Shown: positions 1 through 64,000 of the stretch, piece by piece
Position numbering within the stretch: the stretch's first letter is position 1
Layout: each line of letters begins with the position of its first letter
NCBI GenBank assembly: GCA_000091205.1
Contig: AP006501.2
DNA: 64,000 bases
Reading direction: 5' to 3' (one strand)
Source of the DNA: Cyanidioschyzon merolae
Taxonomy: Eukaryota
Made by a program: the position numbers and the translations under genes
The notes under the pieces: model-generated
What the model saw: the letters and a program-made list of their open reading frames with translations, nothing else
Told to the model about the DNA's origin: nothing
The model's database searches: none

Positions 1-2331
1 AAGGACGAGGTTGCCGACGATGCCGTTCGGGCACACGTGAGTGCAACGTGGCGCAGCGCTGCACTTTCGCGGGGTAGCGCAAGTGCCTGGCGGGACCTGA
101 AACTGTTTTTAGACGAGCACGTCGCACCGGAGCTACCCAAGATGTTCCGTTTGATCGGACAGCATTGGCTGACCCCGAAAACTGCCTGGTTGTGGTCCGT
201 GGTAAGCAGCTGGCGGGCAATCGCCTGAAAAGATGCGAGTTTCGAGCTGCGAGGCAAAAGCTGCGGCAAATTAGACTCGAAGTCACGACCTTAGGATGGC
301 TTTCTTGGGCTCGTGTTATGAGACGTACGCGCTGTGGCACTGAGACTGAACTGGACAAAGTAGAACCAACTGCGCTACTACATCCAATGATTTCAGTTCG
401 CCGTGGTCTACGTCTGCACCCCATAGCGTCGGGGGTTCGTTGCACCTGCGGCGCGTGCGTTTGTTTGTGCTCGCTTGCGTACGCTCTTTTTCACTAACCG
501 TTTCAGCATGGTGTCACTTGTATTGTGCAACTTGATTGGATTTGCACCTTTTTGGACAGGTACGGCCTCGGTGCGCACCTTGTTGCGCAGATGGGATGCT
601 TGCTTCATGACGTCAGTGCTATGATCCCTTGTCGTGAGGTACAGATGCGCATGAAGCGATAGCGCCCTTTGGCGGGTGCACGGTTGGTGTGCCGGAATGT
701 GCACTCATCTGGTCAGCGTAAATTTATCATGCGGCATGCTTGCACCCAAGTCGACGTATACACGGACGAGCACGACCTTGCCTCAGTTATTTTTGGGGTA
801 CGGAGTAGGGCGCTGCATGATCGTGTAGACGAACCGGGGGATTCCCGATTGCGCCATGGTTATCGGTATCCGCGAAAGCGTTCATCATTCTGCACGGGAC
901 CGCCGCGTTTCAGGAGCCAATGCCGATAACTTCTTTTCGGAATTAGGGTTTGTTCGTCCAATTTTCCTGGTGCCGAGCGCCTGCCGTGTGCGCCCACTAT
1001 GTTGCCACTAGCGTCGATATGGTTATCGCATGGCAACGGAGCGGCTTTTCCATACCATGATTGAAGAAAGCTCGAGGCATGAGCCTGCTTGTACACGCCC
1101 GCGGGCTCGCGGAACGCGTCCCTCACGGACGACTCGGATATGCACTGGCACCGGAGCTGGTGTATTTGCAGCTGCATACCCAATCGATGCTCTTTCGCCT
1201 ACGAGCTGGTGCGTCACATAAAAAGCAAACGAAATTACTAGGTACCGTCATATCTTCGGGACGGCACAGCGTTGCAGGTTGGTCGAGCAGTCGCCCAAAC
1301 TTTGGTGTGAGGCGACGCGGGTCGACGGACAACATAATGGTAACGTCCGACATGCTGCGGTTCCTGGAGGGTTTCGCCGTTTTCCTGGACGGCGTAACAG
1401 GGAGCACTCGTGATTCAAGCTGACACCGAGACAGCGGCCCCACGCGGTCACTTTTAGACGTCCATGGTAAGTGCCATAAAACAGTGCGAGGCTCTCACGC
1501 AGATCCGTGTCGATGATGCTACCAGATACGTTTGCTCATCAGCTTGGCCGCTCTTTCCGACGTTTCCGTGGCCGTATCCACCTATTCGATGTCCATTGGC
1601 AAGCACATTTGGTCATAGAGCACTCGCTAGCAAACAGCATAGCACAGCACTGCAGATCCTCGGCAGTTCTTGGAGCACCGCTCACACCGGTGACGCATCG
1701 CGAGTGCGCACCGCATCCTGTGCCTCGTGCTGAACTAGGTCCGTTTGATCGCATGGCATTCGCGAAAGACGCATGCAGATGGTGTGTATCGCGTTTGGCA
1801 GAGGGCTATGTTATTCAAACCAGTGAACCTGAAACAGTCTGTCATTGAGATGTTTATCGACAAACGCGTGGATGCGGCATCCTATCGTTCGCGGAGCGTC
1901 CTGTCATAGTGCCAGCGAAGAGTCGGAACTCTTACGCGAGCAGAGCTGCATTCGTTTTATTTTGCAAGCAGCCCCGGTCCGTGCAGCTGCTTGCATTCTT
2001 CCGCAGATTTACATCCATCAAGGAGCGTCAAATCGTTCCTGCTAAAGCGCACAGAAACGTCGCGCGAAAGCATGTATCCGAGGATGTCGGGTGACTCCAA
2101 CGGCGAACAAGATCCCAGCCATTGCCGCCTACGATACGATTTGGGTAAGGCGCTTATGGAAACAGGTCGGGCCGATGCAGCCCATTTATGCACAGGCACT
2201 TGCTCTTCGTTGTGTTGACCTATAGTGCAGTCCACTGCTATTGCAATGTTCATGCACACATGCTCCAGATTATCTACCGAAATCATGGGGGTAGGCCGCA
2301 GCGTAGTCTCCAGAAAGCTCATGGAACAGTT

Positions 2332-3456
2332 TCATGGATGAATAGTATCTTTGAATTCAAAGAACGAGTCATGCATGCGAATGAAAGAGTACTCCTCGCA
2401 TGACCCACAACACCCGTATAAATTAGGTTCTTTGTGAAAGATAGCGAACCCGGCGTGCATAAAACCTTGGAAAAACTCATCCACTTCTGGGATAGAGGCG
2501 ATACCCGCGTGCACTTCGATAAGGACTTGATTCACGTGCCGCAGCGCGTGCCAGGTTCTCAAGGCATATTGCTCTTCAGAGCTGAGTTCACGTTGGCTCC
2601 GTCCTTGGCGAAGGAGCTTGTCGGCTGCCCGGAACGCTCCCAAGAAAGAGGTGAACTCACCACCCTCGATATCGATCTTGAGCACCTCGACGACGTTTGG
2701 CAGCTCCAGGTGACCCAATCCAGACATGATCTCCGCCAGCGAATTGTTGCTCTCAGCCGGGCCAAGCGGCCGGCGAAAAAAACGAACGCGTTCCAGAAAG
2801 CTCTCGGAGTGCATCGCAGATGGTGGCGATGATGTTGGGTCAAAGACGAAAAAATCGCAGTCCGGCAAGCGTTCATGAAGCTTCGTTTCGAAACTGAAAT
2901 CGTTGTTGCTACCAAAACTGTACACAATGCAGCGATACGGGAGCCTGAGCTGCTCACGAAACAGCCGTCCCCGGTTCAGGATAGCAGGTGGGTCGCACAC
3001 CCATTTGCCACCGTCTCCGTTGTTACCGATCCGTTCCTCTAAGGCACAGCCGATATCCGGTTCCCAGTTATTGTAGAAAAAAACCGACGGGTTCGGTTCG
3101 AGGGTAACGGTCTGGCGCTTTCGCTGACGTCGTAACCGAATCCTCCGTTGGGCCCAGAGCGCGTCCGACTCGCACCAGAAGCCGAGCGACTCTTTCAGTG
3201 CTCGCGTGTCCTTCGAAGTCACTGGTAGGGTCCGGTCCCAAATCTCCGTCAGGGTTTTCGCGTTGCGCAAAGAGCTCCCACGACGAAGAGCCCTCGACAC
3301 GGAGCGAACGCAGCTGTCATCCACGGCGGGAAGATCCGCGCGCTGGACACCACTAGAGCGTCCGTTGAGAACACTAGTAGCGCGGTATATTACGATAAGA
3401 GCATAAATAAGAAAAGTCAAAGCCCCTGAAGCGATGCACGGTTTTCGCCACGTCAT
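2332..3456 (-). CDS. FkbM-family (Methyltransf_21) methyltransferase domain protein, likely a type II membrane protein
   Basis: The 454-aa ORF 2332..3696 contains YRCIVYSFGSNNDFSFE...DCDFFVFDP...VLKIDIEGGEF, typical of FkbM-type SAM methyltransferases. The first ~52 codons of the ORF are read-through from the Fanzor element terminus and share ELYEKK with the copy-B Fanzor C-terminus. The true start is probably the ATG at 3456, MTWRKPCIASGALTFLIYALIVIYRA, which looks like a signal anchor. Confidence 0.5.
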   Translation of the reverse strand: MTWRKPCIASGALTFLIYALIVIYRATSVLNGRSSGVQRADLPAVDDSCVRSVSRALRRGSSLRNAKTLTEIWDRTLPVTSKDTRALKESLGFWCESDALWAQRRIRLRRQRKRQTVTLEPNPSVFFYNNWEPDIGCALEERIGNNGDGGKWVCDPPAILNRGRLFREQLRLPYRCIVYSFGSNNDFSFETKLHERLPDCDFFVFDPTSSPPSAMHSESFLERVRFFRRPLGPAESNNSLAEIMSGLGHLELPNVVEVLKIDIEGGEFTSFLGAFRAADKLLRQGRSQRELSSEEQYALRTWHALRHVNQVLIEVHAGIASIPEVDEFFQGFMHAGFAIFHKEPNLYGCCGSCEEYSFIRMHDSFFEFKDTIHP

Positions 3457-3540
3457 GCCGGCCACTGAAAACAAACGTCTTTCAAAAGAAAAACGCTGCC
3501 GCCAACGGTGTACAGTAGTTACGGGAAACGCGCCGTAAGC

Positions 3541-6500
3541 AAATCGTCTCCAGCTGAGGTGCAGACGCATCCCCGTCTTTTTCGACCGTCCACCTACTAC
3601 GTCTTTCATTTTCTTCTCATATAATTCCACTTTGAGAGGTCGCCCCACAGGTTCTCTCGTGTCGAATCTGGAGGTCTTTTCTCCAGCACCGCACATCTCC
3701 TGATATTGATAGCGACATTAAAGTCTCGGTTCACAAACTCCATGCGTTTCTTGCCATCTTTGGTTGTGCTTACTAATGCAAGTAGCCCACGAACTTTCGC
3801 CCTCCTTTCCATTTGCTCCTCCGTCAGCGGTCCGTACTTTGCTATTTCGTCAGGGCTCCTCTGGCACTTTTCCATCTCGATCCTTTGAAGTGTACAACAC
3901 AGTTCATGGTGTGTATACGATGTTCGGAACTCATCTACAGGTATTGTAACTAACCTGTCTGCACACCCCTTGTACGTTCTTGTCGTTGGAGCTCGTGTAC
4001 ACTCTTTTTCAGACGCCTAGCGCCCTGCTCCGTATGCTACTACCAGCCTTTGACTTTCATCCTCTTTGAAGGCACTCAGCTGACTGAAAAAGTTCGCGAA
4101 CGCACACTGCTTGCCACCGTATAGATTCATACGCAATCGAGGCCACCGGGGCTTTGTATACTCTTTCCACAGTGCCTCCTAATGAGCAATACGAACTTTC
4201 ATGAACTCCCGAAAAGCTTGAAAATCTGCTCCGCGGCTCGTCACCTCGCTCAAAGCTTCCAGGTGCTCTTTCATTCCTGCATTGCATGTCTCGTTTTTCT
4301 TCCTCGTATTCATCACACCGGATTCTCGATAGTATCTCGCTCTCGGGAACCTCAAAAGACGCATGTCTTTCTGAATGAAGTTGCCGTCTGGACCATATTC
4401 CGCACGCCTGGGTACAGCGATGGCTGTGACATTCGTATTCCCAGGGTCCGCGCCAACGACAAAGTCGTTATACTTCCTTTTCTGTGTGGCACAATCCGCC
4501 TCCTTCTCATCTTCATACCTCGTCACGTCAACGACAACGTCGTCATCCTCTACCTCTTGCGTAGCAGGATCCGCGTCTTTGTTTTCCTCATCCTTCGTGA
4601 CGGGCGCAGCCGAGGACGGAACTGGCCGAGCTGCCTTCAACCGCCGATAGTCTACACACTAGGCTACTCCATCGGTTTCGATCATCCCCGTGAATACCTT
4701 TTGCTTGCTCGTTTTGAGACGTTTGAAATCGAAGATGTTCTTCCAGTACGTCTCCCTGGTTTCACGGGTGAACTCTCTTTTCCTAAAGTTGAACTCCGGA
4801 CTGATTTCCCTCATGATGCCGTAAAGGACGCCGGAGTCGATAGTCACATAATGTGACTTGATGTTGCACAACGGAACGACGTTGAAGCGCTTCCCCATTA
4901 GGAAAGCCTTCTGTCTCTCCCACTCTTCATTCTTGTCCTCACTCGGCTTCATCTCCGCCTTGCGTTCGAGTTCACGGTCCAGAAACACGAAATAGCGCAG
5001 GATGAGGCGATAATGTCTTTCCTTATCTTTTTTCAACTCTGATACCTTTGCTGCTTGATTCGCCAGCCCCAGTACCGCACGGTGCTCTTGTATAGGCGCA
5101 CGGATTACAGAAGCTTCATTCGTGCTCCTGTGTGACGTCTTCTCATCAACGAATTCGATCTCATCTTCATGCTTGCGATCGTTCGTGATGCCATCGATAA
5201 TCGCCCATATTCCTTTGCGAGAGATGCCCGGATAGAGTGCAAACACCGCGCGTATGATGAAACGTTGGAGCTTCATGGTCATATGGTTCCTCAAGTTCGT
5301 GACGTACGTTTTCATCGCCCCGTAGGTGTAAACACTCGAGTCACCCCTGTATCGAGCACCGCCGAAGCGGGATTCGGTGTGGTTTTCGTGGAGGGCATGC
5401 ACTAGCTCATTTTGCTTCCGCGTTTCCGCTGTACCAAGCATCAGATGGCGAATAAAAGTCTTGTCGAATAATTCTTTCCGAACTTCGACTGTTTAGATGT
5501 CCGTCACGTCGCGATACATCCTCTTCACCAAATGCATGAGTCCTGAAGAGGCCTTTACAATACTCAAGGAGTACGACTCGTCATGGGTTCTGATAGCCTC
5601 CCGCACTTTTTCCCTGTACGGATCCTTGATATGTCCAAGAATACAGACTTTCACTACTGTCTCGTCGTACTGTCGTCTTTCTTGCAGCCATTGGCGTCGG
5701 GCTTCCATCTTTTGCTTCTTGGCCCTCTCCAGTTCCTGTGGACTCGGCACTGTTTTTCGGTTTTTTTTCTGGAAACCGGCGACACACTGGGCCTCCGGCA
5801 TCCTCCACTTCCACTTACGTACATTTCCTTTTTATTTTTTTGAAAAAGGAACCCCCTTTGACTGCTTCTTCTATGAACCGCGAACAATGACTTGAATACA
5901 CTCTCTTGAGAGTTGAAACACAACGGAATCGAAAAAATATACTTTGCTACGGCTTCAGAGCGAATACTACTCGTACATTAGAGCAGAATGCTAACGATCA
6001 GGATCGCGTTTCACTTCAACGGCGAGAAGCACGTCATGTATCATGCCCGCCAGATATGGAGATACGCGCATCGACCATGCTACACAAAAAAGGAAGAGAA
6101 ACTAGCAGTTCAATTGCAACGAGATAACGATTTCTTCTCCCTCTATGATACATATTAAAAGGGAGGCAAGATTTCCATGTAGTCGAAACTTTACTTTCCG
6201 GGCGGAAGGCCCTGCGAGCCGGACGAGTCTGCTAGACCAGTCCTTCATGATCTTCCCAGTGCTCAGTGCTGTGGTGATATTCGAGCAACTCGACCGAAAC
6301 GCAGTTTATTCTCGGGCCGGGGACGGGTATGCTGCGTCTGGGCATCGCGCTGGTCGCAGTGGACTCCTACAAAGTCGTTTCGCGCCACACTACACTGTAC
6401 CTCTGTCTGCGCAGAGTGCATGCTCCCAGGATGATATTGAATCCCGACCACGTTTCAGGTGAAGCTTTCCTCGATCCGAATCCCTCAGTGGTATGGCAAA

Positions 6501-6588
6501 GCCGCTCTGCCTCTATGATGCATCGGCATCAGCCGTATAAGCGCTTTTGCTGGAGGTCAAAGCGGGCACTCGGCGCACTTTAGTACTC
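3541..6588 (-). mobile_element. Fanzor1-bearing mobile element, copy A, degenerate
   Basis: DNA and protein-level repeat of 26688..29645. The right 1.76 kb (4826..6588) is about 99% identical to copy B, and the remainder is about 80% identical. No TIRs or TSD are recognisable by eye. Confidence 0.75.
3606..5801 (-). pseudogene. Fanzor1 / TnpB-like RuvC nuclease, disrupted copy
   Basis: ORF fragments are 3606..3875 ([21 protein letters not shown], RuvC-III), 4179..4640 ([18 protein letters not shown], RuvC-I), 4659..5441 and 5493..5801. The 3876..4178 segment is frame-broken relative to copy B. A premature TAG follows ...IETDGVA, and the stop codon at the element end is lost, so the ORF reads into host sequence. 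Confidence 0.7.
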
Positions 6589-6794
6589 ACAAAACGATCC
6601 GTATATCCGAGAGGAAGTAAGCGTCATGGAACTTGAGGATAGGGTGCATCATGATGGACACTTTTTCGATTATTAATCCACATCCCGCAATTTGCGATCC
6701 AAGTACAATCTGAGCGTTTTGTCAAACCGAAAAGAAATCACCATGGCTGCAGACGCCCCCGGCGTGCTCACGAGTTGTTCAGCTCAGCGCCTCT

Positions 6795-7931
6795 ATGGTT
6801 CCAGAAGGTGCTTGCTCTGCCAAGGAGCTCACTGAAAACGACCAACTCCGCCAAATATATGCAATTTACTATGGCAACCGCAAAGCAGCAGTCCTTGCCG
6901 TTGCCCAGCGTTACCGAGTTTTTGACTTTTTAGAAGCCCGCGAACCGGCCGGAGCAACCCTCGATGATATCGTGCAAGCATACGGCTTTTCAGTTCGCGG
7001 AACGAAGGCGCTACTGCTTGCACTCGAGTACCTGAATCTGGTAAAGATTGCAAATGATCGCTACTTCCTAGCACCGTCCAGTCGACAGTTCTTGGTTTCC
7101 ACTGCACCAGAGTCTGTCGCTGGCTTGATCGACCTGGAGTTCTCGGAGTTTATCACACCGAGCGCCCTTGACCAAGCTTTACGTTCCGGACGACCACAAG
7201 TCTACGACGCTGTACCAGACGTATGGCAACAACACCAACAGGATACAGAGCGCTGCGTCCGCTTCACAGCTGCGATGCACGCTATCAGCAGTGGACCCGC
7301 TCGTGCTATGGTCCAGAGGCTCGCCCTCGAGCCGCACTGGGGCCTGCACGCGTCACTGGCAACGCGACCGCATCGTCTGCTTGATGTCGGTGGTGGCAGT
7401 GGCTGCTATGCCATCGAATGGATGCGGCATGCACCTGTACCTAACAGCGAAGCCGACGTGCTCGAGACGCCAGCCTGCAGCCGCGTGACCCAGCACTACA
7501 TCGACGAGGCCGCTTCGAGCATCCAACCGAATCGTATTCGCGTCCTGCCCGGTGATATGTTCACAGAAGAAGCGTACGGTGATGCGAATAGGTATACGCA
7601 CGTCCTGCTCTCGCAGATCCTTCACGACTGGCCAGTGCGTAGCGAGGCGTCGTCCGCACCGCGGCGAGATGGCGAACGCCTGGTAGAACTTGCGTGGCGG
7701 GCGCTATCTCCTGGAGGTGTCCTTGTTGTTCACGAGAAACTCGTGCACGATGAAGACTCCGCCATGGTGACTATAGATATGTTGCATTGGACCCAGGGTC
7801 AACAGTACACAGAGGCGATGATGCGGGAGCTGTTACGCGATGCGCATTTTATCGAGGTGCGCTTTCGGAAGACGCCTCACACCTACTGGTGGCTAGCCCT
7901 GGCGCAGCGACCATTCACCCCGAGTACGTAG
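6795..7931 (+). CDS. Class I SAM-dependent O-methyltransferase (plant COMT-like family)
   Basis: 378-aa ORF with the SAM-binding motif LLDVGGGSGCYAIEW and the downstream acidic and hydrophobic motifs typical of O-MT family 2, plus an N-terminal dimerisation-like region. Confidence 0.6.
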   Translation: MVPEGACSAKELTENDQLRQIYAIYYGNRKAAVLAVAQRYRVFDFLEAREPAGATLDDIVQAYGFSVRGTKALLLALEYLNLVKIANDRYFLAPSSRQFLVSTAPESVAGLIDLEFSEFITPSALDQALRSGRPQVYDAVPDVWQQHQQDTERCVRFTAAMHAISSGPARAMVQRLALEPHWGLHASLATRPHRLLDVGGGSGCYAIEWMRHAPVPNSEADVLETPACSRVTQHYIDEAASSIQPNRIRVLPGDMFTEEAYGDANRYTHVLLSQILHDWPVRSEASSAPRRDGERLVELAWRALSPGGVLVVHEKLVHDEDSAMVTIDMLHWTQGQQYTEAMMRELLRDAHFIEVRFRKTPHTYWWLALAQRPFTPST

Positions 7932-8374
7932 TCCTGCTGCAGAGAAGCAGGCGATGACGAATCGGTATCACTGGGAGGTTAACAGCAGTATCCACCGAAA
8001 TCTTGCGTATATTCAGAGGCGCACACACCCCATACCTAGCATTATGACGCAGAGGTACTGCATACATTCCCGTTGTGTTGCAGCTTGTCGCTTTACACGC
8101 ACCAATTAAGGCAGCTCAGATACCCGGTGCCCCGGCCTGCCCGAAAACGCCGAAGCGTGTGCACCGTGCGGCATTAGATGCATTGTCGTGCGGTTGTCGC
8201 AACAGCGGATACAGCGGACGCGCACACCCCTGTCTTGTATCCGTGGTCAGCGCCGCGTATCGACTCTACGCCAGCTTAGGTGCCTTGATCCGCCTAGGTA
8301 CATTGCACCAGCCCAGGAGCCTGCTGCTCCGCAGCGGCCTCCGTACCGTTCGTATTGCCTCTGCGGACTGCACA

Positions 8375-11300
8375 CTAGGCCTCTGGTGCGGATGCAGTGA
8401 CATCGCTGGCGCTGCCTACCTGTAGCGCTCTGGGTGACGTCTCCCGCAGCGCCGTATCGATCGTGTAACCAAAACGCTCTAGGATGGACTTCACTTCCGG
8501 CTGTAGAAGTACGCTACGTTCCGCCACTGCCAATTGTTGGAGAACAGCGAGCACTTCGGGATCTGCGCTCTGCATCAGCGCAGATAGCGTCAAGAGCGCT
8601 TGGCGTCGAACGTCGGCTTTCTGTGCGCCCAGAGCGAGTCGCGCAAGACGCCGACAAAAGATGCCTCCCTGGTACGCACTGAGCGCGTCTCGGAATCGCG
8701 CACTTGCTTCGATCATTTCTCGGTAGGGGCCGAGAATGTATTCCGCATGACACGCGGAAGAGCTCTGGTGTTGCAGCGGCAACCACTGGGAGCCACTGGC
8801 TTCGCAGTTCGAGTCTGCGATCTTTGCGGCAGCTGTCACTGGAGCACGCGGCGATCTCGTTTCAGCGTTGCAGAAAGGTAGCTCTGCGAGCACCTGCAAG
8901 AACGTTGAAACGGAGCCGGCGTCAGCAGATAGCGGTTCGTGAGGCAGCAGCAGCAGCACATCTTCGATCTGTCGAAGACTGGTTTTGCTGGCGTGCATCC
9001 AAGTCACCAGCGATTCCAGGATCGCCTTCTGGTGCGACGTCAACAGGTGCGACACCCGCATGTCATCGTCTCTGGGCGACGCTTCGGGTGCGGTGATGCT
9101 CGCTCCGCGCTCCGACAGCGTGTTTGCTGCGCTTGGGGGTCGCGTGGCGGCTGCTGCAGGCGCTAGCGATACCGCCTCGGCCTCCTTGGAAGCACGTAGA
9201 CGCTGTTGTCGAACGACAGTGCCCAGTAATTCCCCGATCAGGAAGCCGGTGACACCATTCTGCCACAAAACTTGACGAATACGCTCTGAGCTGCAGTCCA
9301 AGGCACACAGAATCTCGATAGCGAAACCTCGCAACGGATGTTCGCCGCTTTGACCAGGAGCGTCCTCCGAGCATGCAGTGCCTGGGTGGTTCCGGTTAGA
9401 ACCGGCACCCGTGCCCGATGGCGTCTGTGATACAGGTCCAGTGCCCGCGATAGCTCCACCGCCAGCGCGGGCCAGCTGCAGCAGATAGCGTACCAGCTTG
9501 CCATTGTGTGCACAAACTGCTTCTTCCTGTCGTTCTCTGGTCTCCAGGGGACCTCGCAAACGACACAAATTGAAAAGGGTTATGATGATGCGCCCATCGA
9601 GCAGCATGCTGTGCTCCAGCATGCCCACCAAGACGGTGATCGCACCCGAAGTTTGCAGCGCCCGATGGGACTCCTGATGACCACTCAGATCGCGGAGCGA
9701 ATTCAGGACACTCAGCTGATCGCGCTGATCTCTCAACGCCGGCAGGATATGCACAATGGGTTGAAGGACACTGCGGCGGGCCATGTGTTTCTCAATGACC
9801 GAGTCTGCTGGCGGAAAGAGCAGCCATAGCTCCACGAGGCGGCTAACCAGGTGCTCGACGTGCTCCTCGTGCAGCGCGTGCGTCTGACGCGCTTTGGTCG
9901 GCGATTCGTGATCCAGCTTCTGCTGCTCAACACTGGGAGCCGGTTTGTGCGCCAGCCATTCAATACACCATTCGAGCGCCTCGGACAGGCGATCCAGAAA
10001 CCCGTCCCGAGCTAGCAAACGGCAGATATCATGGCGACGACGCTGACTTTCCGTCTGCATCACGAGCGCCACCCCGCGCAGCGCAATGAGCGTCATTTCC
10101 CAGTAACGGCTAAAGTCGGGTTCGAGCAGGTGCACAAACACGCGCAGCCCTCGACTTGCAATGAAAGTTTCGATGAAACGAACATCGCTCTCATCAAGCA
10201 CCGCCGCGGTGTCCAGCCTTTTCTGGTTGTACGCGAAAGCGAACGTTCTCCGATCGGATGCGGTCTCGGAGCCCGCGTCCTGGGCACTGGGCGCACACGC
10301 AACCTTGCCCTCGTGAACGCCTACATCTTCAACATCAATGTGCAGCATTTTGGCAAGCAAGTGCGCACTCTGCATTCGAACACGATCATTATAAGTTCGA
10401 GCGGAGAATTCTACCAGAATTGGGACTATTCCTGCAATACAGAGGTGCTCGCGGAATGCGCGCCCTTCGGCCGTCGAGTCTGGCACACCCGGCATCGTGG
10501 CCGCTGCCTCGTTCAGAAACGCTAGAATCCGCTCAACGAGCACCTGCTCTTCAATGCCAGATGCATCTAATACTTCCATCAGTGGAATGAGCAGGTGGTG
10601 TGTCACCAAGTAGAATCGCTGGGGTTGAACTTCTCGGAAAAGCTCCAGGATAGAGTTGGCTGCCTCTACAGCGCGCTGCTTGGAGTCGCCGAGCGTGAGG
10701 TCAGCCCGCACCAATGCGGAAATCTTGCGACTGATTTCCTCCCATACCAGACGTTCGTAGCGATCTCGAGGCAACGAATCGGAGTGTCGTAGCTTGCGTT
10801 CGCTTCTTCGTCGCTGCCGGGGAATAGCATTTGCATCGGTATCGGCATCGGCAGGCTCGGTGGGTTGCAGTCGAGCCGCTTGCGAAACGTCGCCAACTTG
10901 GACGAGTGTTGAGGCTGTTGGTGGATTCAAGGAATCTCCTTCGCTCTCAGCAGATGAGATTGAAGGTGACGAGAACAAAGACAAGGATTGGCTCTGGTAT
11001 CCAACATGTGGAAACGAATGTCTCAGAGACAAGGAGCGCTCCCGCGATTGCCGCAACCTGGATCTTGAGACCGGAGATGACGTTCGATTCCGGGAGCGAT
11101 CCCCAGCGACTTCAGAGTCCGGTGTAAGGTCCGGCGTATCCGTTTCCGAGTCGGTCTCATCCGAACTCGGCATGTCTACGGATACAGAGAATCTCGTTGT
11201 GTGGAGCGACTGCCGCCATCGCTGCAGCTCCTCCAGAAGCAGGTCCTCGTTCTCGATACCTAAATCATCGTAGGTCTCTTCCTTTTCAGCAAACATCTCA

Positions 11301-12994
11301 AGGGTCTCCACAGAGATGCGAACTGGGGGCGTGCTTCCTGCTATGGATCCACGTTGCTTGTCGTGATGCGCACTCGTCTGGGGATGATCGGTGCCCACGG
11401 AGGATTGCTTCATCGATGCCGGGGCCGCATGCGGCGCCATAGAGGCCAGCAGCGCTGCTCTGCGCTGGCTGGGGACTCCATTCGGATCCGCGGTGCCTCC
11501 AGAGACTCCGTCTTGGTGTTCCTCAGCTGGGCGCGATAACCGCTCCGTCGTCGGCGCTTTGTTTCCGAACGCAGCCAAATCCTCGGCAGAGCGCAGCGTC
11601 ATGCTGTCGAAATCCTCCGCAATGTCTGGTTCCTCTTCGTCGAGATCCTCGGCAGCCGGTGCATCATCGAGTTCCTCGTCCATGAGCGAATCCTCCGATG
11701 GAACTTGCACATTCACTGATTTCGGAGGCGGCACCGGTAGGTGTGGAACTGGCTCGTTCTCGTGGTGCGATGCAATCGCGCTGTGCTTCGAGGAACCTCT
11801 TCTATGTTTCTGCTGCCGCCTTGGTTGGTTGCCAGGATACGTATCGACCGAATCTGACTCGTCCGAATCGCTCGACGCTTCCATGAGTCGGGATTCAGCT
11901 CTCTTGAGCTCGCTGGTTCGCTTTACCAGCCACGGATGCCGAAGCAGCATCTCCGCTGAAGGTCTCCGTTCTGCATCCTTCTGGAAGCATTGGAGCAGAA
12001 AATCCGCCATACCCTCGCTGACGTTCGGGGGCAATGGAGGATGCTCATCACTTACGATACGAAACAGTGCAGACATGGGTGCCAGTTCATAATAAGGCGG
12101 ATACCCCGTAAACAATTCGATCACCGTACAGCCGATGCTCCAGATATCGCTAGCAGTCCCGTAGCCGCTCATTTCGATGATTTCCGGCGCCATCCAGTAC
12201 GGTGATCCCGCGATCGAGGGCGCCGCTGCAGGTCCCCCGGCAGACGCACTGCCACTGCTCCAAAGAGTCTCCGTGTCACTGCGCATGAGCTTGGTTGCGA
12301 CGCCAAAGTCGGCGAGCTTCACGAACGCGCGCTTGTTGAGCAGGATATTCGCGCCTTTAATATCGCGGTGAATGACACCCTGCTCGTGCAGGTACGTAAG
12401 ACCTTTCAGCGCCTGGGATACGTACCACGCAATCAAGGTCTCTGGAAGCGGACCGAAACGGCGAACAATACCAGCCAGAGACCCAGACTCCATGAACTCC
12501 GTAACAATCGAAATATGCCTCTCATCGTGAAGCACTGTAGAGTACTTGACGATATTGAAATGATTGAGCTTGGAGAGGAGCTCAATCTCGTTTCGCACCG
12601 CCTCGCGGTCTGCAGGCCCCATATGCTCGATTGGGATTTGTTTCACCGCCACAAAGTAACCCGTGCTGATCTCAATAGCCTTATAGACGACACCATACGC
12701 GCCACGACCGAGCTGCTCGCCCAGATAGTACAGAACCTCGCCCGTACTGGAGCAGAGGGTTTTCACTTCGGTGTTTGCGCGAGTTCGAAGAAGACTCCGC
12801 GGCACGGATGAAGGCCGACGAGCAGTCGATAACGTCTGAGCGATGTTGCTTGTTTGTTTCGCTCTTGAGGGGCTTTTCGCGCGACCAGCGTTTCGTTCGC
12901 CTGACCCAGGGCTACCACTTGTCTCCTTCTCTTGGTTGCCTGCCCTGTATTTGCGGTCGCTCAGCTTTTTCGAGAAAGAGTTACCATACTCCAT
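8375..12994 (-). CDS. Ser/Thr protein kinase of the MAP3K-epsilon / Cdc7(Sp) / Cdc15 family with a long ARM/HEAT-repeat C-terminus
   Basis: 1539-aa uninterrupted ORF. The N-terminal kinase domain is YYLGEQLGRGAYGVVYKA...HRDIKGANILL...DFGVA...GSPYWMAPEIIEMSGYGTASDIWSIGCTVIEL...PPY, near-colinear with plant MAP3Ke1 and yeast Cdc15. The C-terminal ~900 aa is helical repeat. It terminates with TAG. Confidence 0.85.
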   Translation of the reverse strand: MEYGNSFSKKLSDRKYRAGNQEKETSGSPGSGERNAGRAKSPSRAKQTSNIAQTLSTARRPSSVPRSLLRTRANTEVKTLCSSTGEVLYYLGEQLGRGAYGVVYKAIEISTGYFVAVKQIPIEHMGPADREAVRNEIELLSKLNHFNIVKYSTVLHDERHISIVTEFMESGSLAGIVRRFGPLPETLIAWYVSQALKGLTYLHEQGVIHRDIKGANILLNKRAFVKLADFGVATKLMRSDTETLWSSGSASAGGPAAAPSIAGSPYWMAPEIIEMSGYGTASDIWSIGCTVIELFTGYPPYYELAPMSALFRIVSDEHPPLPPNVSEGMADFLLQCFQKDAERRPSAEMLLRHPWLVKRTSELKRAESRLMEASSDSDESDSVDTYPGNQPRRQQKHRRGSSKHSAIASHHENEPVPHLPVPPPKSVNVQVPSEDSLMDEELDDAPAAEDLDEEEPDIAEDFDSMTLRSAEDLAAFGNKAPTTERLSRPAEEHQDGVSGGTADPNGVPSQRRAALLASMAPHAAPASMKQSSVGTDHPQTSAHHDKQRGSIAGSTPPVRISVETLEMFAEKEETYDDLGIENEDLLLEELQRWRQSLHTTRFSVSVDMPSSDETDSETDTPDLTPDSEVAGDRSRNRTSSPVSRSRLRQSRERSLSLRHSFPHVGYQSQSLSLFSSPSISSAESEGDSLNPPTASTLVQVGDVSQAARLQPTEPADADTDANAIPRQRRRSERKLRHSDSLPRDRYERLVWEEISRKISALVRADLTLGDSKQRAVEAANSILELFREVQPQRFYLVTHHLLIPLMEVLDASGIEEQVLVERILAFLNEAAATMPGVPDSTAEGRAFREHLCIAGIVPILVEFSARTYNDRVRMQSAHLLAKMLHIDVEDVGVHEGKVACAPSAQDAGSETASDRRTFAFAYNQKRLDTAAVLDESDVRFIETFIASRGLRVFVHLLEPDFSRYWEMTLIALRGVALVMQTESQRRRHDICRLLARDGFLDRLSEALEWCIEWLAHKPAPSVEQQKLDHESPTKARQTHALHEEHVEHLVSRLVELWLLFPPADSVIEKHMARRSVLQPIVHILPALRDQRDQLSVLNSLRDLSGHQESHRALQTSGAITVLVGMLEHSMLLDGRIIITLFNLCRLRGPLETRERQEEAVCAHNGKLVRYLLQLARAGGGAIAGTGPVSQTPSGTGAGSNRNHPGTACSEDAPGQSGEHPLRGFAIEILCALDCSSERIRQVLWQNGVTGFLIGELLGTVVRQQRLRASKEAEAVSLAPAAAATRPPSAANTLSERGASITAPEASPRDDDMRVSHLLTSHQKAILESLVTWMHASKTSLRQIEDVLLLLPHEPLSADAGSVSTFLQVLAELPFCNAETRSPRAPVTAAAKIADSNCEASGSQWLPLQHQSSSACHAEYILGPYREMIEASARFRDALSAYQGGIFCRRLARLALGAQKADVRRQALLTLSALMQSADPEVLAVLQQLAVAERSVLLQPEVKSILERFGYTIDTALRETSPRALQVGSASDVTASAPEA

Positions 12995-14541
12995 AGAGGC
13001 CTTTTACAAGTAAGAAATCTATCCAAGCACTCGGAACGAGCACTCTAACAGAATCACCAGAGGCCTCTCTCTTTCTCTCGGGGTTCGCGTGCGCAAGAGC
13101 AGGGATCCGGGTGTACGTTCTGCAGTTCCCGGGGACTCGTGCACGCGCACACGCCATACGCGCCAGTTCACCGACTGCGCGATGGATCGGCGGCACGCCG
13201 CGGCGCTCAAGGCATCGCACAGGCGCGACGCTGTCAGCGTGTGCGCGCCCCGACCGATGGCCTACGCGCGGACACGCGCAGCGCCTCCTGCCTTGGACAT
13301 GTCGCCCCTGTGCAGGATCGTGTGCTCCTCGGGCACATACACGCGCCCTCATTCGATCTGTATCGTAGAACGCTCTTGATCCAGTCCGCGTATGCCTAGA
13401 ATCGTGAACGCTGTACCATATGAAATACCTTCTCCTCTAATGGGTCATGATGCAGTGCACGCATTACAGTGAAGAATCTGTCGAGTGAGCTGGAGTACCC
13501 TGGTTGCGCGAACGCGACTACGAGTCAGCGGCAGGGACACGAGACCCAGTGCACCACAACGAGCATGCGCACGCGTACAGCGTCCAGGCGCAGGTATGCC
13601 ATGAACGTGCTGCGACTGGTGCTGCGACCCCCATGCTGTCGCGCCTCCAGCGTATATACGCTTCTACGGAATACACCTGTCGAGAGCCTGCTCTTTGAAT
13701 GCGCAACTTTTATGAATCATGCATACGATACGCTCTGTTTGTAGAATCATTATCTGGGAATCTGCCTTTACCAATGACCTCGTCTTGTGCCGCCGCTGTT
13801 TCCATCGAGGGAATCGCGATCGCGTGCATATCGCGACGGCGTCGATTCCGTGTTGACTTGTCAAGAGCAGCGAGGTTGGTGAGCCGGCTTTTTTTACCGA
13901 GAACAATTGCTCATTGGGGAATGGAAATCGGCGTCTTCTACGATGAGGGTGCACCACGAGAACTGTGGTTTGCTGTCGTGCAGCCATCGGCATCGATGCG
14001 GGGGCTTTGCTGGCGGCCCCGACACACCTCCAATAACCTGACTGTTCATGGGTGTTGAGGCAGCCGCCGCAGCCATTCGTGCATGCAGACGAGCATAGGT
14101 TCATCGAGAAAACTGACGCTGGGCTGCGTCACAAACAGCATGGATCCTCCGTCATGTATGCATTCGGGACGCACCCGCTGCGGGTTTAATTAGCAATAGC
14201 TCGAGTTTTGACTTTACGAGAAAGCGTCCACATCTTGGTGTCAGGACAACGAGCGTGCATCTGCGCAAGCCGATATCCCCAGACTCGTGCACGAGCGCAC
14301 CGATCGATGCACGGGTAGGAATCGGTGTCGAACCCCATGTGTCTGTGTAGATGTATGCGTGTGTTTCTCTCTCTCGCATCGAAGGCGTGCCGGGTATCCC
14401 GGATGCTGCTCAAAGCCCAAGCTCGAGTGAATGAGTCCTACCTCGTGCCCCTCATGGGATAATGCGTTGCCTTCGAGTGTTCTATGAACTCGCCGAGGAC
14501 TCGTCCTGATGTTATCGCGAGGTTCTCGGACTGGTCCGTTT

Positions 14542-15573
14542 TCAAAGGGTCTGTCTGGCAAGCGTACGGTACCGATTTGTGGCCTCCACCAAATGTTTCT
14601 GCGTTCCCGGTTCCATTGCAGAATGTCCTGCGTCCTCAACAACAACAAATGCTGCGTTCGGGAGCTGCTTCTTCAAGAGCCACGCGGTCTCGAATGGGCA
14701 AACAATATCGTAGCGGCCCTGGATGATAGTGCAGGGAATATTTTGCAGACGAGCGCACTGGCTTGGCTCCAGAAGCCAACCATCACGTTCAAAGAAACCA
14801 CCATGCATAAAATAATGGCATTCGATCCGCGCGAAGGCCTCAGCGAATTCCGGCGTCTCGAATTTGCGCGCAACGTCGGCAGCTGCGCGGAGGTGCGAGG
14901 TTCGGCCCTCCCAGATGCTCCAAGCACGCGCGGCTCGCAGTCGCTCTTCCATATTTGCGGAGGTTAGTCTCCTGTAGTACGCCTCAGTCAAAGCAAGTCG
15001 GGCCTTTTGATCCACGCCAAGCGTTTGCTCTCCTGGCGGCGCCTGAAATGCTCGCTCCTCTGGTGGAATGACCTCGACAAACTCCTGCCAGGCCTCTGGG
15101 AAAATGCGATCGGCGCCCTCGCCCTCATAGAACCAGGCGAGCTCCCGGTGTCGCAGGGTGAACACACCGCGCAGTACCAGCGCAAGGACCATCTCAGGAT
15201 GGGTCACAGCAAAGGTTAGTGCAAGGGTCGAGCCCCAAGATCCCCCGAAAACCAACATTTTCTCCCTAATGTCGAGATGCAGGCGTAGCCTCAGGATATC
15301 CTCGACCAAGTGCCACGTCGTATTCTCCCGCAACTCTGCGTGAGGCGATGATTTACCACTGCCCCTCTGATCGAACAGAATGATCCTATAGTGTTGTGGA
15401 TCGAAGAACTGACGGTTCACGGGTTCGATCCCGCCGCCAGGACCGCCGTGGAGGAATAATGCCGGCGTGCCCGTTGGATTTCCAGCCTGTTCGTAATAAA
15501 TCGTGTGCAGCGACGAAACCTGCAGAAACCCAGAGTCAAATGGCTCAATTGGCGGATAAAGGAAGGTTTTCAT
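14542..15573 (-). CDS. pip: Proline iminopeptidase (prolyl aminopeptidase, S33 alpha/beta hydrolase)
   Basis: MKTFLYPPIEPFDSGFLQVSSLHTIYYEQAGNP...LFLHGGPGGG...FDQRGSGKS...GGSWGSTLA is the canonical PIP signature. The ORF extends upstream to 15972, but homology and the ATG at 15571-15573 define the start. Confidence 0.8.
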   Translation of the reverse strand: MKTFLYPPIEPFDSGFLQVSSLHTIYYEQAGNPTGTPALFLHGGPGGGIEPVNRQFFDPQHYRIILFDQRGSGKSSPHAELRENTTWHLVEDILRLRLHLDIREKMLVFGGSWGSTLALTFAVTHPEMVLALVLRGVFTLRHRELAWFYEGEGADRIFPEAWQEFVEVIPPEERAFQAPPGEQTLGVDQKARLALTEAYYRRLTSANMEERLRAARAWSIWEGRTSHLRAAADVARKFETPEFAEAFARIECHYFMHGGFFERDGWLLEPSQCARLQNIPCTIIQGRYDIVCPFETAWLLKKQLPNAAFVVVEDAGHSAMEPGTQKHLVEATNRYRTLARQTL

Positions 15574-17352
15574 CGACAGGTGCCTTGTCCGTTTAGCTGC
15601 GTTCGCGTTGCCCCTCAAGACGCAGAAACGATTGCGTCGCGACAACCAAAGTCGTCCCTGTACAGATAGCAGGGTGCGTACGCGTGACACCTGCCGCCCA
15701 CCTCGAGTCGAAGCGAAACGAATCGCTAAGTTTGCAACCCGAAATTCACTCTGTATCGAGCGCTGTCCGGTAAACCAGCCGACTCCTGCGTTCCGGCAGT
15801 GAGCAACGAAACATGCGTGCTGCATAGAGCGCCGATCCGTGCACACAGGCGTTCTGGGCATCAGCGCGCGCTGATCTTCATCCATGCGGCGCTGTCGCCC
15901 GCCAAGTGATGGTGATACCGCATCGCTGCACGTAAGCAGGATTCCGTCGAATGCTTGATTGCTATCGATCACTAGGGAGCAGCGTAGCGTTTCGCGCTAG
16001 CCAATGCCAGGTTCCAAGAAACTCGCGCAAGACTCGTCGTTGGGATGGTGGATAGATCGATGTATCCGGGGAAACGCCGGGTTGCTACGCGGTATGTGGA
16101 CGCTGAATGCGCCGCCGCTTCGGACGCCATTCAGGGACAAAACAGCGTAAAGTCGCTTTTCGACAGGCTTCAGCTTGAGGCAGTCAGAATCTTTTCGCTT
16201 CGTCGAGCGCGTGCTCGAGTCGACGCCCACACAAGGGTATGACAAAGCCGTTCTGGCTGCGTACGGTATCCGCGACGGCGTTAGAGGCACCGCAGAAGGT
16301 GCGCGCCGGAGGCTTGGCACGCAGCGCCTCCCCGGAGCTTACCGTGATGCCTGCGAACGCGTGTGCGCGCGATCGCGTTGCTGCCGATGCCGCATGTGAT
16401 GATTCCCTTTATGCGAATACGCCGCAGCTACGGGATACACGGGACAGCGCAGCCAGGAATGAGCACGGGTTGAGAGCCAGATATTTACCGCTGGTCATCG
16501 AAGCGCTCAAGCTCTCCGATGCGCGGCACCATGGTGACCGCGTATCATGGAATGCGCGACCCGACCAGAGAAAAGAGAGCATCAGCGTCGTCCGATTTGG
16601 GTCCAACGCGATCCCCGATAATCCTGCCAGTCGGTGAGATACTCCCAAACATGCGCATTGATCCGGGGGCACTGGTCATGAAAAAAAAAAGCGAATTTCG
16701 AGACAAAATCATCCCTGACGATCACGCTTCACCATGAACGCACTTCTCTGCGCAGTTGCCAGACGTTCGCACGAACGCAGCGCACCAGTTCGAGCGCTTC
16801 ATAACAGGGGCTTGAACTCGTGGCGCCCGCCAGCGAGGCAAACTCCTCACATCAGAGCTCATTCTCGATGCTTTGCTGTACTCTACAAAGTCTGTTTTGG
16901 AACTTTGGACGCGGGTTACCCATCGGCAGCAGATGCGCTTTTGGGAGATTCCGGGGAAACGCACCAATCATAGGTCGGAAAAACGTGCCGCGCTTCGAAC
17001 TGCGACGCAATGCAGTGCGCCCCGTCACGCGGGCATCTCGTGGAACCTGGCAGCTTCGGGAAGGAGTGGTTGTTGCGTTCTGAGACGCCCACAGGCCTTG
17101 GGGCTATCAGGGTCGACTGGTGCGTTCTTTGAAATTGGACCATATAAAATAACTCTGGCAAACCCGTACAGAGAGCGCTGAGGCACTCGCGACGTTTGTT
17201 TTTCGAGGTCGCTGGGGAGGTGCGGCTGTGGCTTGCGCTTGCGCATCAACGTCTAAGAACAGTCTGTTTGCGGCACTTCGAAAGAAAACTTTGCAGCCGA
17301 TCGGCACAGAGCGTTTCACAAATCGATCCCAATCTCGGAAGCACTGAACTGG

Positions 17353-17610
17353 ATGCGCTGTCGCATTACGCGGGCCCGACTAGTTGCGGCGTGGACCTGG
17401 AACGCGAACGACGACTTGTGTGGCATATGCCGTCTTCCTTTCGACGGGACCTGTAACGCATGCAAGACGCCAGGAGACGACTGTCCTTTGGCACTGGGTG
17501 AATGCAGGCACGCTTTCCACCTGCATTGTATTCTCAAGTGGCTTTCCTCGGAGACGTCGCGGAACCATTGCCCTCTATGTCGACAGGAGTGGCAGTTTCA
17601 GCAACGGTAA
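17353..17610 (+). CDS. APC11: Anaphase-promoting complex subunit 11 (RING-H2)
   Basis: 85 aa, WTWNANDDLCGICRLPFDGTCNACKTPGDDCPLALGECRHAFHLHCILKWL...NHCPLCRQEWQFQ, colinear with APC11. Confidence 0.85.
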   Translation: MRCRITRARLVAAWTWNANDDLCGICRLPFDGTCNACKTPGDDCPLALGECRHAFHLHCILKWLSSETSRNHCPLCRQEWQFQQR

Positions 17611-18353
17611 CAGCAAGCGAGCAAGAGCAGAGTACAGCAAGAGACGCTCGCGTACGGCGGCGGGGCACAGAGCGGCACGTGACCAGAAGGGTAAAGCGAC
17701 GCACCATCGACCGCTATGTCGCAAGAAAACACATTTTGTGGAGTCGCTTTGATGAAGGCATTCAGATGACCTGGAATTCTTTCTACGAAGTGACGCCAGA
17801 GCCGATCGCCTTGCATATTGCTACGCGATTTCAGACCAGAATAGCGGACTCTCTACTCGTAGCCGACCTCTTTGCAGGCGTCGGGAGTAATGCGATCGCG
17901 ATGGCAAGACTCTTGACCAAAGACGCACCTCAGCGTTTGCCATACGTTGTTGCCGTGGACCATAACGCGGTCAAGTGCGAGATGCTACAACAGAATGCGC
18001 GTATCTATGGCGTTGCACAGCGGATCGACGTCGTTATTGGCGATGCATTCGCGTTCGTCCGGCGCTGGCGGAGAATGTTCGACGGGGGTTTTGCGAGCCC
18101 GCCCTGGGGTGGACCCGCCTATCGACGCCGTCCAGTTTATAATTTGGATGCCATGCGGCCATACTGTGCTTCAGAAATTTTTCGCTTGGGGTGGCAAGTT
18201 TCGCCGAATTTCGCAGTCTTGCTGCCGCGCAATAGCGACGTATCGCAACTGGCCGAGATTGCACGGAGGCGCCCCCTCGAGGTTGAAGAGAACTGGTTGG
18301 AAGGTCGACTGATCACGCTTACTGTTTACTCGGGTGCACTTGTTCAGCCCTGA
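17577..18353 (+). CDS. TGS1: Trimethylguanosine synthase (TGS1) methyltransferase domain protein
   Basis: RYVARKHILWSRFDEGIQMTWNSFYEVTPEPIALHIA...VADLFAGVGSNAIAMA...VVAVDHNAVKCEMLQQNARIYGV...SPPWGGPAY...LLPRN... matches the TGS1 cap-hypermethylase core. The start is uncertain. Both in-frame ATGs (17502 and 17577) lie inside the APC11 CDS in another frame. Confidence 0.65.
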   Translation: MSTGVAVSATVTASEQEQSTARDARVRRRGTERHVTRRVKRRTIDRYVARKHILWSRFDEGIQMTWNSFYEVTPEPIALHIATRFQTRIADSLLVADLFAGVGSNAIAMARLLTKDAPQRLPYVVAVDHNAVKCEMLQQNARIYGVAQRIDVVIGDAFAFVRRWRRMFDGGFASPPWGGPAYRRRPVYNLDAMRPYCASEIFRLGWQVSPNFAVLLPRNSDVSQLAEIARRRPLEVEENWLEGRLITLTVYSGALVQP

Positions 18354-19726
18354 GTTGGGTATGTATTCGATGGAAGCGAAAGTTTTCAGCATGATTGCTC
18401 ATCTGGGAAAGCGGACATGACACCCATTCGATGGAGGCGAAAGTTTCAGCGTGATGGCCCTTGCCGGAACGGTGTGTATCTGCCAGGGTCTGAACCGCCT
18501 TCCAGAACCCGGGTTACAGCGGTTACCCTGCACACGTGACGCGCGGTTCACGCTTGACCTTAGTGCTACGCAGCAGAAATGCGCTGCCGGCTGTGGGCAT
18601 ACTTGAAGGCTCCGTTCTCGGGTATGCGTGTAACCTGCCTGTCCATTGGTAATCAGTGAGTCTGGAGCCAGATCTTCTACATAAATTGAACAGACCACCT
18701 CTGTGATAATTGCGTTTTTTACGGTGATTAGTTTTGGAAGAATTTGCCACTGGCTGCCGCCTCATCATCTGTGTAGGTCGTATACTGCGTAACGCCGAAT
18801 ACTGGAGCATTACTATCGTTTCTCAATTTGTCTGGAGAATCGTTCCTGGTATATACATAAAACGCTGCAGGCTTTCTGGATTCCTGAACCAAACTATACC
18901 AAAGCTTTGCTCCAGGCGAGAATCCAATGTCCTCTCTCTTGACCACTGGTTTTCTTTTATTGAAAAGGCTAAGTATTTCAGCGCAACGCTCACTCCAGGG
19001 ACCAAATAATTCCTTCGAGCGTTCGCTGGGTGGGAAACCGCGGAACGCGCCGGAACCACGAGACACTGCAACCGTTGCTCGAGTCGTTCAAGTTTCGATG
19101 GAGCAACTGCTTGCGACGAGGTGCTCCATCACGAGAGAGGCTGAGCGAGCCATCGTGGAGTCAAAAGCTATGCTATGCCTGAGACGGCGTCCTGCGAATT
19201 ACTGTTTAGAAGATCCTCTCGGTCGATATGTTTCAGCAGGGAGGCTACGACAACGGTTTCAGACTAGTTTTTTTGGCTCCGACAATTGTGCCGCCTGGCC
19301 CTCATTTGGGAGGGTCTTTCTCTTCTTTTGTGTAGTGGTTTCTTCTTCTCCCTCTTCATGTCGCCTCATCACCATACATATCTACGATACAGTAACTGTA
19401 CATCCTTTCAGTTCTTCGACAGAATTTCTTAGAAAAAATATGGAGTTCAATGGACTGATAATGACAGAGTCAGGTAGATAGCGTTTCATAAGTTCTATTT
19501 CGGATACATGGCGCTCAGAACAAGGACAAGCCGAAGGGCGGTTCATCCGCTCGCTAAAACAGATTGACTGGCTTGTGCAAGCACGGTCGTTTTTCCATGC
19601 TAGCAGTCACTGCATAACGCCTTCCTCGACATTTCTTCAATCTACAGGGCACATGCCTTCAGTTGAATACCTCCGGGAAAAGCAAACAATACCAAAAATG
19701 GTGCGCTGGCACTCGTGCTCCATAAA

Positions 19727-20596
19727 TTACCGCTCAAGATGTAACCTGCCGATGCGGAGTTGTTGCGCAACATGATCATAGAGCACTCGAGCCTGTTCAG
19801 CGCCGATTCGCGGAATATTCCGCTGAAGCGCTGCAATGAACGCCTCCTGGTCCTTGTTCAACCATGCCTCGTCGTACCGAATCGCTGCTCCGAAGAACAT
19901 GTGCTCGCATTCGCGCATCTGCTTGCTCGCCTCAACTAGACCGAGCCCCAGGTCCTTTGCCAGTCGTTGACGAAGATGCGGCCAAAAATTCTCGTAGAGC
20001 GCTTGAGAAACCTGACGCCCAAACTCTCCCTCGGCACGTAGACGGTAGATGGTCACCCACAAGTGCAAAGAGGTCAGCTGCACCCACGCTGCCAGTGGCA
20101 CGTCGACCGGTTTGTCCCCGCTGATCTCGCCATACAAACGCCGCTGCCACGCTTCGACCTCTCGCAAAGTGTCGCGATACAGAGTTTTACCGAGGCGCAA
20201 CGCCTGTGACTCTTCGGAGTAATAGCCGAGCACGCGCAGTAGGAAGTTTGGTTCGTGTCTCTGCGCTGCGAGGCCTATTCGTTGGAACCAGGACGTCCAC
20301 CAGGATTGCGTTCGCCCTGGTTTTGTCGACAATGTCAAATCTTCGCCTTGATCAGATGTTGTGGCTGCATTGCTCTTGTTTACAGAGCCAGACGTCCAGC
20401 GTTGCTGCACTCGAAGCGCGTCAGCAGCGCCGCAGCGTGACTTGAACCCACGGACGCACCGTTCAGCGGTACGCGTCCCGGAAAACTTCGAGGTCTGCAG
20501 CTGAACTAATAGCGGCGCGCTTTCATAAATACGTCGCAACGTCCGAGCGCAACCTGCGGAGACGCTCCACGAGGAAAGTCCTACCCTGCTGGACAT
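19727..20596 (-). CDS. Ubiquinol-cytochrome c reductase assembly chaperone Cbp3/UQCC1-like
   Basis: 289-aa ORF with ...VQLTSLHLWVTIYRLRAEGEFGRQVSQALYENFWPHLRQRL...FFGAAIRYDEAW...FIAALQRN, resembling the Ubiq_cyt_C_chap domain. The N-terminus looks like a mitochondrial presequence. Confidence 0.5.
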   Translation of the reverse strand: MSSRVGLSSWSVSAGCARTLRRIYESAPLLVQLQTSKFSGTRTAERCVRGFKSRCGAADALRVQQRWTSGSVNKSNAATTSDQGEDLTLSTKPGRTQSWWTSWFQRIGLAAQRHEPNFLLRVLGYYSEESQALRLGKTLYRDTLREVEAWQRRLYGEISGDKPVDVPLAAWVQLTSLHLWVTIYRLRAEGEFGRQVSQALYENFWPHLRQRLAKDLGLGLVEASKQMRECEHMFFGAAIRYDEAWLNKDQEAFIAALQRNIPRIGAEQARVLYDHVAQQLRIGRLHLER

Positions 20597-22873
20597 GCAC
20601 TAGCTACATGCCGAACGAACTAGATGATTTGGTGCAGAAACATAGATGCGGGGTTGACCGTCGAACAGAACAAAACGGACAGCTATTCACGTTAAGCACT
20701 GCGGGCTGCGCGCGTGCCTCCCCAGCGCAGACGCTGTGCCGGCTGAGAGAAGTCCTCCAAACAATTCCGCTTATTGACACATTGTCCCTGTTTGAAGAGA
20801 CTCCAGAACAACCAGCTGCGTAGGGAAGCTCAAGTGCTTGCCAGTATTGCATACCCTCATATCACAATCAGATTGTAATGGAGTATTGAACTGCTCGCTC
20901 TGTTCCTACATTACTCATTTTCCCTGAAATTGGTTGACATATACGGAATCGACGTTCAAAGTGCAGTAATAAGGGCGTATGGATTCATACGTGGTTTTAA
21001 AGGCTCCTGGTATTCTGCTTGGATTTGCTCCTTCGACTCTATGCCAGCACCAAAATTCGTTGGATAACCGGCATCAAGATAATTCGCGACGCATTCGAAT
21101 ACAGGTTCTTCACATGACAGATATGATTCTCCAGTTCGTAAGTGCAAGCCGCAGATCTTCCCGTTTCCTTTCGTGGAGCAAGCTCAAATCACACATGCTT
21201 TAACGATCCGATCGCTGGGTTTCAGGGTAACTCTTGGGAGCGGGAATCCGCGGCGATGGATTGCTGGCGAAAAAACTCTTCGTCGTTCCGTGATGCGTTC
21301 TTCAAAAGCCCATAATGCAAGTTCGCTCAGCTTGCCACATCGAGTCATTGATATCGTTCGAATGACAAATTCTCCTGTCTTTGTGGCCATCTGGAAAACT
21401 GGATCCCACGGCAATATGACACATGTCGTGCTACATGCTCGCAGGATCTCCCGTCTCTTGTGTTTGCATGAAAAACGGTCTAAGGCTTGGACATTCATCA
21501 CCGCAACGTTCGCCTCCAGGGGAGAAAGCTTCAACGCTCTATACAAAGTGAACGTGCACGGGCCGAAAGTTCTCGACTTGTTCTACTTCCAGTACGCTCC
21601 GTCCGAGAGATGCCTCAGTATGAGCGTCACCTCGTTCCACAAATCCTCTATCGAATGGTTAACGCTGCGCATGCGTGTGCAGCGGTCAACGTACTCACCG
21701 GGGAGCTCGCCCGGAACAAGCCCGTGATCCAAGGGTACTGCACCGGGCGCAGAAGCGGGTGAGAGCATCGAAAGGATCGCTCTGTAAGCGTCAAGCGCAT
21801 GTACCAAGCGATGAAGCAAGCATAAGTGGCGCCACAGGGCGGCGATAGGCATTGGAGCTCGAGGTATGGTGTCCATTTGAGCGCACATCACCAGAGCCAA
21901 GCGTTACTGTTGCGAAGGGCGCACTGAGGCTGTCTAAAAAAGATGAAAAGTGCAAGCGGAGCGTCGATCGCAACTTCCGCCTGTGCATGAAATGCGTCGC
22001 CAACAGCCGGAAGCAGAAAAATCGGGACTTGAACACCGATATCGACACCCTTCGACCGCTAGCAGCGGAACTAGAGAGAGATCCGATTATTTACATTCTG
22101 AGATTAACGAGGGGAAAAAGAAGCACTCGCAGAAAAAGCCTGCAAAGGCTACTTTTCATCACATCGGGAAGCAGCCCAGCTTGTAGCGCGTATGCCCGAA
22201 TGAACCAGGTCTACCCGTACCATCAAAGTCTGACATGGACGAGATCATAGAACACAAAGCCGCTCTTCAGCAAAACACCATGTAACAATTGTAGAGCACT
22301 CCATTGCTCCAGCTTTACAGAGAAAAGCGTCCTCAATATACTCGATAGCGAAAGCACACAGGGCGTAGGGGCGCTTTTCTGGGGTGCGCGGCGCGTGCCG
22401 AGCCGCCCGGCATCCTGGACGCGGTCGCTGCTCTCGATAGGACACCGTGCGCGCTCGGCGCTGTTTCGTTCAGGAATGAGCGTCTGCAACTTGCCCTGAA
22501 CGCAAACACGCCTTAGTGCTATCTTTCCCTGTGATTCAATCGTGTCCGACACGCCCATGCGTCGAGCGCTCGAAGTGTTCTCCAAGTATCCTGCAGTGAA
22601 GTCGGTTTCCCACCGCCCCAGTGCGTCCCGAATCTTTTACGCGACCTCAGATTTGAAGTGCATACCACTAGACTTGTGGTTATCACCCAGGCACTTGTTC
22701 TCCTGATCCGCTTCTGTGCACGGTTCCGCTGGGAGGGATTATCGCTTCATGCGCCGAGGCGTCTGCTTCGCCGCAAGCCGCTCCTGAACATGCCGCCAAT
22801 CGGTGGCTACTCCTCCAGCGTCCACCAGCCTCGTGCACAAGGACCGGCCCCCGAGCATGACCCCCATCTCTGC

Positions 22874-23545
22874 TTATGACACCTCTGACCGCTTCTTAAA
22901 CAACTTCGCCACGAAGGGCACTGCTGCAACCGTAAGCGGGAAACGCAGCGGTGAAGTGGCCTTGTGTGCAATATATGCAAGGGCCACCGTGCCCACCTGC
23001 GGTGAAAGTTGATCCAGTACCGCCGGCCGACCGAGAGGTGTTTTCGCCAACAGGTCTCCAATGCTTTCCACAAATTGCCTTACATCAACGCCAGTGCTGA
23101 CCAAGACGTAGAAAAAGGTGAATGATACTGCCGCGAACGAAATTGAAGTCCCCAAATACACCGGTCCGTAGAGTGTGAGGAGCTCCTTCGCAATTTCCTT
23201 GCTCGTTCGTTTTTCACGAACTTTCTTCTGCTGTTTCACTTTTTCCTTTTCGTCAACGTTCATCCGGTAACTTTGGAACGTTGCAGGTCGCACCGCGAAC
23301 CGTGCACGCTGCCTCCAGGTTACAGGTGCCGAGCGGTACCCGTTCACGCTCCGCCTTGTGCCTTCAAGCGCTTGGGCAGTCGCCTGGCTACGTGAGACGG
23401 GCACTGGTGCCACCAAAAATCCACATAACATACGCTCTCCCTGCATTATGTTTTGATACGAAGCACAGACTGTCATGAACGCACACGCACACAATACCCG
23501 CAACTTCGTTGAACGCTCTTCGTTCACGATGGAATCACGACTCAT
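22874..23545 (-). CDS. DUF1279 / FAM210-like mitochondrial membrane protein
   Basis: The C-terminal half (KELLTLYGPVYLGTSISFAAVSFTFFYVLVSTGVDV...) resembles the DUF1279 domain. The start codon is uncertain, with ATGs at 23545, 23446 and 23263. Confidence 0.45.
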   Translation of the reverse strand: MSRDSIVNEERSTKLRVLCACAFMTVCASYQNIMQGERMLCGFLVAPVPVSRSQATAQALEGTRRSVNGYRSAPVTWRQRARFAVRPATFQSYRMNVDEKEKVKQQKKVREKRTSKEIAKELLTLYGPVYLGTSISFAAVSFTFFYVLVSTGVDVRQFVESIGDLLAKTPLGRPAVLDQLSPQVGTVALAYIAHKATSPLRFPLTVAAVPFVAKLFKKRSEVS

Positions 23546-23886
23546 CGCAGAGCATCATTCGTCGTGATGATGCGCTGGGGAGCGCGCGCCGCTGCACTGG
23601 CGCCGTGCCGGGACCCATGGCGTCGACGGCGACGATGCGCAGCGTCGATACGCGCGACGTCACCTGCTCCCAACTGGCCAGAGCGCATTCGGTTAGGCGT
23701 ACGACCTGGACGCGTCGAGAAGAGGCGCAGGCCTTTAGTGTATACCGTTTTGGAGTCTTGCTCTTGAGCTGCGATTGGAGCGTCGGTTAGTGGATTCGAG
23801 GACGAGACCCTTGGACGTGGTTCTTTGAGCAGGGCATTGACGATAAGTGGGCGTCGGCGGCGCGTGTTCTGCATAGAGGCCTCAAC

Positions 23887-24792
23887 ATGAAACGAGTGCT
23901 CGTTATGTCGACTCGCGGCATCGGGAACAGAGGCAGACACTTGATGCTTGATCTCCGTACAATAATGCCTCACTCAAAGAAAGAACAGAAACTGGACACG
24001 AAAGATCGGCTGGATACAGCGAACGAGGTCGCTGAACTACACTCGTGCGAGGGCTGCCTCCTCTTCGAGGCACGGAAGCGAAAAGACCTCTATCTTTGGG
24101 CGGCGAGGACCCCACGGGGCCCCACAGTACGCTTCGAAGTGCAGAATGTGCATACCATGGGCGAGTTGAGCCTCGTAGGGAATGCGTTGCGGGGGTCGCG
24201 TCCGATCCTCGTTTTTGATCAAAGCTTTAACGAGAACGCTGCAATCCATGTGCAGCTCATCAAAGCGTTGTTATCGCAGATATTCAGCGTTCCGTGCGGT
24301 CACAAGAAATCACAACCATTCGTCGATCGAGTTTTAGCGTTTATGCATACGCCAGACGGGCGCCTTTGGGTGCGTCATTATCAGATCCAGCTGGAGGCGC
24401 TACGTCAGCAGAGCAAACGAATGCCCGCAGTACGCGCGCTTTCACAGCTTGTCTCGGGGGAACAGGCATTCGATACAAACACCACACATTTATCTGCAGA
24501 GGATATGCAGGCGTTGGCGGAAACCTTGGTCGAAATCGGGCCGCGGTTCGTGCTGCTGCCGATCCGAATATTCGCGGGTAGTTTCGGCGGAAGAACACTG
24601 TGGGAGAATCCGGACTACATTTCTCCTAATATGCTGCGGCGAGCGGCAAGGATACGTGGTACCGTTGCTGTGCGAGCCAAGCGCCATACCAAACGGGCAC
24701 GTCGGGAAGCCCAACTCGAGAAGGCGCTCGCAAACCTGCCTGTTGACGAACTCGCAGATGTTTTCGAGAGCGGTGAAATCGAGCCCTCTTGA
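23887..24792 (+). CDS. BRX1: Ribosome biogenesis protein BRX1 (Brix domain)
   Basis: KRVLVMSTRGIGNRGRHLMLDLRTIMPHSKKEQKLDTKDRL...ELHSCEGCLLFEARKRKDLYLWAARTPRGPTVRFEVQNVHTMGEL...GSRPILVFD is near-colinear with BRX1. Confidence 0.85.
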   Translation: MKRVLVMSTRGIGNRGRHLMLDLRTIMPHSKKEQKLDTKDRLDTANEVAELHSCEGCLLFEARKRKDLYLWAARTPRGPTVRFEVQNVHTMGELSLVGNALRGSRPILVFDQSFNENAAIHVQLIKALLSQIFSVPCGHKKSQPFVDRVLAFMHTPDGRLWVRHYQIQLEALRQQSKRMPAVRALSQLVSGEQAFDTNTTHLSAEDMQALAETLVEIGPRFVLLPIRIFAGSFGGRTLWENPDYISPNMLRRAARIRGTVAVRAKRHTKRARREAQLEKALANLPVDELADVFESGEIEPS

Positions 24793-25659
24793 TGGATATG
24801 AGTATAATGGCCAACTCGAGTGGCGAGCTGTGCATCCATGTGGCGGTGAACGAGTCCCGAAACGGTCGCTTGCTGAATACAGTCTACCTGTGGTCGACTT
24901 GTGCGCTGTTTCGGGCGCTTCGCAGAGTAGTCTCTGCTTATGCGTGCTCTGTCGGTCCGCCAATGCGGCTCGCGTCGAAGAGGGTATACAGCTGCTGAAA
25001 ATGTTCACCACGGTCGGTGTTCAGAAGTCTCTGCTTGTGCGTGCTCTGTCGGTCCGCCAATGCGGCTCGCGTCGAAGAGGGTGTACAGCTATTGGAAATG
25101 CTCGCCTCGGTCGGTGTTCAAAGCATCTGCGAGGAGGCCCTGCTGCCGTCCCAAGCGCAACAAATGCCCCAGTTCCGATCGTAGGAGCCATCCCGTCGCA
25201 GGTGCGCTGGTTTCACGCTCATTGACTGTTTTGACGGCGACGCGCTGGCGTGCAGCACTTGGTGACCCATGGGACGCTTCCAGACATCCGCGGTTCCGTT
25301 CAGCGCTTGCCTTTACGCCGTCCTGGTTCAACGGGAACGTCAGTCATCTCGAAACGGCAGCGTGTACCTACTCTGGTTTTAGGCTTCACGAGCGTGGATG
25401 AGCGGCTCACTAGTCGCTGCCTTGTCCCTAATGCGTCAGCATTCCACTTCCACGTGTCGAGCGTAGCACGTTAGGGTCTCCCTATCGCTAACTCGAAGCT
25501 GGTCCCCGGAAGCAGCTCTCTCCAACAGAGCCGCATCCCAGCTGAGGAATCAGCGCAACAGTTACAGCGACCAGGCGTTCACAACTCACTGTGCTCTGGG
25601 GGACTGCAGAACACGCAAGTCCATGGAATACTCTGGTTAATGGCGTGCAATCAAGATCA

Positions 25660-26559
25660 TCAACTAGCTGTGGCCGATAATCGTTTGTTCTGAACCTGGC
25701 GGCGACGCTGGTCAAAGTCCGTGAACCCCACCATTTCTGAGAGCGCTGCGGTTGGCGCTTCAGCCAGGTGCCCTCGATTACCCTCCAGTTCCAATCGTTG
25801 TAAAGCACCGAGTTCGATAAAGAGATCGACGGGCAGCGATTCTAAACGATTATGGTCCAAACACAGCTGCCGCAAGTTTTGCAAACCCCGCAACGACTCG
25901 ATATTTAAGGTTTGCAATTCATTTCGGGATAGGATCAACACTTCAAGCGCTGGAAAGGATTTGCTCAGCCATTTCGGGAGAGAGCTGATGTGATTTCCCG
26001 CGAGGTTGAGATACCGCAAGCAGGGAAAAACGATGTTCCTGCATGCATCAGGGACGCACGGCAGACGATTATCGCTTAACGATAGCCACTGCAGTGGCGA
26101 CGTCGGCTTGACACCGGACACCGGGTCTGGCTCGTGCTGCGCTTGTACACTCAAGTTGGCGCGGTGTTCGGTTGTGTGCAGGTCACCAATAGCATTTCGC
26201 GCCAGGTTAAGCGACCAAAGACGCGGCAGGGCGTATAGCAGTGCAGCTGGTACCGTGACTAGCTCGTTTTCGGACAGATCCAGTCGCTCCAGGCTCCGCA
26301 AGTGTTCCAGAAGCGAAGATGGAAACGTTTTCACCCCGCCATAGCGAGCGTAGAGCACTCGAACCCGCTCGCCGTGCTTCAACAGCTGAGGCACAGCGCG
26401 GTCCCAGTGGATGCTTTGAACCGATGCCACACCAGTTTGCAACCAGCGCTGTGCGCTTTCATCTTCGTTTCTGGAGTGCAGCGGATGTGAAGCTTCCCTA
26501 CTGCGTGCTCCAAAGCAGTCTGCGAGTACGTTCCCCATGAGCGGTAGCTGCAGCAGCAC
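25660..26559 (-). CDS. Leucine-rich repeat protein
   Basis: Repeated LxxLxLxxNxL units (LSENELVTVP, LNLARNAIGDL, LSLSDNRLPCVP, LNLAGNHISSLP, LILSRNELQTL, LCLDHNRLESLP, LELEGN). Confidence 0.5.
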   Translation of the reverse strand: MLLQLPLMGNVLADCFGARSREASHPLHSRNEDESAQRWLQTGVASVQSIHWDRAVPQLLKHGERVRVLYARYGGVKTFPSSLLEHLRSLERLDLSENELVTVPAALLYALPRLWSLNLARNAIGDLHTTEHRANLSVQAQHEPDPVSGVKPTSPLQWLSLSDNRLPCVPDACRNIVFPCLRYLNLAGNHISSLPKWLSKSFPALEVLILSRNELQTLNIESLRGLQNLRQLCLDHNRLESLPVDLFIELGALQRLELEGNRGHLAEAPTAALSEMVGFTDFDQRRRQVQNKRLSATAS

Positions 26560-26669
26560 TTGAAGCCATGAGCCCTTTTCGACCTTTCGTTGGTCTGTTC
26601 GGTAGTGGCAGCCGCCAAACTACGCTCTGATGTCGGGCGTCGCCACCAGCGGTGTAGAATAGTGGCGAG

Positions 26670-26880
26670 AAAGTCGACCCAGAAAAATCGTTTCTAGCTG
26701 TCGTGCAGACGCCTCCCCGTCCTTCTCGACCGGCCACGTACTACTGGTTCCATTTTTTTTCATATAGTTCCGCTTTGAGAGGTTGTCCAAGAAAAAGCTC
26801 TCGTGTCCACTCTGAAGGTCTTCTTTCCATCACCGCACATGTCCTTATATTGATAGCGGCATTAAAATCTCGGTTCACAA
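26670..26880 (-). ncRNA. Predicted omega RNA (guide RNA) locus of the Fanzor element. This is a positional inference only
   Basis: In TnpB and Fanzor systems the guide RNA overlaps the 3' end of the nuclease ORF and runs through the element end, with the guide from flanking DNA. Here the ORF stop at 26741 is 53 bp inside the element end at 26688. The 3' region is among the better-conserved parts between copies A and B. Confidence 0.2.
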
Positions 26881-29645
26881 ACTCCATACGTTTCTTGCCA
26901 TTGACTGTACTTAATAATGCGAGTAGTCCTCGAACATTCGCCCACCTTTCCATATGCTCCTCCGTCAGCGGTCCGTACTTTGCTATTTCGTCAGGGCTCC
27001 TCTGGCACTTTTCCATCTCGATCCTTTGAAGTGTACAACACAGTACATGGTGTGTATACGATGTTCGGAACTCATCTACAGGTACTATGACAAAACGTCG
27101 TGCGTACTCCTTATACGTTCTCGTCGTTGGAGCTGGTGTACACCCTTTTTGGGTCTTCGAGCGCGCTGCTCCGTACGCCACTACGAGCCTCTGACATTGA
27201 TCCTCTTTGAGGGCACTCAACCCATTGAAAAAATTCGCGAACGCCCGTTGCCTCCCACAATATAGATTCATACACAGACGAGCCCACCGAGGCTTTGTAT
27301 ATTCATTCCGCAGCGCATCCCAATGAGCAACACGAACATTCATGAATTTCAGAAAAGCTGTAAAGTCCGCTCCGCGGCTCGTCACCTCGCTCAAAGCTTC
27401 TACGTGATCCTTCATTCCTGCATTCCATGTCTCAATTTTCTTCGTTGCATTCATGATTCCCGATTCTCGATAGAATCTTGCTCTCGAGAACCTCAAAAGT
27501 CGCATGTCTTTCTGAAGCAAGTTACCGTCCTTACCATCTTCGGCACGCTTGGGTACAGCGATGGTTATGATATTTGTGTTTCCGGGGTCCGCGCCAACGA
27601 CAAAGTCTATCTCATGCACTTTCAGTGCCGCAGGATCCGCGTCTCTGTTTTCCTCATGCTTCGTCATGGGCGAAGCCGAAGGCACGATAGGAAGAAACGC
27701 CTCCAAGCGCTTGCAGTCTACACACAGGGCTACTCCATCGGTTTCGATCATCCCCGTGAATACCTTTTGCCTGCTAACTTTTGAGACGTCTGAAATCGAA
27801 GAGACTCTTCCAGTACGTGTCAGGGGCTTCGCCGGTGAACTCTGTCCGCCTTCCATCGAACTCCGGACAGATCCCCTTCATGATGCCATGAAGGACGCCG
27901 GAGTCGATAGTCACATAATGTGACTTGATGTTGCACAACGGAACGACGTTGAAGCGCTTCACCGCTAGGAAAGCCTTCTGTCTTTCCCACTCTTCACTCT
28001 TGTCCTCACTCGGCTTCATCTCCGCCTTGCGTTCGAGTTCACGGTCCAGAAACACGAAATAGCGCAGGATGAGGCGATAATGTCTTTCCTTATCTTTTTT
28101 CAACTCTGATACCTTTGCTGCTTGATTCGCCAGCCCCAGTACCGCACGGTGCTCTTGTATAGGCGCACGGATTACAGAAGCTTCATTCGTGCTCCTGTGT
28201 GACTTCTTCTCATCAACGAATTCGACCTCATCTTCATGCTTGCGATCGTTCGTGATGCCATCGATAATCGCCCATATTCCTTTGCGAGAGATGCCCGGAT
28301 AGAGTGCAAACACCGCGCGTATGATGAAACGTTGGAGCTTCATGGTCATATGGTTCCTCAAGTTCGTGACGTACGTTTTCATCGCCCCGTAGGTGTAAAC
28401 ACTCGAGTCACCCCTGTATCGAGCACCGCCGAAGCGGGATTCGGTGTGATTTTCGTGGAGGGCGTGCACTAGCTCATCTTGCTTCCGCGTTTCCGCTGTA
28501 CCAAGCATCAGATGGCGAATAAAAGTCTTGTCGAATAATTCTTTCCGAACTTCGACTGTTTAGATGTCCGTCACGTCGCGATACATCCTCTTCACCAAAT
28601 GCATGAGTCCTGAAGAGGCCTTTACAATACTCAAGGAGTACGACTCGTCATGGGTTCTGATAGCCTCCCGCACTTTTTCCCTGTACGGATCCTTGATATG
28701 TCCAAGAATACAGACTTTCACTTCTGTCTCGTCGTACTGTCGTCTTTCTTGCAGCCATTGGCGTCGGGCTTCCATCTTTTGCTTCTTGGCCCTCTCCAGT
28801 TCCTGTGGACTCGGCACTGTTTTTCGGTTTTTTTTTTCTGGAAACCGGCGACACACTGGGCCTCCGGCATCCTCCACTTCCACTTACGTACATTTCCTTT
28901 TTATTTTTTGAAAAAGGAACCCCCTTTGACTGCTTCTTCTATGAACCGCGAACAATGACTTGAATACACTCTCTTGAGAGTTGAAACACAACGGAATCGA
29001 AAAAATATACTTTGCTACGGCTTCAGAGCGAATACTACTCGTACATTAGAGCAGAATGCTAACGATCAGGATCGCGTTTCACTTCAACGGCGAGAAGCAC
29101 GTCATGTATCATGCCCGCCAGATATGGAGGTACGCGCATCGACCATGCTACACAAAAAAGGAAGAGGAACTAGCAGTTCAATTGCAACGAGATAACGATT
29201 TCTTCTCCCTCTATGATACATATTAAAAGGGAGGCAAGATTTCCATGTAGTCGAAACTTTACTTTCCGGGCGGAAGGCCCTGCGAGCCGGACGAGTCTGC
29301 TAGACCAGTCCTTCATGATCTTCCCAGTGCTCAGTGCTGTGGTGATATTCGAGCAACTCGACCGAAACGCAGTTTATTCTCGGGCCGGGGACGGGTATGC
29401 TGCGTCTGGGCATCGCGCTGGTCGCAGTGGACTCCTACAAAGTCGTTTCGCGCCACACTACACTGTACCTCTGTCTGCGCAGAGTGCATGCTCCCAGGAT
29501 GATATGGAATCCCGACCACGTTTCAGGTGAAGCTTTCCTCGATCCGAATCCCTCAGTGGTATGGCAAAGCCGCTCTGCCTCTATGATGCATCGGCATCAG
29601 CCGTATAAGCGCTTTTGCTGGAGGTCAAAGCGGGCACTCGGCGCC
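26688..29645 (-). mobile_element. Fanzor1-bearing mobile element, copy B, near intact
   Basis: ~2.96 kb repeat of copy A, inserted between the LRR gene and fabG. The Fanzor gene ends at 26741, 53 bp from the element terminus. There is ~750 bp of non-coding sequence 5' of the gene. No transposase ORF, TIRs or TSD were identified. Confidence 0.75.
26741..28883 (-). CDS. Fanzor1-like RNA-guided endonuclease candidate (eukaryotic TnpB homologue, RuvC-like)
   Basis: Three same-strand ORFs: 28883..28560 (basic, NLS-like, KKNRK...[12 protein letters not shown]), 28508..27774, and 27856..26741. Motifs present are [15 protein letters not shown] (RuvC-I Asp), [22 protein letters not shown]...C (TnpB motif flanking a degenerate zinc finger) and [19 protein letters not shown] (RuvC-III Asp). 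No canonical RuvC-II Glu lies upstream of the zinc finger, as in Fanzor1. The frame is broken by a 1-bp insertion near 27778 relative to copy A, and by an in-frame TAA at 28560. Confidence 0.75.
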
Positions 29646-29710
29646 CGATAGAATATACAAAAAGACTAGTACGTCCGAAAGGAGGTACCTTTCATGGAAC
29701 AAAAACGTAG

Positions 29711-30859
<1,149 letters not shown>

Positions 30860-32528
30860 ATGCCAAACGGCTGCGGATTCGATGGCACGCAAGGGTACGC
30901 AATTCGCTGGGGACAGGCGGGCGTTCCCAGGGTATCGGCAAACGATCACGTGCCCCAGTGTACGTACTTGTCGGTGCGACGCGAAAAAGAACCACCGTAT
31001 CCGGGCAGGCTTATTCTGTAGGATTTGATTCTCTACATTAGGCTCTAAACGCACGATGCTAATCTCAAGCATGGCGCTCGCAACGGATGCTGCATCCGCG
31101 GGACACATGGGAGTAACGGCATCCGAGTGCGAAGCTCGAAGGCACGCAGCACCAATGCGCTACAGTGCACACATCGTGAACGCTCGAGGCCCCAGCGATC
31201 TGCTGCGGAGTACGGGATGCGCGTGACTGCCGATCCCGCCATACATGCACGCACGCACGCGTGCACGCATGCACGCATGCATTCAGATTTGCGTGCTTTC
31301 CATGAGCATTCTGCGGACACGTGTGCACCGATCCCGATGCTCGAATGAAGCGGTTTGCTCTACATCTAGGTACCAGATAAGGGTATGCGCACCAGCAAGA
31401 GTCGCTGGTTCCATCCCGATCGACCTGTGTGAGCGCCGAATGCACGACGATTGTTCAGGCGCACTTTTTTCTCGTAAAAGATCGTTGCATCCATTCGGCG
31501 TCCCCGGGATGCGCGAGTGCTATCGGTTATCGGGGTTTTCATTTCAGCGTTTCCACAGAAGTGCGTATGTTCCGCTGATCCCAGTTGAGCATTATCTTCT
31601 AAAACAGAGCCTTGATGGACGGAACGACGTGTCAACCGCCAAAGAGAACACAGAATGTGCTCAAAAAGAACGCGGCGCCGCTGTGGTCGCGCAGCGTGCC
31701 GAACGTCGTCTCGATGCTCGGCCGAAGAAGTCGGGAACGCGCGCTCCTGCATCGGAACTACTGCCCTGGGCTACCGAGCTCGAGCTGAGGCATCGAAAAA
31801 CGCCCCCGATGCCCTGCACGTGACCGAAGCACCGCACTCTACTGTCCGGATCAGGACCGGGTAGAAGAGAATCTCGGTGTTGGCGGTTAGAGGCACGTTC
31901 CAGCTTTTCCAAAGCACATCGAGTACCGTGATCAACGCTCGTACCAGCGATTGATCTTGCGCACACCAAGCCGGACACTTTTGCGCTAAAGATAAGCCAA
32001 CAGCAAGATCTGAATTCGCTCATGACATGTACATTTTTTACGCAAAACACCACGAAGAAATCGAATCACGAGGCACAGCAATCGAAAATGAAGCAGGCAA
32101 TGACGTTAACCTGATTCAAGTGCATCCGCTGCGCTACATATGTACCAACATCCATACACTGGGCGTACCAACTCGGTGACCAGGCATACGCGACTACGCA
32201 GCACTCTGTGCGTCTTATTCCTTCGTTCAGCTACGCGCGCTCATCTGATCGAAAATGATAGGCAGTGTTTGAGGCATTTCGCATGATGCACAGCGTCGGC
32301 TTGATGCAGCCGTGGACAGCGCCACCTTTTGAACTTGGCTGTCCGATCCTCGTCGATACTTACTCAGTATCGTCTGCAAAAGACCGCATATGAACGACGT
32401 GATCGCAGCGGCTCAAGTAAGACACAAGGGAAACCAGGCCCAGCGCATGGCCCGCGATATGCAGCGATGCTCGTATACGACCGGGTCGAGCACATGCGCC
32501 CTGCTCCAAAGTCACATCCCAGCGATTG

Positions 32529-33683
32529 TCAGGAGGATTTAGGAGGTGGGTCTCGCTTCCCCACTTCCGCTTTCCTCATCTGATCGCGGCTGGCGCGCCG
32601 CTGGCCCCCAGCCAAAAGTCGTTGGTACTCCACAGAGTGCGCCCAGCGATCGAGCTCGCGAGCGCGCACCACCGGCAACGGATGCGTCGCGCTGCGCTGC
32701 ATCCGTTGTCGAACTTGGCGACCGAGACGAGTTCGACTCACCGAATCCAAGCGAGTAGCCTGTTGCAGAAATGCATCCGGATTCATTTCCGAAGCCCACG
32801 TCGCCGAACCACCTGACAGCTTCATGAGCACACTGATAACGAGGCGAGGGTCCTGCATTACAAGCAGCGCGGCACGGTCACAGCTGAGCTCGGCAGCCTG
32901 CAGCCAGCTGAAAATACGACGACCCAACATGGTTGCAAGTGATCGACCGAGTTCCCCCAGTTGTCCCAGAGCGAGTAGAAGCAGGTTCGCCGTCGTGATC
33001 CAGATTCCGTGCTCACACTTGAGATGGCCCAGCTCGTGCGCGATGACGGTCTGCAGTTCGGATGCCGTCAGTCCCATATCCAGCAACGCCGAGTGCAGCA
33101 CGATGAACGGACGCTGTCCATTAATAGCGAGGGTGTACGCGTTCGGTATCGGGTTTTGACGAATGTACAGGTCAGGAACGTCGATATGCAGAATCTCACA
33201 AGCCTCGGTGAGCAGAGCATACAACGAGGGTAGCTGCTCGGGGCCAACTAAAACACCTGACGAGATATTTTCTATTTCAAGCACCTGCTCCGCCACGGGG
33301 CCAATAACCCTCCGAATGAGTGCACCTAAACCGGTGATTCGTGTCAAAAAGTCCATTTGGCGCGTTGCAAGCGCATCCAGTGGGTGGCGAAAGTCGGCGG
33401 CCTCGAGACCGACCAACACAGCACGTTGCGAAGCCGCTTCCTGTCGCACTACCGCACAGCATCGTGTTCCGAGACGACTTGCACAGCCCGAATGCGTCAC
33501 GGAGTAGCGTCGGCAGGCTAGTTTCGAAAGCCGCCAAGCTGGTCGACTGCTCGGGATCGGCTGGTACTGAGGTCGAGTGCCCGCGGCAACTGTTCGCAAG
33601 GAGCTGTGGCTGCGGACACCCAGCGACGCGAACGCCAAGTACAGCCTCTGTTCACTACAACCGCACAGTCTGGAGTGAACCAT
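32529..33683 (-). CDS. M48-family zinc metalloprotease (HtpX / plant-cyanobacterial type)
   Basis: HExxH motif IAHELGHLKCEHGIW plus a downstream glutamate region (ELSCDRAALLV) and TM segments. ~110 aa of N-terminal extension precede the conserved domain. Confidence 0.65.
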   Translation of the reverse strand: MVHSRLCGCSEQRLYLAFASLGVRSHSSLRTVAAGTRPQYQPIPSSRPAWRLSKLACRRYSVTHSGCASRLGTRCCAVVRQEAASQRAVLVGLEAADFRHPLDALATRQMDFLTRITGLGALIRRVIGPVAEQVLEIENISSGVLVGPEQLPSLYALLTEACEILHIDVPDLYIRQNPIPNAYTLAINGQRPFIVLHSALLDMGLTASELQTVIAHELGHLKCEHGIWITTANLLLLALGQLGELGRSLATMLGRRIFSWLQAAELSCDRAALLVMQDPRLVISVLMKLSGGSATWASEMNPDAFLQQATRLDSVSRTRLGRQVRQRMQRSATHPLPVVRARELDRWAHSVEYQRLLAGGQRRASRDQMRKAEVGKRDPPPKSS

Positions 33684-35184
33684 TATCCACGTGTAGCTTT
33701 ACGTGCTATTTCGATACGCTTGACACGAGTTTCAGATAAGATATACGCACAACAGAGCGCGTGTGTTGGAGAATCCACGCGCAGTGGCGAGCGCACGTTT
33801 CACGTTCCCGGGAGCGTTCATGAATCGCTACGCACACAGGCGCCTCCCAGTGTTTTCGAACCTGTCGCTTGTTCGCGCTTTCTGTTCATCCAGGCACAGT
33901 TTGAGCCTGAGAGACTGCCCCACAAAGTTGGATTGCATCAGCTTATTAGGTCCCGTGTCTTCAACATCACATATCGTCTGATATTGATACAGTCTCGGTT
34001 GGTGAACTCCTCGCGTTTGCAGCCTCTGGTTGAACCTAACTTTGCAGGGACTCCTCGAAGTTGTGGCCTCGATGCCGTCCAAGTCTCGTTTGCATCCCGT
34101 TGGGCAAACGCTTTTCATCGTCTGTCTCCCCTCTTCTCCGTCTTGTTCTTCCTATTCGTTAATCGCTCTTCTTTATTCGATGGTCGGTGAGAGAGGATTT
34201 TTTCGGTTTTTTTCCAGCAGCCGGCGATGGCATCCCTGCGGGATCTCCGACTACCACGTCCATGCTTCTCCCCTGGATTCTTTTTCTTCAAATGAGCGCA
34301 CTTCAAATGCATCAGCTACAAACCGCGAACATGCATTCGATGACAAGCACCTGGGTGTGAAACACAACTGAGATGAAAGACCACAAGGAGTATGCTCCTC
34401 ATTTGGCAATAGAGAGCTTGCCTTGGAACGCGAGTTGTCCCCGCAACGCCGTTCGTATTACCTGCCGTGTTGGGCTTACTGTTGAACGAGGCTTTTGTGC
34501 ATTCGTTGCGCAACTCGCGAGTGAGCAAACGCTGTCTAGCTGCCCGCTGCTATGACGCTGGTTTGGAGCTCGCTCACTCGTGCGATCAAGCAAGACCTAT
34601 CTCGGGGGAGAGTCTTGTGCACCAGGTGCGTCTCTGTAGCGGCGGACGAACGCAGCTGTGGAGAGAGCCTCGCGTGCTCTCCGAGGCGGGGTACACTCTG
34701 GACTATGGACAGGTGCCTCCGACGTTGCCGGGAGCGCAATCTTTTGGCCTCTTTTCGTGGGACGAGTGCCGCTGCATTGAAACATTCGCTCTCTCAGCTG
34801 TGGAAAGCGTGCGCACACCAGCGTTACAGCGGTACGCGTGTCGTCAAACGGAGCTGCAGCTGCGGTGTGGACTACCCGGACGAGCGGCCTACCACTGACG
34901 TGCAGCACGCGAGCACCACAGAAACTTTGCAGTTGGCGGAGACAACAAGGCATGGGACTGGCGCATGTGCGGCTCTGGTGCACCAGCGAATACCGCCATA
35001 CGAAGCTAGTTATTCGGCATTGGCGGCCAGGTATGCCGAGCGGGCTCCTACTCTAGGCAGCGACTTGACGCCGGCAACTCGAGTGCTCCAGTTTCGATCA
35101 GCGCGTAAGCATGACCGGCGGTTAGAAACGCGACGTTACCTGGAGCACTTTACCAGGGGCTTTGCAGATGCACGCGTTTCTCCT

Positions 35185-36243
35185 TCGGTTCTCGTTTTAG
35201 CAGAGCATGCCCGCGGGAATGTCGCGCCTGCAACCTGGGCTGCATTACGAGCAGCCCAGCAGGTATGCGGGGGCACGTTGTCGAGCAACGGCAACGACGC
35301 CAAACAAACTGGACATATTGAGGTTCTCGTCTTCGATCGCGTGGATTCAGATATGGGGGCGGTTCTAAAACAGCTCGCTCAGGTTGACGGTGTATCGCGA
35401 CTCGTTCTCGTTTGTGATGGGCACTGCAGGTATCCCGTTGCCGAGATGCTGGCCCCTGTCATTGCCCGCTGGAGTGCAGAGCAAGGCTATTCGCACGTGT
35501 TCACTGGCGGGAGTACTTTTGGCAAAAATATTCTACCACGCGCAGCAGGTATCCTGGGCATCCAGCCGCTCTCAGATATCATGCAGGTGTGTTCGCCATG
35601 GGAATTCGTGCGTCCGTTGTATGCGGGGAGCATTCTGGCCCGCGTACGCTTGGTACCTCCCTCTGAACCGTCATCTAAGACTGGATGGCGTTGCTGGGCG
35701 ACTATTCGGGGTACCGCTTTCGAGGCCGCGCAACTTCGCCACGATGACGCCTGTCCAACTGAACTCGACATCACAGACAAGGCAAGGCAGTATCTCCAAG
35801 ACGCCGCACCGCCAGCCGTGGAGTGGTTGCAGCAGACGGGCGCTAACGCCGAAAGGCCGCGCTTGGAAAGCGCCCACATCGTTGTTACCGGTGGCCGTGG
35901 CCTCCGCGACGCCGAGCACTTTCAAGCCTTTGTGATGGAGCTTGCAGACCGTCTGGGGGCAGCCGTTGGCGCCACGCGGGCGGCTGTTGATGCCGGCATG
36001 TGTGCCAATGAACTTCAGGTCGGGCAGACAGGCAAGGTTGTTGCACCAGAGCTCTACATCGCCGTGGGCGTGAGTGGTGCCGTCCAGCACCTTGCGGGCA
36101 TGAAAGACAGCAAGGTCATCATCGCCATCAATAATGACCCAGAGGCCCCGATTTTCCAAGCAGCCGACTACGGCCTCGTCGGTGACCTGTTTGAGATCAT
36201 GCCCGCTCTTTTAGAGAAATTATCTAACTCGCATAAAAAATAG
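35185..36243 (+). CDS. ETFA: Electron transfer flavoprotein alpha subunit (ETFA). The mature region and 5' end are unresolved
   Basis: [12 protein letters not shown]...[27 protein letters not shown]...VVTGGRGL...[66 protein letters not shown] is colinear with ETFA. The ORF is open back to 34552. No in-frame ATG lies between 34705 and the homology start. Confidence 0.75.
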
Positions 36244-37139
36244 GCAGAGCGCCTCTTGTAAATGTCGTGTTTACCTGCTGCGGTGCCGCGCTGCACACCG
36301 AGCATCCAGGGCGTTTGTTCCGCGAGGCTGCTGCATGGCCCGCGTGTTCCAGGGGCCTGCGTGGGCCGTTTCGACGCCCCGGAGGCACCAGTCCATGCGG
36401 ACTGCTCGCCAAGGCCGTCATGAACGACCTACCAGCGACAAAGGTTTCGTGCGCTCGGCACCGATGTCAAAAACGGTGCCGCAAAAACTCGCTCCTCAGA
36501 TACTAGTTTAACGTCTCGCTTCTCGCCTATTTCAGAGAAGCGAGCCTCGGCGCTGTTGCACGCTGCACAACGAACGAGTATGAAAAGTGCAGCAGATCGT
36601 ACCTGTGATCTATCGAATATCATATTCAGCGCAAAACGACGCTGCTCAATCACGCCAAACTTTTGCGTTAGCGGTGCTGCACGACATATGCACGTTTGCA
36701 GCACGACGTGACGCGGAGTCGAAATACGCAACGAATTTACGGCTGCTGTCCCTGATTCATAGCAATAAATGCATACTGACAGTACAGTTCGTGTCGCAGT
36801 CACCAAGCGAAAGTCGCATTCGTCAGCGTTCGATCAGATCACGCAGGGAGCGCCTCTCTACCAAGCGCAAGTGACCCAACCTGCCCGCTCACTTGCAAAG
36901 AACAAAGGCTATGAACCTTGAACTCTGTCTCCAAGTTGTCTCTTATCAGGCTTTTTGTGCTTGTAAGGAACGCAACGCTACGCCCAGCCTTGCCTGTGCA
37001 GTCTTTGGTGCAGGCGCACCTGCGGAAACCTCCCCAGTAGCGTAAACTGGTCGTAGCGTTCAATACACGTCGACGTATCGGGATGCCCGACAAAGAGACA
37101 CACGCTACTGCGCAAACGTTTTGTGAAACTTGTTTTCAA

Positions 37140-37400
37140 GCGTACACAAACGTTTCTTTCTAGAGCACGTGTTCAGGTGAACAGATTCGCTTTGGTATTA
37201 AAACCGTTCTTTATAGAGCACGTGTTCAGGTGCTCACACAGGTGTCGGCAGGAACAATTCTCAAAGTGCGCAAGCAGGTTTCTCTGTGAAGCACGTGTCC
37301 AGGTGCACAGACGAGTTTCGGTACAAAGTGCGCACTTGCGTTTCTCTTCATATAAGACGTCTTCAGGTGAATAGACACGTTCTGGTATACACACACGTTT
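37140..37400 (+). promoter_or_regulatory. Array of four ~52-74-bp degenerate tandem units, three with a CACGTG palindrome followed by TTCAGGTG and the fourth with GACGTC
   Basis: Unit cores are at ~37162, 37214, 37288 and 37344 (gtttc..agagCACGTGttcaggtg), ending 5 bp before the ATG at 37405. Confidence 0.4.
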
Positions 37401-37404
37401 CGGT

Positions 37405-38241
37405 GTGCGCAAGTTTGTGTTGGAACTTTGTGCATCAAGTGGACGCTCTATTGCCGCAAAAAACATCAAACTTATGACGCAGCCACCTTCTGCCAGTGCG
37501 GGTGAGGCTGATGCCTTTCAGTCGCTTGTTCAGGAAGAGCTCGGAGAGAATGCGTTCTCCACAAGCACGCCGGTGAACGATGGCACCGGGGGCGGCGACG
37601 TTTTTCTGCCAAACGAAGGCGTCGAAAGTGACGCAATCACCACGCTTCCGGTTTCTACGGCAGGCACGGTGCGTACACCTTTTGATCAAGACGAAAAAGA
37701 GTTCCCTGTTGGAAGATCATCTGTCGATGGGAAGCTATGGAAGGGCGCTGGAGGTTCGACGTTTGCGATCGAGGGCGACTCAACCAGTGGACGCGACGCT
37801 GTACAGGAGGCATCTCGGGCGCGGGCACAGCGCATCCGCGAACGCGATGAAACTGAACGAGAAGTCCGTCAAAAGTCTCGCGAAGCAGCCGTGCAAGTGT
37901 GGGAAAAGATGCACCAGGCCTGGGAGAAAACATGCCAGGAGAAACGTGTCGAGACGAAGAAACGGCAAGACAAGCTTAGTGAAGAGCGTGATGCGCTTTA
38001 TCAGGCCATGCTTGAGAATGGTGACAACAATAAGCCAGCATGGCACCTCGTTCGGGCACTGATAGAGTCTAACAGTTCGGGATTGGGAGCGGGCCGATCA
38101 CTCGGGACACCTGGCGGCATGTCTGGACCCGGTGCTGCCAGTGCTGTTTCCGAGGAAGATGGCAGTTACCGTAGCCTCCGTACTCGCATGAAGGATGTAA
38201 TCTATAGCTCCGCCAGCGAAGCGAGCCCGAAGAGTCGTTGA
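37405..38241 (+). CDS. Hypothetical protein with a charged coiled-coil segment
   Basis: 278-aa ORF with no recognisable domain. It contains an E/R/K-rich helical stretch (RARAQRIRERDETEREVRQKSREAAVQVWEKMHQAWEK). Support rests on ORF length and the position after the CACGTG array. Confidence 0.3.
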   Translation: MRKFVLELCASSGRSIAAKNIKLMTQPPSASAGEADAFQSLVQEELGENAFSTSTPVNDGTGGGDVFLPNEGVESDAITTLPVSTAGTVRTPFDQDEKEFPVGRSSVDGKLWKGAGGSTFAIEGDSTSGRDAVQEASRARAQRIRERDETEREVRQKSREAAVQVWEKMHQAWEKTCQEKRVETKKRQDKLSEERDALYQAMLENGDNNKPAWHLVRALIESNSSGLGAGRSLGTPGGMSGPGAASAVSEEDGSYRSLRTRMKDVIYSSASEASPKSR

Positions 38242-38981
38242 TCTTACCATCGTATGTACGGTTACCGGCTGCCGCGGAAAGGTTCTCGCATAATACATGA
38301 TGGAGAGCGAGGAGAAACTCTGCGTCTGGTGTCGGTGTCGGTGTCGGTGTCGTCTGCGGCTGGAAGAGCACAACGTGCGTGGTCTTGTGTCGGGAGCAAA
38401 CGTCGGCGGACTAGCGTGTTCAAGGAACCTTTGGAATAAGGAGGCACGAGAGACGAAGCAGGTGCATTCCAAGGAATACTTCATTCTTTAGCACAGGCAA
38501 CGTATACGAGCTTGTTCTCAGATGGCACCTAGGCGGTGTCGTAAGCGTCAAACACGATCCTCCTGACAGCGACGATGCCAGTACTGTCTCTTGCAGAGCA
38601 CCTCTGACTTTGCAAGCACGTGGATTCTCTCGATAGCTCGTCCACGATCGCGACGCCTGTATATCTCTTCTCTGGGAACAGCCAGGTCAGGTCTGCTTGA
38701 GGCCGCTCTAGGACACCCCATTCTCGCAATGGCGGAGATTTCGTCACGAGTCCTGTACAACATTGCGCCATCGCTATACCGTCGACTAGTGCTATCGTAT
38801 GGGCCTCGTATCGTTAGCGAGCACTCCATCCGAACAGCCGCATGACAAGTGAAGCGACCGATCGAAAGCAGCCTTGCATGGAGCTACGAATCAGAGAAAC
38901 CCCGAGGAACACGTATACTTCCCGAAGATAACAGCACACGCCAGTTTGCCTGGTATCCTCCTTGCATGCGAAACACACGAC

Positions 38982-40349
38982 TCAGCACACACGAGATGAT
39001 GGTGCACTGCTTTTGGAAGGGCAAAGAACACAAGCAATGCGCTCGAATGCAACTTGTAGCGTTTGCGTATCCTCAACTGCCGAGAAGCAACATCTATACC
39101 ACCCGGGTTCAGGAGCATGGCAAACACGACCCGGATAGATCAACACTCGCGCTTCTCGAAAGAGTCGCTCAGCAAGTTCCAACTCCGCTTCCCAGGTCGC
39201 CTCGCGAAGAAATCTCTGCAAGCCAATCCATACGAAGAATCCAGCCTGGCTGGGATAGATGCGCACCTGCTCTGCCCCAAGACTGGTTTGAATCGCTTGA
39301 ACAGCCACCTGATACGCTTCCTCTAGTCGTCGTTGGTTTGCGACGAAAAACTTGTGCAACCATTGCTCGTCACTCAGCATTCGGCAAAGCACTGCCTGCG
39401 TATCCCGACTGGGCGACGAAAACAAACACGGTGCTCGAATCGCCTGCAACAGAGCCTGGTTCTCCGTAAAGAGAACCCCACATCGCATGCCACTCATACA
39501 GAGGTCCTTACTAAACGTCCATACGACATGCACATCGTTGCCGAGACCCTGGACGGCCAAAACGTCCGCTACGGAACGAAAACGCCCCGCATGGCTCTGG
39601 AAGACCGAGAGCGCGTACGCCTCGTCGCTCACCAGGTGCATGCCATGGGATCGACACCATTGAATGGAAAGCTCTAGTTCTTCTGTCGATAGAATATTGC
39701 CCGTTGGATTCCCGGGACTGTGCAGGAGCAACACTCGCGGTCGTTGCCCGCTCGCTCTACAGGTCCGGTCCGCAGTTTCAAGCGCATCCCTTGTCAGACG
39801 GTGGTGGTTATGGAGCGCTGTTTGTACAGGTACGGGTATGCACTTTGCACGGCAGCTCAGGTCAAAGTCAAATCCCGGATAATACGGTGCCGGAATCAAC
39901 ACGGCATCACCATCGTCACACAGGGCACTGAATACCAGGTCAAGTACAGCGCTTGCACCAACGGCACACAGGTAGTTATCGGGGTTGGCTGCACTTGCTG
40001 GGCCGCCTTTCGAAGCTGCAAATATATGCTCTCGAAAGAGTTGGCTAAGTGCCTTGCGAAAGCGTAACTCGCCGAACATGTAGTCGTACTGAAGGCACTC
40101 GTTGCGCGGCAATACGTCGCTGCGTTCCCGCTGAAACTGGGCTAAGACGGGTCCCGCACTGAGCGCGTTCTCGGCCACCAGCAGTGAGATATAACCATTA
40201 GGTTTTAATTGTGGATCGTATGCGTCCTGTTTCGCTGTAAAGGACCACTCAATCTGGCGTGGCGGTGCACGACTCGCAAGCGCCCTCCCCCGGTCTGAAA
40301 GCGTCTCTGCTGCGCTTTTCAGCACGCTACTCGTCTCTGGTTGTTGCAT
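38982..40349 (-). CDS. ACC-synthase-like PLP-dependent aminotransferase (class I/II)
   Basis: LVAENALS...IPAPYYPGFDFDL...LLLHSPGNPTGNILS...VVWTFSKDLCMSGMRCG (PLP lysine in SKD). The ORF is open to 40463. The ATG at 40349 (MQQPET...) is the first start after the minisatellite. Confidence 0.65.
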   Translation of the reverse strand: MQQPETSSVLKSAAETLSDRGRALASRAPPRQIEWSFTAKQDAYDPQLKPNGYISLLVAENALSAGPVLAQFQRERSDVLPRNECLQYDYMFGELRFRKALSQLFREHIFAASKGGPASAANPDNYLCAVGASAVLDLVFSALCDDGDAVLIPAPYYPGFDFDLSCRAKCIPVPVQTALHNHHRLTRDALETADRTCRASGQRPRVLLLHSPGNPTGNILSTEELELSIQWCRSHGMHLVSDEAYALSVFQSHAGRFRSVADVLAVQGLGNDVHVVWTFSKDLCMSGMRCGVLFTENQALLQAIRAPCLFSSPSRDTQAVLCRMLSDEQWLHKFFVANQRRLEEAYQVAVQAIQTSLGAEQVRIYPSQAGFFVWIGLQRFLREATWEAELELAERLFREARVLIYPGRVCHAPEPGWYRCCFSAVEDTQTLQVAFERIACVLCPSKSSAPSSRVC

Positions 40350-40544
40350 GCAGACACGTATACTTCGCTGTTGCTGCTGGGACGTAGCTGAACAGAGCAG
40401 CCGATCCCGACACTGAGCGCGAACGAACAAAGCTTCTCGGTAAACACCAGACTGGAGGAACATCCAGACTCGGCATCTCGAAGCGGTGGATCACTGCGGC
40501 CGACACTACGGCATTCTCCCGAGACGCTTCCATTGCGGTATCGA

Positions 40545-41255
40545 GTACGCTGATGAAGCGGGGAACTTGGCGACTGAGACAAAGTCTTCAACGTAGAAGC
40601 CTCATGGTGCAAGGATCGGGTGTATAAAGGTACGAGATACTGCGAACTTGGCGACTGAGGCACAGTCTTCAACGTAGAAGCCTCATGGTGCAAGGATCGG
40701 GTGTATAGAGGTACGAGATACTGCGAACTTGGCGACTGAGGCACAGTCTTCAACGTAGAAGCCTCATGGTGCAAGGGTCGGGTGTATAGAGGTACGAGAT
40801 ACTGCGAACTTGGCGACTGAGGCACAGTCTTCAACGAAGAAGCCTCATGGTGCAAGGATCGGGTGTATAAAGGTACGAGATACTGCGAACTTGGCGACTG
40901 AGGCACAGTCTTCAACGAAGAAGCCTCATGGTGCAAGGATCGGGTGTATAAAGGTACGAGATACTGCGAACTTGGTGACTGAGACACAGTCTTCAACGAA
41001 GAAGCCTCATGGTGCAAGGATCGGGTGTATAAAGGTACGAGATACTGCGAACTTGGCGACTGAGACAAAGTCTTCAACGTAGAAGCCTCATGGTGCAAGG
41101 ATCGGGTGTATAGAGGTACGAGATACTGCGAACTTGGCGACTGAGGCACAGTCTTCAACGAAGAAGCCTCATGGTGCAAGGATCGGGTGTATAAAGGTAC
41201 GAGATACTGCGAACTTGGCGACTGAGACAAAGTCTTCAACGTAGAAGCCTCATGG
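40545..41255. repeat. 81-bp minisatellite, about 8.7 tandem copies
   Basis: Unit gaacttggcgactgag(a/g)ca(a/c)agtcttcaacg(t/a)agaagcctcatggtgcaaggatcgggtgtata(a/g)aggtacgagatactgc recurs every 81 bp from 40563. The period is divisible by 3, which yields the artefactual 306-aa repeat ORF 40319..41239. Confidence 0.9.
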
Positions 41256-41602
41256 TATATGCATGATATCTAAATCCAACGATACATAAACTAGACCCGC
41301 GCACGCAAACTGCTTGTACGTGACTGTTGCCCCCGGAGAGCAACTGCATACCCTGCCGAGTCCTCGTTGACTTGAAGCAGCGAAAGCGACTGCTTTCGCT
41401 ACTTCCATACCACATCGCTACAGCGCTATCCGCTCGTGAACGCTTTCCGTATGCACCACCGCTCTTGCTCGGGTTGTTCCCGGTACTGCTTCACCTAGAG
41501 CAGGTCCAGTGCACGCACGTGTTTGTTGCCGCAAACTTGTTTACGTTCTTGTTGGTTCTCATGTTCCACATCATGGGTTTTCTTCTGGGCTACCACTTTC
41601 GT

Positions 41603-42454
41603 TCAACTAGCACCAGATGTGTACGTTTCGCGCACAAGCCTCCAGGAGTTATGATCGAAAAACTTGCCGTACGTCAACAAAGCCAGTAAGGATGCAGAAA
41701 GCGTACTACCTGCTGTGATCATATAATACACAACGATTTGATAACGCGCTGCTGTGTCCGTGGAACCGTTACCGACAATCTGCCCCGTCATCATGCCTGG
41801 TAAAGAGACAAGGCCTACCGTCAGCATCGAGTTCACGACCGGAATCAGTGCCGAGCGCAAGGAGGCTCGAAGTGCCGGTGCGATCGCTTGTTTTGGACTG
41901 GCACCTATGCTGAGGAGTTCCTCGATCTCTTTCTCGTGCGAGGATACCTCGGACTGGAGTCGTTCGCCCAACAACGCTACTGTGTTCATGGCGTTCCCGA
42001 GAATCATACCGGAGAGCGGGATAAAGTAACGCGGCATCCAGAAAGGTTTCACTCCGATGACGGTCCAAGTTGTTTGCACGATCACGAAACCTGCACCACT
42101 GAGAAGCGAGACTAGCACGGCGACGAACATACCCGGTATTGGTCGGTGCATGCGCTGTGAAGCTGTCCAGGCAGCAACCAAAGTCATGATGCTTACTGCC
42201 AAGAACACAAGCAATGGTAGGTTTGCAGCGAAAATCCAGCGCAAGACGAGCCCTACGAGCAACAACTGGACTGCGGCACGAAGGGACGCCCAAACCATAT
42301 CCAGTTCGATGCCAATCTCAAACAGCCATATCGCCATAACTGACAGTAGCATGAAACCGTAAGCGACAGCAAGTTGACCAAGACTGACAGGCAGGGCGCC
42401 GGCCGTGTCGGCACTGCTCGTGGACTCCATGAATGGGCGACGGATGCAAAACAC
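41603..42454 (-). CDS. ABC transporter permease, FetB/YbbM (UPF0014) family
   Basis: Multi-TM 283-aa protein with LPGMMTGQIVGNGSTDTAARYQIVVYYMI, characteristic of the FetB/YbbM/ALS3-type permease. Confidence 0.7.
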   Translation of the reverse strand: MFCIRRPFMESTSSADTAGALPVSLGQLAVAYGFMLLSVMAIWLFEIGIELDMVWASLRAAVQLLLVGLVLRWIFAANLPLLVFLAVSIMTLVAAWTASQRMHRPIPGMFVAVLVSLLSGAGFVIVQTTWTVIGVKPFWMPRYFIPLSGMILGNAMNTVALLGERLQSEVSSHEKEIEELLSIGASPKQAIAPALRASLRSALIPVVNSMLTVGLVSLPGMMTGQIVGNGSTDTAARYQIVVYYMITAGSTLSASLLALLTYGKFFDHNSWRLVRETYTSGAS

Positions 42455-42706
42455 GAACGCTTCCGACCCCAGGTCTGAACAACGAAGTGAATGTCCAGGT
42501 CAGAGCGCGTTGACTGCCGCACGCCGTCGAACAAGGCAAGAATCCTCGACCAGGTACAAGTGCAGTCGTGCAGGCTCTCGTACGGCTTCTCAAGGCCCAG
42601 CAGCAGGAGCGCGCTGAGCTCTGGTGCTGTGCTCGTTCGTGCCGTGCGGCCTGCCTTCTCACCAAGACACCTTCGACTGTGAATGCTCGCTTCCCGATCT
42701 GCGGCT

Positions 42707-44050
42707 CTATTTTGTTGCTCCCAATGACTCCCCAGTCAAAAGCCGATGAATGCTGGCCGCTGTATCGGCGGTACCGAGCAGCGCACGCGCGTCACCGCGT
42801 AAGAACAGCTCCCCGTCCCGCACAAGAATGAGCTGGCCGTCGGTAACCTCCGAGAGTCTGTGCGTCACTATGAGTATTGTGGCCCGGATGCGTTCTTTCC
42901 AGTCCGATAAACGTTGCAATACTTGAGCCGCTGTTGCTGCGTCCAGACTTGAAGTGACCTCGTCCAGCAGTAGGATTCGTGGTTGCTGCAAAAGCACTCG
43001 CGTGAGGCCGAGGCGAGCTCGCTCACCCCCTGACAAGGCGGCTAGCGGTCGATCCAGAATCGTTCGCGATAAGCCAGCTATATGCAGTGCTTCCGGTAGT
43101 CGCTGTTCAAGCTCTGTCCGCGATACAACTCCCAAACGAACGAGCGTCTCGAGCGCCGACTTTGCTGGTTCCTCCGTGTTCGCGCTCGAGCGTTGTCGGC
43201 GTTTGCCGAGGACCAGCTCCCAAAGCGTTTCTCGCGTTACAAGTCGGCGGAGTGCCTCCAGCAAACCAGGCCTCCTATGTGCCAAACACGGCAATGCAGG
43301 TTGCTGGCTCAGAAAACCTACTAGTTTGCCCCGTAACTCGCCTGGAGGGTACGCTGGCACTGGTGTGCCCCACAGCCGGACTTGACCACCTGAAGGCTCC
43401 TCTAAGCGGTTCACCAGTCGAAGAAGTCGAGACTTGCCAGCTCCTGACGGGCCGATGATAAACACCGTCTCTCCGTCGCGTACTTCGAAACAGATATTCC
43501 GAAGTATGGGTCGAGTCGTCCCCGCCGCCTGGGTGCTCGCAGACAACGTCACTCCTTCGAAAGCGATTGCCACCTCCCGTGTTCCACTTGGATAGTTCTC
43601 GACGAATGCGCCAGAGTCTCGCGTCACTGGGCGAATAGGATCGATGTTCTCGTGGTGCCTCTCTGTCGCGGAGCCGTACTCGAGGTCCGTTGCCAGCGAA
43701 GCGGCTGCCGTCGAAAGCACAGCGTCCGCGTCTTCCCTGGTTGACTCCTGATTGCTCACCGAAAGAGTATCTGTGCCAGCTTTTGGACTTAAGCGGTTGC
43801 TGAATGACATGAAAGGGGGAAAATATCCCCCGGGAACAGATATACCTGAAACGGCTGCTGCAACTCCAGCGCAGAAGTCAAGCGCTGCAGAGACGGCCCT
43901 GGTGGCAGGCCTCGACGCCTGAAGCGTTTGCTCAGGTTTCGCTCTGAGCGTATTCGGAACGGAACCTGAGACGTTTCCCTGGGTGCTGATCACCATCACA
44001 CTTCTTGAAGCATCTGGTTGGAATCGTTGATTGCATAGGATCAGAAACAC
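42707..44050 (-). CDS. ABC transporter ATP-binding protein, FetA/YbbL/STAR1-like, with ~200-aa N-terminal extension
   Basis: Walker A VFIIGPSGAGKS, signature LSGGERARLGLTRVL, and Walker B ILLLDEVTSSLD. It sits immediately upstream of the permease on the same strand. Confidence 0.75.
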   Translation of the reverse strand: MFLILCNQRFQPDASRSVMVISTQGNVSGSVPNTLRAKPEQTLQASRPATRAVSAALDFCAGVAAAVSGISVPGGYFPPFMSFSNRLSPKAGTDTLSVSNQESTREDADAVLSTAAASLATDLEYGSATERHHENIDPIRPVTRDSGAFVENYPSGTREVAIAFEGVTLSASTQAAGTTRPILRNICFEVRDGETVFIIGPSGAGKSRLLRLVNRLEEPSGGQVRLWGTPVPAYPPGELRGKLVGFLSQQPALPCLAHRRPGLLEALRRLVTRETLWELVLGKRRQRSSANTEEPAKSALETLVRLGVVSRTELEQRLPEALHIAGLSRTILDRPLAALSGGERARLGLTRVLLQQPRILLLDEVTSSLDAATAAQVLQRLSDWKERIRATILIVTHRLSEVTDGQLILVRDGELFLRGDARALLGTADTAASIHRLLTGESLGATK

Positions 44051-44503
44051 ACTGGAAGGCGCCTGGCTCGCGTTCGACGACCCCTAGCGCAGGGTAGAAG
44101 CTGCGATTTCACGCCGCTTCGTGCTTGCTCGTTCAAGGGCGTTTCTCGTATACCGTGTTCAAGTCCATAACTAAACCATCTGGTGACTTTGGACAACGGA
44201 GAACGCTGAGAGCGCTGGGCACTACCCAAAACGCCTCAGAGTCTGGAGCTGGCGCTCTCCGAACCAACCGCAGCAGCGACCTGGTGGTAGCCTGGAACGT
44301 GTCGGTTCACTGGAGGCTCTCCTGACGAGGCGTCCAGCACTGCCCGTTCTCTGTCGTTCTGTTTCTTTCTGTAGGCCTGTAGGAGTACGCAGGAACATCT
44401 GCGTTGTCTCACTTTGGATTTCCGGTTTCCTCGAGAGGAGACGTTGGCAGCCGCTGGACGAAACTTGTAAGCCGACCCGCAGCAGTGGGTTACGCTTCCG
44501 AGC

Positions 44504-47500
44504 ATGCCCTCCAGGGGTGCGCGTTCGAAGAAGCCCGCAAAGAAGACCGCCTCAGCTGAGGAGGCAGCACAACGACTGCCAGAGCATCTCGCGGCAGGCA
44601 AGTTCACCTCACTGGCCGACATCACAAGTATCGTGCTGGGTGCTCGCTCGTGGCAGTCCGAGGCAGAGGCCGAGACGAGGCCCCTCACGACTACCGCGTC
44701 TACTGCAGAGCTTCAAAATTGGGATGAACACGCTGCGCTGGTTGCCCAACGACTCTTAAAACGCGATGAAAGTACAAAACTACGAGCGTTGCAGGAGCTC
44801 AGCACCCTCTTGCAGGCACTGGAACAAGCTTCCTCGGAAAGAATCGCAGACCAAGCAGCCTACGGGGCCCAGTACGGCGCTTTTCTCGGAAACTTTGCCA
44901 CTGCATTCGTGAAACTGACACTGGATCCGAGTGTACGCGTTCGAGCAGAAGCCGTCGCGCTGGCGGGGCTTGTCGTTCGTCTTTACGGAAAACGGTCAAT
45001 AGCGCTCCTGCCGGGGATGCTTCCGGCATGGGTTGGGTTGCTGGGCGATCCCTCGGCACAGGTCGCTGAAGCTGCAGCTCGTAGTTTCCAGGACGCGTTT
45101 CCCACTGAGGTGAAACGTCGACGAGCGCTGTTGTTGGTACCGCATGCACTGATCCACCACGCAACCGCGCAGGTTCAGAGCAGTCTAGCGGGAAACGTGC
45201 CAGAGACGTTGCGTCAATCCGCAGACAAGGCCGAAATGCCCCTTCTCCACGCGCTGGTGTGCGTGGCGTCCACCGCGGAGGCTTTGGCAACGACACTAGC
45301 GACAAAGACAACCTTGTCGCCAGCAGACGACTCGGAACTGGTTGCATTTCTGGTCCACTGGCTCCAGCACTGGGTATCGGAGGAAGGCGTGCAGACGCTT
45401 GCGGTACCGCTTTTCCGCCGCTACCGGCAATCGCTCCGCGTCCATGAGGCCTTCTGGCGACTAGCCATTATTTCAGTGGACCTTTTCGGAGAGCTTCGGC
45501 AGACCAGAGACGAGCACCAGGGGCATAGCTTGATCGCTGCATTGGCAAACGCTTGTCCAGACTGGGAAAGCAAGGCGTCGGACGGTTTTTCCTATCTCGT
45601 TTCACGACTCGCTTGGGATGAGCTGCACGCTTCCTGCCAAGAACAGGTCTGGATCCTCCTCCATCGCTATGTTGTGCGGATTGAGCCTTCCAGCAGCAGC
45701 CTTGCACGATCGATCTCTGCAAAGACGCTCACAAGCTGGCTTCTCGGCGAGTCGATAGCAGGGGGCCGGCGTCAGGCCTCTGCAGCCGAACGTATCCAGT
45801 CTGGTCGGGTTTTCCGGGGGCTGCTACCCTTCTTGCAAGCGCTACGAATCAAGTGGCTGACCAGCGACGCTGTGCGTTCCGATCCAGTCGAGAGCGCTTC
45901 CCGTCATCATTGGCTCGAGTCGTTCGAGGGTATGCTGCTCGATGAGCTCACCACTGCCTTGCTCTGGCGAGCGCCTAAAACAAAGTTTCCTCCAGCGCTT
46001 GTGGGGAGCGCTTACCTGGACTGGTGGCAAGCAGCGCTGGTCGCTTTCCTGGAGAGTGCGCTCTGGGTCCAGCAGCTATCCTCGAGACGAGAGCGCAGCG
46101 ATGATAGGACTGCTCTGCGCGCTCGATGCCGCGCTGCACTACAGCGGTACCTTCTTGCAGCGGAGGCGTTTCAGCGTGCACCTGAAGCGTCGCAATCCGT
46201 GGTGCAATTCGGTGGTAGACCAGCCGATGCATCATTGCTTCATGAACGCTTTTTCGATGTGCTTTTCTATGCGAGCGTGGACGCTTGTCGAAGCGACTTG
46301 GATGCAACGCGCTCCAACTGGCAAATCGTTGGTGAGGAGCTCGCCGCGGGGCTCGTCGTCATCGTCGTCATCGAACGAGCACCTGCCTGGTATGCGAAGG
46401 CGGTGGTCGCTGCTTGCGAACGTGCCGTGCAGGGAACCTCGTTCGCGACGCTCGAGTCAGACCAGCAGCCCCGGTGGTCACTTCTAGGCCTCGATCCTGG
46501 CGTCATTCGTACCTGGAGTGTAGAAATTATGGGAGGTGCGTTCTGCTGGGCACTGAATCGTTTCCGTCGACGAAAGATTGGCAACGGAAACGCACAACAT
46601 GACGATAATCACCAGCAGGTACATGGTACTCCAGCGGAAGCAGAGGTTGCAACCACGCTGCTCCTGTTGGCATGGAGTCAGCGCGCCCCGGCTTCGATGC
46701 TGGAACGTGCTTTGCAGTATCCAGATCCGATTCAGGGCCGCCATCGACTCAACGACTTTTTCCACGACGCTGTGTCGCTGCTGGAGCATCCATCAGCGGA
46801 AAACGAGCATGACGATGACGATGACGACAACGAGGAGGAGGCGGTGGCGGTGGCAGCGCTCCCTGCTGCTTACAGTCACCAGCTCGTAGCGGTGCTGGGT
46901 GCACTGGCTGCATGCAGTCACTCCTCTGAGGCGCTGAGCGGTCCATCGAGCGTCTTGAACGCGCGTTTAGAGGAGTGTCCTGGCGCGGGTCGCTGGCTCA
47001 TCGAACTTGCTCAAGCAGCACGTATCCGAGCAGCTTCAATAGAGCAAGGTGTTCCAGCTGGTCTCTGGACAGCGACGGTGTTTCCCCGTCACCTGGCTGA
47101 CCAAGTGGAGCACCTGCAGTGCTACTGCGACCAACTGGACCCCGCCCGCTACTCCTATTACCGCCGTTCGGAGACAGACGCTTGGCCTTCCGTTGGGCTC
47201 CTGCTGGAATACGCCGCCTGGCCCGAGGCCTGGCTCTGGTCAACGTCCACTGACTGGTCTACACTGAGGAGCAGCATGGATGCCAGCGTGTGTCGGGCGC
47301 TGCGTCTCGGACTCTGGGACTGGCCCCAACTGGCCTCCTTTCAGCAGGGTGTTCATTCAGCAGCTGCTCCATGGACCGCAGAAACACGAGCTTGGCTGTA
47401 CGTGAGAGCGCTCCTGGCATTAGAGCAGCACCAGAGCCAAGAAGCAAGCGACGGGCATGTGTTTGCGGACGTCCGACCGTCGGCAGCGCTGGAGCGTGAA

Positions 47501-50500
47501 ACCCTGGAAAGAGTCGTGCTCGACGCACTCGCGTGGCTCCTTGAGGATATGGAACGCGTTCTGCTCGCAGAGTCGTGTGAAACGCAAGCTCCGGACATGC
47601 TCGAGGCTGTTCAACGCTTCCAGCGCGTGCTGCTAGAGCTCGCCGCCACCTCGAAACGCCCCTGGCAAGCTCTCCTGTACGACATATTGTACAAGTGCTG
47701 GGTATCGGATGCAGAGGACTCGAAGGCAATAGCAGCACAGCCTGGAGAGCGCGTGATAGAACCAGCATGGCGACCATTGCAAAGACTAGAGGAGCAACAA
47801 CGACAACAACGCTGGCGTTGTTCGCTGCTCGAGTCGCTGACACCCTCGCTGGACGATGCAGCAAGTCCGCTTGATGCTACGTTGTGGCACCTCTACCTGC
47901 AGTTTCCATGGACGCGTTCCTGGGCAACAGCACGATTTATCGGCTGGCTGCAGCGAACGGATGCTGCGACTGCTGCGTCCGCACTCGACGTGGCGGCAGC
48001 GGTACTTGCGCGCCTCCTGGACCCCGAAGCGAGCACTGCAGCCTGCTGCGACACGATCGTAACCGAGTTGGCAAAAGCCCCGCTGTACGCACCAGCGACA
48101 CCGACAGCGTTTCAGGTGCCGCTCGAGCAAAGCGCTGAGCGTCAACCGACGATGCTCATGAGACTGCTGATATGGTCGTCACTGGTACGAGAGCGTTTCT
48201 GGATACGTCTCCAGACGGATGCTGCGTATTTTGGACGAAGCGTCACCGCGGCCTCTTTCACACGATGCACGATGGCTGCTCTGGAAACCGGTCCGGTTAC
48301 CGGCCTGCAGGCATCTGGAGCCGTGGGAGAGTTTGCGTTGGAGCTCCTTCGGTATGCGGCAGCGAGTCTGGCGCAAACGCTGCCCGTATGGGTCCAGAGC
48401 GTTCTGAATGACACCTCAGCTGAGCGAATGCGCAGCGCTACCGGGCTGCAGCACGAGCCGTCTGTCCAAGTGGCCCCACAGGATGTACCGAAAACACTGT
48501 GTGCTTCTATGGAAATTCTCGGGCATGCGGCTGCGATTCCCGCCTCCTACGAACATCGTGCGGATTTGTTGACGTACCTGCGTTCCGCACTGGAACTGCT
48601 CATTGAGGTGCCGTTCACGAACCTGATCACAAGCCTCGAGCGAGCGCCACAGCAAACGAGTGAGGAGTTTCATCGAGGCTCCTCATTCGTTGGCAAACAT
48701 GCAACGCCGGACGCCAACACGACAAGGCCAGCAGCATCGGCAACGAGCGTGCGTCGCGTTTCGGACGCTCCATCGACACCGTCGTCATCGTCGAGCGCAG
48801 CGGAGGACTCGAATCGCCAGGTACTCGCGGTCCTGTTTGAACGGCTCGTGCGTCCGAGTCTGGACGTTTTCGCTACCGACCTGGGCGAAGAACACTGGAC
48901 CTGGATCGGCGAGACTGCTACGCAGGCGCTGGTGACCTCGCTGGGCTGGCCAGTGTACGCGGCAGCGCTTCGGTGTCTGTACGCATGGCATGTGCGGCTC
49001 GTAGAGCGTGCCTCTTCGACCCTGTTATCGGAACAGATGGTCAGCAGTATTGGACAGGCCCTCTGGATGACTTGTTATCGATTGGCAGAGGCGTATCGTG
49101 ACTCGCTCGTCACCGAGGCGCCATGTTCACCGGTTGCGGAGCTGAACCTACCCGTTCAAGATGCGCTGGGCTATTTGATTTGCGTTTTCAGACCTGAACT
49201 TGAGCGACTGGCGCTTCGCAGCGAGGATTCCGCACCCCAGATGATGACCGCGTTACCGTGCTGGCGCGAAGCTCGTGACCGCTGGGTAACGACGCGTTTT
49301 GGTGTCAAGTGTGAGTCGTTGCTTTCATCGATGCTGGGCCGCTTCTGGTGTCTCACCTGGCTTCCGTATCTCGTTGCAAGCAAAAGCACCGCTGTCCGCA
49401 GTGCCGTCATGCAGTTGCTGGGCACCCTGTGGGATGCGCTGGAAGCCTGGCTCGCGACGTCGACACTGGAGGGTGCACAGGCGTCCCTGGGTACCGGGCA
49501 CGCAGGTACAGGTGCCTCTCCTGCGGATACACGTCCAGGCTCGATTCGTTTCGAGTCCGATCAGCGTGGAGCGGCCACAGCCCTGGGCAGACGACCTGCA
49601 GAGCCCGAGCCGATGCCCTGTAGCAGCACCAGCGCTACATACGCTACCGAGACAACGCCACTGGAATACTCTGCGGATCGACGGGGCACCCAGCTGGACG
49701 GCAGCGTCGAGCATCACGACCCGTTACGCACGGAGGCATCGGAGCTCTCCGTCGCCGTCAGCGACTTGGGCATTGCAGAGAATACCGTGCATTTGGAGGC
49801 ACTCAAGGGATTGGCAACGCTCCACGATGCCCTGATTCAGAGCTGCAGTGAGGCGCTGTTTGCCCTGACGGCGAGGTTTCCGTCGCTGGACCCGACACCA
49901 GAGGCCGCGTCATGGGAACCTCTGCAGACCTATTTTTGCGCTTGGCTGGTGCTGCTTCGGCTCCAGGTCACGGGCTCCTATCCAGAAGCGTCGCTGGTAA
50001 CACCGTTGGGGTCGCGGTTGCCGAACACGTTGCGAGAAGGTGCGCTTTGGACGCTTCTAGACGGACTCGGGCGTTGCTGGATCCGAGCGGCAGCTACGAT
50101 AACGACGCGAACACCCGAAAGCAGTCACTCCACGAGCGATGCAGAGGCTCAATGCTTCCGAGAGCAACTGGAAATGCTTCTGGCTGGTCTCACCGAGCAA
50201 CTGGTGCTCGCTACCTCGGATCCGCAGTGGCTGGCGAGGGAGATCTTCTGGGAGCCAACAGACTGGCGACCAGCGGCTCTCGGAGCCCGCCTCCTCTTCC
50301 TGACGCTACTCGTGCAACCGCTTCTTGCACAACGCTGGTTTACCGATCATGTTGCGGATCGCTCGCTTCTTCAGCCGCTGGAGCTGTTGAGCCGCACGCT
50401 GCTCACTGGACCGTTGATTGCCCGCGAACTCGAGGCTATTCGGCAGTATGCCGCGCATGTGCACCAGACCCAGCACCGGGAGAACGGCGAAACCGTTCCC

Positions 50501-51133
50501 AATGCATCCCCTTCCCATACGGGTGTGTTATCCGTTCAGGGTAGTCTTGCAGCACGAGAGATTCTGGTTCGGTACCACTTTGAAGAGGTCCAATTACCCG
50601 TGTGTCTCCGACTGGCCGATACGCATCCGTGGCGAGCGCCGGAGCTTGTGCTTGCGCCCGCTGAACGCTCCGTAGTCTCGTTGGCGGGCATCGAACGTGA
50701 AACACGCGCTCGATCAGAGCTCGAAGCTCGCTACCGAAGACTCTTTCTCCATATGACCAGAATTTTACAACACGGAGTGGATCGGCACTCTGCCGACGCC
50801 GGTACCCTACTGCTACAACTGGGCGCATCGGCAACGTCCTCGTCGACATCGACGACATCGACGCTTGGGACGGCGTCCTGTGTGCCTCGTCAGTACTTTG
50901 CACCGAGTGCCCTCGCCAGTGCGGTGGTGTACTGGCATCAGCGTTTGGTTTCCCTATTGCGTGACGCACCCGAGTGTCCGATCTGTTATCAGGTGCTGCA
51001 TTCACGAACAGGTCAGGTTTCGCGTGTGCGCTGTCCGACCTGTCGGTATCGATTCCATGCAGCTTGTCTGTATCGGTGGTTCAGTAGTGCTGCGCACGGT
51101 GCCACGTGTCCGTTGTGTCGGTCACCGTTCTAA
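44504..51133 (+). CDS. LTN1: E3 ubiquitin-protein ligase Listerin (LTN1/RKR1), ribosome quality control
   Basis: 2209-aa uninterrupted ORF. The C-terminal RING-CH CPICYQVLH...CPTCRYRFHAACLYRWF...TCPLCRSPF is colinear with the yeast and human Listerin C-terminus. There is an N-terminal HEAT/ARM-like region. It terminates with TAA. Confidence 0.85.
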   Translation: MPSRGARSKKPAKKTASAEEAAQRLPEHLAAGKFTSLADITSIVLGARSWQSEAEAETRPLTTTASTAELQNWDEHAALVAQRLLKRDESTKLRALQELSTLLQALEQASSERIADQAAYGAQYGAFLGNFATAFVKLTLDPSVRVRAEAVALAGLVVRLYGKRSIALLPGMLPAWVGLLGDPSAQVAEAAARSFQDAFPTEVKRRRALLLVPHALIHHATAQVQSSLAGNVPETLRQSADKAEMPLLHALVCVASTAEALATTLATKTTLSPADDSELVAFLVHWLQHWVSEEGVQTLAVPLFRRYRQSLRVHEAFWRLAIISVDLFGELRQTRDEHQGHSLIAALANACPDWESKASDGFSYLVSRLAWDELHASCQEQVWILLHRYVVRIEPSSSSLARSISAKTLTSWLLGESIAGGRRQASAAERIQSGRVFRGLLPFLQALRIKWLTSDAVRSDPVESASRHHWLESFEGMLLDELTTALLWRAPKTKFPPALVGSAYLDWWQAALVAFLESALWVQQLSSRRERSDDRTALRARCRAALQRYLLAAEAFQRAPEASQSVVQFGGRPADASLLHERFFDVLFYASVDACRSDLDATRSNWQIVGEELAAGLVVIVVIERAPAWYAKAVVAACERAVQGTSFATLESDQQPRWSLLGLDPGVIRTWSVEIMGGAFCWALNRFRRRKIGNGNAQHDDNHQQVHGTPAEAEVATTLLLLAWSQRAPASMLERALQYPDPIQGRHRLNDFFHDAVSLLEHPSAENEHDDDDDDNEEEAVAVAALPAAYSHQLVAVLGALAACSHSSEALSGPSSVLNARLEECPGAGRWLIELAQAARIRAASIEQGVPAGLWTATVFPRHLADQVEHLQCYCDQLDPARYSYYRRSETDAWPSVGLLLEYAAWPEAWLWSTSTDWSTLRSSMDASVCRALRLGLWDWPQLASFQQGVHSAAAPWTAETRAWLYVRALLALEQHQSQEASDGHVFADVRPSAALERETLERVVLDALAWLLEDMERVLLAESCETQAPDMLEAVQRFQRVLLELAATSKRPWQALLYDILYKCWVSDAEDSKAIAAQPGERVIEPAWRPLQRLEEQQRQQRWRCSLLESLTPSLDDAASPLDATLWHLYLQFPWTRSWATARFIGWLQRTDAATAASALDVAAAVLARLLDPEASTAACCDTIVTELAKAPLYAPATPTAFQVPLEQSAERQPTMLMRLLIWSSLVRERFWIRLQTDAAYFGRSVTAASFTRCTMAALETGPVTGLQASGAVGEFALELLRYAAASLAQTLPVWVQSVLNDTSAERMRSATGLQHEPSVQVAPQDVPKTLCASMEILGHAAAIPASYEHRADLLTYLRSALELLIEVPFTNLITSLERAPQQTSEEFHRGSSFVGKHATPDANTTRPAASATSVRRVSDAPSTPSSSSSAAEDSNRQVLAVLFERLVRPSLDVFATDLGEEHWTWIGETATQALVTSLGWPVYAAALRCLYAWHVRLVERASSTLLSEQMVSSIGQALWMTCYRLAEAYRDSLVTEAPCSPVAELNLPVQDALGYLICVFRPELERLALRSEDSAPQMMTALPCWREARDRWVTTRFGVKCESLLSSMLGRFWCLTWLPYLVASKSTAVRSAVMQLLGTLWDALEAWLATSTLEGAQASLGTGHAGTGASPADTRPGSIRFESDQRGAATALGRRPAEPEPMPCSSTSATYATETTPLEYSADRRGTQLDGSVEHHDPLRTEASELSVAVSDLGIAENTVHLEALKGLATLHDALIQSCSEALFALTARFPSLDPTPEAASWEPLQTYFCAWLVLLRLQVTGSYPEASLVTPLGSRLPNTLREGALWTLLDGLGRCWIRAAATITTRTPESSHSTSDAEAQCFREQLEMLLAGLTEQLVLATSDPQWLAREIFWEPTDWRPAALGARLLFLTLLVQPLLAQRWFTDHVADRSLLQPLELLSRTLLTGPLIARELEAIRQYAAHVHQTQHRENGETVPNASPSHTGVLSVQGSLAAREILVRYHFEEVQLPVCLRLADTHPWRAPELVLAPAERSVVSLAGIERETRARSELEARYRRLFLHMTRILQHGVDRHSADAGTLLLQLGASATSSSTSTTSTLGTASCVPRQYFAPSALASAVVYWHQRLVSLLRDAPECPICYQVLHSRTGQVSRVRCPTCRYRFHAACLYRWFSSAAHGATCPLCRSPF

Positions 51134-51238
51134 CCCAGAGCGCATCAACGCAACCTTGAAACACACGATCGATGCAGACGTGCTGCCTCTGAATCAACGC
51201 GTCCAGCATTGCATATTCTGGTCTGCGGAAGCGATGCC

Positions 51239-53572
51239 TCATCGCATTCGCGAGGCACTGGTGGAGAAAAGTTGACGCGCCAGGTCCGCCGAGAACGATG
51301 ACGACGATGGTGGTGGTGGTGGTGGTAGCGGCGATGGCGATGGCGACGATGATGATGATGATGATGATCGACGCAGTTCGTGTGCATCCAGCAACTCGGT
51401 GTCGGTGAGCAGCACCGAGGAGGCCGCATCCGCTACCGCCTCCATTGTGGCATGATCACTTGGACTGGTGCTCTCCGCGATGCCGGCAACGCGACCCGAT
51501 AATGATGGCGATAAAGACGACCGGATGTGATGATGGTTATTGGTGCTGTTGTTGCTATTGGTGCTGCTCATCTCGGATGCCATGTGCCGTCGATGGGTTG
51601 TCATAGCGTGTTCCGATGGTGCACGCCTTGCATCCCCGCTCACAGCGTCGGCAAGCTGGTCGTTGAACTGCATCGCTAGCGTCGACGCCTGCGAGCGATG
51701 ATTCATGGTTGACTGTTGTTGCAGTTGCTGTTGTTGCTGTAGTTGGTGCTGTCGTCGTCGCTTGCGCGCACAGAGACGGCAGTGATTGCCCCAATCACAG
51801 GTGCCTTGTCGTTGCATCATACGGCTGTGACGTTTGCGACAGTTGCCGCATACCTGTGTCGCGCAGCAAGCTTGACAGGTCCGATGTAGTTCTAAAGCAT
51901 CCGCGCTAGCGCGACTTCGCAGCGACTGGGAAGCTGAGCGTCGATCGAGTGCCCCCGACGAGGGCGAGTCAACGACAACCGCCTCGGGATCAGCCTCGCT
52001 CGTGGATCGATCCGCGTGCGGTTGGCTCCGACGCGTTCTCCTCGCAGTCGTTAGAAGCAAACCGTGATCGCTGAGGCCTTGCTCTGTGAGTACTCCGGCG
52101 GCCGCCTGGAATGCGGCATTTCTGGCACCGGCATCCAGGTTGGCTTGTCGACTAGCAGCGTCGCCTCCGAGCGCTGGTGTCTCCCACGGCGACGGCAGCG
52201 AGCTCCGCTGGCGAGCGCGTTGGCGCTGTCGACGAGTGCAGAGGCGACAGGCGTCGCCCCATTGGCATCGTCCATCAGGGGCATGTTTCATCATGCGATG
52301 ATGCCGTTGTCGACACGCCGGGCACACCGGTTTGTTCAGTCCGGGATCACTGCACTTGGGGCAGCGGATATGTCGCTCCAGGGGTGTCGTGCCTGTCGAC
52401 GGACCCAGCTGCCCTGCGCCGTCGTGCGCCACATACGGCGGAATATCATCCTGATCCCAGTTCAAGGCTTGGCTCTGTAGCGCCAGGGTGCTATGCTCGC
52501 CATCCTGGCCGGTTGGTCGTGCGCCCGACAAATAGCCTCGAAAGCTGGTACGGTCGCGTTCGCTGAGCAGGAGCATACCGCCACCAGTGGCGCCAGTACC
52601 CGTTCCAGTACCAGTTTCAGTACCCGTTCCAGTACCAGTTCCGATTCCGGTGCCGCGCTCGGACTCTGGATCCCTGAGCGGAGCAAAGAGCTTTGCTTGA
52701 GCGAGTTCATCATCTGTTTGCAGATGCACATTCTCGGGGATGTCTTCGGTGCCGGATTCTATCGGATTCGGCAGCCGCTCAGCCGGTATCAATACATCTC
52801 GGGCGGGGCGAAGCGCCGGTAGCACTCCTATTTTCACCGCCAAGTCCTGGGCGAAAGCCCGCGACGCGGATATCGGCGGCAGCGTCGGTGGCTCCATGGG
52901 CGACACCGAGGCCGCAGATACAACGCCGCACTCGGCACTGCCAGTGCCTTCGAGCCAGCCCTCAAAAATCTGCCGCTCTGGACTCTGCTTGTTTGGTAAA
53001 TCGGAGAGCATCGCATTCGCTGCCGTCACTGGGTTTCCATCGGCGCGAGTTGCGGACCCTGCACTGAAAGTGCGCCCAGCATCACGACGTACACCCAATG
53101 CAGTGCTTGCCGCTGTTGCAGTCGTTGAGGTCGGCGTATCCGGATCGTAGCGGGCGAAGTCGACGACGGCAAACAGGTAGTGGCTGGTGTCGGTGCTACG
53201 ACCCAGTGGACTAGGCGGTGGGCGCGGCTCGCTCTCCGCGAGTCGCTGGCGCGTCCGGCGGCCGATTCCTTCGCCCAGAGAGGAGTCTCCGGGTGACCCA
53301 TCCCTTGTTCCAAACGTCTCTGCAACGTGATCTGGAAAGTTATCGCTATTTACTGCGGAGTCGTCCCCGCCAAGACCCCAGTAGGCGTCCGACACCGCCA
53401 GATTACCTTCGTCGTCCACGTGCTCCGTCTGTGCACGCGAAGAAGCCGCAGCACTTCTCTTCGTCTGCCGCTCTCCTCGTCGCGGTGCCATGCCACCCAA
53501 ACCAGTCCAGAAACGCTTACTTTCCGTTCCGACTGTGCTGACTGAGGCGTGCGCTGACGGGCTCGTGAGCAC
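51239..53572 (-). CDS. Hypothetical low-complexity protein with a duplicated 8-Cys module
   Basis: 777-aa ORF. Two ~45-aa modules have the pattern C-x2-C-x5-8-C-x2-CR-x-RH-x-MM-x-C-x-WG-x2-CRLC-x-R-basic (nt ~52235..52363 and ~51755..51877). It also contains a (GT)n dipeptide tract, poly-Q and poly-S/P tails. An upstream same-strand ORF 53517..53963 overlaps in another frame next to a C15 homopolymer. Confidence 0.4.
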   Translation of the reverse strand: MLTSPSAHASVSTVGTESKRFWTGLGGMAPRRGERQTKRSAAASSRAQTEHVDDEGNLAVSDAYWGLGGDDSAVNSDNFPDHVAETFGTRDGSPGDSSLGEGIGRRTRQRLAESEPRPPPSPLGRSTDTSHYLFAVVDFARYDPDTPTSTTATAASTALGVRRDAGRTFSAGSATRADGNPVTAANAMLSDLPNKQSPERQIFEGWLEGTGSAECGVVSAASVSPMEPPTLPPISASRAFAQDLAVKIGVLPALRPARDVLIPAERLPNPIESGTEDIPENVHLQTDDELAQAKLFAPLRDPESERGTGIGTGTGTGTETGTGTGTGATGGGMLLLSERDRTSFRGYLSGARPTGQDGEHSTLALQSQALNWDQDDIPPYVAHDGAGQLGPSTGTTPLERHIRCPKCSDPGLNKPVCPACRQRHHRMMKHAPDGRCQWGDACRLCTRRQRQRARQRSSLPSPWETPALGGDAASRQANLDAGARNAAFQAAAGVLTEQGLSDHGLLLTTARRTRRSQPHADRSTSEADPEAVVVDSPSSGALDRRSASQSLRSRASADALELHRTCQACCATQVCGNCRKRHSRMMQRQGTCDWGNHCRLCARKRRRQHQLQQQQQLQQQSTMNHRSQASTLAMQFNDQLADAVSGDARRAPSEHAMTTHRRHMASEMSSTNSNNSTNNHHHIRSSLSPSLSGRVAGIAESTSPSDHATMEAVADAASSVLLTDTELLDAHELRRSSSSSSSSPSPSPLPPPPPPSSSSFSADLARQLFSTSASRMR

Positions 53573-53801
53573 GAGCCCTCGCCCTGCGCGAGCGTGCTTC
53601 TACGGTGGCAGCAACGCGCCTCTTTCCGGGTGTTTCGTGACCTTCCAGTGAGCTAGTCTGCAGGTGCTGACTATTGACCACACTGGACGCCTTGTCCAGC
53701 TGCTCTGGCACCGGTGTTTCTCGTAAGCGGCCAGAAGATATCACCGGCAGCGGGAGCGGGCCTCCGCTGCTGGGCGCCTCCTCTGGCGACGTTGGCTGGC
53801 G

Positions 53802-53816
53802 CCCCCCCCCCCCCCC
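53802..53816. repeat. C15 homopolymer
   Basis: Fifteen consecutive C at 53802-53816, encoding the poly-Gly of the 53517..53963 ORF. Confidence 0.9.
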
Positions 53817-54883
53817 GGTGACGACTGGAGCGATCATTCGCTGCCGTCGCTGCTGCAGCTGATTTTTTACCTCTGACGAGGGGTTTCTATTGTATTTGGA
53901 ATCGCGTATTGCGGGATGGATATTACGATTTATGTAAGTGTTCATCAGGATGCTGAACTTCAAGTTCCATGACAGATACTTCCTTGCGGATGTACTGGTC
54001 GTTTCGGACGTTCTATCATGAGTCTAGTGCCTGCAGTACGCATACGCGTTAGCGCCGAGACCGCTGGAGCGGATATTTCATAGAGCCCGAACGGCTTTGC
54101 CATACGACTGGGGCGGGGGGTGTTGGCCCAAGGCATGATTCACTGGACATCGGGGTCGGAGCGTAGAATCATTCTGGGAGCGTGCAAGCTGTGCAGACGC
54201 ACTGCCTGTGGCAGCAGCGCGAAGCGATATACAAGGAGTACACTGCGACCAGGGCGATGCCCAGACGCTGGCTAACTGCTCGAAATCCCAGAATAAGCGG
54301 CGTTTCTGACGAGTTGCCCAGGTCTCAATAAAGCTCCTGCAACTGGGGGCCTGAAGCACAAGCCTGGCAGGCTCGTGCGACTCGCGGGACCTTACGTCCA
54401 GAAGGTAAACTCTCGACGATACGGAAACCTTTGCCCCCTTTTATCGTTTGTCGTAGAGGGGCAAAGAAAATGTTATCTCGCTACTAGTTTGTAACTAGTC
54501 TCTGTCCTTTTGGGTATATCATGCGCTCGATACGCGCACCTCCATATCTGGCAGTCACAAGACCTGACGTGTATCGCGCCGATGAAGGGAAACGCGATCC
54601 TGATCATGAGCGTGTAGCTCCAACGTACAGGACGCATTTGCGTTGAGGTCATGCGAAAGTATAGTATTTCATCCCAGATGAGTTTCGACCCTCAATGGAG
54701 TGTATTCAAGTGATTTTTCGCGGTTTATAGTAGTAGCGTTCAAAGAGCATTCTTTTCCAAAAACAAAAAATCCAAGGGACAGGTATCGACCTGGATGTTG
54801 GGAATCCTTAAGGGCCATCATCGTCGAATTCGACGAAGAATAACCGAAGAAGAAATCCTCTTTTCGTCGACTATCGAGCGAAC

Positions 54884-55138
54884 ATGAGCGAACGATGCGG
54901 ACGAAGAAGACCGAGAATGGATGTAGGCGAGAAAGTGTGTGCCCGACGAGACGATGACGAGACTGTAGTGGCACAGAGGGCGCGGGTTCTGGGAATCCTT
55001 GGAAAATTGCGTTCAGCCAGAGGCAATAAACGTATGGTGCTCGTGAACCGAGACTTTAACGCCGTCATCAATATCAGACGATGGGCGGTGCTGAAGACGA
55101 GACACGAGGAGCTTACGCGATCTAGCTTTGTGGAGTAG
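54884..55138 (+). pseudogene. Solo relic of Fanzor/TnpB C-terminus (RuvC-III region)
   Basis: ETVVAQRARVLGILGKLRSARGNKRMVLVNRDFNAVINIRRWAVLKTRHEEL aligns with copy [47 protein letters not shown]. The antisense reading TALKSRFTSTIRLLP matches antisense ORFs in copies A and B. No upstream nuclease domains remain. Confidence 0.6.
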
Positions 55139-56125
55139 CCTCTCATGGGCGATGTGTACAGGGAGAAGCTGAAACCGATAGCAGGTCGCCTGTGTAGATA
55201 GGCTGGGAGGCGTCTGCACGTGGGTGTCAGTTTACGATCTCGAGGCGACGCCTCCAGTGGTGCGGAAAGGCCGTTCTGTCTGCGCTAATGCGAGACGCGT
55301 GGTGGTTACCTGGGCCCTGCTTTTCCCTTATAGGCTATTACGTGAGCCCTTGGGCACCTTCAGCACAGAAACGTTTCCAGTCTGCAACGTGGCGGGATAA
55401 GCGAGTCGAGCTCGGAGCGCTCCGTGTACAATCACGCTGTCTCCTTTCGCAAGTTACGATGCGTACCTGTTTCGCGGCTGGATTTTTGGCACCAAAAGCG
55501 CTGTAGGTACCGGGTTCAGGTACAGTTCCATCTCGCCAGATGCTGTTGGTGTCGAAGGATCGGCTTCAGGAGGAGGTAAGCGTCCGGCATTGCGTACCAA
55601 GAGGTCTGCGACGAGGCGTTCATCGCGCAGTTCGTCGCATCAGCAGGCGGGCACTGCTTGTAATCGACTGCCTGAGCGCTTCATTGAGACGATTCATAAA
55701 AGCCATCGTCGCCTTCAGATATCACTCTGAGAACTGTTTGGACGCTGCAGAACGATTCTCGGGATGCGCGAAACATGCCCAGAGTCGGCACCTGGCATGG
55801 GGTAGGGTCCTGGTCTGTTGTGGTGTAGGATCCTTAAATCTAACCAGGTTTCTGGCGATGCGCATCCGCTTCTGATGACCACGAAAGAGGCCTCGTTCGC
55901 TTCACTAGCGCATGTGTGTGTTCGGCAAGTCCCAGTCAAAATGCCCAACAGGTATAGAGGCTTGCTCATTCCAAAGGAACAGCGGTTATCGAGTCTACAG
56001 TGGGCGCTCGCGCCACCGCGGGCTCATTCTCACACGCTCACCGCAGAGGTTCGTTTCCTAACGAGCAACTCGCGCGTCTGCAGGCGCATTCTCCAACGAG
56101 ATGCCGACCCTGAAAACGTATATTT

Positions 56126-56345
56126 CGCTGTATTCCAAGTCTGGAATCATCCGAGGCACTAGATGCGAAGGCAGCCGGTTTCGGGAAGTGCTCGTCCCAG
56201 TCTGATACCGGAAATCCCGCTGTATTCCAGGTCTGGAATCATCCGAGGCACTAGATGCGAAGGCATCCGGTTTCGGGAAGTGGTAGTGCCTCCATCCGAT
56301 CGTATATCTCGTTGTACCCCAGGTCTGTAATCATCCAGATCACGA
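56126..56345. repeat. 92-bp tandem repeat, ~2.4 copies
   Basis: cgctgtattcca(a/g)gtctggaatcatccgaggcactagatgcgaaggca(g/t)ccggtttcgggaagtg repeats at 56126 and 56218, with a degenerate third partial unit at 56310. Confidence 0.7.
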
Positions 56346-56622
56346 CATACATAGGCATTATGTGTCGGGTACTCGACATTCCGCCTTGCTCGTGCTTCGC
56401 GCTGGCATACGATACAAATGAAGCACAGCCGCAGTTGCGCAGTCGCGGTTGCCAGGCCCGCGTTGCGTACGGCTGCGATGCCCGCCGGAGGACACAGCCT
56501 TGTGCTACGCTGGGCTCGTGCGGCGTTGCGCCCGTATACTGTTGGGCTCCGTTGGAGACGGTATGTCGGTTAGGTGGAAGCGGCTTCAAGCACAGCTCGG
56601 TTTCCTGTCTAGTGGACTGCGC

Positions 56623-57372
56623 ATGCAGCATACAATTTCGGAAAGCAAAGCACAAGGTGAACGAGCGCAAACTATAGCAGAACGACTGTGCAAGGTACGG
56701 GAGCGAATTCAAGTCGCTGCGCTTGCCGCAAAACGCGACCCTGCACGGGTTCGCCTAGTTGCTGTGAGCAAAACGCACGCTGCCGGTACCGTGCGGGAGG
56801 CGTATGACGCAGGTCAACGCCACTTTGGGGAGAACTACGTCCAGGAGCTGGTTGAGAAAGCGGAACAGCTACCGACAGACATAAACTGGCACTTTATCGG
56901 ACACCTGCAGAGCAATAAAGTGAGGACGCTGTTGAGTGTCCCGAACCTCTGGTGCGTTGAGACTGTCGATCGACCCAAGCTTGCGAATACACTGAACCGC
57001 CTCATGGACGAGTTGCGTCCCGACGGAGGTCCGATACCTGTGATGGTGCAGGTGAATGTCAGCGGGGAAGCGAGCAAGGCCGGGATAGAACCCGCTGCCG
57101 CTCCCGAACTCGTCGAGCACATCCTGCAGGCTTGCCCGCGGCTGAAGCTCCTCGGTTTAATGACGATAGGCTCGCCGGACCCGAGTCCAGAGCCTGTGGC
57201 GTTCCAAAGGCTCTCGCACTTACGAGACCAAATACAGGACCGGTTTAGGTTTCAAGAGCCGCTCGAGCTCAGCATGGGTATGAGTGATGACTTTGAGGCG
57301 GCGGTACGCATGGGTAGCACCAATGTACGCATCGGATCCACTATATTCGGGCCGCGTGTCTATCCGCAATGA
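56623..57372 (+). CDS. PLPBP: Pyridoxal-phosphate homeostasis protein (YggS/PLPBP, alanine-racemase-fold)
   Basis: VRLVAVSKTHAAGTVREAYDAGQRHFGENYVQEL...WHFIGHLQSNKV...LSMGMSDDFEAAVRMGSTNVRIGSTIFG is the canonical YggS family. The ORF is open from 56449. The ATG at 56623 gives a 249-aa protein. Confidence 0.8.
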   Translation: MQHTISESKAQGERAQTIAERLCKVRERIQVAALAAKRDPARVRLVAVSKTHAAGTVREAYDAGQRHFGENYVQELVEKAEQLPTDINWHFIGHLQSNKVRTLLSVPNLWCVETVDRPKLANTLNRLMDELRPDGGPIPVMVQVNVSGEASKAGIEPAAAPELVEHILQACPRLKLLGLMTIGSPDPSPEPVAFQRLSHLRDQIQDRFRFQEPLELSMGMSDDFEAAVRMGSTNVRIGSTIFGPRVYPQ

Positions 57373-57993
57373 ACAGATCAATGCTGCAGACGTTTTCAGG
57401 CGTTCTCTCCGGAGCTGGTTTGCGGCACGAATACGCAGCGACACCAGGTGCTCAGCAGTCCGCTCATACTCGATACCGGAACGCACCTGCACCTGAACGA
57501 TACCGATCAGCTTGCCCGTAACCCTCTCGTCAAGAAAGCGTGCGACTGGCGTAGCCCGTGAGCGTTGCGCCTGTGCGTAGCTATGAAGAAACGCACCGGC
57601 GGGGGCTTTAGCTGGGCGGCGAACCATATAGAATACACTGTTTAGGGTCTCTCATATCAGCTATCGGACGAGACGGCCTCGTATTCCAACCCCTGCTGGT
57701 GCGCAACTCGTTTCCAACTTCGTTCATTTGCGTTGTTCATGGAAGAGAAACCAGCTTGCGCTCTAAACAACTCGCTGCCGAAATGTTCAGGTTCACAGTG
57801 TTATACAGGAAACCGGGACAGCATGGCAAGCGTCTACGCTGTTGTCGTGTCATCACCACGAGCCCGAACCGACGTTGCGTGACGCCCTGGCCGTTGCTGA
57901 AGCCGTCCGACTCGCCAGAACGCTCTCCTCACCACTATGGCAGCCGCTGCTCTCGTATCGGGGAAATCCAAAATTGCACCCTCTGGTTTCAAA

Positions 57994-58380
57994 TCAACGC
58001 CGCAGTGCCAGTGCGACCCAGCCCAGAATAAACGCAGTTCCGCCGAGCGGCGCTACTGCACCGAGCCTCCGTTTACCCGTCAGCGTCAGCGCATAGAGAG
58101 AGCCCGAGAATAAAGCGATCCCAGTGGCGAAACACAAGCTTGCAACTTTGGCGGGTCGGTTTTCAAACGCACCACCTCGTGCAGCCAGCGCTAGTGCCAA
58201 CGAGTGCACCAGGTGGTAGGTTGCGCCGGTCTCCCAGATGCGTAGCAGCTTCGGGTCACTCACCCGGCGTGGCAATGCGTGGGAGCCAAACGCTCCCAAC
58301 GCAACCGCGAGTGCTCCCGAAAAGCCGGCGACACGCTGAACCGCGCTGGAACTCTCCCAAAACCCGGGCGTCTTCATCAT
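57994..58380 (-). CDS. DUF423 / TMEM256-like small membrane protein
   Basis: FSGALAVALGAFGSHAL...TGATYHLVHSLALAL...GIALFSGSLYALTLTG matches the DUF423 four-TM pattern. The start is at the MM doublet. Confidence 0.55.
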   Translation of the reverse strand: MMKTPGFWESSSAVQRVAGFSGALAVALGAFGSHALPRRVSDPKLLRIWETGATYHLVHSLALALAARGGAFENRPAKVASLCFATGIALFSGSLYALTLTGKRRLGAVAPLGGTAFILGWVALALRR

Positions 58381-58697
58381 GGTATCCACCAGGCCTGACG
58401 AGCGCGCATGCGAGAAGTCATCGCGAAGAATCGCGGCGCGCACGCCGCCCGAAAGCGAAATCATTCATGTGGGAATTTTAGCGGGAAAACGCTGGCTTTG
58501 GCGCTGAAACATATGATCGCGCTCGCTGCACCCGTGCTGGAATCGGAGGCGCGCGGCTCACAGCGGAAGCGATCTGGTGGTGCCGTCCATCCAGTGCGTG
58601 CTTATGCGCGTTTATGCGTGTTTATGCGTGTTTATGCGTGTATGCGTGTATGCGTGTATGCGTGAACCTCATAGACTCAGTTGCAGCTCTGTAGGCA

Positions 58698-59783
58698 TTG
58701 GTGCTCAAACGACGGGTTTCGGGTCTATCAGCCATCGAAATGAATGCCGAGGCGGCGCAGGAGAGTCAGGATCTTTACGCGAAAGATTTGCGGCATGTTG
58801 CGCAAGACTATTTCGTGGTGAGGACTCTCTGCAAAAGACTCGTTGTGGTGGAGTTAGAACTCTACCGAGCTCGGCGCCTGTGTAGAGCTTGGGCTCAGGC
58901 GCTAACTGCACAACGCCAACACACACCGCCGTGCATGCACGAGCAGCAGACGAGCAGCGAACTTATATCTGCTGCGGCTCATGGCACTTGTCCTTATCGC
59001 GAAGCAATGCTCTATCTATTCCGTCAGGTAGCGGAAACAGGTTCCGTGTCGGAGTATTTACGTGACGTTGAGCACAGGGGCGCTCGTGCGTCCTCTTTGA
59101 AGGCTCTGCTGGAAAGCCGATCGCCACCCACGCAGTGGACTCGTCACGAAAGCGCCTCGGCGGACTCTTCTGCAGCCTCTGGTCTGGCACATGGGAACCG
59201 AGTCCAGAGTCAGAGGGCACAAGCGCGGAGCGCAAACGTCAGCGACGGCGCCGAGCGGGCGTCCGCGCAACGGGTGCCGGCTCCGTCATCCTCGGAACCG
59301 GCGATCATGCAGGGCCAGCAGCTACCAGCTAACGTCGGTACCGATTTGAGCCAAGCCGGGCATTCGAAGCGACCATTGCAGTTCCAAACGCGTGGTACCA
59401 CGGGCCCCGAAATGGGCCCGTCTCGAACGACGACGCTCGCTGGATTCCGAGCAGCGCAAATGCCAACGAATGCTAGTGCATCTCAACAGAACCGGTGGCC
59501 GCCCTGGAACGAGCAGTTCATGGAAGCGCTCATGGAGAGCGAACGCGACACCGTTGCTGGGCTTATCGAACAAGAACGACTACAGACGCAGCTCAACCTT
59601 CTGCGCGGTGTCATGATGGATCTTGAGGTTCTGCTCGAACGATGTCCTTGCGAGGACGCAGACGGAGCGATTGATTGCATCGACAGTGCAGATGACGACG
59701 AGAATTCGTTACCACCTCTGGCTGAGAATGGCCATATCCGCAGCAACAAGGCCGAGATGTCGACCAATACCTTCGCATGCTAG
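58698..59783 (+). CDS. Hypothetical protein
   Basis: 361-aa ORF with no recognised domain. Support rests on codon-like composition and length only. Confidence 0.3.
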   Translation: MVLKRRVSGLSAIEMNAEAAQESQDLYAKDLRHVAQDYFVVRTLCKRLVVVELELYRARRLCRAWAQALTAQRQHTPPCMHEQQTSSELISAAAHGTCPYREAMLYLFRQVAETGSVSEYLRDVEHRGARASSLKALLESRSPPTQWTRHESASADSSAASGLAHGNRVQSQRAQARSANVSDGAERASAQRVPAPSSSEPAIMQGQQLPANVGTDLSQAGHSKRPLQFQTRGTTGPEMGPSRTTTLAGFRAAQMPTNASASQQNRWPPWNEQFMEALMESERDTVAGLIEQERLQTQLNLLRGVMMDLEVLLERCPCEDADGAIDCIDSADDDENSLPPLAENGHIRSNKAEMSTNTFAC

Positions 59784-60924
59784 CAGGGCCAAACCCGATG
59801 GACACTGCGGTATCGTGATCAAGATGGTCACATCAGACTGCGTATTGTCATTCATTGAACAAGTGCTCCCAGTGCAGCCGTCCCAGGCCAGTCTTTTTTT
59901 CGTTTGGTCGCTGTATTGGGACGCGTTCAAACGAATTTGCCGAACAAATTTTATGGCCAGCTTTCAGACGCTTTGCAGACCGCGCTACAGCGTTCTAGGC
60001 CTTTCTGAGCTACGATGCATCTCCCGTGCGCATGAGCTGAGGCGCGTTTGAATCGATATTCAACGCAGAGGCGCTGGACGTTTGTGCATACGCGATCTGC
60101 AATGCCAGTCATTACCGGTCTAGAGTCCTGCTGCGTCGTCGTCGTTGCCATCGACATCGCCGTAGACTGGAAACTGCGTCCTCGGGTATGAGATCCATGA
60201 ATTCGCCCGCGACGCGTCGACAGACGACCTGTACGTCCGGACAGCCCCTGGCAATCATTGTTCGGGTCAGACAAGTATCGCAATGCACTGCATGGATAGA
60301 GCAGCTGCTGTGTGTGCGTTGTCGCAGCCAATCCAGCTGAGCGTCATGGCGTGCACTATAGAGCAGAACGGTATATGCGGGCGCCGGTCTGGCGAAACAT
60401 CGTAGCAGGCCATTCCACAGATGCTCACGCCCATGGACAGCGGGGCGGCGTACGCCACATGACCATGGAAGCGAAGAAAATGCGCCCCCAGAAAACTTTG
60501 CTCCAAAAAGAATCAAACGGATACATGATACCAAACAGAGCCGCATCGGTCGCAGTGGCTATCCTGCTGGCGAGCGCTGGCTGCGCGTCAAGCTGCAAGT
60601 TGAGGCGCTCACTGCTGACATCGTTCCGCCCCGTTCTTCGGCACAAATTCGAACGCTCCACAAAGATGACCACATGGTGCTGGAGGAGCGCGCGCATGCG
60701 CCCGTCCTCATACACTTGGCCGGTTACCGCGAGTTTTCAAACCATCTGGTTCAATGTTTGGAGTGGCTGTCTATGCGGGATGCCACCTCACGCATGCTGC
60801 GTTCTCAGACGGTGGCATCGCTCGCTGGCATGCAACCAACGCGCGCGTCGTTTCAAGCTCGCCAGCAGCAGCAGCAGCACCAGCAGCGATCGCAAAATGC
60901 CGCACACGACGACTGCTCATGCAT

Positions 60925-62079
60925 CTATCGCCCGCGCCCGAGTTCCTGCGGTGACACGCGAAGCGTGATCCAGGCGGGAAGCCCCCACTGCGGATCCGAG
61001 ACTGCCATCGCTTCCACAATTCGCTCATTTGCCTGAAGTGGATGACTCTCGGGCCAGGTCTGGAGCGTCGTCACGCTCGCGTAGCCCTCTCGGATGGCGA
61101 CCAGGTCGGAGTTCACGAAGCCGTACAGCGGCTCTGGGCGCCCTTCTGCGCCAATGATGACCATTTCGGCAGAGTCTGGTTTCTGTCCAGCACCACTTCG
61201 AAAGACATCACGATAAAAAATCGCTCCTAAATGCGTTGTACGCCATCGTCCCCAATGCCAACGGGCAGGGAAGTTCACATTCAGTACCAAGTCGCCATAA
61301 CAGAACGCACTCCACACCAGATCCAAAGCATCCTCTGATGCAGCATCTTCGTCTGCTGCGACGGATCTGTTTACCTCTGTGGCAGGAGCCAGTGCTTTGC
61401 CACAGACATCACAGTGCCGCCGAGGCGTGCACCGCACACTGCTTGCGGTACCGGATGCCGTAGAGGTCTGCAGGCCAGGTCTCGGTCCATGTTCCGAGCG
61501 CCCGTGCAGGTGCAAACTCCTACACGGATCGAGACGTCCAGCGTTGGGTGGCGTTAACGGTAATCGTTCCACGAGCAGGGATACCAGAAACGCAGCGCCT
61601 TGAACGCACGCCTCCTGCGAGTCGCGTTGCAACGGTTCGCCTGCGAGACTGAAGGCTACCGCTGGGAGACCATAGAATCCGGCTTGTCGTGCACCGGAGA
61701 ATGTGCCGCTATGCAAGATATCTTGAGCGAGATTCGCGCCCAAGTTCGGCCCAGAGACGACTACGCGTGCGCATTTACCGAGGCGGGCGAGCAGTCCGTT
61801 CGGCTCGATAGCCGTGATCACACAGTCAGCCGGCGAGCCTGCCAGCGAGTACACACCTGTCTTGAGATCCGCTCGGTGCACCAGCTCCATAGGCGTCGCA
61901 AGTGTCAGTCGGTGGCTGCACGCTGATTGGTTTGTTTTGGGTGCGATCACTACCACGTCGAGTGCGTACTGTTCCTCCAGCGCCGCGGCCAAGCGCAGCA
62001 GCAGCACGGACTCAACACCGTCATCGTTCGTTAAGAGAACACAGGGTTTCAATTCAGTTGTTGTCGTGGGGTGCTGCAT
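60925..62079 (-). CDS. surE: SurE-family 5'/3'-nucleotidase / acid phosphatase
   Basis: VLLTNDDGVESVLLLRLAAAL...VVVIAPKTNQSACSHRLTL...GSPADCVITAI...VVSGPNLGANLAQDILHSGTFSGARQAGFYGLPAVAFSL matches the SurE N-terminal catalytic region. The ORF is open to 62487. The ATG at 62079 precedes the DDG motif. Confidence 0.65.
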   Translation of the reverse strand: MQHPTTTTELKPCVLLTNDDGVESVLLLRLAAALEEQYALDVVVIAPKTNQSACSHRLTLATPMELVHRADLKTGVYSLAGSPADCVITAIEPNGLLARLGKCARVVVSGPNLGANLAQDILHSGTFSGARQAGFYGLPAVAFSLAGEPLQRDSQEACVQGAAFLVSLLVERLPLTPPNAGRLDPCRSLHLHGRSEHGPRPGLQTSTASGTASSVRCTPRRHCDVCGKALAPATEVNRSVAADEDAASEDALDLVWSAFCYGDLVLNVNFPARWHWGRWRTTHLGAIFYRDVFRSGAGQKPDSAEMVIIGAEGRPEPLYGFVNSDLVAIREGYASVTTLQTWPESHPLQANERIVEAMAVSDPQWGLPAWITLRVSPQELGRGR

Positions 62080-64000
62080 TTTCCAAAGCGCACCCCGCTT
62101 TGTACACGGGCCGCCAGGCAGACACTTGAGAAGCACTCGGCTGGTACCTTGGTCGCGTTGCGTGCACCAGTGCCTAAGACGCTGGGCTCGAGTGCGGAAA
62201 CGCCAGGGAGTGGACCTATTTTTCCAAGTTGCTTGCAGCGCAACGTACATCAAGTCATCCAGCACTACAAGTCGTTTGAATACCACCTGGATAACCTGTT
62301 CTATGCACTCGAATAGACAGCAGCATACAGTCGCGACACCTCGACGAATTTGCGTGCTGGGGCGCTCTCTGTGGAGCTGGCGATAATGTTCCTTGAAATG
62401 AATGCCTCCGCATGGCGGTGCTTCAACGAGCGTTTTCCCGGAAAGGCGGCGGCGGCGGCACGGTTGCGGACTTCTGGGAATACTCATGTGCGGTTGACAT
62501 GGACTATCGAACGTCTCGCTCTGTTCCTGCTTTTCGGGGGCTTCCGAAGTTGTTTTAGATGCACATCATCGATTGAGGACCTGCAGCAAAGAGTGCTGAC
62601 AGGTTCATACGTAGTTCAAAGACGCTCAGCGGGTCTTTTCGGAGTGGCTGTTTCGATGCGGTGCAGCTGGGCGGATTCGCTCCGTCTCGGGGATCGAGAT
62701 GATTCGCGACGCTCGCGAACCAGGAATCGTGAAATCACGGATAGCATGATCCAGTTCGTACGGCCAAGGCTCTACGTTTCACTTTTCCTCAGGTCTAGCA
62801 CGCTTCGAGATTAAGATCTTGATGTTTCATGGCAAAGATTTGGCGCAGGTTTTCGCGCTGCTGGATGCATAAGGAGAAATGCTCGACATCTTCCATGGAT
62901 GACTTGTTCGCGAGTGCGTACCAAAAGTTGGCTGTATTTGTCGCATTCAATCATGGATTATTTTCGAAATATGAACCCTCAGTTTGTGGCCGTTGGCGAA
63001 ACGGATTCCACGGTAGCACGATATCTCTCACAGGATCTGCCACCAGACGCTCCCATCTATCGTGCTTTTCATAGCTAGGTATCTTGGACTGGGGTTTGAG
63101 GTATCGCATCGACCTCATTCAATGGAGAATGCGTCGTCGCTTTGCACGAAGGAGGCCTGAACGGATCGAAACTTTTCGACTTGTTCTCCAGGCGGGATTT
63201 TCATTCCGATGCTTGTTTCATGACGGACGACATCGCTTGCCGCAGATTCTCCTATCGAATGGAAGAGCGTGCGCCTGCTTGTGCATCTGCCAGAGCAGTC
63301 GTCAATGGGATCGCCCAGGTAATGCCAGTGCTCGTCTGGTGCGGTACTGGGCGCGGAAACGAATTAGGGTATCGGCAGGAGCGCTCTGTAACCGTCCAGG
63401 GCATCTGGTGAGCTATGGAGTGCGCCTCGACGCAATACGGGGCGGTCCACAGGGTAGCAGGTGTGATGTACGGATCGAAACGCCTGACAACCGCCATGCA
63501 TGACCGTTGGGAAAGGAGCACTCGGGCCATAAACAGAGAGAATGACAATGACGAGCGAGGCGTAGACTGCAACCACCGCCTGTGCATGACGTGCGTAGAC
63601 GACAACCCGAAGCAGTGCCATCGAGACCCAAACGCTGACATTCACATTACAAGGGTGCTGACAACGGAGCTGCCGGGAAACGAGACACCGGGCATAAATG
63701 GAACCGCAAGTCAGAGAGAGGAATACGAAGCAATCGCTTAAAGAAGCCCGTGAACACTGACGATAATCACCCTGAGAACAGACACAAACTTTACTGCCAA
63801 CGACCGCGTTGGACGACTTGCTTCCTTCTTGACTGATATTCATGCACCATCCAAATGATCCTACACCCGAAGGAGGAAATCGTGTTGGCAATATCTGAAA
63901 TCCCTGTTTTGCTGGAACGATTCGAAACCTGTAGGAAATCGGGCCGCGAACACTGCCTGTCCGCACTTGTTTTTCTTTTTTCGTATGACGCAGCGTCGCG

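Follow-up and report, generated by a model that had tools for sequence, protein, structure and literature searches.

Decayed members of a Fanzor1 transposon family in Cyanidioschyzon merolae: the true 3′ end of the element and a structured tail as a candidate omega-RNA scaffold

The window analysed here, a stretch of 64,000 nucleotides of contig AP006501.2 from Cyanidioschyzon merolae, contains two decayed copies of a CMe-1A-like Fanzor1 transposon. On its 3′ side copy B extends to 26609 and not just to 26688, i.e., about 80 bp farther out than a sequence-only reading had placed the boundary, and the family tail that ends there forms a recurrent, stable, strand-specific hairpin with co-varying arms. 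We consider it fairly likely that the 3′ tail of this family encodes an omega-RNA scaffold and that the flanking DNA supplies the guide. Fanzor1 transposons of this kind are already known.

The encoded protein

The minus-strand protein of copy B (26741–28883) was identified as Fanzor1 by a family profile and by an AF2 model searched with Foldseek. Scans of the window ORFs and their close relatives against Pfam and NCBIfam gave no match, and neither did PDB searches with the ORF alone or with single- or close-family profiles. Homology to PDB entries is found only by a deep profile: the broad family profile A6, built from a search of 1.84 billion proteins, matches PpFz1 (9cf0, E = 1e-21), SpuFz1 (8gkh, 1.3e-14), and GtFz1 (9cer, 1e-6). 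The AF2 model has a pLDDT of 83.6, as compared to 33 with a shallow alignment. Its best Foldseek match is SpuFz1, the Fanzor1 of Spizellomyces punctatus (E = 2.4e-13, TM 0.64), followed by PpFz1 and GtFz1. The top seven matches are all Fanzor1 (TM up to 0.64), with TnpB and Cas12 ranking after them. The protein thus shares the fold of SpuFz1, although the identity between the two is only 14–15%.

The RuvC-like D...E...D triad is present in the motifs GxDPG, (V/L)DE(F/Y)(R/K)TS, and NRDxNAA, the last appearing as NRDFNAAIN in copy B, and the residues D318, E490, and D559 are invariant among 81 relatives. The C4 zinc ribbon (TNB domain), which Bao and Jurka (PMC3627910) place between the E and RD motifs, is absent: the family has THHELGC..(9)..EKC and, unlike SpuFz1, lacks the second zinc-ribbon CxxC. 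PF07282 gives weak sub-threshold matches in two distant relatives. Membership of the Fanzor1 fold holds despite the missing zinc ribbon, and the TNB domain looks degenerate. In the distant relative P0122 the contig stops 32 nt past the gene, so that the context there is uninformative.

During the spread of the family the ORF was under purifying selection, with codon positions 1 and 2 at 0.94 vs. 0.83 for position 3. The family comprises roughly 400 copies. Most copies are pseudogenes, and some long ORFs survive, for example one of 722 aa at 2717–4885 of locus L037.

Two decayed copies

The two elements and their genes are as follows.

26609 to ~29804, minus strand: element copy B, a decayed Fanzor1 transposon of 3.2 kb
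~3465 to ~6734, minus strand: element copy A, a decayed Fanzor1 transposon
26741–28883, minus strand: Fanzor1 pseudogene of copy B, in ORF pieces 28883–28560, 28508–27774, and 27856–26741
3612–5402, minus strand: Fanzor1 pseudogene of copy A, from tblastn and translation
26679–26740, minus strand: what copy B retains, out of frame, of the consensus ORF's C-terminal tail, from protein alignment and consensus translation

Copy A is found about 23.1 kb upstream of copy B. A tblastn search with P0025 needs two frames to follow the gene in copy B. In copy A, tblastn and translation show that one frame is kept, although three or more stops interrupt it and a frameshift affects the C-terminal part. 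The ORF list shows a 371-aa minus-strand ORF of copy B and confirms the stop codon described earlier, at 26741–26743. This stop is real in copy B but is not that of the family: copy B is frameshifted in an A-run, and the consensus ORF runs about 20 codons farther (..ELYEKKLEAVVGGRSKKxGRRLHVSWRRFV*, by protein alignment and consensus translation). The consensus stop TAG corresponds to 26681–26679, where copy B has TGG.

Neither window tail folds better than shuffled sequences, the z-scores of the two copies being −1.23 and −0.38. For the sense strand of L077 and L069, two well-kept members of the family, the z-scores are −4.3 and −5.9, vs. −1.2 and −2.8 for the antisense strand. As the two window copies have pseudogenes and eroded hairpins, both loci are probably inactive.

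The 3′ end of the element

The boundary of copy B had been set at about 26688 on the grounds that similarity to copy A ends there. The identity merely falls at that position, and the homology continues to about 26609. The two copies are 80% identical at 26689–26757, 62% at 26655–26688, and 54% at 26609–26654; in the true flank, 26598–26608, the value is 18%. A blastn search of the copy B tail against 80 metagenome loci reveals about 75 independent copies that are homologous as far as 26646 ± 10 (26632–26660), with tails 77–83% identical. An nhmmer profile of the tail reaches 26613 in copy B and 3470 in copy A, the terminal hairpin of copy B closes at 26609, and identity to the consensus drops from about 0.7 to about 0.35–0.4 directly past the hairpin. 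The conserved non-coding module 3′ of the gene ends at 26609–26613 in copy B and at 3463–3470 in copy A, and unrelated sequence follows.

Because the tail ends about 80 bases farther out, the left flanks suggested earlier as guides, 26665–26687 (B) and 3518–3540 (A), are not flanks at all. They are homologous element-internal segments that cover the GC hairpin (hp2) and the start of a conserved motif. They had also been held to differ from one another as independent insertions would; in fact they are homologous, with 13 of 23 positions identical. The segment that would serve as the guide of copy B, by analogy with Fanzor1 biology (PMC10432273), is the following.

26589–26608, minus strand: flank of copy B and its would-be guide if the RNA reads through, CCACUACCGAACAGACCAAC; the first bases without similarity to other copies

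Layout of the 3′ tail

The family tail begins with a small hairpin that spans the consensus stop; a GC hairpin of 7–8 bp comes next, then the GCCACUACUGUA motif, and the long terminal hairpin is last. The last 70–90 nt of the family element lie downstream of the consensus stop. In the window the parts are located as follows.

26681–26693, minus strand: hp1, a small hairpin containing the consensus stop (AGAC/GUCU in the consensus), broken in copy B
26662–26679, minus strand: hp2, a GC-rich hairpin of 7–8 bp (GGGCGGG-UUU-CUCGCC.C), SL1 candidate, weakened in copy B
26655–26666, minus strand: near-invariant motif GCCACUACUGUA (GCCACTATTCTA in copy B), a linker between two hairpins; identity of 90% or more in each column among 54 copies
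26609–26654, minus strand: terminal hairpin of copy B, degenerate, from per-copy folds and the nhmmer end at 26613
3463–3510, minus strand: terminal hairpin of copy A, well preserved, its end between 3463 and 3467
3511–3549, minus strand: hp1 (3549–3537), hp2 (3535–3518), and motif (3522–3511) of copy A, from alignment A5; the span takes in the segment 3518–3540 once proposed as a guide

In 54 copies, 81% of the hp1 cells are paired, with a double change at two pairs. For hp2 the paired fraction is 87%, the hairpin recurs in per-copy folds, and the pair 96:101 alternates between G-C (21 copies) and C-G (15), which makes it the pair of highest mutual information. The support for both small hairpins comes mostly from invariant pairs. 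The terminal hairpin starts at CAC after CUGUA, and the GUG that pairs with this CAC ends with the last base of the element; its stem is 17–20 bp long and variable in sequence, and many copies have U/G-rich bases directly past it. The hairpins are of two types, GUUCGA..UCGAAC and GUUUUUC..GAAAGRC. The covariance model R1 matches copy A at 3465–3517 with 50.5 bits, and the terminal hairpin of copy B is undetected by this model at E ≤ 0.01.

Is the tail structure real?

Folding each copy separately yields hp1, hp2, and the terminal hairpin again and again. The terminal window has −18.0 kcal/mol vs. −10.0 kcal/mol for windows in the ORF (p = 6e-22). In 51 of 54 copies the sense strand folds more stably than its complement (p = 4e-10), the strand difference being −5.8 in the terminal window vs. 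−1.5 in ORF windows (p = 7e-13). The 5′ and 3′ arms co-vary: the energy is −18.0 kcal/mol with native arms and −15.3 kcal/mol with arms swapped between copies (p = 4e-4). Four copies (L025, L011, L023, and L032) have a hairpin of unrelated sequence at the same place, and the excess of sense-strand G·U pairs is well above the compositional baseline. In a covariance-model alignment double changes occur at 11 of 19 pairs; 10 of 500 shuffles reach this number.

A stable, strand-specific hairpin thus recurs across copies, but the formal covariation is modest. In the model-fitted alignment the covariation score is no higher than in shuffles and only 69.5% of the cells are paired; a naive covariance score is dominated by wobble-compatible columns. 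RNAalifold applied to all 70 copies in a MAFFT alignment returns an empty structure. With 19 copies it gives a long-range helix between coding CAGUA..GGUGG (A-V-V-G-G) and CGCC.CUACUG, 90% paired; being without covariation and in competition with hp2, this helix is just an alternative. Rfam gives no match at the gathering score in the whole window and only chance-level ones (E > 1) in 26400–27100. No additional synonymous constraint is seen in the last 165 nt, where third codon positions stand at 0.855 vs. 0.831 elsewhere (p = 0.49). The identity of the tail itself, 0.72–0.91, is about the third-codon-position baseline, so that tail conservation alone reflects common descent.

This baseline identity would suit a tail without present function, that is, a palindrome inherited within a dead repeat family, the arms of which co-vary through template switching or gene conversion. 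Co-variation of arms can arise without selection by template switching within a strand. The perfect 15-bp palindrome of L025, which looks recent, the many pseudogenes, and the weak formal covariation are in line with such an origin. However, template switching would yield perfect arms rather than wobble-rich ones, whereas the sense strand is enriched in G·U pairs. Moreover, hairpins of unrelated sequence are kept at one position, and both the purifying selection on the ORF and the survival of some long frames (722 aa) speak against this reading. We regard a tail without present function as quite improbable.

The position of the structure on the sense strand, directly past the stop codon, and the U/G-rich bases after the hairpin in many copies could also point to a 3′-UTR stability or 3′-end-formation element of the Fanzor mRNA instead of a guide RNA. 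We know of no such mRNA signal in red algae. An mRNA signal would have no need to stop precisely where the element does, as this structure does, and comparison with the solved Fanzor1 complexes speaks rather for a guide scaffold. An mRNA element therefore seems very improbable to us.

Ends and mobility of the family

Bao and Jurka described CMe-1A of C. merolae as an element of about 3 kb that encodes Fanzor1 only, with copies about 80% alike and neither TIRs nor TSDs; a 5′ part of about 635 bp is common to a separate short element, TE-N2_CMe (PMC3627910). The element in the window matches this published description in size, Fanzor1-only content, level of identity, separable 5′ module, and lack of TIRs and TSDs, as well as in having few intact ORFs among many decayed copies, and is therefore placed beside CMe-1A as a CMe-1A-like family. 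The accessible part of that paper, which predates omega-RNAs, describes no hairpin or 3′ tail for CMe-1A. The 5′ module occurs in either orientation, and other copies lack it. In copy B it begins here.

29795–29812, minus strand: 5′ end of copy B, the left end of the 5′ module matching the published TE-N2 description

At this end the blastn matches stop at 29801–29812, the nhmmer left-end profile stops at 29804, and the column information rises there. Searches for empty sites and for TSDs found none. Finding an orthologous empty site by way of the neighbouring LRR gene was given up, as the protein is only 59–60% identical to its closest homologues, one of them from Cyanidiococcus yangmingshanensis. 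Among 16 independent left flanks no TAM is seen beside the left end, with at most 0.35 bits at any of 8 positions.

The hairpin and motif might be no guide RNA but merely a DNA-level end signal that some transposase reads on one strand, as in IS200/IS605 or the 3′ hairpin of Helitrons. The hairpin stands at the very terminus and is strand-specific, and such hairpins are equally expected at the ends of single-strand DNA transposons. The family has no TIRs or TSDs, as PMC3627910 also states for CMe-1A. Its common core is joined to at least five different 5′ heads and has a single well-defined 3′ end, and one solo 3′ module exists (L079). Taken together, these features fit a one-ended or rolling-circle-like mobility. 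On the other hand, only a weak, inconsistent hairpin is seen at the left end, and the element encodes a Fanzor1; all characterised Fanzor1 proteins draw their omega-RNA from exactly this place (PMC10432273, PMC11423790). Nor does the 3′ end have the CTRR that Helitrons carry 10–12 nt past their hairpin: it is the hairpin itself (..GGUG), and an assignment to Helitron or Helitron2 was rejected. An asymmetric terminal inverted repeat, looked for as the reverse complement of the sub-hairpin motif, was not seen by eye in the left-end sequences inspected. A pure end signal appears unlikely to us, and the roles of end signal and guide scaffold are not exclusive.

IS200/IS605 elements such as ISDra2 offer the closest parallel for a double role. 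They too lack TIRs and TSDs and have a (sub)terminal hairpin that works on a single strand, and the fold found here is terminal and strand-specific. In ISDra2 the omega-RNA (reRNA) of TnpB derives from the right end together with the end of the nuclease gene, and the flank contributes the guide, as is proposed here. The window family differs from IS200/IS605 in several respects. No TnpA-like Y1 transposase was noticed, no fixed target, which is 4–5 nt long in IS200/IS605, was found at the left end, and the hairpin there is weak. The host is also a eukaryote, and the encoded protein, a Fanzor1, has a large REC lobe. The boldest version would be a Fanzor1 on an unclassified element without TIRs and TSDs and with swappable 5′ heads. 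A strand-specific terminal hairpin would be the sole fixed cis feature and would also form the stem next to the guide in the omega-RNA, comparable to the use of the IS200/IS605 right end as both DNA and RNA, but in a eukaryote. We think this improbable as a whole. The spread of such an element might depend on Fanzor-made breaks and not on a dedicated transposase.

The tail as a candidate omega-RNA scaffold

Published Fanzor1 omega-RNAs sit at the 3′ tail of the gene or the element boundary, and this holds for every characterised Fanzor1 (PMC10432273, PMC11423790). In that of SpuFz1 the scaffold measures 75 nt, reaches from the stop to the 3′ repeat, and is followed by 14–15 variable nt (PMC10432273), and Fz1 omega-RNAs consist of a 7-bp SL1 and an SL2, then the guide (PMC11423790). 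The tail of the window family is about 70–90 nt long, compared with the 75-nt scaffold of SpuFz1 (PMC10432273), and both have a layout of two hairpins, predicted ones in the window family, with a first stem of about 7 bp and then unrelated flank (Saito et al. 2023; Xu et al. 2024, PMC11423790). Unlike SpuFz1, the window family has no TIR, TSD, or visible motif beside the left end, and its predicted guide-proximal stem is unusually long (17–20 bp) and variable in sequence.

By this analogy, the stretch past the stop would encode a scaffold composed of hp2 (SL1 candidate), the single-stranded linker GCCACUACUGUA, and the terminal hairpin (SL2 candidate). Transcription of the gene strand 15–20 nt beyond the hairpin would add a guide derived from the flank. 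Given the resemblance to the SL1 and SL2 scaffold of SpuFz1, the guide would start at 26608 in copy B and at about 3462–3466 in copy A, and a complex of Fanzor1 with this RNA would then cut DNA that matches the flank. The terminal hairpin may at the same time act as a DNA end signal of the transposon, similar to the right end of IS200/IS605.

The original proposal of an omega-RNA at the 3′ end of the Fanzor gene therefore survives in part: a Fanzor1 and a structured, strand-specific tail at the true boundary were found, but the boundary and the guides first assigned to it were wrong. Similarly, the scaffold had been expected to overlap the 3′ end of the ORF. The small hairpin hp1 does hold the consensus stop, but the putative scaffold lies almost wholly downstream of it.

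Significance

For the two loci in the window the outcome is mainly a correction, both copies being decayed and the guides once proposed being internal to the element. In 2013 neither the termini nor the class of CMe-1A had been settled (PMC3627910); the analysis now supplies a definition of the 3′ end for this family. If the tail is an omega-RNA, the analysis gives its scaffold, the exact junction of scaffold and guide, and, with the 722-aa ORF of L037, a gene that may be intact. In that case, a Fanzor1 from thermoacidophilic red algae would be a candidate for a heat- and acid-adapted eukaryotic RNA-guided nuclease.

Fanzor1 gene of copy B

The gene of the element at 26609 to ~29804 (copy B) is carried by three called open reading frames:

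28883-28560, minus strand: Fanzor1 ORF
28508-27774, minus strand: Fanzor1 ORF
27856-26741, minus strand: Fanzor1 ORF, with RuvC-type motifs

Direct scans of the protein against Pfam, NCBIfam and PDB sequences gave no match. A search of 5.8 billion proteins returned 254 relatives, almost all from JGI metagenomes, and a profile run against 1.84 billion representatives returned 1580, typically of 600-700 aa. A deep profile of 81 of the 1580 matched the solved Fanzor1 proteins PpFz1 of Parasitella (E=1e-21), SpuFz1 of Spizellomyces (E=1.3e-14) and GtFz1 of Guillardia (E=1e-6), with the DPG, DEFRT and NRD motifs lining up. D318, E490 and D559 are invariant in the 81-relative alignment. When the AlphaFold model made from it (pLDDT 83.6, pTM 0.78) was compared with the PDB by Foldseek, the first seven chains were all Fanzor1 (SpuFz1: E=2.4e-13, TM 0.64 over ~600 columns), followed by TnpB and Cas12. 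The minus-strand protein is thus a Fanzor1.

In protein alignment A3 the zinc ribbon (TNB; 26950-27060, minus strand) is degenerate, reading THHELGC..EKC: the second CxxC pair, present in SpuFz1, is absent from the family proteins, and the region may hold an H-H-C-C site. Immediately N-terminal of the RuvC-I motif, family proteins carry zero to ~6 copies of an acidic tandem repeat of ~20 aa (..DNDLVVxAxKHEEKKEAxPATQEV..), as seen in relatives P0002, P0010 and P0015; copy B has none extra at this site (27560-27700, minus strand), and AlphaFold confidence is below 50 across the region. Precomputed Pfam places PF26935 (DUF8286) on relatives including P0003 and P0010; since these are Fanzor1 relatives, the domain is part of Fanzor1. 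The gene of a distant relative from a brine metagenome (P0122) adjoins one for a DDE_3 (Tc1/mariner-type) transposase.

Element family and copies in the window

Bao and Jurka (2013, PMC3627910) described the Fanzor1 transposon family CMe-1A of Cyanidioschyzon merolae as ~150 copies of ~3 kb, each ~80% identical to the consensus, with a few intact Fanzor1 ORFs left and a 5' 635 bp that is a separate element, TE-N2_CMe; their description gives no TIRs and states that TSDs could not be determined. Compared with this published description, the family in the window is CMe-1A-like in GC content (50-60% in the window), element length (3.2 kb) and identity of copy tails (77-83%). Among named homologues of the adjacent LRR gene, the best is that of Cyanidiococcus yangmingshanensis (60% protein identity), so the host is probably a related Cyanidiales alga. 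Other features recognized in the window are:

~3465-6734, minus strand: copy A, second element copy
53865-55129, plus strand: copy C, a third, degenerate Fanzor element, inverted
838-895, plus strand: left-end-like fragment

Copy C shares ~70% identity with B in the 5' module and retains a 58-aa RuvC-III fragment; the 3' module was detected neither in it nor in the fragment at 838-895. Tandem repeats unrelated to the element lie at 40482-41348 (81-nt period, at least 8 units, 94-98% alike), 56110-56385 (92-nt period, 3 units) and 24926-25119 (97-nt period, 2 units).

For family comparison, 80 loci were fetched from metagenome contigs. Members share one sharp 3' end and carry at least five different heads on the 5' side: the shared core begins at CATCGCGCTCGGTG, with unrelated heads upstream (29040-29260 in the window; L010, L012, L039, L069 and others). 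A head that abuts the core start (CAUCGCGCUCGGUG) in both orientations is taken to be a TE-N2-like 5' module, and another head class holds the perfect palindrome GGACACGTGTCC. No TSD is common to left and right flanks, no TAM-type motif is conserved in 16 independent left flanks, and no empty site occurs among the fetched loci. A 3' module of 107 nt stands alone at L079:1234-1340; it extends from GCGTCTGCAC across the two hairpins, and no Fanzor sequence precedes it. This is either a copy with strong 5' truncation or a "ghost" locus lacking the gene, of the sort reported for SpuFz1. At the other end of element B (~29804), the first ATG of a FabG-like short-chain dehydrogenase ORF (29711-30859, plus strand; Pfam adh_short, E=4e-65) falls within the element; the alternatives are a real start at a later Met and a gene whose 5' end comes from the element.

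The stop at 26741-26743, noted from the sequence alone, is real and is produced by an A-run frameshift in B. Relatives run past it with ..ELYEKKLEAVVGGRSKKxGRRLHVSWRRFV, and their stop corresponds to B 26681-26679. Besides this C-terminal frameshift, the B gene spans two frames. The frameshift that splits it (27770-27780) is shared by L001 and L002 and absent from the orthologous contig L003 (588-aa ORF), which reflects either a population polymorphism or an assembly difference. Copy A keeps one frame, interrupted by three or more in-frame stops. Of all ORFs in the 80 loci, the longest has 722 aa (L037).

The 3' tail and its boundary

The tail of the family comprises, on the sense strand:

B 26693-26681, minus strand: first hairpin (hp1), AGAC-loop-GUCU, containing the consensus stop
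B 26679-26662, minus strand: second hairpin (hp2), GGGCGGG-UUU-CUCGCC.C, 7-8 bp
B 26666-26655, minus strand: near-invariant motif GCCACUACUGUA, after hp2
B 26654-26609, A 3510 to 3463-3467, minus strand: terminal hairpin, opening with CAC right after CUGUA and closing with GUG

The sequence-only reading set the element boundary at ~26688 and took 26665-26687 (B) and 3518-3540 (A) as flanking guides. These positions do not hold. A/B identity only drops there, and homology continues outward: 80% at 26689-26757, 62% at 26655-26688, 54% at 26609-26654 and 18% in the flank. The drop was read as a boundary from a comparison of only two copies. By blastn among the 80 loci, ~75 independent copies match the B tail down to 26632-26660, and the tail profile extends to B 26613 and A 3470. 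The supposed guides are internal and homologous (13/23 identical), spanning hp2 and the first bases of the near-invariant motif. Past the terminal hairpin, identity with the consensus of the family drops from ~0.7 to ~0.35-0.4 within a few bases, and unrelated flank follows directly.

In two of ~55 copies, independent of each other (B, 26589-26609; L077/L073, L077:1808-1830), this flank opens with CCACTAC.., repeating the internal pre-hairpin motif GCCACTACTGTA. For a 7-mer at one set position, this is far more often than expected by chance; the element may have inserted into the tail of another copy, or the repeat may be a duplication that arose during insertion.

Predicted structure of the tail

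The inner stem of the terminal hairpin has two main types, CGUUCGA-CUU-UCGAACG and CGUUUUUC-UUUU-GAAAGRCG, and its outer stem differs among copies, each variant having a matching partner (CACCG/UGGUG, CACGC/GCGUG, CACGA/UCGUG, CACAG/CUGUG). In L025, L011, L023 and L032 a hairpin of unrelated sequence occupies this position. Across 54 non-redundant copies, 81% of hp1 and 87% of hp2 cells are paired, and pair 96:101, with the highest mutual information anywhere in the alignment, alternates between G-C (21 copies) and C-G (15). An alternative register fitted worse.

In alignment-free comparisons, native arms of the terminal hairpin gave -18.0 kcal/mol vs. -15.3 for inter-copy arm chimeras (Wilcoxon p=4e-4), and sense folds were more stable than antisense ones (-18.0 vs. 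-12.2) in 51/54 copies (p=4e-10). Against 499 ORF windows (sense energy -10.0, strand difference -1.5), the terminal region stands out in energy (p=6e-22) and strand difference (p=7e-13). A covariance model of 18 copies detected 44, including A (50.5 bits) and not B; 69.5% of cells pair in its alignment vs. 30-53% with partners slid. Double changes occur in 11/19 pairs, a count attained in 10/500 shuffles. The covariation score on the model alignment was not above shuffles. The terminal hairpin is recurrent, stable and strand-specific.

RNAalifold predicted no structure from all copies. From 19 copies of one type it recovered hp1 and the terminal stem, together with a long-range helix that joins coding CAGUA..GGUGG to CGCC.CUACUG. 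This helix, 90% paired and without covariation, competes with hp2. Fold z scores are -4.3 and -5.9 (sense) vs. -1.2 and -2.8 (antisense) in the well-kept copies L077 and L069, respectively, and -1.2 in B and -0.4 in A. Rfam gave no match. Common descent is enough to explain the conservation of the tail taken by itself, since tail identity (0.72-0.91) is close to the third-position baseline. No extra synonymous constraint was found over the final 165 nt of the ORF (third positions 0.855 vs. 0.831 elsewhere, p=0.49), where only codon positions 1 and 2 relax.

All three stems are eroded in copy B; copy A retains an intact terminal stem, and its hp2 is damaged. Both loci are probably inactive.

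Predicted omega-RNA and possible transposon end signal

Solved Fanzor1 complexes have in common a 7-bp SL1, and in SpuFz1 and PpFz1 a single SL2 is followed by the guide (PMC11423790). The tail resembles these omega-RNAs in position, length and arrangement; hp2 would correspond to SL1 and the terminal hairpin to SL2. Its abundant G.U pairs suggest that the structure is read on the gene strand. On this match and the G.U pairs, we consider it somewhat probable that the tail is the family's omega-RNA scaffold. An omega-RNA at the Fanzor 3' end, as the sequence-only reading proposed, is retained in kind with its coordinates displaced: the guide of copy B would start at 26608 (CCACUACCGAACAGACCAAC) and that of copy A at ~3462-3466.

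The main rival, or a parallel reading, is that the terminal hairpin may be a transposon DNA end signal; the single sharp 3' end beside the several 5' heads fits one-ended or single-strand movement. Overall, the finding adds a Fanzor1 and its predicted omega-RNA to a transposon family already described in 2013. It would matter more if the hairpin served a eukaryotic element as DNA end and also as RNA stem.

Follow-up and report, generated by a model that had tools for sequence, protein, structure and literature searches.

The 64,000-nt stretch of Cyanidioschyzon merolae DNA analysed here (the window) contains on its minus strand a repetitive element, copy B, which carries the broken gene of a Fanzor1-type protein at its 3' end. 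Eight ORFs of the window match proteins of C. merolae 10D exactly (BAM82953.1-BAM82968.1); a FabG-like window ORF gave no exact look-up match, its annotated start probably being different. An earlier, sequence-only reading of this DNA had recognised a TnpB homologue of the Fanzor1 type, carried by a multicopy element of ~3 kb that is present twice more in the window, and these two further copies (A and C) were found as described. The element, its parts and its relatives in the window are as follows.

26612..29809, minus strand: copy B, a CMe-1A-type element of ~3.2 kb, delimited by the alignment ends of ~80 metagenome copies
28871..29809, minus strand: 5' non-coding region of copy B, ~940 nt, shared with copy C and with fragments that lack the ORF
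26741..28870, minus strand: Fanzor1 pseudogene, with ATG at 28870 and TAG at 26743..26741; reconstructed product of ~710 aa
3468..6738, minus strand: copy A, paralogous, near full length, defective
53848..55245, plus strand: copy C, internally deleted, 67% identical, older
840..1057 and 34199..34378: two further small relics

The element and its family

The bounds first proposed for the element, 26688..29645, are not borne out. Alignment end points of 80 metagenome copies cluster on copy B at 29801-29819 and at 26616-26647, and in the copy alignment the information content falls to zero ~8 nt past a terminal hairpin and likewise upstream of the 5' T-run; i.e. the element ends at ~26612 (3') and ~29809 (5', in gene orientation), and position 29645 is where the near-identity of copies A and B stops, not an element end. 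The gene does lie, as proposed, at the very end of a ~3 kb multicopy element, its stop codon being ~130 nt from the 3' end. Terminal inverted repeats (TIRs) sought at the ends of copy B gave nothing convincing, and no target-site duplications were found at the element ends. An empty (uninserted) site was sought via contigs that carry the neighbouring methyltransferase, most of which either stop at the repeat or contain the insertion.

Copy A shares the in-frame TAA of copy B; another in-frame stop follows TDGVA in it, with more breaks later on, and one of its ORFs is 5801..5493. Copy C retains the 5' ~1 kb together with the RuvC-III region and part of the 3' tail. Across ~2 kb the identity between copies A and B is 94-99%, a regional high identity that is best explained by gene conversion. 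Metagenomes yielded 235 related stretches, far above chance, and two loci from other strains (L002 and L003; 98.5% identical) are orthologues of copy B. At the window equivalent of 6598/6599, one of the methyltransferase-bearing contigs (L089) changes to unrelated sequence.

A repeat family of this kind has been described from C. merolae by Bao and Jurka (2013, Mob DNA 4:12; PMC3627910). CMe-1A has ~150 copies of ~3 kb, ~80% identical to their consensus, some of which are intact in the genome; it lacks TIRs, encodes a single Fanzor1 ORF and shares its 5' ~635 bp with TE-N2_CMe, in which this region occurs without an ORF. The family of copy B has the same host, a length of ~3.2 kb, a copy-to-copy identity of 72-83%, no TIRs, a Fanzor1 ORF and fragments with the 5' region only. 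From this match to the published description, together with the evidence given below, the region is with a probability of about 0.93 a defunct member of CMe-1A, the repeat family of C. merolae that bears Fanzor1; nothing essential differs, and copy B is most likely one degenerate member. Its 5' non-coding region is probably a TE-N2_CMe-like module, TE-N2_CMe being known here by its description (PMC3627910).

The Fanzor1 gene, its lesions and its product

Three minus-strand ORFs (28883..28560, 28508..27774 and 27856..26741) make up the gene exactly as claimed by the sequence-only reading. The further claim that copy B is a single frameshift away from a full-length ORF fails, however, as there are three lesions.

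28828..28837, minus strand: lesion 1, an A10 homopolymer (10 A versus 8 in copy A and L002)
28560..28562, minus strand: lesion 2, an in-frame TAA common to copies A and B, L002 and L003
27778, minus strand: lesion 3, a 1-nt insertion (G) that shifts the frame from the second ORF to the third

The two extra A residues of lesion 1 throw the ATG at 28870..28868 out of the main frame. At the TAA of lesion 2 an intact relative, P0001, has Glu; the reconstructed copy B protein is 69% identical to that of P0001 over 676 aligned residues. Lesion 3 is found also in L002 and is absent from L003 and copy A. Since two of the three lesions are common to orthologous copies in other strains, copy B must be long dead, and the suggestion that it may be active fails for this copy, the TAA being present in both orthologues and the +1 insertion in one of them. 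An intron at the junction of the first and second ORFs was considered and rejected, because both ORFs are in the same frame with a single TAA between them and intact relatives read through with Glu. Copy B, its frame broken three times and its 3' tail short of 8 consensus pairs, can make no nuclease and probably no good ωRNA. A long open frame is found in one of 81 related loci (L001, with 819 codons). Diversity among 62 copies is 0.141, 0.118 and 0.261 at codon positions 1, 2 and 3, respectively, a pattern in the sequences which indicates that the protein of the family underwent past purifying selection.

All of the motifs previously quoted for copy B are present at the sites assigned to them. 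The protein features, in gene order, are these.

28758..28841, minus strand: basic, NLS-like N-terminal stretch of 28 residues, as read from the sequence
27731..27760, minus strand: 10-residue motif that lies just upstream of RuvC-I in Fanzor1, aligned to FQGTLETDGV of PpFz1 and FEGSITTDGA of SpuFz1
27551..27604, minus strand: RuvC-I motif with the Fanzor-type DPG (GADPG), catalytic Asp codon 27589..27587 (GAC)
27053..27091, minus strand: alternative RuvC-II Glu (Ealt) motif, VDEFRTS, Glu codon 27073..27071 (GAG)
26891..27055, minus strand: TNB-equivalent insert without zinc-coordinating Cys pairs
26843..26878, minus strand: RuvC-III motif, NRD, catalytic Asp codon 26869..26867 (GAT)

The catalytic residues D432, E604 and D672 are thus all in place in copy B, and they are invariant or nearly so in the family. 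The RuvC-I Asp aligns to the DPG/DPN Asp of PpFz1/SpuFz1, and in an alignment of 69 sequences DPG never varies at its Asp and Gly and hardly at its Pro; a RuvC-I Asp within DPG is a Fanzor signature (Yoon et al. 2023, PMC10711439). The Ealt Glu, whose catalytic position was adopted from PMC11423790 and PMC10711439, is found in 69 of 69 sequences and aligns to DEFRTS of PpFz1 and DEYKTS of SpuFz1, and the rearranged glutamate proposed from the sequence agrees with the Fanzor signatures published in these same two papers. The RuvC-III Asp aligns to the NRD of SpuFz1, where the Asp is D606 (PMC11423790).

The identification as a Fanzor1-type TnpB homologue is supported by these residues, by a profile check and by a structure check. 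A family profile built from 69 sequences (A3; hmmsearch against the PDB) matches Fanzor1 chains only, with E values of 2.2e-21 for PpFz1 of Parasitella parasitica (9cf0), 4.3e-13 for SpuFz1 of Spizellomyces punctatus (8gkh) and 3.6e-8 for GtFz1 of Guillardia theta (9cer), and with the FTGxIETDG, DPG, DEFRTS and NRD motifs in register; no solved TnpB chain comes within E 10 in this search of the PDB. Neither phmmer with the reconstruction nor hmmsearch with a shallow family profile found anything relevant in the PDB, and Pfam scans of the three ORFs, the reconstruction and its relatives gave sub-threshold Cas12f1-like_TNB matches only (E 0.1-0.4), at the RuvC-III motif. With the single sequence there was thus no significant Pfam or PDB match, and detection required the family profile.

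The structure check used an AF2 model of P0001, i.e. of the 69% identical intact relative and not of copy B, with pLDDT 81.9 and pTM 0.80 (versus pLDDT 38.7 with a shallow alignment). The model has a long helical N-terminal half followed by RuvC with a TNB insert, which is the Fanzor1 fold. Foldseek against the PDB places SpuFz, PpFz or GtFz chains at all of ranks 1-7 (E 1e-16 to 6e-14), with target-normalised TM values of 0.72-0.74 for four SpuFz chains and of 0.48-0.56 for PpFz and GtFz; Fanzor2 appears in the fold search at E 0.024 over 277 columns. The setting likewise is that of a Fanzor1, the element being eukaryotic, nuclear (as judged from the flanking genes of C. merolae 10D) and multicopy, with the gene abutting its 3' end.

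The degenerate Cys cluster noted earlier was rightly described. The TNB insert of copy B has H and L in place of the first CxxC and GLLALLST in place of the second pair, and it has no Cys pairs; nor are the two Cys pairs of a C4 zinc finger found in any of 69 clade members, the zinc-coordinating TNB cysteines being missing in all 69 full-length subclade representatives examined. The C4 zinc finger belonged to the Fanzor motif of 2013, and Yoon et al. credit "many", not all, Fanzors with one (PMC10711439). Because Bao and Jurka list the C. merolae protein as Fanzor1 (PMC3627910), the zinc finger is best regarded as frequent and not strictly defining. At E<=1e-3 the wider subclade that includes the C. 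merolae family numbers 1,518 cluster representatives, and the green alga Tetrabaena is the source of at least one.

The 3' tail and the proposed working of an intact element

Downstream of the stop codon the element ends in a tail with the following features.

26612..26752, minus strand: 3' tail, a candidate ωRNA scaffold according to the consensus fold
26622..26640, minus strand: position of the subterminal 3' hairpin, degenerate in copy B
26592..26611, minus strand: flank directly 3' of the element, a putative guide site if the tail is an ωRNA

The consensus fold of the tail consists of a closing helix around hairpins and then the terminal hairpin, and of its 37 consensus pairs 29 are retained in copy B and 8 are lost. 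In the consensus 88.5% of cells are paired, versus 36-56% with the partners slid, and there are 18 double changes versus 9.1 in shuffles, a covariation support that is modest; tail diversity, at 0.268, is not below that of third codon positions (0.261). RNAalifold gave no structure on a 337-column alignment and gave one on the tail alone, and an Rfam scan of the tail had no match. In other copies the subterminal hairpin reads CGTTCGA-CTT-TCGAACG or CGTTTTTC-TTTT-GAAAGRCG, followed by TTYGNTG. Judged from these alignments, the tail appears conserved and foldable and is a candidate ωRNA, selection on its RNA structure being not proven. That a guide would be taken from the flank follows the OMEGA/Fanzor architecture (PMC10432273). 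Diversity in the 3' flank is 0.62, as expected of unrelated flanks. A transposon-adjacent motif (TAM) was looked for in the 5' flanks and no clear motif emerged, several flanks ending by eye in TGA before the T-run.

Fanzor activity was reportedly shown in 2023. By analogy with the Fanzor1 systems that have been solved and tested, from which ωRNA expression, RNA-guided cleavage, a TAM and a biological role are here inferred, an intact element would encode a single protein, an RNA-guided DNA endonuclease of the Fanzor1 type whose RuvC triad is D (DPG), E (VDEFRTS) and D (NRD). Its ωRNA would come from the 3' end of the element, where the ~140 nt that follow the stop codon, perhaps with the closing part of the ORF, would form a multi-helix scaffold, and would run on into the flanking DNA as the source of the guide. 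The ribonucleoprotein would then cut DNA that has a short TAM beside the guide-matching sequence, and such cutting is thought to aid persistence or homing of the element. Mobility would depend on a separate enzyme acting on the TIR-less ends with their conserved subterminal 3' hairpin.

Alternative readings, known systems and significance

The intact catalytic residues of copy B, the purifying selection seen at the codon positions of the family, the intact genomic copies reported by Bao and Jurka (PMC3627910) and the 819-codon frame of L001 could together suggest that copy B, or the family in the C. merolae genome, is still active, the interruptions being tolerated by readthrough, frameshifting or an intron. 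This is very improbable given three independent lesions in copy B, among them a TAA in an organism of standard code; the lesions are old, as the TAA is common to both orthologues and the +1 insertion to one, a long open frame is as rare as 1 in 81 related loci, and the Glu with which intact relatives cross the first ORF junction shows that it is no intron. Very improbable as well is the view that the repeat, far from being a transposable element, arose by segmental duplication of a domesticated, TnpB-like host gene. Similarity between copies stops sharply at both ends with unrelated flanks beyond, at least 235 copies lie in unrelated contexts, internally deleted and fragmentary copies occur and nearly all copies are pseudogenes; the 94-99% identity of copies A and B over ~2 kb, which with the lack of detected TIRs and target-site duplications speaks for a duplication, is regional, gene conversion being its best explanation.

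An origin of the protein by contamination or recent transfer, as a prokaryotic IS200/IS605- or IS607-type TnpB or else a Fanzor2, is given an equally slight chance. TIR-less ends with a subterminal hairpin do recall IS200/IS605, and the weak Pfam match to Cas12f1-like_TNB at the RuvC-III motif is in keeping with such a source, but the genes on either side match nuclear genes of C. merolae exactly, the element has no TnpA-like ORF and the protein, which is ~710 aa long and resembles Fanzor1 in its long helical N-terminal half, carries DPG and the alternative Glu where typical TnpB has DΦG and the canonical Glu (PMC10711439). Moreover the PDB profile matches are to Fanzor1 only, and the Fanzor2 match of the fold search is confined to E 0.024 over 277 columns. 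The assignment of copy B to CMe-1A, as a dead Fanzor1-bearing member, is retained.

Among solved proteins SpuFz1 (8GKH, 9CEU-9CEZ) is the best structural match (E ~1e-16, target-normalised TM ~0.73), and its gene likewise occupies the 3' end of an element that is multicopy and has ORF-less relatives (PMC10432273). Sequence identity to the C. merolae protein is however only ~15%; SpuFz1 has CxxC...CxxxxC in its TNB and Spu-1 elements have 30-nt inverted repeats, neither of which occurs in the C. merolae element, whereas the C. merolae family has a variable 25-aa acidic tandem repeat directly before RuvC-I. PpFz1 (9CF0-9CF3) is the best profile match and among the top fold matches, and differs in an extra RuvC insertion domain (PMC11423790). 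GtFz1 (9CER-9CET), also among the top fold matches, has Asn as its third catalytic residue (PMC11423790), where the C. merolae protein retains the Asp of NRD. Common to TnpB (ISDra2, IS200/IS605) and the OMEGA systems on the one hand and the C. merolae element on the other are RuvC with a TNB insert, a gene by the right end, a structured 3' RNA (in C. merolae a putative one), TIR-less ends and a subterminal hairpin. TnpB however, at ~400 aa, has DΦG and a canonical Glu that precedes the zinc finger by ~50 residues (PMC10711439), unlike the ~710 aa, DPG and Ealt of C. merolae, and prokaryotic TnpB is often accompanied by TnpA, which the C. merolae element lacks.

A Fanzor1 in C. merolae is not new, having been catalogued as CMe-1A in 2013 (PMC3627910); C. 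merolae does not appear in the supplementary tables of Yoon et al. 2023 (PMC10711439). Copy B itself, a pseudogene of a known family, is of little weight as a discovery. What goes beyond the description of 2013 are the mapped ends, the 3' hairpin, the foldable tail as a candidate ωRNA, the missing zinc-finger Cys, the gene conversion and the codon-level selection. The case also shows that a Fanzor1 can be recognised from its motifs by sequence alone where single-sequence Pfam and PDB searches miss it, and it draws attention to intact relatives in thermoacidophilic red algae as possible starting points for compact, heat-tolerant genome editors.

A more speculative proposal, which we hold to be possible and on balance doubtful, is that the C. 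merolae family, itself kept under purifying selection and using a multi-helix 3' RNA with a terminal hairpin, belongs to a large Fanzor1 subclade that lacks the zinc-coordinating Cys, and that this subclass goes unrecognised by Pfam and by motif or regex surveys of Fanzors. Should intact members such as those of the L001 type be active, this would make them RNA-guided nucleases that need no zinc, from an alga of 42-45 °C and pH 2.

The copy B protein and its catalytic residues

As a single sequence, the copy B protein gave only sub-threshold Pfam matches, over a 10-aa segment, to the Cas12f1-like model of TNB, the insert between RuvC-II and RuvC-III (E 0.1-0.4), and a phmmer search of the single sequence against the PDB gave no match. 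A word-indexed protein search yielded 42 close relatives with 55-83% identity, all from JGI metagenomes; the metagenome relative P0001 is an uninterrupted 752-aa protein on a eukaryote-like contig. A profile from the close relatives alone was too shallow for PDB matches, and their alignment was likewise too shallow for AlphaFold (pLDDT 38.7). When 1.84 billion cluster representatives were searched exhaustively with HMMER, 1,518 proteins scored E<=1e-3, including 291 with E<=1e-30; many measure 600-750 aa, and one comes from the green alga Tetrabaena socialis. The family alignment A3 comprises P0001 and 68 representatives, each 27-39% identical to it. In A3 there is no variation at Asp or Gly in GxDPG, at Glu in VDEFRT, or at Arg, Asn and Asn in NRDxNAAxNI, and almost none at Pro in DPG or Asp in NRD. 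Against all PDB sequences the A3 profile matched exactly three distinct sequences, every one a Fanzor1 (eukaryotic TnpB homologue):

Parasitella parasitica Fz1 (9cf0), E 2.2e-21
Spizellomyces punctatus Fz1 (8gkh), E 4.3e-13
Guillardia theta Fz1 (9cer), E 3.6e-8

FTGxIETDG, DPG, DE(F/Y)(R/K)TS and NRD are in register between A3 and these three sequences. An AlphaFold2 model of P0001 on A3 has a mean pLDDT of 81.9 and a pTM of 0.80, with residues 385-470 as its sole long disordered stretch. The top seven PDB chains in a Foldseek search with this model are all Fanzor1: four SpuFz chains (E 1e-16 to 6e-16, target-normalised TM 0.72-0.74) and the PpFz and GtFz chains (E 9e-16 to 6e-14, TM 0.48-0.56), with Cas12b, other Cas12 types and Fanzor2 ranking lower (E >= 3e-4). 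The Fanzor1 identity assigned in the sequence-only reading is correct, as supported by the A3 profile and the P0001 fold; the profile and structural matches whose lack was to count against it were both found, in the A3 matches to the PDB and in the top Foldseek ranks.

The Fanzor triad consists of the Asp in DPG, an "alternative" Glu on the loop just before TNB (six residues ahead of the zinc finger), and the RuvC-III Asp, D606 in SpuFz1 (PMC10711439, PMC11423790). Mapping of P0001 onto the reconstruction (69% identity over 676 aligned residues) places these residues, each present in copy B, as follows:

27589..27587, minus strand: codon of catalytic Asp D432
27073..27071, minus strand: codon of catalytic Glu E604
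26869..26867, minus strand: codon of catalytic Asp D672

That a canonical upstream Glu is lacking, as remarked on earlier, agrees with the Fanzor signature. The Cys cluster is indeed degenerate: the copy B protein has H and L at the first CxxC positions and GLLALLST in place of the second Cys pair, and in none of the 69 aligned clade members does the stretch from the Glu to the RuvC-III Asp contain two Cys pairs. Every clade member sampled thus shares the degenerate cluster, which is not decay of copy B.

Directly upstream of the RuvC-I Asp lies a 75-nt tandem repeat (25-aa, acidic: ...KHEE.K.A.PATQKVQDNDLVVDA...), located at 27589..27666 in copy B (one unit), at 4179..4640 in copy A (two units) and at L001:11149-11449 in a metagenome locus; L001, P0001 and a further metagenome relative, P0015, have at least four units. 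The repeat stretch is disordered in the AlphaFold2 model (residues 385-470).

Reading frames and lesions of copy B

The motifs quoted in the sequence-only reading are all present in copy B, which was read as follows:

28883..28560, minus strand: ORF 1, 107 aa (ORF listing)
28508..27774, minus strand: ORF 2, 244 aa (ORF listing)
27856..26741, minus strand: ORF 3, 371 aa (ORF listing)
28841..28758, minus strand: basic N-terminal stretch
27604..27551, minus strand: quoted 18-aa motif
27091..27053, minus strand: quoted 13-aa motif
26878..26843, minus strand: quoted 12-aa motif

ORFs 1 and 2 share a frame, their sole break being a TAA at 28562..28560 where P0001 carries Glu, and a 1-nt insertion (G at 27778) divides ORFs 2 and 3. 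The ATG used by copy A is also found in copy B, at 28870, but an A-run of 10 at 28837..28828, which is A8 in copy A and in the orthologue L002, uncouples it from the reading frame. Copy B therefore needs three repairs (the A10 run, the TAA and the +1 G), not the single frameshift correction earlier supposed. Two metagenome contigs from other strains, L002 and L003, carry the orthologous insertion including flanks at ~98.5% identity to copy B. The TAA is common to copy B, both orthologues and copy A; the +1 insertion is also in L002 and is absent from L003. Since lesions are common to the orthologues, copy B was defective before these strains diverged. Of the 81 related loci that were fetched, just one, L001, contains a long open frame, of 819 codons. 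Copy B is a long-dead pseudogene.

Element limits, family and exchange between copies

Alignments of copy B to other copies have end points clustering at 29801..29819 and 26616..26647. Copies share a 3'-end hairpin in two versions, both pairing (CGTTCGA-CTT-TCGAACG and CGTTTTTC-TTTT-GAAAGRCG), followed by TTYGNTG, after which information content falls to zero; 5' conservation begins with a T-run ahead of CGATGACAAAACGTTTACATTGACCATGG. Because of these limits copy B is placed at about 26612..29809. The earlier claim that the repeat occurs twice more in the window is borne out by a BLASTN comparison of the region with the window, which gave copies A and C:

about 26612..29809, minus strand: copy B element, ~3.2 kb (clustered alignment ends and conservation limits)
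3498..6752 by BLASTN, refined ends 3468..6738: copy A, near full length
53848..54851 and 54969..55245: copy C, internally deleted, ~67% identical, opposite orientation
840..1057, plus strand: small relic of the element 5' region, 58-64% identity range
34199..34378, minus strand: small relic of the element 5' region, 58-64% identity range

No terminal inverted repeats were found in the copy B element, and the flanks of the copies established neither a target-site duplication nor a clear motif. These properties match the description of CMe-1A of C. merolae, a ~3 kb family of ~150 copies ~80% identical to consensus, which lacks TIRs, has undetermined TSDs, encodes Fanzor1 and shares its 5' 635 bp with a second repeat, TE-N2_CMe (Bao & Jurka 2013, PMC3627910). 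The copy B family is thus already described; within the searchable literature no other papers on Fanzor in C. merolae were found. The window is unusually rich in the family (copies A, B and C and two relics). The relics are weak, have no adjoining Fanzor ORF sequence, and may be old TE-N2_CMe-like fragments.

Differences among copy B, L002, L003 and copy A are clustered, including around 27778..27771, and at 16 sites in 27040..26982 B agrees with A, and L002 with L003. For each cluster of differences among B, L002 and L003, one strain or another matches the paralogous copy A, and A/B identity is a mosaic (82% over 26642..27666, 94-99% over 27630..29645, ~65% over 29645..29819). This sequence pattern points to gene conversion between dispersed paralogous CMe-1A copies.

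The surroundings are those of the host: eight long ORFs are exact matches to C. merolae 10D proteins (including BAM82953.1, BAM82954.1, BAM82960.1, BAM82963.1-BAM82965.1 and BAM82968.1), and the ~55% G+C and long intron-free ORFs both fit C. merolae. The 3' end of copy A (~3468) is 12 nt from the ATG (MTWRK..., 3456) of a downstream host ORF, and therefore the mechanical ORF 2332..3696 (minus strand) reads through the element tail; several metagenome "proteins" (P0007, P0015) likewise contain translated tail sequence. At the other end of copy A, metagenome contig L089 (L089:1-646), on which the methyltransferase gene next to the element is found, has no match to the window before 6599. The break (6598/6599) falls within the last ~140 nt at the 5' end of the element; upstream of it, L089 runs on in sequence unrelated to element or window, and may be an assembly chimera or reflect a rearrangement or another insertion. 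Beside copy B, the FabG-like ORF 29711..30859 has its mechanical start (29711) and next in-frame ATG (29771) inside the element 5' end (~29809); no recorded protein matches the 382-aa product exactly, and the true start therefore probably lies beyond these, at ~29921. Unrelated to the Fanzor1 element is an 81-nt tandem repeat (8.6 copies, 96% identity, 40563..41256) overlapping mechanical ORFs beside an ACC-synthase-like gene (38982..40463); two more short tandem arrays lie at 24929..25120 (97-nt unit, 2.0 copies) and 56116..56336 (92-nt unit, 2.4 copies).

Selection, the 3' tail and possible function

An alignment of 62 copies across the RuvC half gave these nucleotide diversities:

first codon positions, 0.141
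second codon positions, 0.118
third codon positions, 0.261
3' tail, 0.268
flank beyond the element, 0.62

The lower diversity at first and second codon positions shows that the protein was under purifying selection while the family diversified, in agreement with the 2013 remark on long-lasting coding capacity (Bao & Jurka, PMC3627910). Conservation of the 3' tail is no higher than that of third codon positions. The tail has a consistent fold, a closing helix GCAGUAGUAGGUGG ... CCACUACUGUAC around hairpins and then the terminal hairpin, with standard pairs in 88.5% of 1,654 pair cells versus 36-56% after shifting the partners by 1-3 columns, and with 18 double-sided changes versus 9.1 in shuffles (the observed value was reached by 1 of 500). 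These alignments give moderate support, short of proof, to the tail being a structured RNA. No Rfam family matches it; the candidate fits the position of the ωRNA, the 3'-end guide RNA, in OMEGA/Fanzor systems (PMC10432273). The copy B tail retains 29 of the 37 pairs in the consensus, among the lower counts in the set.

By homology, an intact element would be expected to produce the Fanzor1 protein together with an ωRNA running from the tail into flanking DNA, and the complex would cut guide-matching DNA with a short adjacent motif via the D-E-D RuvC site; transposition would need a separate enzyme recognising the TIR-less ends and 3' hairpin. Copy B is capable of none of these steps. Any ωRNA made from the copy A tail would have a guide overlapping the start of the downstream host gene. 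The novelty for the family is modest, and consists of a Fanzor1 subclade in which the zinc-finger Cys are missing from all sampled members, together with a candidate ωRNA fold, mapped ends and apparent gene conversion among copies.

What the first reader, a model, noticed from the sequence alone, without database searches (positions are those of the whole stretch)
27770..28565. Fanzor ORF interrupted by a 1-bp indel and a conserved in-frame TAA. Possible tiny intron or very recent inactivation
Relative to copy A (…gctcgtttt…), copy B has one extra base at about 27778 (…gctaactttt…). This shifts the N-terminal 244-aa frame into the C-terminal 371-aa frame. Copy A shows that the two parts are one continuous frame (…[22 protein letters not shown]). 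The basic N-terminal ORF (28883..28560) is in the same frame as the next ORF and is separated from it only by a single TAA at 28560-28562. Both copies share this TAA. A 48-nt GT..AG segment (gtgacggac…cgacaag, 28539..28586 on the minus strand) would remove the stop in frame.
Basis: seen in the sequence. Interest (0 to 1): 0.5.

Follow-up and report, generated by a model that had tools for sequence, protein, structure and literature searches.

The report
Decayed Fanzor transposon copy, no intron

Summary
Copy B (window ~29650-26612, minus strand) carries an in-frame TAA (28560-28562) and a 1-bp insertion (~27778-27782) that splits one Fanzor reading frame. Copy A (~6582-3470) shares the TAA.

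The window is Cyanidioschyzon merolae 10D. The element is the CMe-1A Fanzor1 family described by Bao & Jurka in 2013. A family profile matches solved Fanzor1 structures (E=2.5e-21), and so does an AlphaFold model (Foldseek E=5e-17).

The intron idea is refuted. The 48-nt GT..AG segment is really at 28574-28527. It has exactly that length in 64 of 72 copies, and 55 of those are open and encode V[TA]HMETVEIPDEFFDK. Every copy outside the A/B lineage has a sense codon, mostly GAA, where B has TAA.

The +1 is unique to B among 83 aligned copies. It is absent from the orthologous copy in a 99.25%-identical strain.

Copy A is more decayed still.

A and B share the TAA because their 5' ~1.7 kb has been homogenised by ectopic gene conversion. 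This is ordinary transposon decay in a known family, so interest is low.

The parts
26612..29650 (-). Copy B of the CMe-1A Fanzor1 element, a pseudogene. The 5' limit is fuzzy (29650-29800). The 3' limit is about 26612.
   Evidence: A/B alignment. Family-wide conservation collapses at ~26612. 5' profile. Family identity from Bao & Jurka 2013.
28884..28889 (-). Lost start. The family consensus ATG-AAA reads ACG-TAA here.
   Evidence: DNA alignments with L001/L002 and with about 60 copies. Shared only by B, A, L017 and L033.
28828..28837 (-). A10 run inside the basic N-terminal coding region. Its length varies widely between copies, so it is a frameshift hot spot.
   Evidence: alignment. B has 10 A, A has 8, L017 and L083 have 9.
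28560..28883 (-). N-terminal 107-codon ORF. It is a genuine part of the Fanzor protein, not a 5' leader.
   Evidence: Homologous, in frame, to the N-termini of P0001, P0008, P0024, P0026 and P0032. Modelled at pLDDT >90.
28560..28562 (-). In-frame TAA, a nonsense substitution derived from GAA (Glu).
   Evidence: Of about 69 aligned copies covering the site, only B, A, L017 and L033 have TAA. About 58 have GAA; the rest have AAA, CAA, GCA or GGA. Proteins read E or K there.
28527..28574 (-). The 48-nt GT..AG segment proposed as an intron. It is coding sequence ([15 protein letters not shown]).
   Evidence: It is 48 nt in 64 of 72 copies, and 55 of those are open with consensus V[TA]HMETVEIPDEFFDK. 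Diversity by codon position is 0.18/0.10/0.20.
27774..28508 (-). Middle 244-codon ORF, the helical N-terminal half of Fanzor1. It ends at a TAG created by the frameshift.
27778..27782 (-). 1-bp insertion (CTCAAA[A]GT), private to the 10D allele of copy B.
   Evidence: The only one of 83 aligned copies with the extra base. The orthologous copy in L083 lacks it and has a 588-aa ORF. It lies in a 20-bp patch where the other strain's allele equals copy A.
26741..27856 (-). C-terminal 371-codon ORF, carrying the TDG strand motif that aligns with solved Fanzor1 and the RuvC domain. Catalytic D (27587-27589), E (27071-27073) and D (26867-26869) are retained.
   Evidence: GADPGN, VDEFRT and [10 protein letters not shown] motifs. 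D, E and D are invariant or near-invariant in alignment A3. Aligned to the RuvC motifs of solved Fanzor1.
26753..26760 (-). 1-bp deletion in an A-run. The conserved basic C-terminal tail (..[19 protein letters not shown]) is out of frame.
   Evidence: Shared by the L083 allele.
26612..26645 (-). 3' terminus of the element. The terminal hairpin conserved in most copies is degenerate in B.
3470..6582 (-). Copy A of the same family, more decayed. It has TAA at 5493-5495, three extra TAGs, a -2 in the A-run, a C-terminal frameshift and a 75-bp extra acidic repeat.
53889..55216 (+). Copy C, an internally deleted derivative. It keeps the 5' leader (~70% identical to A and B) plus the last ~90 codons of Fanzor.

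Best explanation
Window 29650-26612 (minus strand) is a pseudogenised copy of CMe-1A. CMe-1A is the ~3-kb Fanzor1-encoding transposable element of Cyanidioschyzon merolae, which lacks terminal inverted repeats (TIRs).

The intact family protein is about 700 aa. It is an RNA-guided RuvC nuclease of the TnpB/Fanzor1 type, and it is read as one uninterrupted exon starting MKKQVDDPGGP.

Copy B has been inactivated by ordinary mutations:
- ATG changed to ACG at the start.
- AAA changed to TAA at codon 2.
- GAA changed to TAA at codon 108 (28560-28562).
- A 1-bp insertion at 27778-27782.
- A 1-bp deletion in an A-run at 26753-26760.
- Loss of the 3' terminal hairpin.

The TAA is shared with copy A, 23 kb away, because the 5' ~1.7 kb of the two copies has been homogenised by ectopic gene conversion. 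It is not shared because the stop is functional.

Shown: the lesions and their polarity, the family identity, and the conversion signature. Inferred: that no protein is made, and the direction and timing of individual conversion events.
For: Organism: 9 of 10 window ORFs are exact matches to C. merolae 10D proteins.

Family: Bao & Jurka 2013 describe about 150 copies of CMe-1A, ~80% identical to the consensus, ~3 kb, no TIRs. Profile against PDB: Fanzor1 at E=2.5e-21, 5.6e-13 and 1.9e-8. AF2 model pLDDT 82.6, with the top seven Foldseek hits all Fanzor1. RuvC D/E/D invariant or near-invariant.

Lesion polarity: in an alignment of 82 metagenomic copies plus A and B, TAA occurs only in B, A, L017 and L033, and all other copies have a sense codon, mostly GAA. 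The +1 is only in B. ATG-AAA in most copies reads ACG-TAA in the A/B lineage. B's -1 is private to it; three other copies have a separate deletion in the same run.

The 48-nt segment is coding in 55 of 64 full-length copies.

Standard genetic code: annotated host genes in the window end in TAA (2), TAG (4) and TGA (3).

Orthologous locus L083 is 99.25% identical. It has the TAA, the start loss and the -1, but not the +1, and it carries a 588-aa ORF.

Gene conversion:
- A and B are 98-100% identical over 29650-28058 and then ~80% identical, with 100% islands.
- In the other strain A and B are 100% identical in every 100-bp window across ~1.4 kb.
- Differences between the two B alleles are clustered, and at all but one of the roughly 55 sites inside the element one allele equals copy A.
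- Site 28265 differs between strains but is the same in A and B within each strain.

Family-wide decay: all 84 copies examined have at least one stop or frameshift.
Against: There are no expression data, so a truncated product starting at Met125 cannot be excluded. That ORF is 588 aa in the other strain.

The +1 could not be confirmed in an independent read set or assembly.

Bao & Jurka state that some CMe-1A copies are intact. None of my 84 sampled copies was, so my sample says nothing about whether the family is still active.

The direction of conversion at the +1 patch is unresolved. The frameshift may be new in 10D, or it may be old and erased in the other strain.
Confidence: 0.92

Rival explanations
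1. A 48-nt GT..AG mini-intron (28574-28527) is spliced out, which removes the TAA and joins the basic N-terminal ORF to the rest of Fanzor.
For: The segment starts with GT, ends with AG, is a multiple of three and contains the stop.
Against: The same 48 nt are present and open in 55 of 64 full-length paralogous copies and encode a conserved peptide.

GT and AG are the Val and Lys codons of that peptide.

Removal would delete 16 residues modelled at pLDDT 94-96.

The TAA is a lineage-specific GAA-to-TAA change.

C. merolae has only 27 introns in its genome (PMC4829280).

The same copy also lacks its start codon and has another TAA at codon 2, which splicing would not fix.
Confidence: 0.01
2. 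The interruptions are decoded rather than inactivating, through TAA readthrough or reassignment and a programmed +1 ribosomal frameshift at the A-run.
For: Both frame breaks in B (27778-27782 and 26753-26760) lie in A-runs, and the N-terminal A-run varies in length in many copies.
Against: Host genes in the same window terminate with TAA, TAG and TGA.

The TAA occurs only in the A/B lineage, and the +1 in one allele of one copy out of 83. A programmed signal would be conserved across the family.

Stops in other copies are scattered at different positions.
Confidence: 0.01
3. The 1-bp insertion at 27778-27782 is a sequencing or assembly error in the reference, so that lesion does not exist in the organism.
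For: It sits in a short A-run. The orthologous allele in a 99.25%-identical strain has no extra base. No independent record of the resulting ORFs was found.
Against: The run is only four A's. Four substitutions in the same 20-bp patch also distinguish the two alleles, so this is a real sequence difference rather than a homopolymer miscall. From my own knowledge, the 10D genome is a finished assembly. Even if the insertion were an error, the copy would still lack a start codon and carry two TAAs and the C-terminal -1.
Confidence: 0.06
4. An N-terminally truncated Fanzor, starting at Met125 of the family protein (28508), is still expressed and useful, so the TAA is tolerated.
For: In the related strain the ORF from this Met runs for 588 aa and keeps the RuvC triad. 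The catalytic residues are intact in B too.
Against: The missing ~124 residues are conserved across the family and are predicted to be structured.

The strains differ by only 0.75%, so an ORF surviving that long is expected by chance.

B in 10D has the +1, the C-terminal -1 and a degraded 3' hairpin.
Confidence: 0.03

Closest known systems
CMe-1A Fanzor1 element of Cyanidioschyzon merolae (Bao & Jurka 2013, Mobile DNA 4:12)
   Same: Same organism, ~3-kb length, no TIRs, many diverged copies (~80% to consensus), encodes one Fanzor1 protein. The 5' leader is shared with shorter non-autonomous derivatives.
   Different: Nothing essential: copies A and B are individual decayed members. Added here are the exact lesions, a sharper 3' end with a terminal hairpin, and evidence for gene conversion between copies.
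Structurally solved Fanzor1 nucleases (SpuFz1 8GKH/9CEU-9CEZ, PpFz1 9CF0-3, GtFz1 9CER)
   Same: Profile match and fold match across the TDG strand motif and the RuvC domain, with the RuvC D/E/D motifs aligned.
   Different: Only 12-15% sequence identity. The CMe-1 proteins carry a variable acidic 25-aa tandem repeat before RuvC-I (disordered in the model), and the motif where the zinc ribbon is expected has two His and two Cys. ωRNA (the guide RNA) and nuclease activity are untested for this family.
Bacterial TnpB (IS200/IS605, IS607) and Cas12f
   Same: RuvC fold and a sub-threshold match to the Cas12f1-like TNB domain in several family members. TnpB and Cas12 structures appear as weak Foldseek hits.
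   Different: Much larger N-terminal helical half. Eukaryotic nuclear element with a basic N-terminal stretch. No significant direct sequence match.
Concerted evolution of dispersed repeats by ectopic gene conversion
   Same: Mosaic identity tracts, clustered allelic differences that match the paralogue, and strain-specific variants shared by both paralogues.
   Different: Seen here for only two copies, 23 kb apart, in two strains. No genome-wide test was done.

Membership tests
Fanzor1 (eukaryotic TnpB-like RNA-guided nuclease) | Significant sequence-profile similarity to experimentally characterised Fanzor1 proteins | tested here: met
   Profile of A3 against PDB: PpFz1 E=2.5e-21, SpuFz1 5.6e-13, GtFz1 1.9e-8. 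A single sequence and a shallow profile found nothing.
Fanzor1 (eukaryotic TnpB-like RNA-guided nuclease) | Fanzor1 fold (helical N-terminal half plus RuvC) | tested here: met
   AF2 model of relative P0001: pLDDT 82.6, pTM 0.81. Foldseek top seven hits are all Fanzor1, E=5e-17 to 7e-14, TM up to 0.73. The modelled protein is a 61-69% identical paralogue, not the broken copy B itself.
Fanzor1 (eukaryotic TnpB-like RNA-guided nuclease) | RuvC catalytic D...E...D in the conserved motifs | tested here: met
   D484 and E656 are invariant and D725 is at least 90% conserved in 77 diverse members. Copy B keeps GADPGN, VDEFRT and [10 protein letters not shown].
Fanzor1 (eukaryotic TnpB-like RNA-guided nuclease) | C4 zinc ribbon (OrfB_Zn_ribbon / TNB) between RuvC-II and RuvC-III (Bao & Jurka motif) | tested here: inconclusive
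   Only sub-threshold Pfam PF07282 hits, E=0.002-0.11. The region reads HHELGCTLQRVEMEKCQR in the family, with two His and two Cys rather than a clear CxxC...CxxC.
Fanzor1 (eukaryotic TnpB-like RNA-guided nuclease) | An ωRNA encoded at the 3' end of the element that guides DNA cleavage | not testable with these tools
   About 70-130 nt downstream of the ORF is conserved, ending in a 10-12 bp terminal hairpin in most copies. That is compatible with an ωRNA scaffold, but there are no RNA or activity data. The hairpin is degraded in copy B.
CMe-1A transposable element family | C. merolae genome, ~3 kb, no TIRs, multicopy, single Fanzor1 ORF | tested here: met
   Organism. Length 29650/29800 to 26612. 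No terminal inverted repeats. More than 460 related stretches in Cyanidioschyzon-containing metagenomes. Description in PMC3627910. I could not compare with the Repbase consensus itself.
   Exactly 48 nt in 64 of 72 copies, 55 of them open and encoding a conserved peptide. Second codon positions are the least variable.
   No transcriptome data are available here.
Processed or decayed pseudogene of a transposon ORF | Disabling mutations at positions that are sense and in frame in paralogues | tested here: met
   Start loss, two TAAs, +1 and -1, each derived relative to the family.

The most novel reading that the evidence does not exclude
Ectopic gene conversion between dispersed CMe-1A copies is frequent and ongoing in Cyanidioschyzon. 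It both spreads inactivating lesions (the shared TAA) and erases them: the +1 is absent from the other strain's allele exactly where that allele has become copy-A-like. Such copy-to-copy repair could explain how an old, ~80%-diverged Fanzor1 family keeps some intact ORFs, which is the puzzle Bao & Jurka raised.
Probability: 0.3. Interest if true: 0.35.

Novelty: already known. Interest (0 to 1): 0.1.

Why it matters
It matters little in itself. It settles that this locus is a dead copy of a published transposon family, and that no unusual splicing or recoding needs to be invoked in an organism famous for having only 27 introns.

Two by-products may help anyone studying Fanzor biology in C. merolae. 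First, the 3' boundary of CMe-1A can be placed to within a few bases, and it ends in a conserved hairpin. This is a starting point for finding the ωRNA and target site that the original description could not define. Second, two copies 23 kb apart show clear concerted evolution. That should be taken into account when dating copies, or when inferring selection from their intactness.

Tried and rejected
- Pfam and NCBIfam scans of the three ORFs gave nothing above threshold.
- Searches of a single sequence and of a shallow profile against PDB sequences found nothing. Only a profile of diverse representatives worked.
- The first AlphaFold run, on the shallow 45-sequence alignment, failed with pLDDT 40.
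A smaller alignment worked.
- A search for terminal inverted repeats or target-site duplications around copy B found nothing convincing.
- RNAalifold on the last 200 nt of 47 copies returned no consensus structure. Only the terminal hairpin is seen copy by copy, and its two sequence types pair in different registers, so I do not claim clean covariation.
- Exact-sequence look-ups of the 244-, 260- and 371-aa ORFs and of FabG found no independent assemblies, so the +1 could not be verified independently.
- The 5' end of the element could not be placed sharply.
- I considered RIP-like mutation as the source of the stops. I dropped it because the A/B differences in the diverged half include many transversions.

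Full report
**What is in the sequence**

On the minus strand of 26741-28883 there are three ORFs, of 107, 244 and 371 codons. The first two share a frame and are separated by TAA at 28562-28560. The third is shifted by one base and overlaps the second around 27774-27856.

A second copy of the same ~3-kb sequence lies at ~6582-3470 on the same strand. It has the same TAA (5493-5495), and it reads through the site of B's shift as ...[22 protein letters not shown].

Three corrections apply:
- The quoted 48-nt gtgacggac...cgacaag segment lies at 28574-28527, 12 nt from the coordinates given.
- Copy A is not intact. It has three more in-frame TAGs, a 2-bp deletion in the N-terminal A-run, a 75-bp extra repeat and a C-terminal frameshift.
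- Copy B has additional lesions, described below.

**Where the window comes from, and what the element is**

Nine of ten long ORFs in the window are exact matches to annotated proteins of Cyanidioschyzon merolae strain 10D, on a 1,282,939-bp chromosome.

Bao & Jurka (2013, PMC3627910) described one Fanzor1 family in this alga, CMe-1A. It has about 150 copies, each ~80% identical to the consensus. The consensus is ~3 kb with no terminal inverted repeats, and target-site duplications were undetermined. Its 5' 635 bp is shared with a non-autonomous element, and some copies are still intact. Copies A and B fit this description. I found no terminal inverted repeats.

I checked the Fanzor assignment independently:
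- Direct Pfam, NCBIfam and PDB-sequence searches were uninformative.
- A search of 1.84 billion representative proteins found 1518 relatives.
- A profile of 77 diverse full-length relatives matched three solved Fanzor1 proteins, at E=2.5e-21, 5.6e-13 and 1.9e-8.
- With that alignment, AlphaFold gave pLDDT 82.6 and pTM 0.81. The seven best Foldseek hits in the PDB were all Fanzor1, at E=5e-17 to 7e-14, followed weakly by Cas12 and TnpB.
- The RuvC D, E and D are invariant or near-invariant in the family and are retained in copy B.

**Is the TAA bridged by an intron?**

It is not.

Relatives that cover the site read straight through it. Proteins P0001, P0008 and P0026 have Glu there, and P0024 and P0032 have Lys, with conserved residues on both sides.

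At the DNA level I aligned 82 related loci from metagenomes with A and B. TAA occurs only in B, A, L017 and L033. L017 and L033 are orthologues of copy A in environmental strains. About 58 other copies have GAA and the rest have AAA, CAA, GCA or GGA. So the stop is a single G-to-T change in one lineage.

The proposed intron has exactly that length, 48 nt, in 64 of 72 copies. Fifty-five of those are open and encode V[TA]HMETVEIPDEFFDK. Its GT and AG ends are the Val and Lys codons, and second codon positions vary least.

The 16 residues lie where the structural model has pLDDT 94-96. C. merolae is reported to have only 27 introns (PMC4829280).

Recoding is also unsupported. Annotated host genes in the window end in TAA, TAG and TGA.

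**The frameshift**

The family reads CTC AAA GTG AGC (..LKVS..), or CTC AAA ACG AGC in copy A. Copy B reads CTCAAAAGTTAGC. It is the only one of 83 aligned copies with the extra base.

I recovered the syntenic region of a closely related strain, L083, which is 99.25% identical over 22 kb. Its copy B has no extra base and carries a 588-aa ORF that fuses the 244- and 371-codon pieces. It does have the TAA, the start-codon loss and the C-terminal -1.

So the +1 is polymorphic between near-identical strains, while the other lesions are older. I could not confirm the +1 in an independent data set. An assembly error is unlikely, because four substitutions accompany it in the same 20-bp patch. It remains formally possible.

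- Most copies start ATG AAA AAG CAA GTC GAC GAT CCT GGA GG (MKKQVDDPGG). B, A and A's orthologues have ACG TAA at the first two codons.
- An A-run in the basic N-terminal region (28828-28837) varies widely in length between copies. It has 10 A in B, 8 in A and 9 in the other strain.
- Near the 3' end, B lacks one base of an A-run (26753-26760). This puts the conserved basic tail out of frame.
- The element's 3' end can be placed at about 26612, where family-wide conservation collapses.
- In most copies the last ~30 nt form a 10-12 bp hairpin, in two sequence types. In B the hairpin is degraded.

**Why A and B share the TAA**

A and B are 98-100% identical from ~29650 to ~28058. Beyond that they are ~80% identical, with short islands of 100%. 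Their flanks are unrelated, so this is not a segmental duplication.

A four-way comparison used A and B from 10D, together with A and B from the environmental strain:
- In the other strain the two copies are 100% identical in every 100-bp window across ~1.4 kb.
- The differences between the two B alleles are clustered: 22 in 26942-27040, 12 in 27897-27950 and 5 in 27771-27790. At all but one of the roughly 55 differing sites inside the element, one allele equals copy A.
- Position 28265 differs between strains but is the same in A and B within each strain.

This is the signature of repeated ectopic gene conversion. The shared TAA lies inside the homogenised tract, so its presence in both copies is not evidence of function.

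At the +1 patch it is the other strain's allele that equals copy A. I therefore cannot tell whether 10D gained the frameshift or the other strain lost it by conversion.

**Family context**

By a tblastn count, every one of the 84 copies examined has at least one stop or frame change. Most have about two to six, and B has an ordinary number. The best-preserved sampled copy, L005, still has one internal stop. My sample is the 80 best hits to one relative. It does not contradict the published statement that some genomic copies are intact.

**Verdict**

'Fanzor' is confirmed, the intron is rejected, and 'recent inactivation' holds only for the +1. The locus is an ordinary decayed member of a published transposon family. 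The modestly new points are the gene conversion between copies and the sharper 3' end with its hairpin.

Noticed in passing
window 53889-55216 (+): Third, internally deleted copy of the element. About 880 bp of 5' leader (~70% identical to A and B) is joined to the last ~90 codons of Fanzor. This suggests both ends are needed in cis, and it recalls the non-autonomous TE-N2_CMe of Bao & Jurka.
   Followed up: partly
window 33908-34381 (-): A further ~470-bp fragment, 66% identical to part of copy C (54664-55145). Probably another decayed piece of the family.
   Followed up: no
window 26612-26645 and 3472-3519; loci L001-L082: The element ends in a 10-12 bp terminal hairpin right at the point where copies stop being alignable. 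It has two sequence types (GCGUCGUUCGA-CUU-UCGAACGGCGU and AACGUUUUUC-UUUU-GAAAGACGUU). It is a candidate for the last stem of an ωRNA scaffold or for a transposition signal. It is kept in A and lost in B.
   Followed up: partly
window 28828-28837 (and 5760-5767 in copy A): The A-run inside the basic N-terminal coding region varies widely in length among copies and even between near-identical strains. It is a frameshift hot spot that breaks the ORF in many copies.
   Followed up: partly
window 4470-4545 versus 27612; proteins P0001, P0014, P0042: An acidic ~25-aa tandem repeat (..[25 protein letters not shown]..) sits between the TDG strands and RuvC-I. Its copy number varies from about 1 to 5 between copies. 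It is disordered in the AlphaFold model (residues 381-469, pLDDT <50).
   Followed up: no
window 40563-41256: 81-bp tandem repeat (~8.5 units, ~96% identical) within an ORF. The related strain (L083) has five fewer units (405 bp).
   Followed up: partly
window 29150-28890: The ~260 nt just upstream of the family start codon is more conserved across copies (0.75-0.86 column identity) than the rest of the 5' leader. It may be a promoter or 5' UTR, or another cis element.
   Followed up: no
window 2332-3696 (-): A 454-codon ORF begins inside the 3' end of copy A, in the frame of the Fanzor C-terminal tail, and runs on into the neighbouring host gene. The real gene probably starts at a later ATG.
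   Followed up: no
window 24926-25130 and 56110-56369: Two short local direct duplications: 109 bp twice at 89% identity, and ~168 bp twice at 78%. Neither is related to the Fanzor element.
   Followed up: no
window 29213-29530 (+) and 6145-6462 (+): A 105-codon ORF on the opposite strand within the 5' leader, nearly identical in A and B (one amino-acid difference). I did not check whether it is conserved as coding in diverged copies.
   Followed up: no

Follow-up and report, generated by a model that had tools for sequence, protein, structure and literature searches.

The window, as we call the 64-kb stretch of Cyanidioschyzon merolae DNA analysed here, encodes host proteins that are exact matches to the C. 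merolae 10D entries BAM82953-82973, and its locus tags (CYME_CMS403C, CMS408C) presumably place it on chromosome 19, going by the CYME_CMS naming scheme. Between CMS403C (51242-53491, -) and a YggS-family gene (56563-57372, +) the NCBI annotation is blank, and this 3.07-kb head-to-head intergenic region contains an open reading frame of 84 aa at 54884..55138 (+). Its full translation is MSERCGRRRPRMDVGEKVCARRDDDETVVAQRARVLGILGKLRSARGNKRMVLVNRDFNAVINIRRWAVLKTRHEELTRSSFVE, which contains GNKRMVLVNRDFNAVINIRRWAVLKTRHEEL and had been summarised by the extract ...GNKRMVLVNRDFNAVINIRR... A first-pass annotation had described this frame as a solo Fanzor relic, the third member of its family in the window, lying on the opposite strand to the others and without any upstream domains.

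C. merolae has a single Fanzor1 family, CMe-1A (Bao & Jurka 2013, Mobile DNA 4:12; PMC3627910), and we aligned the consensus given in Additional file 2 of that paper to the window by BLASTN. The published consensus is 3,169 bp long and represents ~150 copies, each ~80% identical to it; it encodes a 734-aa Fanzor1 protein in one exon, has no TIRs, and was reported with undetermined TSDs and with no transposase (PMC3627910). A separate repeat of ~70 copies, TE-N2_CMe, is 95% identical to the 5' 635 bp of CMe-1A (PMC3627910). The family, its copy number and its 5' relationship to TE-N2_CMe have therefore been known since 2013, and what we add is only mildly new: a deletion derivative shared by two copies and some regularities of the family, nothing else.

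The alignments revealed four copies and three small fragments rather than three copies (Table 1). The remark on strand was correct, as the relic occupies the plus strand and the other three copies (A, B and the fourth) the minus strand. Past mobility of the family, which the annotation had also deduced, is real and already on record through the ~150 published copies (PMC3627910).

Table 1. CMe-1A copies and fragments in the 64-kb window, and the parts of the relic
Feature	Position	Strand	Relation to the CMe-1A consensus
Small fragment	839-895	+	28-84, 79% (BLASTN)
Copy A, full-length CMe-1A	3476-6724	-	4-3169, 84-87% (BLASTN)
Small fragment	16214-16284	-	187-255, 76% (BLASTN)
Copy B, full-length CMe-1A	26642-29797	-	1-3147, 84% (BLASTN)
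Fourth copy	33837..34381	-	5'-truncated at ~790; same internal deletion as the relic
Fourth copy, BLASTN-aligned part	34199-34381	-	790-969, 69%
Relic, 5' boundary motif CTGATTTTTTACC (GAT + T-run)	53857..53869	+	directly before position 1
Relic, 5' non-coding region	53870..54784	+	~1-905; up to ~54509 equivalent to the 635 bp of TE-N2_CMe
Relic, 5' part	53908-54770	+	37-896, 79% (BLASTN)
Relic, N-terminal coding remnant (~57 codons)	54785..54968	+	906 to ~1076
Relic, internal deletion junction	54968..54969	+	~1077-2832 gone (~1.76 kb)
Relic, C-terminal coding remnant (~85 codons)	54969..55221	+	2833-3088; NRD at 55046-55054
Relic, 3' part	54976-55221	+	2840-3088, 71%, E 8e-31 (BLASTN)
Inverted ~70-bp piece	55224..55291	-	204-273; adjoins the relic's truncated 3' end
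Small fragment, core of the inverted piece	55239-55284	-	210-255, 83% (BLASTN); whole piece 55224-55291

Anatomy and coding content of the relic

We interpret 53857-55221 (+) as an old, inactive and internally deleted copy of CMe-1A, ~1.37 kb in length (probability about 0.9). In a finer alignment it is colinear with consensus positions ~1-1076 and 2833-3088 at 71-82% identity, and the fragment described as solo is in fact contiguous with ~1.1 kb of the element's 5' end. A GAT followed by a T-rich run stands before consensus position 1 in nearly all copies, both in the window and in 80 metagenome loci, and the sequence upstream of it is unrelated from copy to copy; as the relic has this boundary motif, its 5' end is complete. 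Either the published consensus is ~12 bp short, omitting the GAT and its 8-10-nt T-rich run (e.g. 29798-29819, 53857-53869), or insertion takes place immediately 3' of a T-rich target, and that target would then be a candidate TAM.

The 5' non-coding region of the relic is ~70% identical to its counterpart in copies A and B. The original start codon has mutated from ATG to ATC (54785-54787), and the N-terminal coding remnant is heavily diverged, with the peptide RRDDDETVV corresponding to RRQYDE(T/M)VVK of the family. The internal deletion has removed REC/WED, RuvC-I, RuvC-II and the TNB/Zn-finger region, and with them the nucleic-acid-binding domains and the RuvC-I Asp and RuvC-II Glu that the parent family carries as D307 and E479. 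Because consensus ~1077-2832 is deleted, the relic is a gene fragment and not a Fanzor gene. The C-terminal remnant has a premature TAG at 55136-55138, and homology ends at consensus 3088, so that the last 81 bp (3089-3169) are missing, including the family stop codon, the subterminal hairpin-like sequence and the T-rich end. Other copies have a stop at ~3108-3110 and, near the 3' end, a conserved GCCGCCA...TGGCGGC hairpin-like sequence and a T-rich terminus. The relic thus combines colinear homology to CMe-1A with a 5' terminus that is present and a 3' terminus that is absent. Its identity to the consensus is within the published range of the family, from which it differs by the ~1.76-kb deletion and the missing 81 bp. 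A search for TIRs in the relic found none, the sole match being a 12-nt palindrome. The 84-aa frame is fortuitous, running across the deletion junction from an internal ATG, and the assembly collection lists no gene with such a product.

The inverted piece that adjoins the truncated 3' end is 59% identical to the consensus over 87 aligned bp, and 83% over its 46-bp core, in comparison to 51% for the relic's own equivalent segment. Its greater likeness to the consensus than to that segment indicates that it comes from another copy and is not an internal duplication. The three short stand-alone pieces (839-895, 16214-16284 and 55224-55291) are all from the 5' non-coding region and have no Rfam match, and two of them have the common core CAGAACGGCTTTGCCATACCACTG.GGCGTCG.CTCGAG. 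Inverted pieces of consensus 84-282 also lie just upstream of some copies in three metagenome loci (L014, L037, L050). An origin of the 5' region from 5S rRNA or a SINE was considered on account of a 'GCCATACCAC'-like stretch (consensus ~220-235, also found stand-alone) and was rejected, as there was no Rfam match and there were no tRNAs.

The fragment was identified as the RuvC-III end of the nuclease by several routes. In a tblastn search of the window, the 84-aa frame matched the C-termini of copy B (26941-26789, -; 53% identity over 51 aa, E 8e-12) and copy A (3821-3648, -; E 4e-11), as well as the fourth locus (34114-33953, -; E 1e-10). When the repaired protein of copy B was searched against a database, 93 homologues were obtained, almost all of them from hot-spring metagenomes of the JGI, and an alignment of 18 of these was made into a profile HMM of length 643 (A1). 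Invariant residues in this alignment include D307 (GADPG), E479 (VDEFRTS) and D547 (NRDFNAA). Against the six-frame translation of the window, A1 matched the relic at 54947-55162 (+) over profile positions 572-638 (26 bits, E 9e-10); the fourth locus (33837-34381) was matched weakly. The first-pass annotation had made its proposal depend on an alignment to TnpB/Fanzor C-termini in a profile search, and the relic does align; the frame lies exactly where it was placed, and tblastn, A1 and BLASTN with the consensus agree on what it encodes. The RuvC-III motif of the relic (N-R-D ... N-A-A; VNRDFNAVINIRR at 55043-55081) lines up with family columns D547/N549/A551 and with the WNRD of SpuFz1 and PpFz1. 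When A1 was compared to the PDB, the NRD motif was aligned in the Fanzor1 proteins of Parasitella parasitica (9cf0, 8e-17), Spizellomyces punctatus (8gkh, 1.4e-12) and Guillardia theta (9cer, 0.015). Pfam and NCBIfam scans of the 84-aa frame alone gave no match, so the Fanzor assignment of the relic rests on the family-specific profile. The same scans of long copies A and B gave nothing significant, with PF07282 (Cas12f1-like TNB) the best entry at E 0.11 in copy B; this domain reached E 5.6e-6 in a distant family member (P0091). As a single-sequence query of the PDB, the 371-aa frame of copy B found no Fanzor. PF26935 is precomputed for many of the family homologues. Judged from these alignments, the fragment is the C-terminus of a Fanzor1 protein, reduced to the RuvC-III part.

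At the profile level CMe-1A matches the solved structures of the Fanzor1 proteins SpuFz1, PpFz1 and GtFz1 (PMC10432273; Xu et al. 2024, PMC11423790), and it has a D-E-D RuvC triad; in comparison to these proteins the relic keeps the RuvC-III NRD and has no RuvC-I, RuvC-II, REC or WED. We infer that it cannot make a nuclease. TnpB and Fanzor systems produce their omega-RNA by transcription of the element's right end (Saito et al. 2023, PMC10432273; Jiang et al. 2023, PMC10530073). The CMe-1A consensus has only ~59 bp 3' of the stop codon, and any omega-RNA of this family would therefore overlap the end of the ORF. With its terminal 81 bp gone and only part of this region kept, the relic can, by analogy, probably provide neither a full guide-RNA scaffold nor a working right end. 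RNAalifold on the 3' 270 nt of 59 copies gave -3.1 kcal/mol, with no convincing consensus structure or covariation, and hairpin candidates in this alignment showed broken pairs rather than covariation. Rfam returned nothing at E values up to 10 in 53700-56500, and nothing at gathering scores in the whole window.

Decay of the relic and its relatives in the window

Between consensus positions 2833 and 3110, differences from the consensus affect 32%, 25% and 30% of codon positions 1, 2 and 3 in the relic, in comparison to 12%, 10% and 20% in 62 longer copies. The pattern in the longer copies is that of a protein once under purifying selection, and the relic does not have it. The even distribution of differences over codon positions, together with the lost start codon, the premature stop and the missing catalytic Asp and Glu, identifies the relic as a pseudogene fragment. 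Divergence from the consensus is lower in the relic's 5' non-coding part (~20%) than in the coding remnant on its 3' side (~29%). Gene conversion from other copies, of the kind seen between copies A and B, could explain this difference, and so could, equally, constraint acting on the 5' part or descent from an older sub-lineage that had diverged.

The relic takes up 44% of the intergenic region. Its GC content of 51.4% is close to that of the family consensus (52.3%) and lower than that of the flanking genes (57-61%), so the AT-richer dip is caused by the element itself; the description of the setting as AT-richer and gene-poor was accurate. The remainder of the intergenic region (55292-56562) has no repeats in common with other loci except for a local 92-bp tandem array. 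This array (56116-56336; 2.4 copies, 82% matches) is in the YggS promoter region and is one unit shorter in three related strains (L086, L092, L093). On the other side, the promoter region of CMS403C contains a run of ~17 C (53801-53818), ~40 bp ahead of the relic's 5' boundary. An empty orthologous site was sought in order to define the termini, and all eight syntenic contigs found in metagenomes and assemblies (L082, L083, L086-L088, L091-L093; 98-99.4% identical) carry the relic. Because these related strains are only 0.6-2% diverged, its fixation says little about constraint. The relic has probably been drifting neutrally in the head-to-head promoter interval of CMS403C and the YggS gene.

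Both full-length copies are pseudogenes. Their ~700-aa reading frame is interrupted by several in-frame stops in copy A and by an in-frame TAA and a frameshift in copy B, and one TAA is common to both (DVTDI*TVEV). Apart from the Fanzor frame they have no long reading frame, and no TnpA (Y1 or serine recombinase) was found in them, whereas elements of the IS200/IS605 or IS607 type carry a TnpA gene. Copies A and B are 98-100% identical to each other, but this holds only for consensus 155-1800; the first 154 bp are 62-65% identical and the 3' 1.4 kb mostly 81-84%, as between unrelated copies. As the high identity is limited to an internal tract and the ends are unrelated, the ~1.65-kb tract looks like the product of ectopic gene conversion between two old, independent insertions 23 kb apart.

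The fourth copy is the closest relative of the relic. It fills most of an 868-bp head-to-head region between a gene for an M48 peptidase (BAM82963) and one for ETF-alpha (BAM82964), and a single BLAST alignment of relic 54664-55145 to 34381-33908 crosses the deletion junction unbroken (65%, E 2e-23). Scored against a consensus of the deletion form, the relic and the fourth copy have derived sites in common at 41/171 positions of the N-terminal part and 31/246 of the C-terminal part, and small indels are also common to both. At 32 sites of the C-terminal part the two agree on a base other than that of the consensus, against ~9 expected for independent divergence, and most of these 32 states are rare among 62 other copies. 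The two copies are 21 kb apart, in opposite orientation and with unrelated flanks. The common junction and derived sites, combined with the unrelated flanks, imply that the deletion predates both insertions, and the deleted form must accordingly have dispersed at least once.

Insertion context and alternative readings

To describe the insertion context of the family, we used ORFs of at least 150 aa as proxies for genes and scored the window copies together with loci L002-L081, as raw counts by site. At 26/31 unique sites the neighbour upstream of the element runs on the opposite strand (p 2e-4), and at 26/36 sites the one downstream shares the element's strand (p 0.011). Among the 22 sites with both neighbours, 14 are divergent, 1 is convergent and 7 are tandem (chi-square p 1e-4 against 1:1:2). 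A host ATG often lies just 6-104 bp past the 3' end of the element. At the other terminus, the longest ORF of a FabG-like gene next to copy B (29711-29819) starts inside the element's 5' end, with MVNVN... encoded by the reverse complement of consensus ~15-30; either this gene truly begins further downstream, or the end of the element supplies the 5' end of a host gene.

Several other features vary among copies. Many begin at consensus ~646-735 and are without the TE-N2_CMe-like 5' 635 bp (L005, L009, L011, L016, L031, L036, L041, L055, L058 and others), which suggests that the CMe-1A family has several 5'-end variants. In two of these loci (L016, L041) the final ~85-95 bp of the element occur on their own ~750 bp upstream, and head-to-head pairs of CMe-1A occur in L006, L022, L074 and L076. 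The CMe-1A ORF also contains a variable tandem repeat just before RuvC-I (consensus 2117-2196), with a unit of ~75 bp (25 aa, acidic) that is present 1 to 5 times per copy (L003, L008, L009, L011, L031, L039, L043, L053 and others); it is also present in copy A at ~4450-4600, and P0008 gives a protein view.

Three other explanations of the locus have to be weighed against an internally deleted CMe-1A copy. The relic could be a TE-N2_CMe copy that came by chance to lie beside an unrelated solo fragment of a Fanzor 3' end, and stand-alone pieces do exist, as ~70 TE-N2_CMe copies have been reported (PMC3627910) and metagenome loci L017, L026, L035 and L039 contain isolated pieces of consensus ~2-644. 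Judged through the published correspondence with CMe-1A, the whole 635-bp equivalent of TE-N2_CMe is present in the relic (~53870-54509). However, the relic runs on for ~440 bp of CMe-1A beyond it before joining the 3' end of the gene: homology continues unbroken past position 635 (82% over the 337 bp of consensus 560-896, and likewise 82% over 636-896) into the N-terminal coding remnant. The fourth copy has the same junction of N- and C-terminal parts in another genomic context, which two chance juxtapositions would not produce, and we consider this explanation very improbable. A recent transposition or duplication of copy A or B, the local hopping that the first-pass annotation had entertained, is hardly credible. 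The C. merolae genome is ~16.5 Mb in size, and with 150-220 copies in it only ~0.6-0.85 would be expected in 64 kb, where four are found. The copy numbers behind this range go back to PMC3627910, and because published counts may omit short, decayed pieces we do not lean on the excess. With 69-70% identity to copies A and B and 79% to the consensus, the relic is nearer to the consensus than to either copy, which argues against a recent hop; its nearest relative is the fourth copy, at 65%, and copies A and B are themselves pseudogenes with unrelated ends, whose likeness has the pattern of gene conversion.

Co-option by the host, with the relic serving as part of a bidirectional CMS403C/YggS promoter, as the source of a regulatory RNA or as the gene for an 84-aa peptide, seems to us very improbable. 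The share of the head-to-head region that the relic occupies, its presence in all eight related strains, the preference of the family for divergent intergenic regions and the better conservation of the 5' non-coding part relative to the coding remnant would all be in keeping with such a role. Fixation is little informative at the divergence of these strains, however, and in the most divergent of them identity is, if anything, lower in the intergenic stretch (97.8%) than in the genes (98.9%). The relic has no codon-position bias, no gene call and no Rfam match, and the bias in insertion sites fits a target preference, or tolerance of insertions in promoters, equally well. We therefore retain the reading of an inactive, internally deleted CMe-1A copy, a real but ordinary feature that is a non-functional remnant and matters little in itself.

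Deleted derivatives and what they may indicate about CMe-1A

The dispersal of the deleted form bears on how CMe-1A moves. As a non-autonomous element, a deletion derivative of this kind presumably depended on mobilisation in trans. It is possible, though we hold it only tentatively, that the relic and its sister are the last traces of a ~1.4-kb "mini-CMe-1A" that had no nuclease of its own and was trans-mobilised. Such an element would consist of ~1.08 kb from the left side of CMe-1A and ~0.34 kb from the right, the latter being the presumed omega-RNA and right-end region, and would if real parallel in a eukaryote the non-autonomous IS200/IS605 derivatives that carry guide RNAs. The resemblance to MITEs and to PATE-type derivatives of IS200/IS605 lies in an internally deleted form that retains parts of both ends and is found at more than a single site; in contrast to these, there are here only two copies, both decayed, one 5'-truncated and the other 3'-truncated, and neither TSDs nor TIRs were seen. 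No further copy with the relic-type junction was found in 80 metagenome loci (~600 kb), a sample that is biased against deleted copies because the loci were chosen by a peptide motif within the deleted region. The paper that established CMe-1A (PMC3627910) describes neither such a deletion derivative nor its recurrence.

For genome annotation, 53857-55291 is best masked as a CMe-1A-derived repeat, and the 84-aa frame should not be called as a gene. The head-to-head preference of the family, with insertions often tens of bp upstream of host start codons, could merit a genome-wide look. The spread of internally deleted derivatives hints at which parts of CMe-1A act in cis, and if many mini-CMe-1A copies were to exist across the genome, their common boundaries would mark the cis-acting sequences needed for movement.
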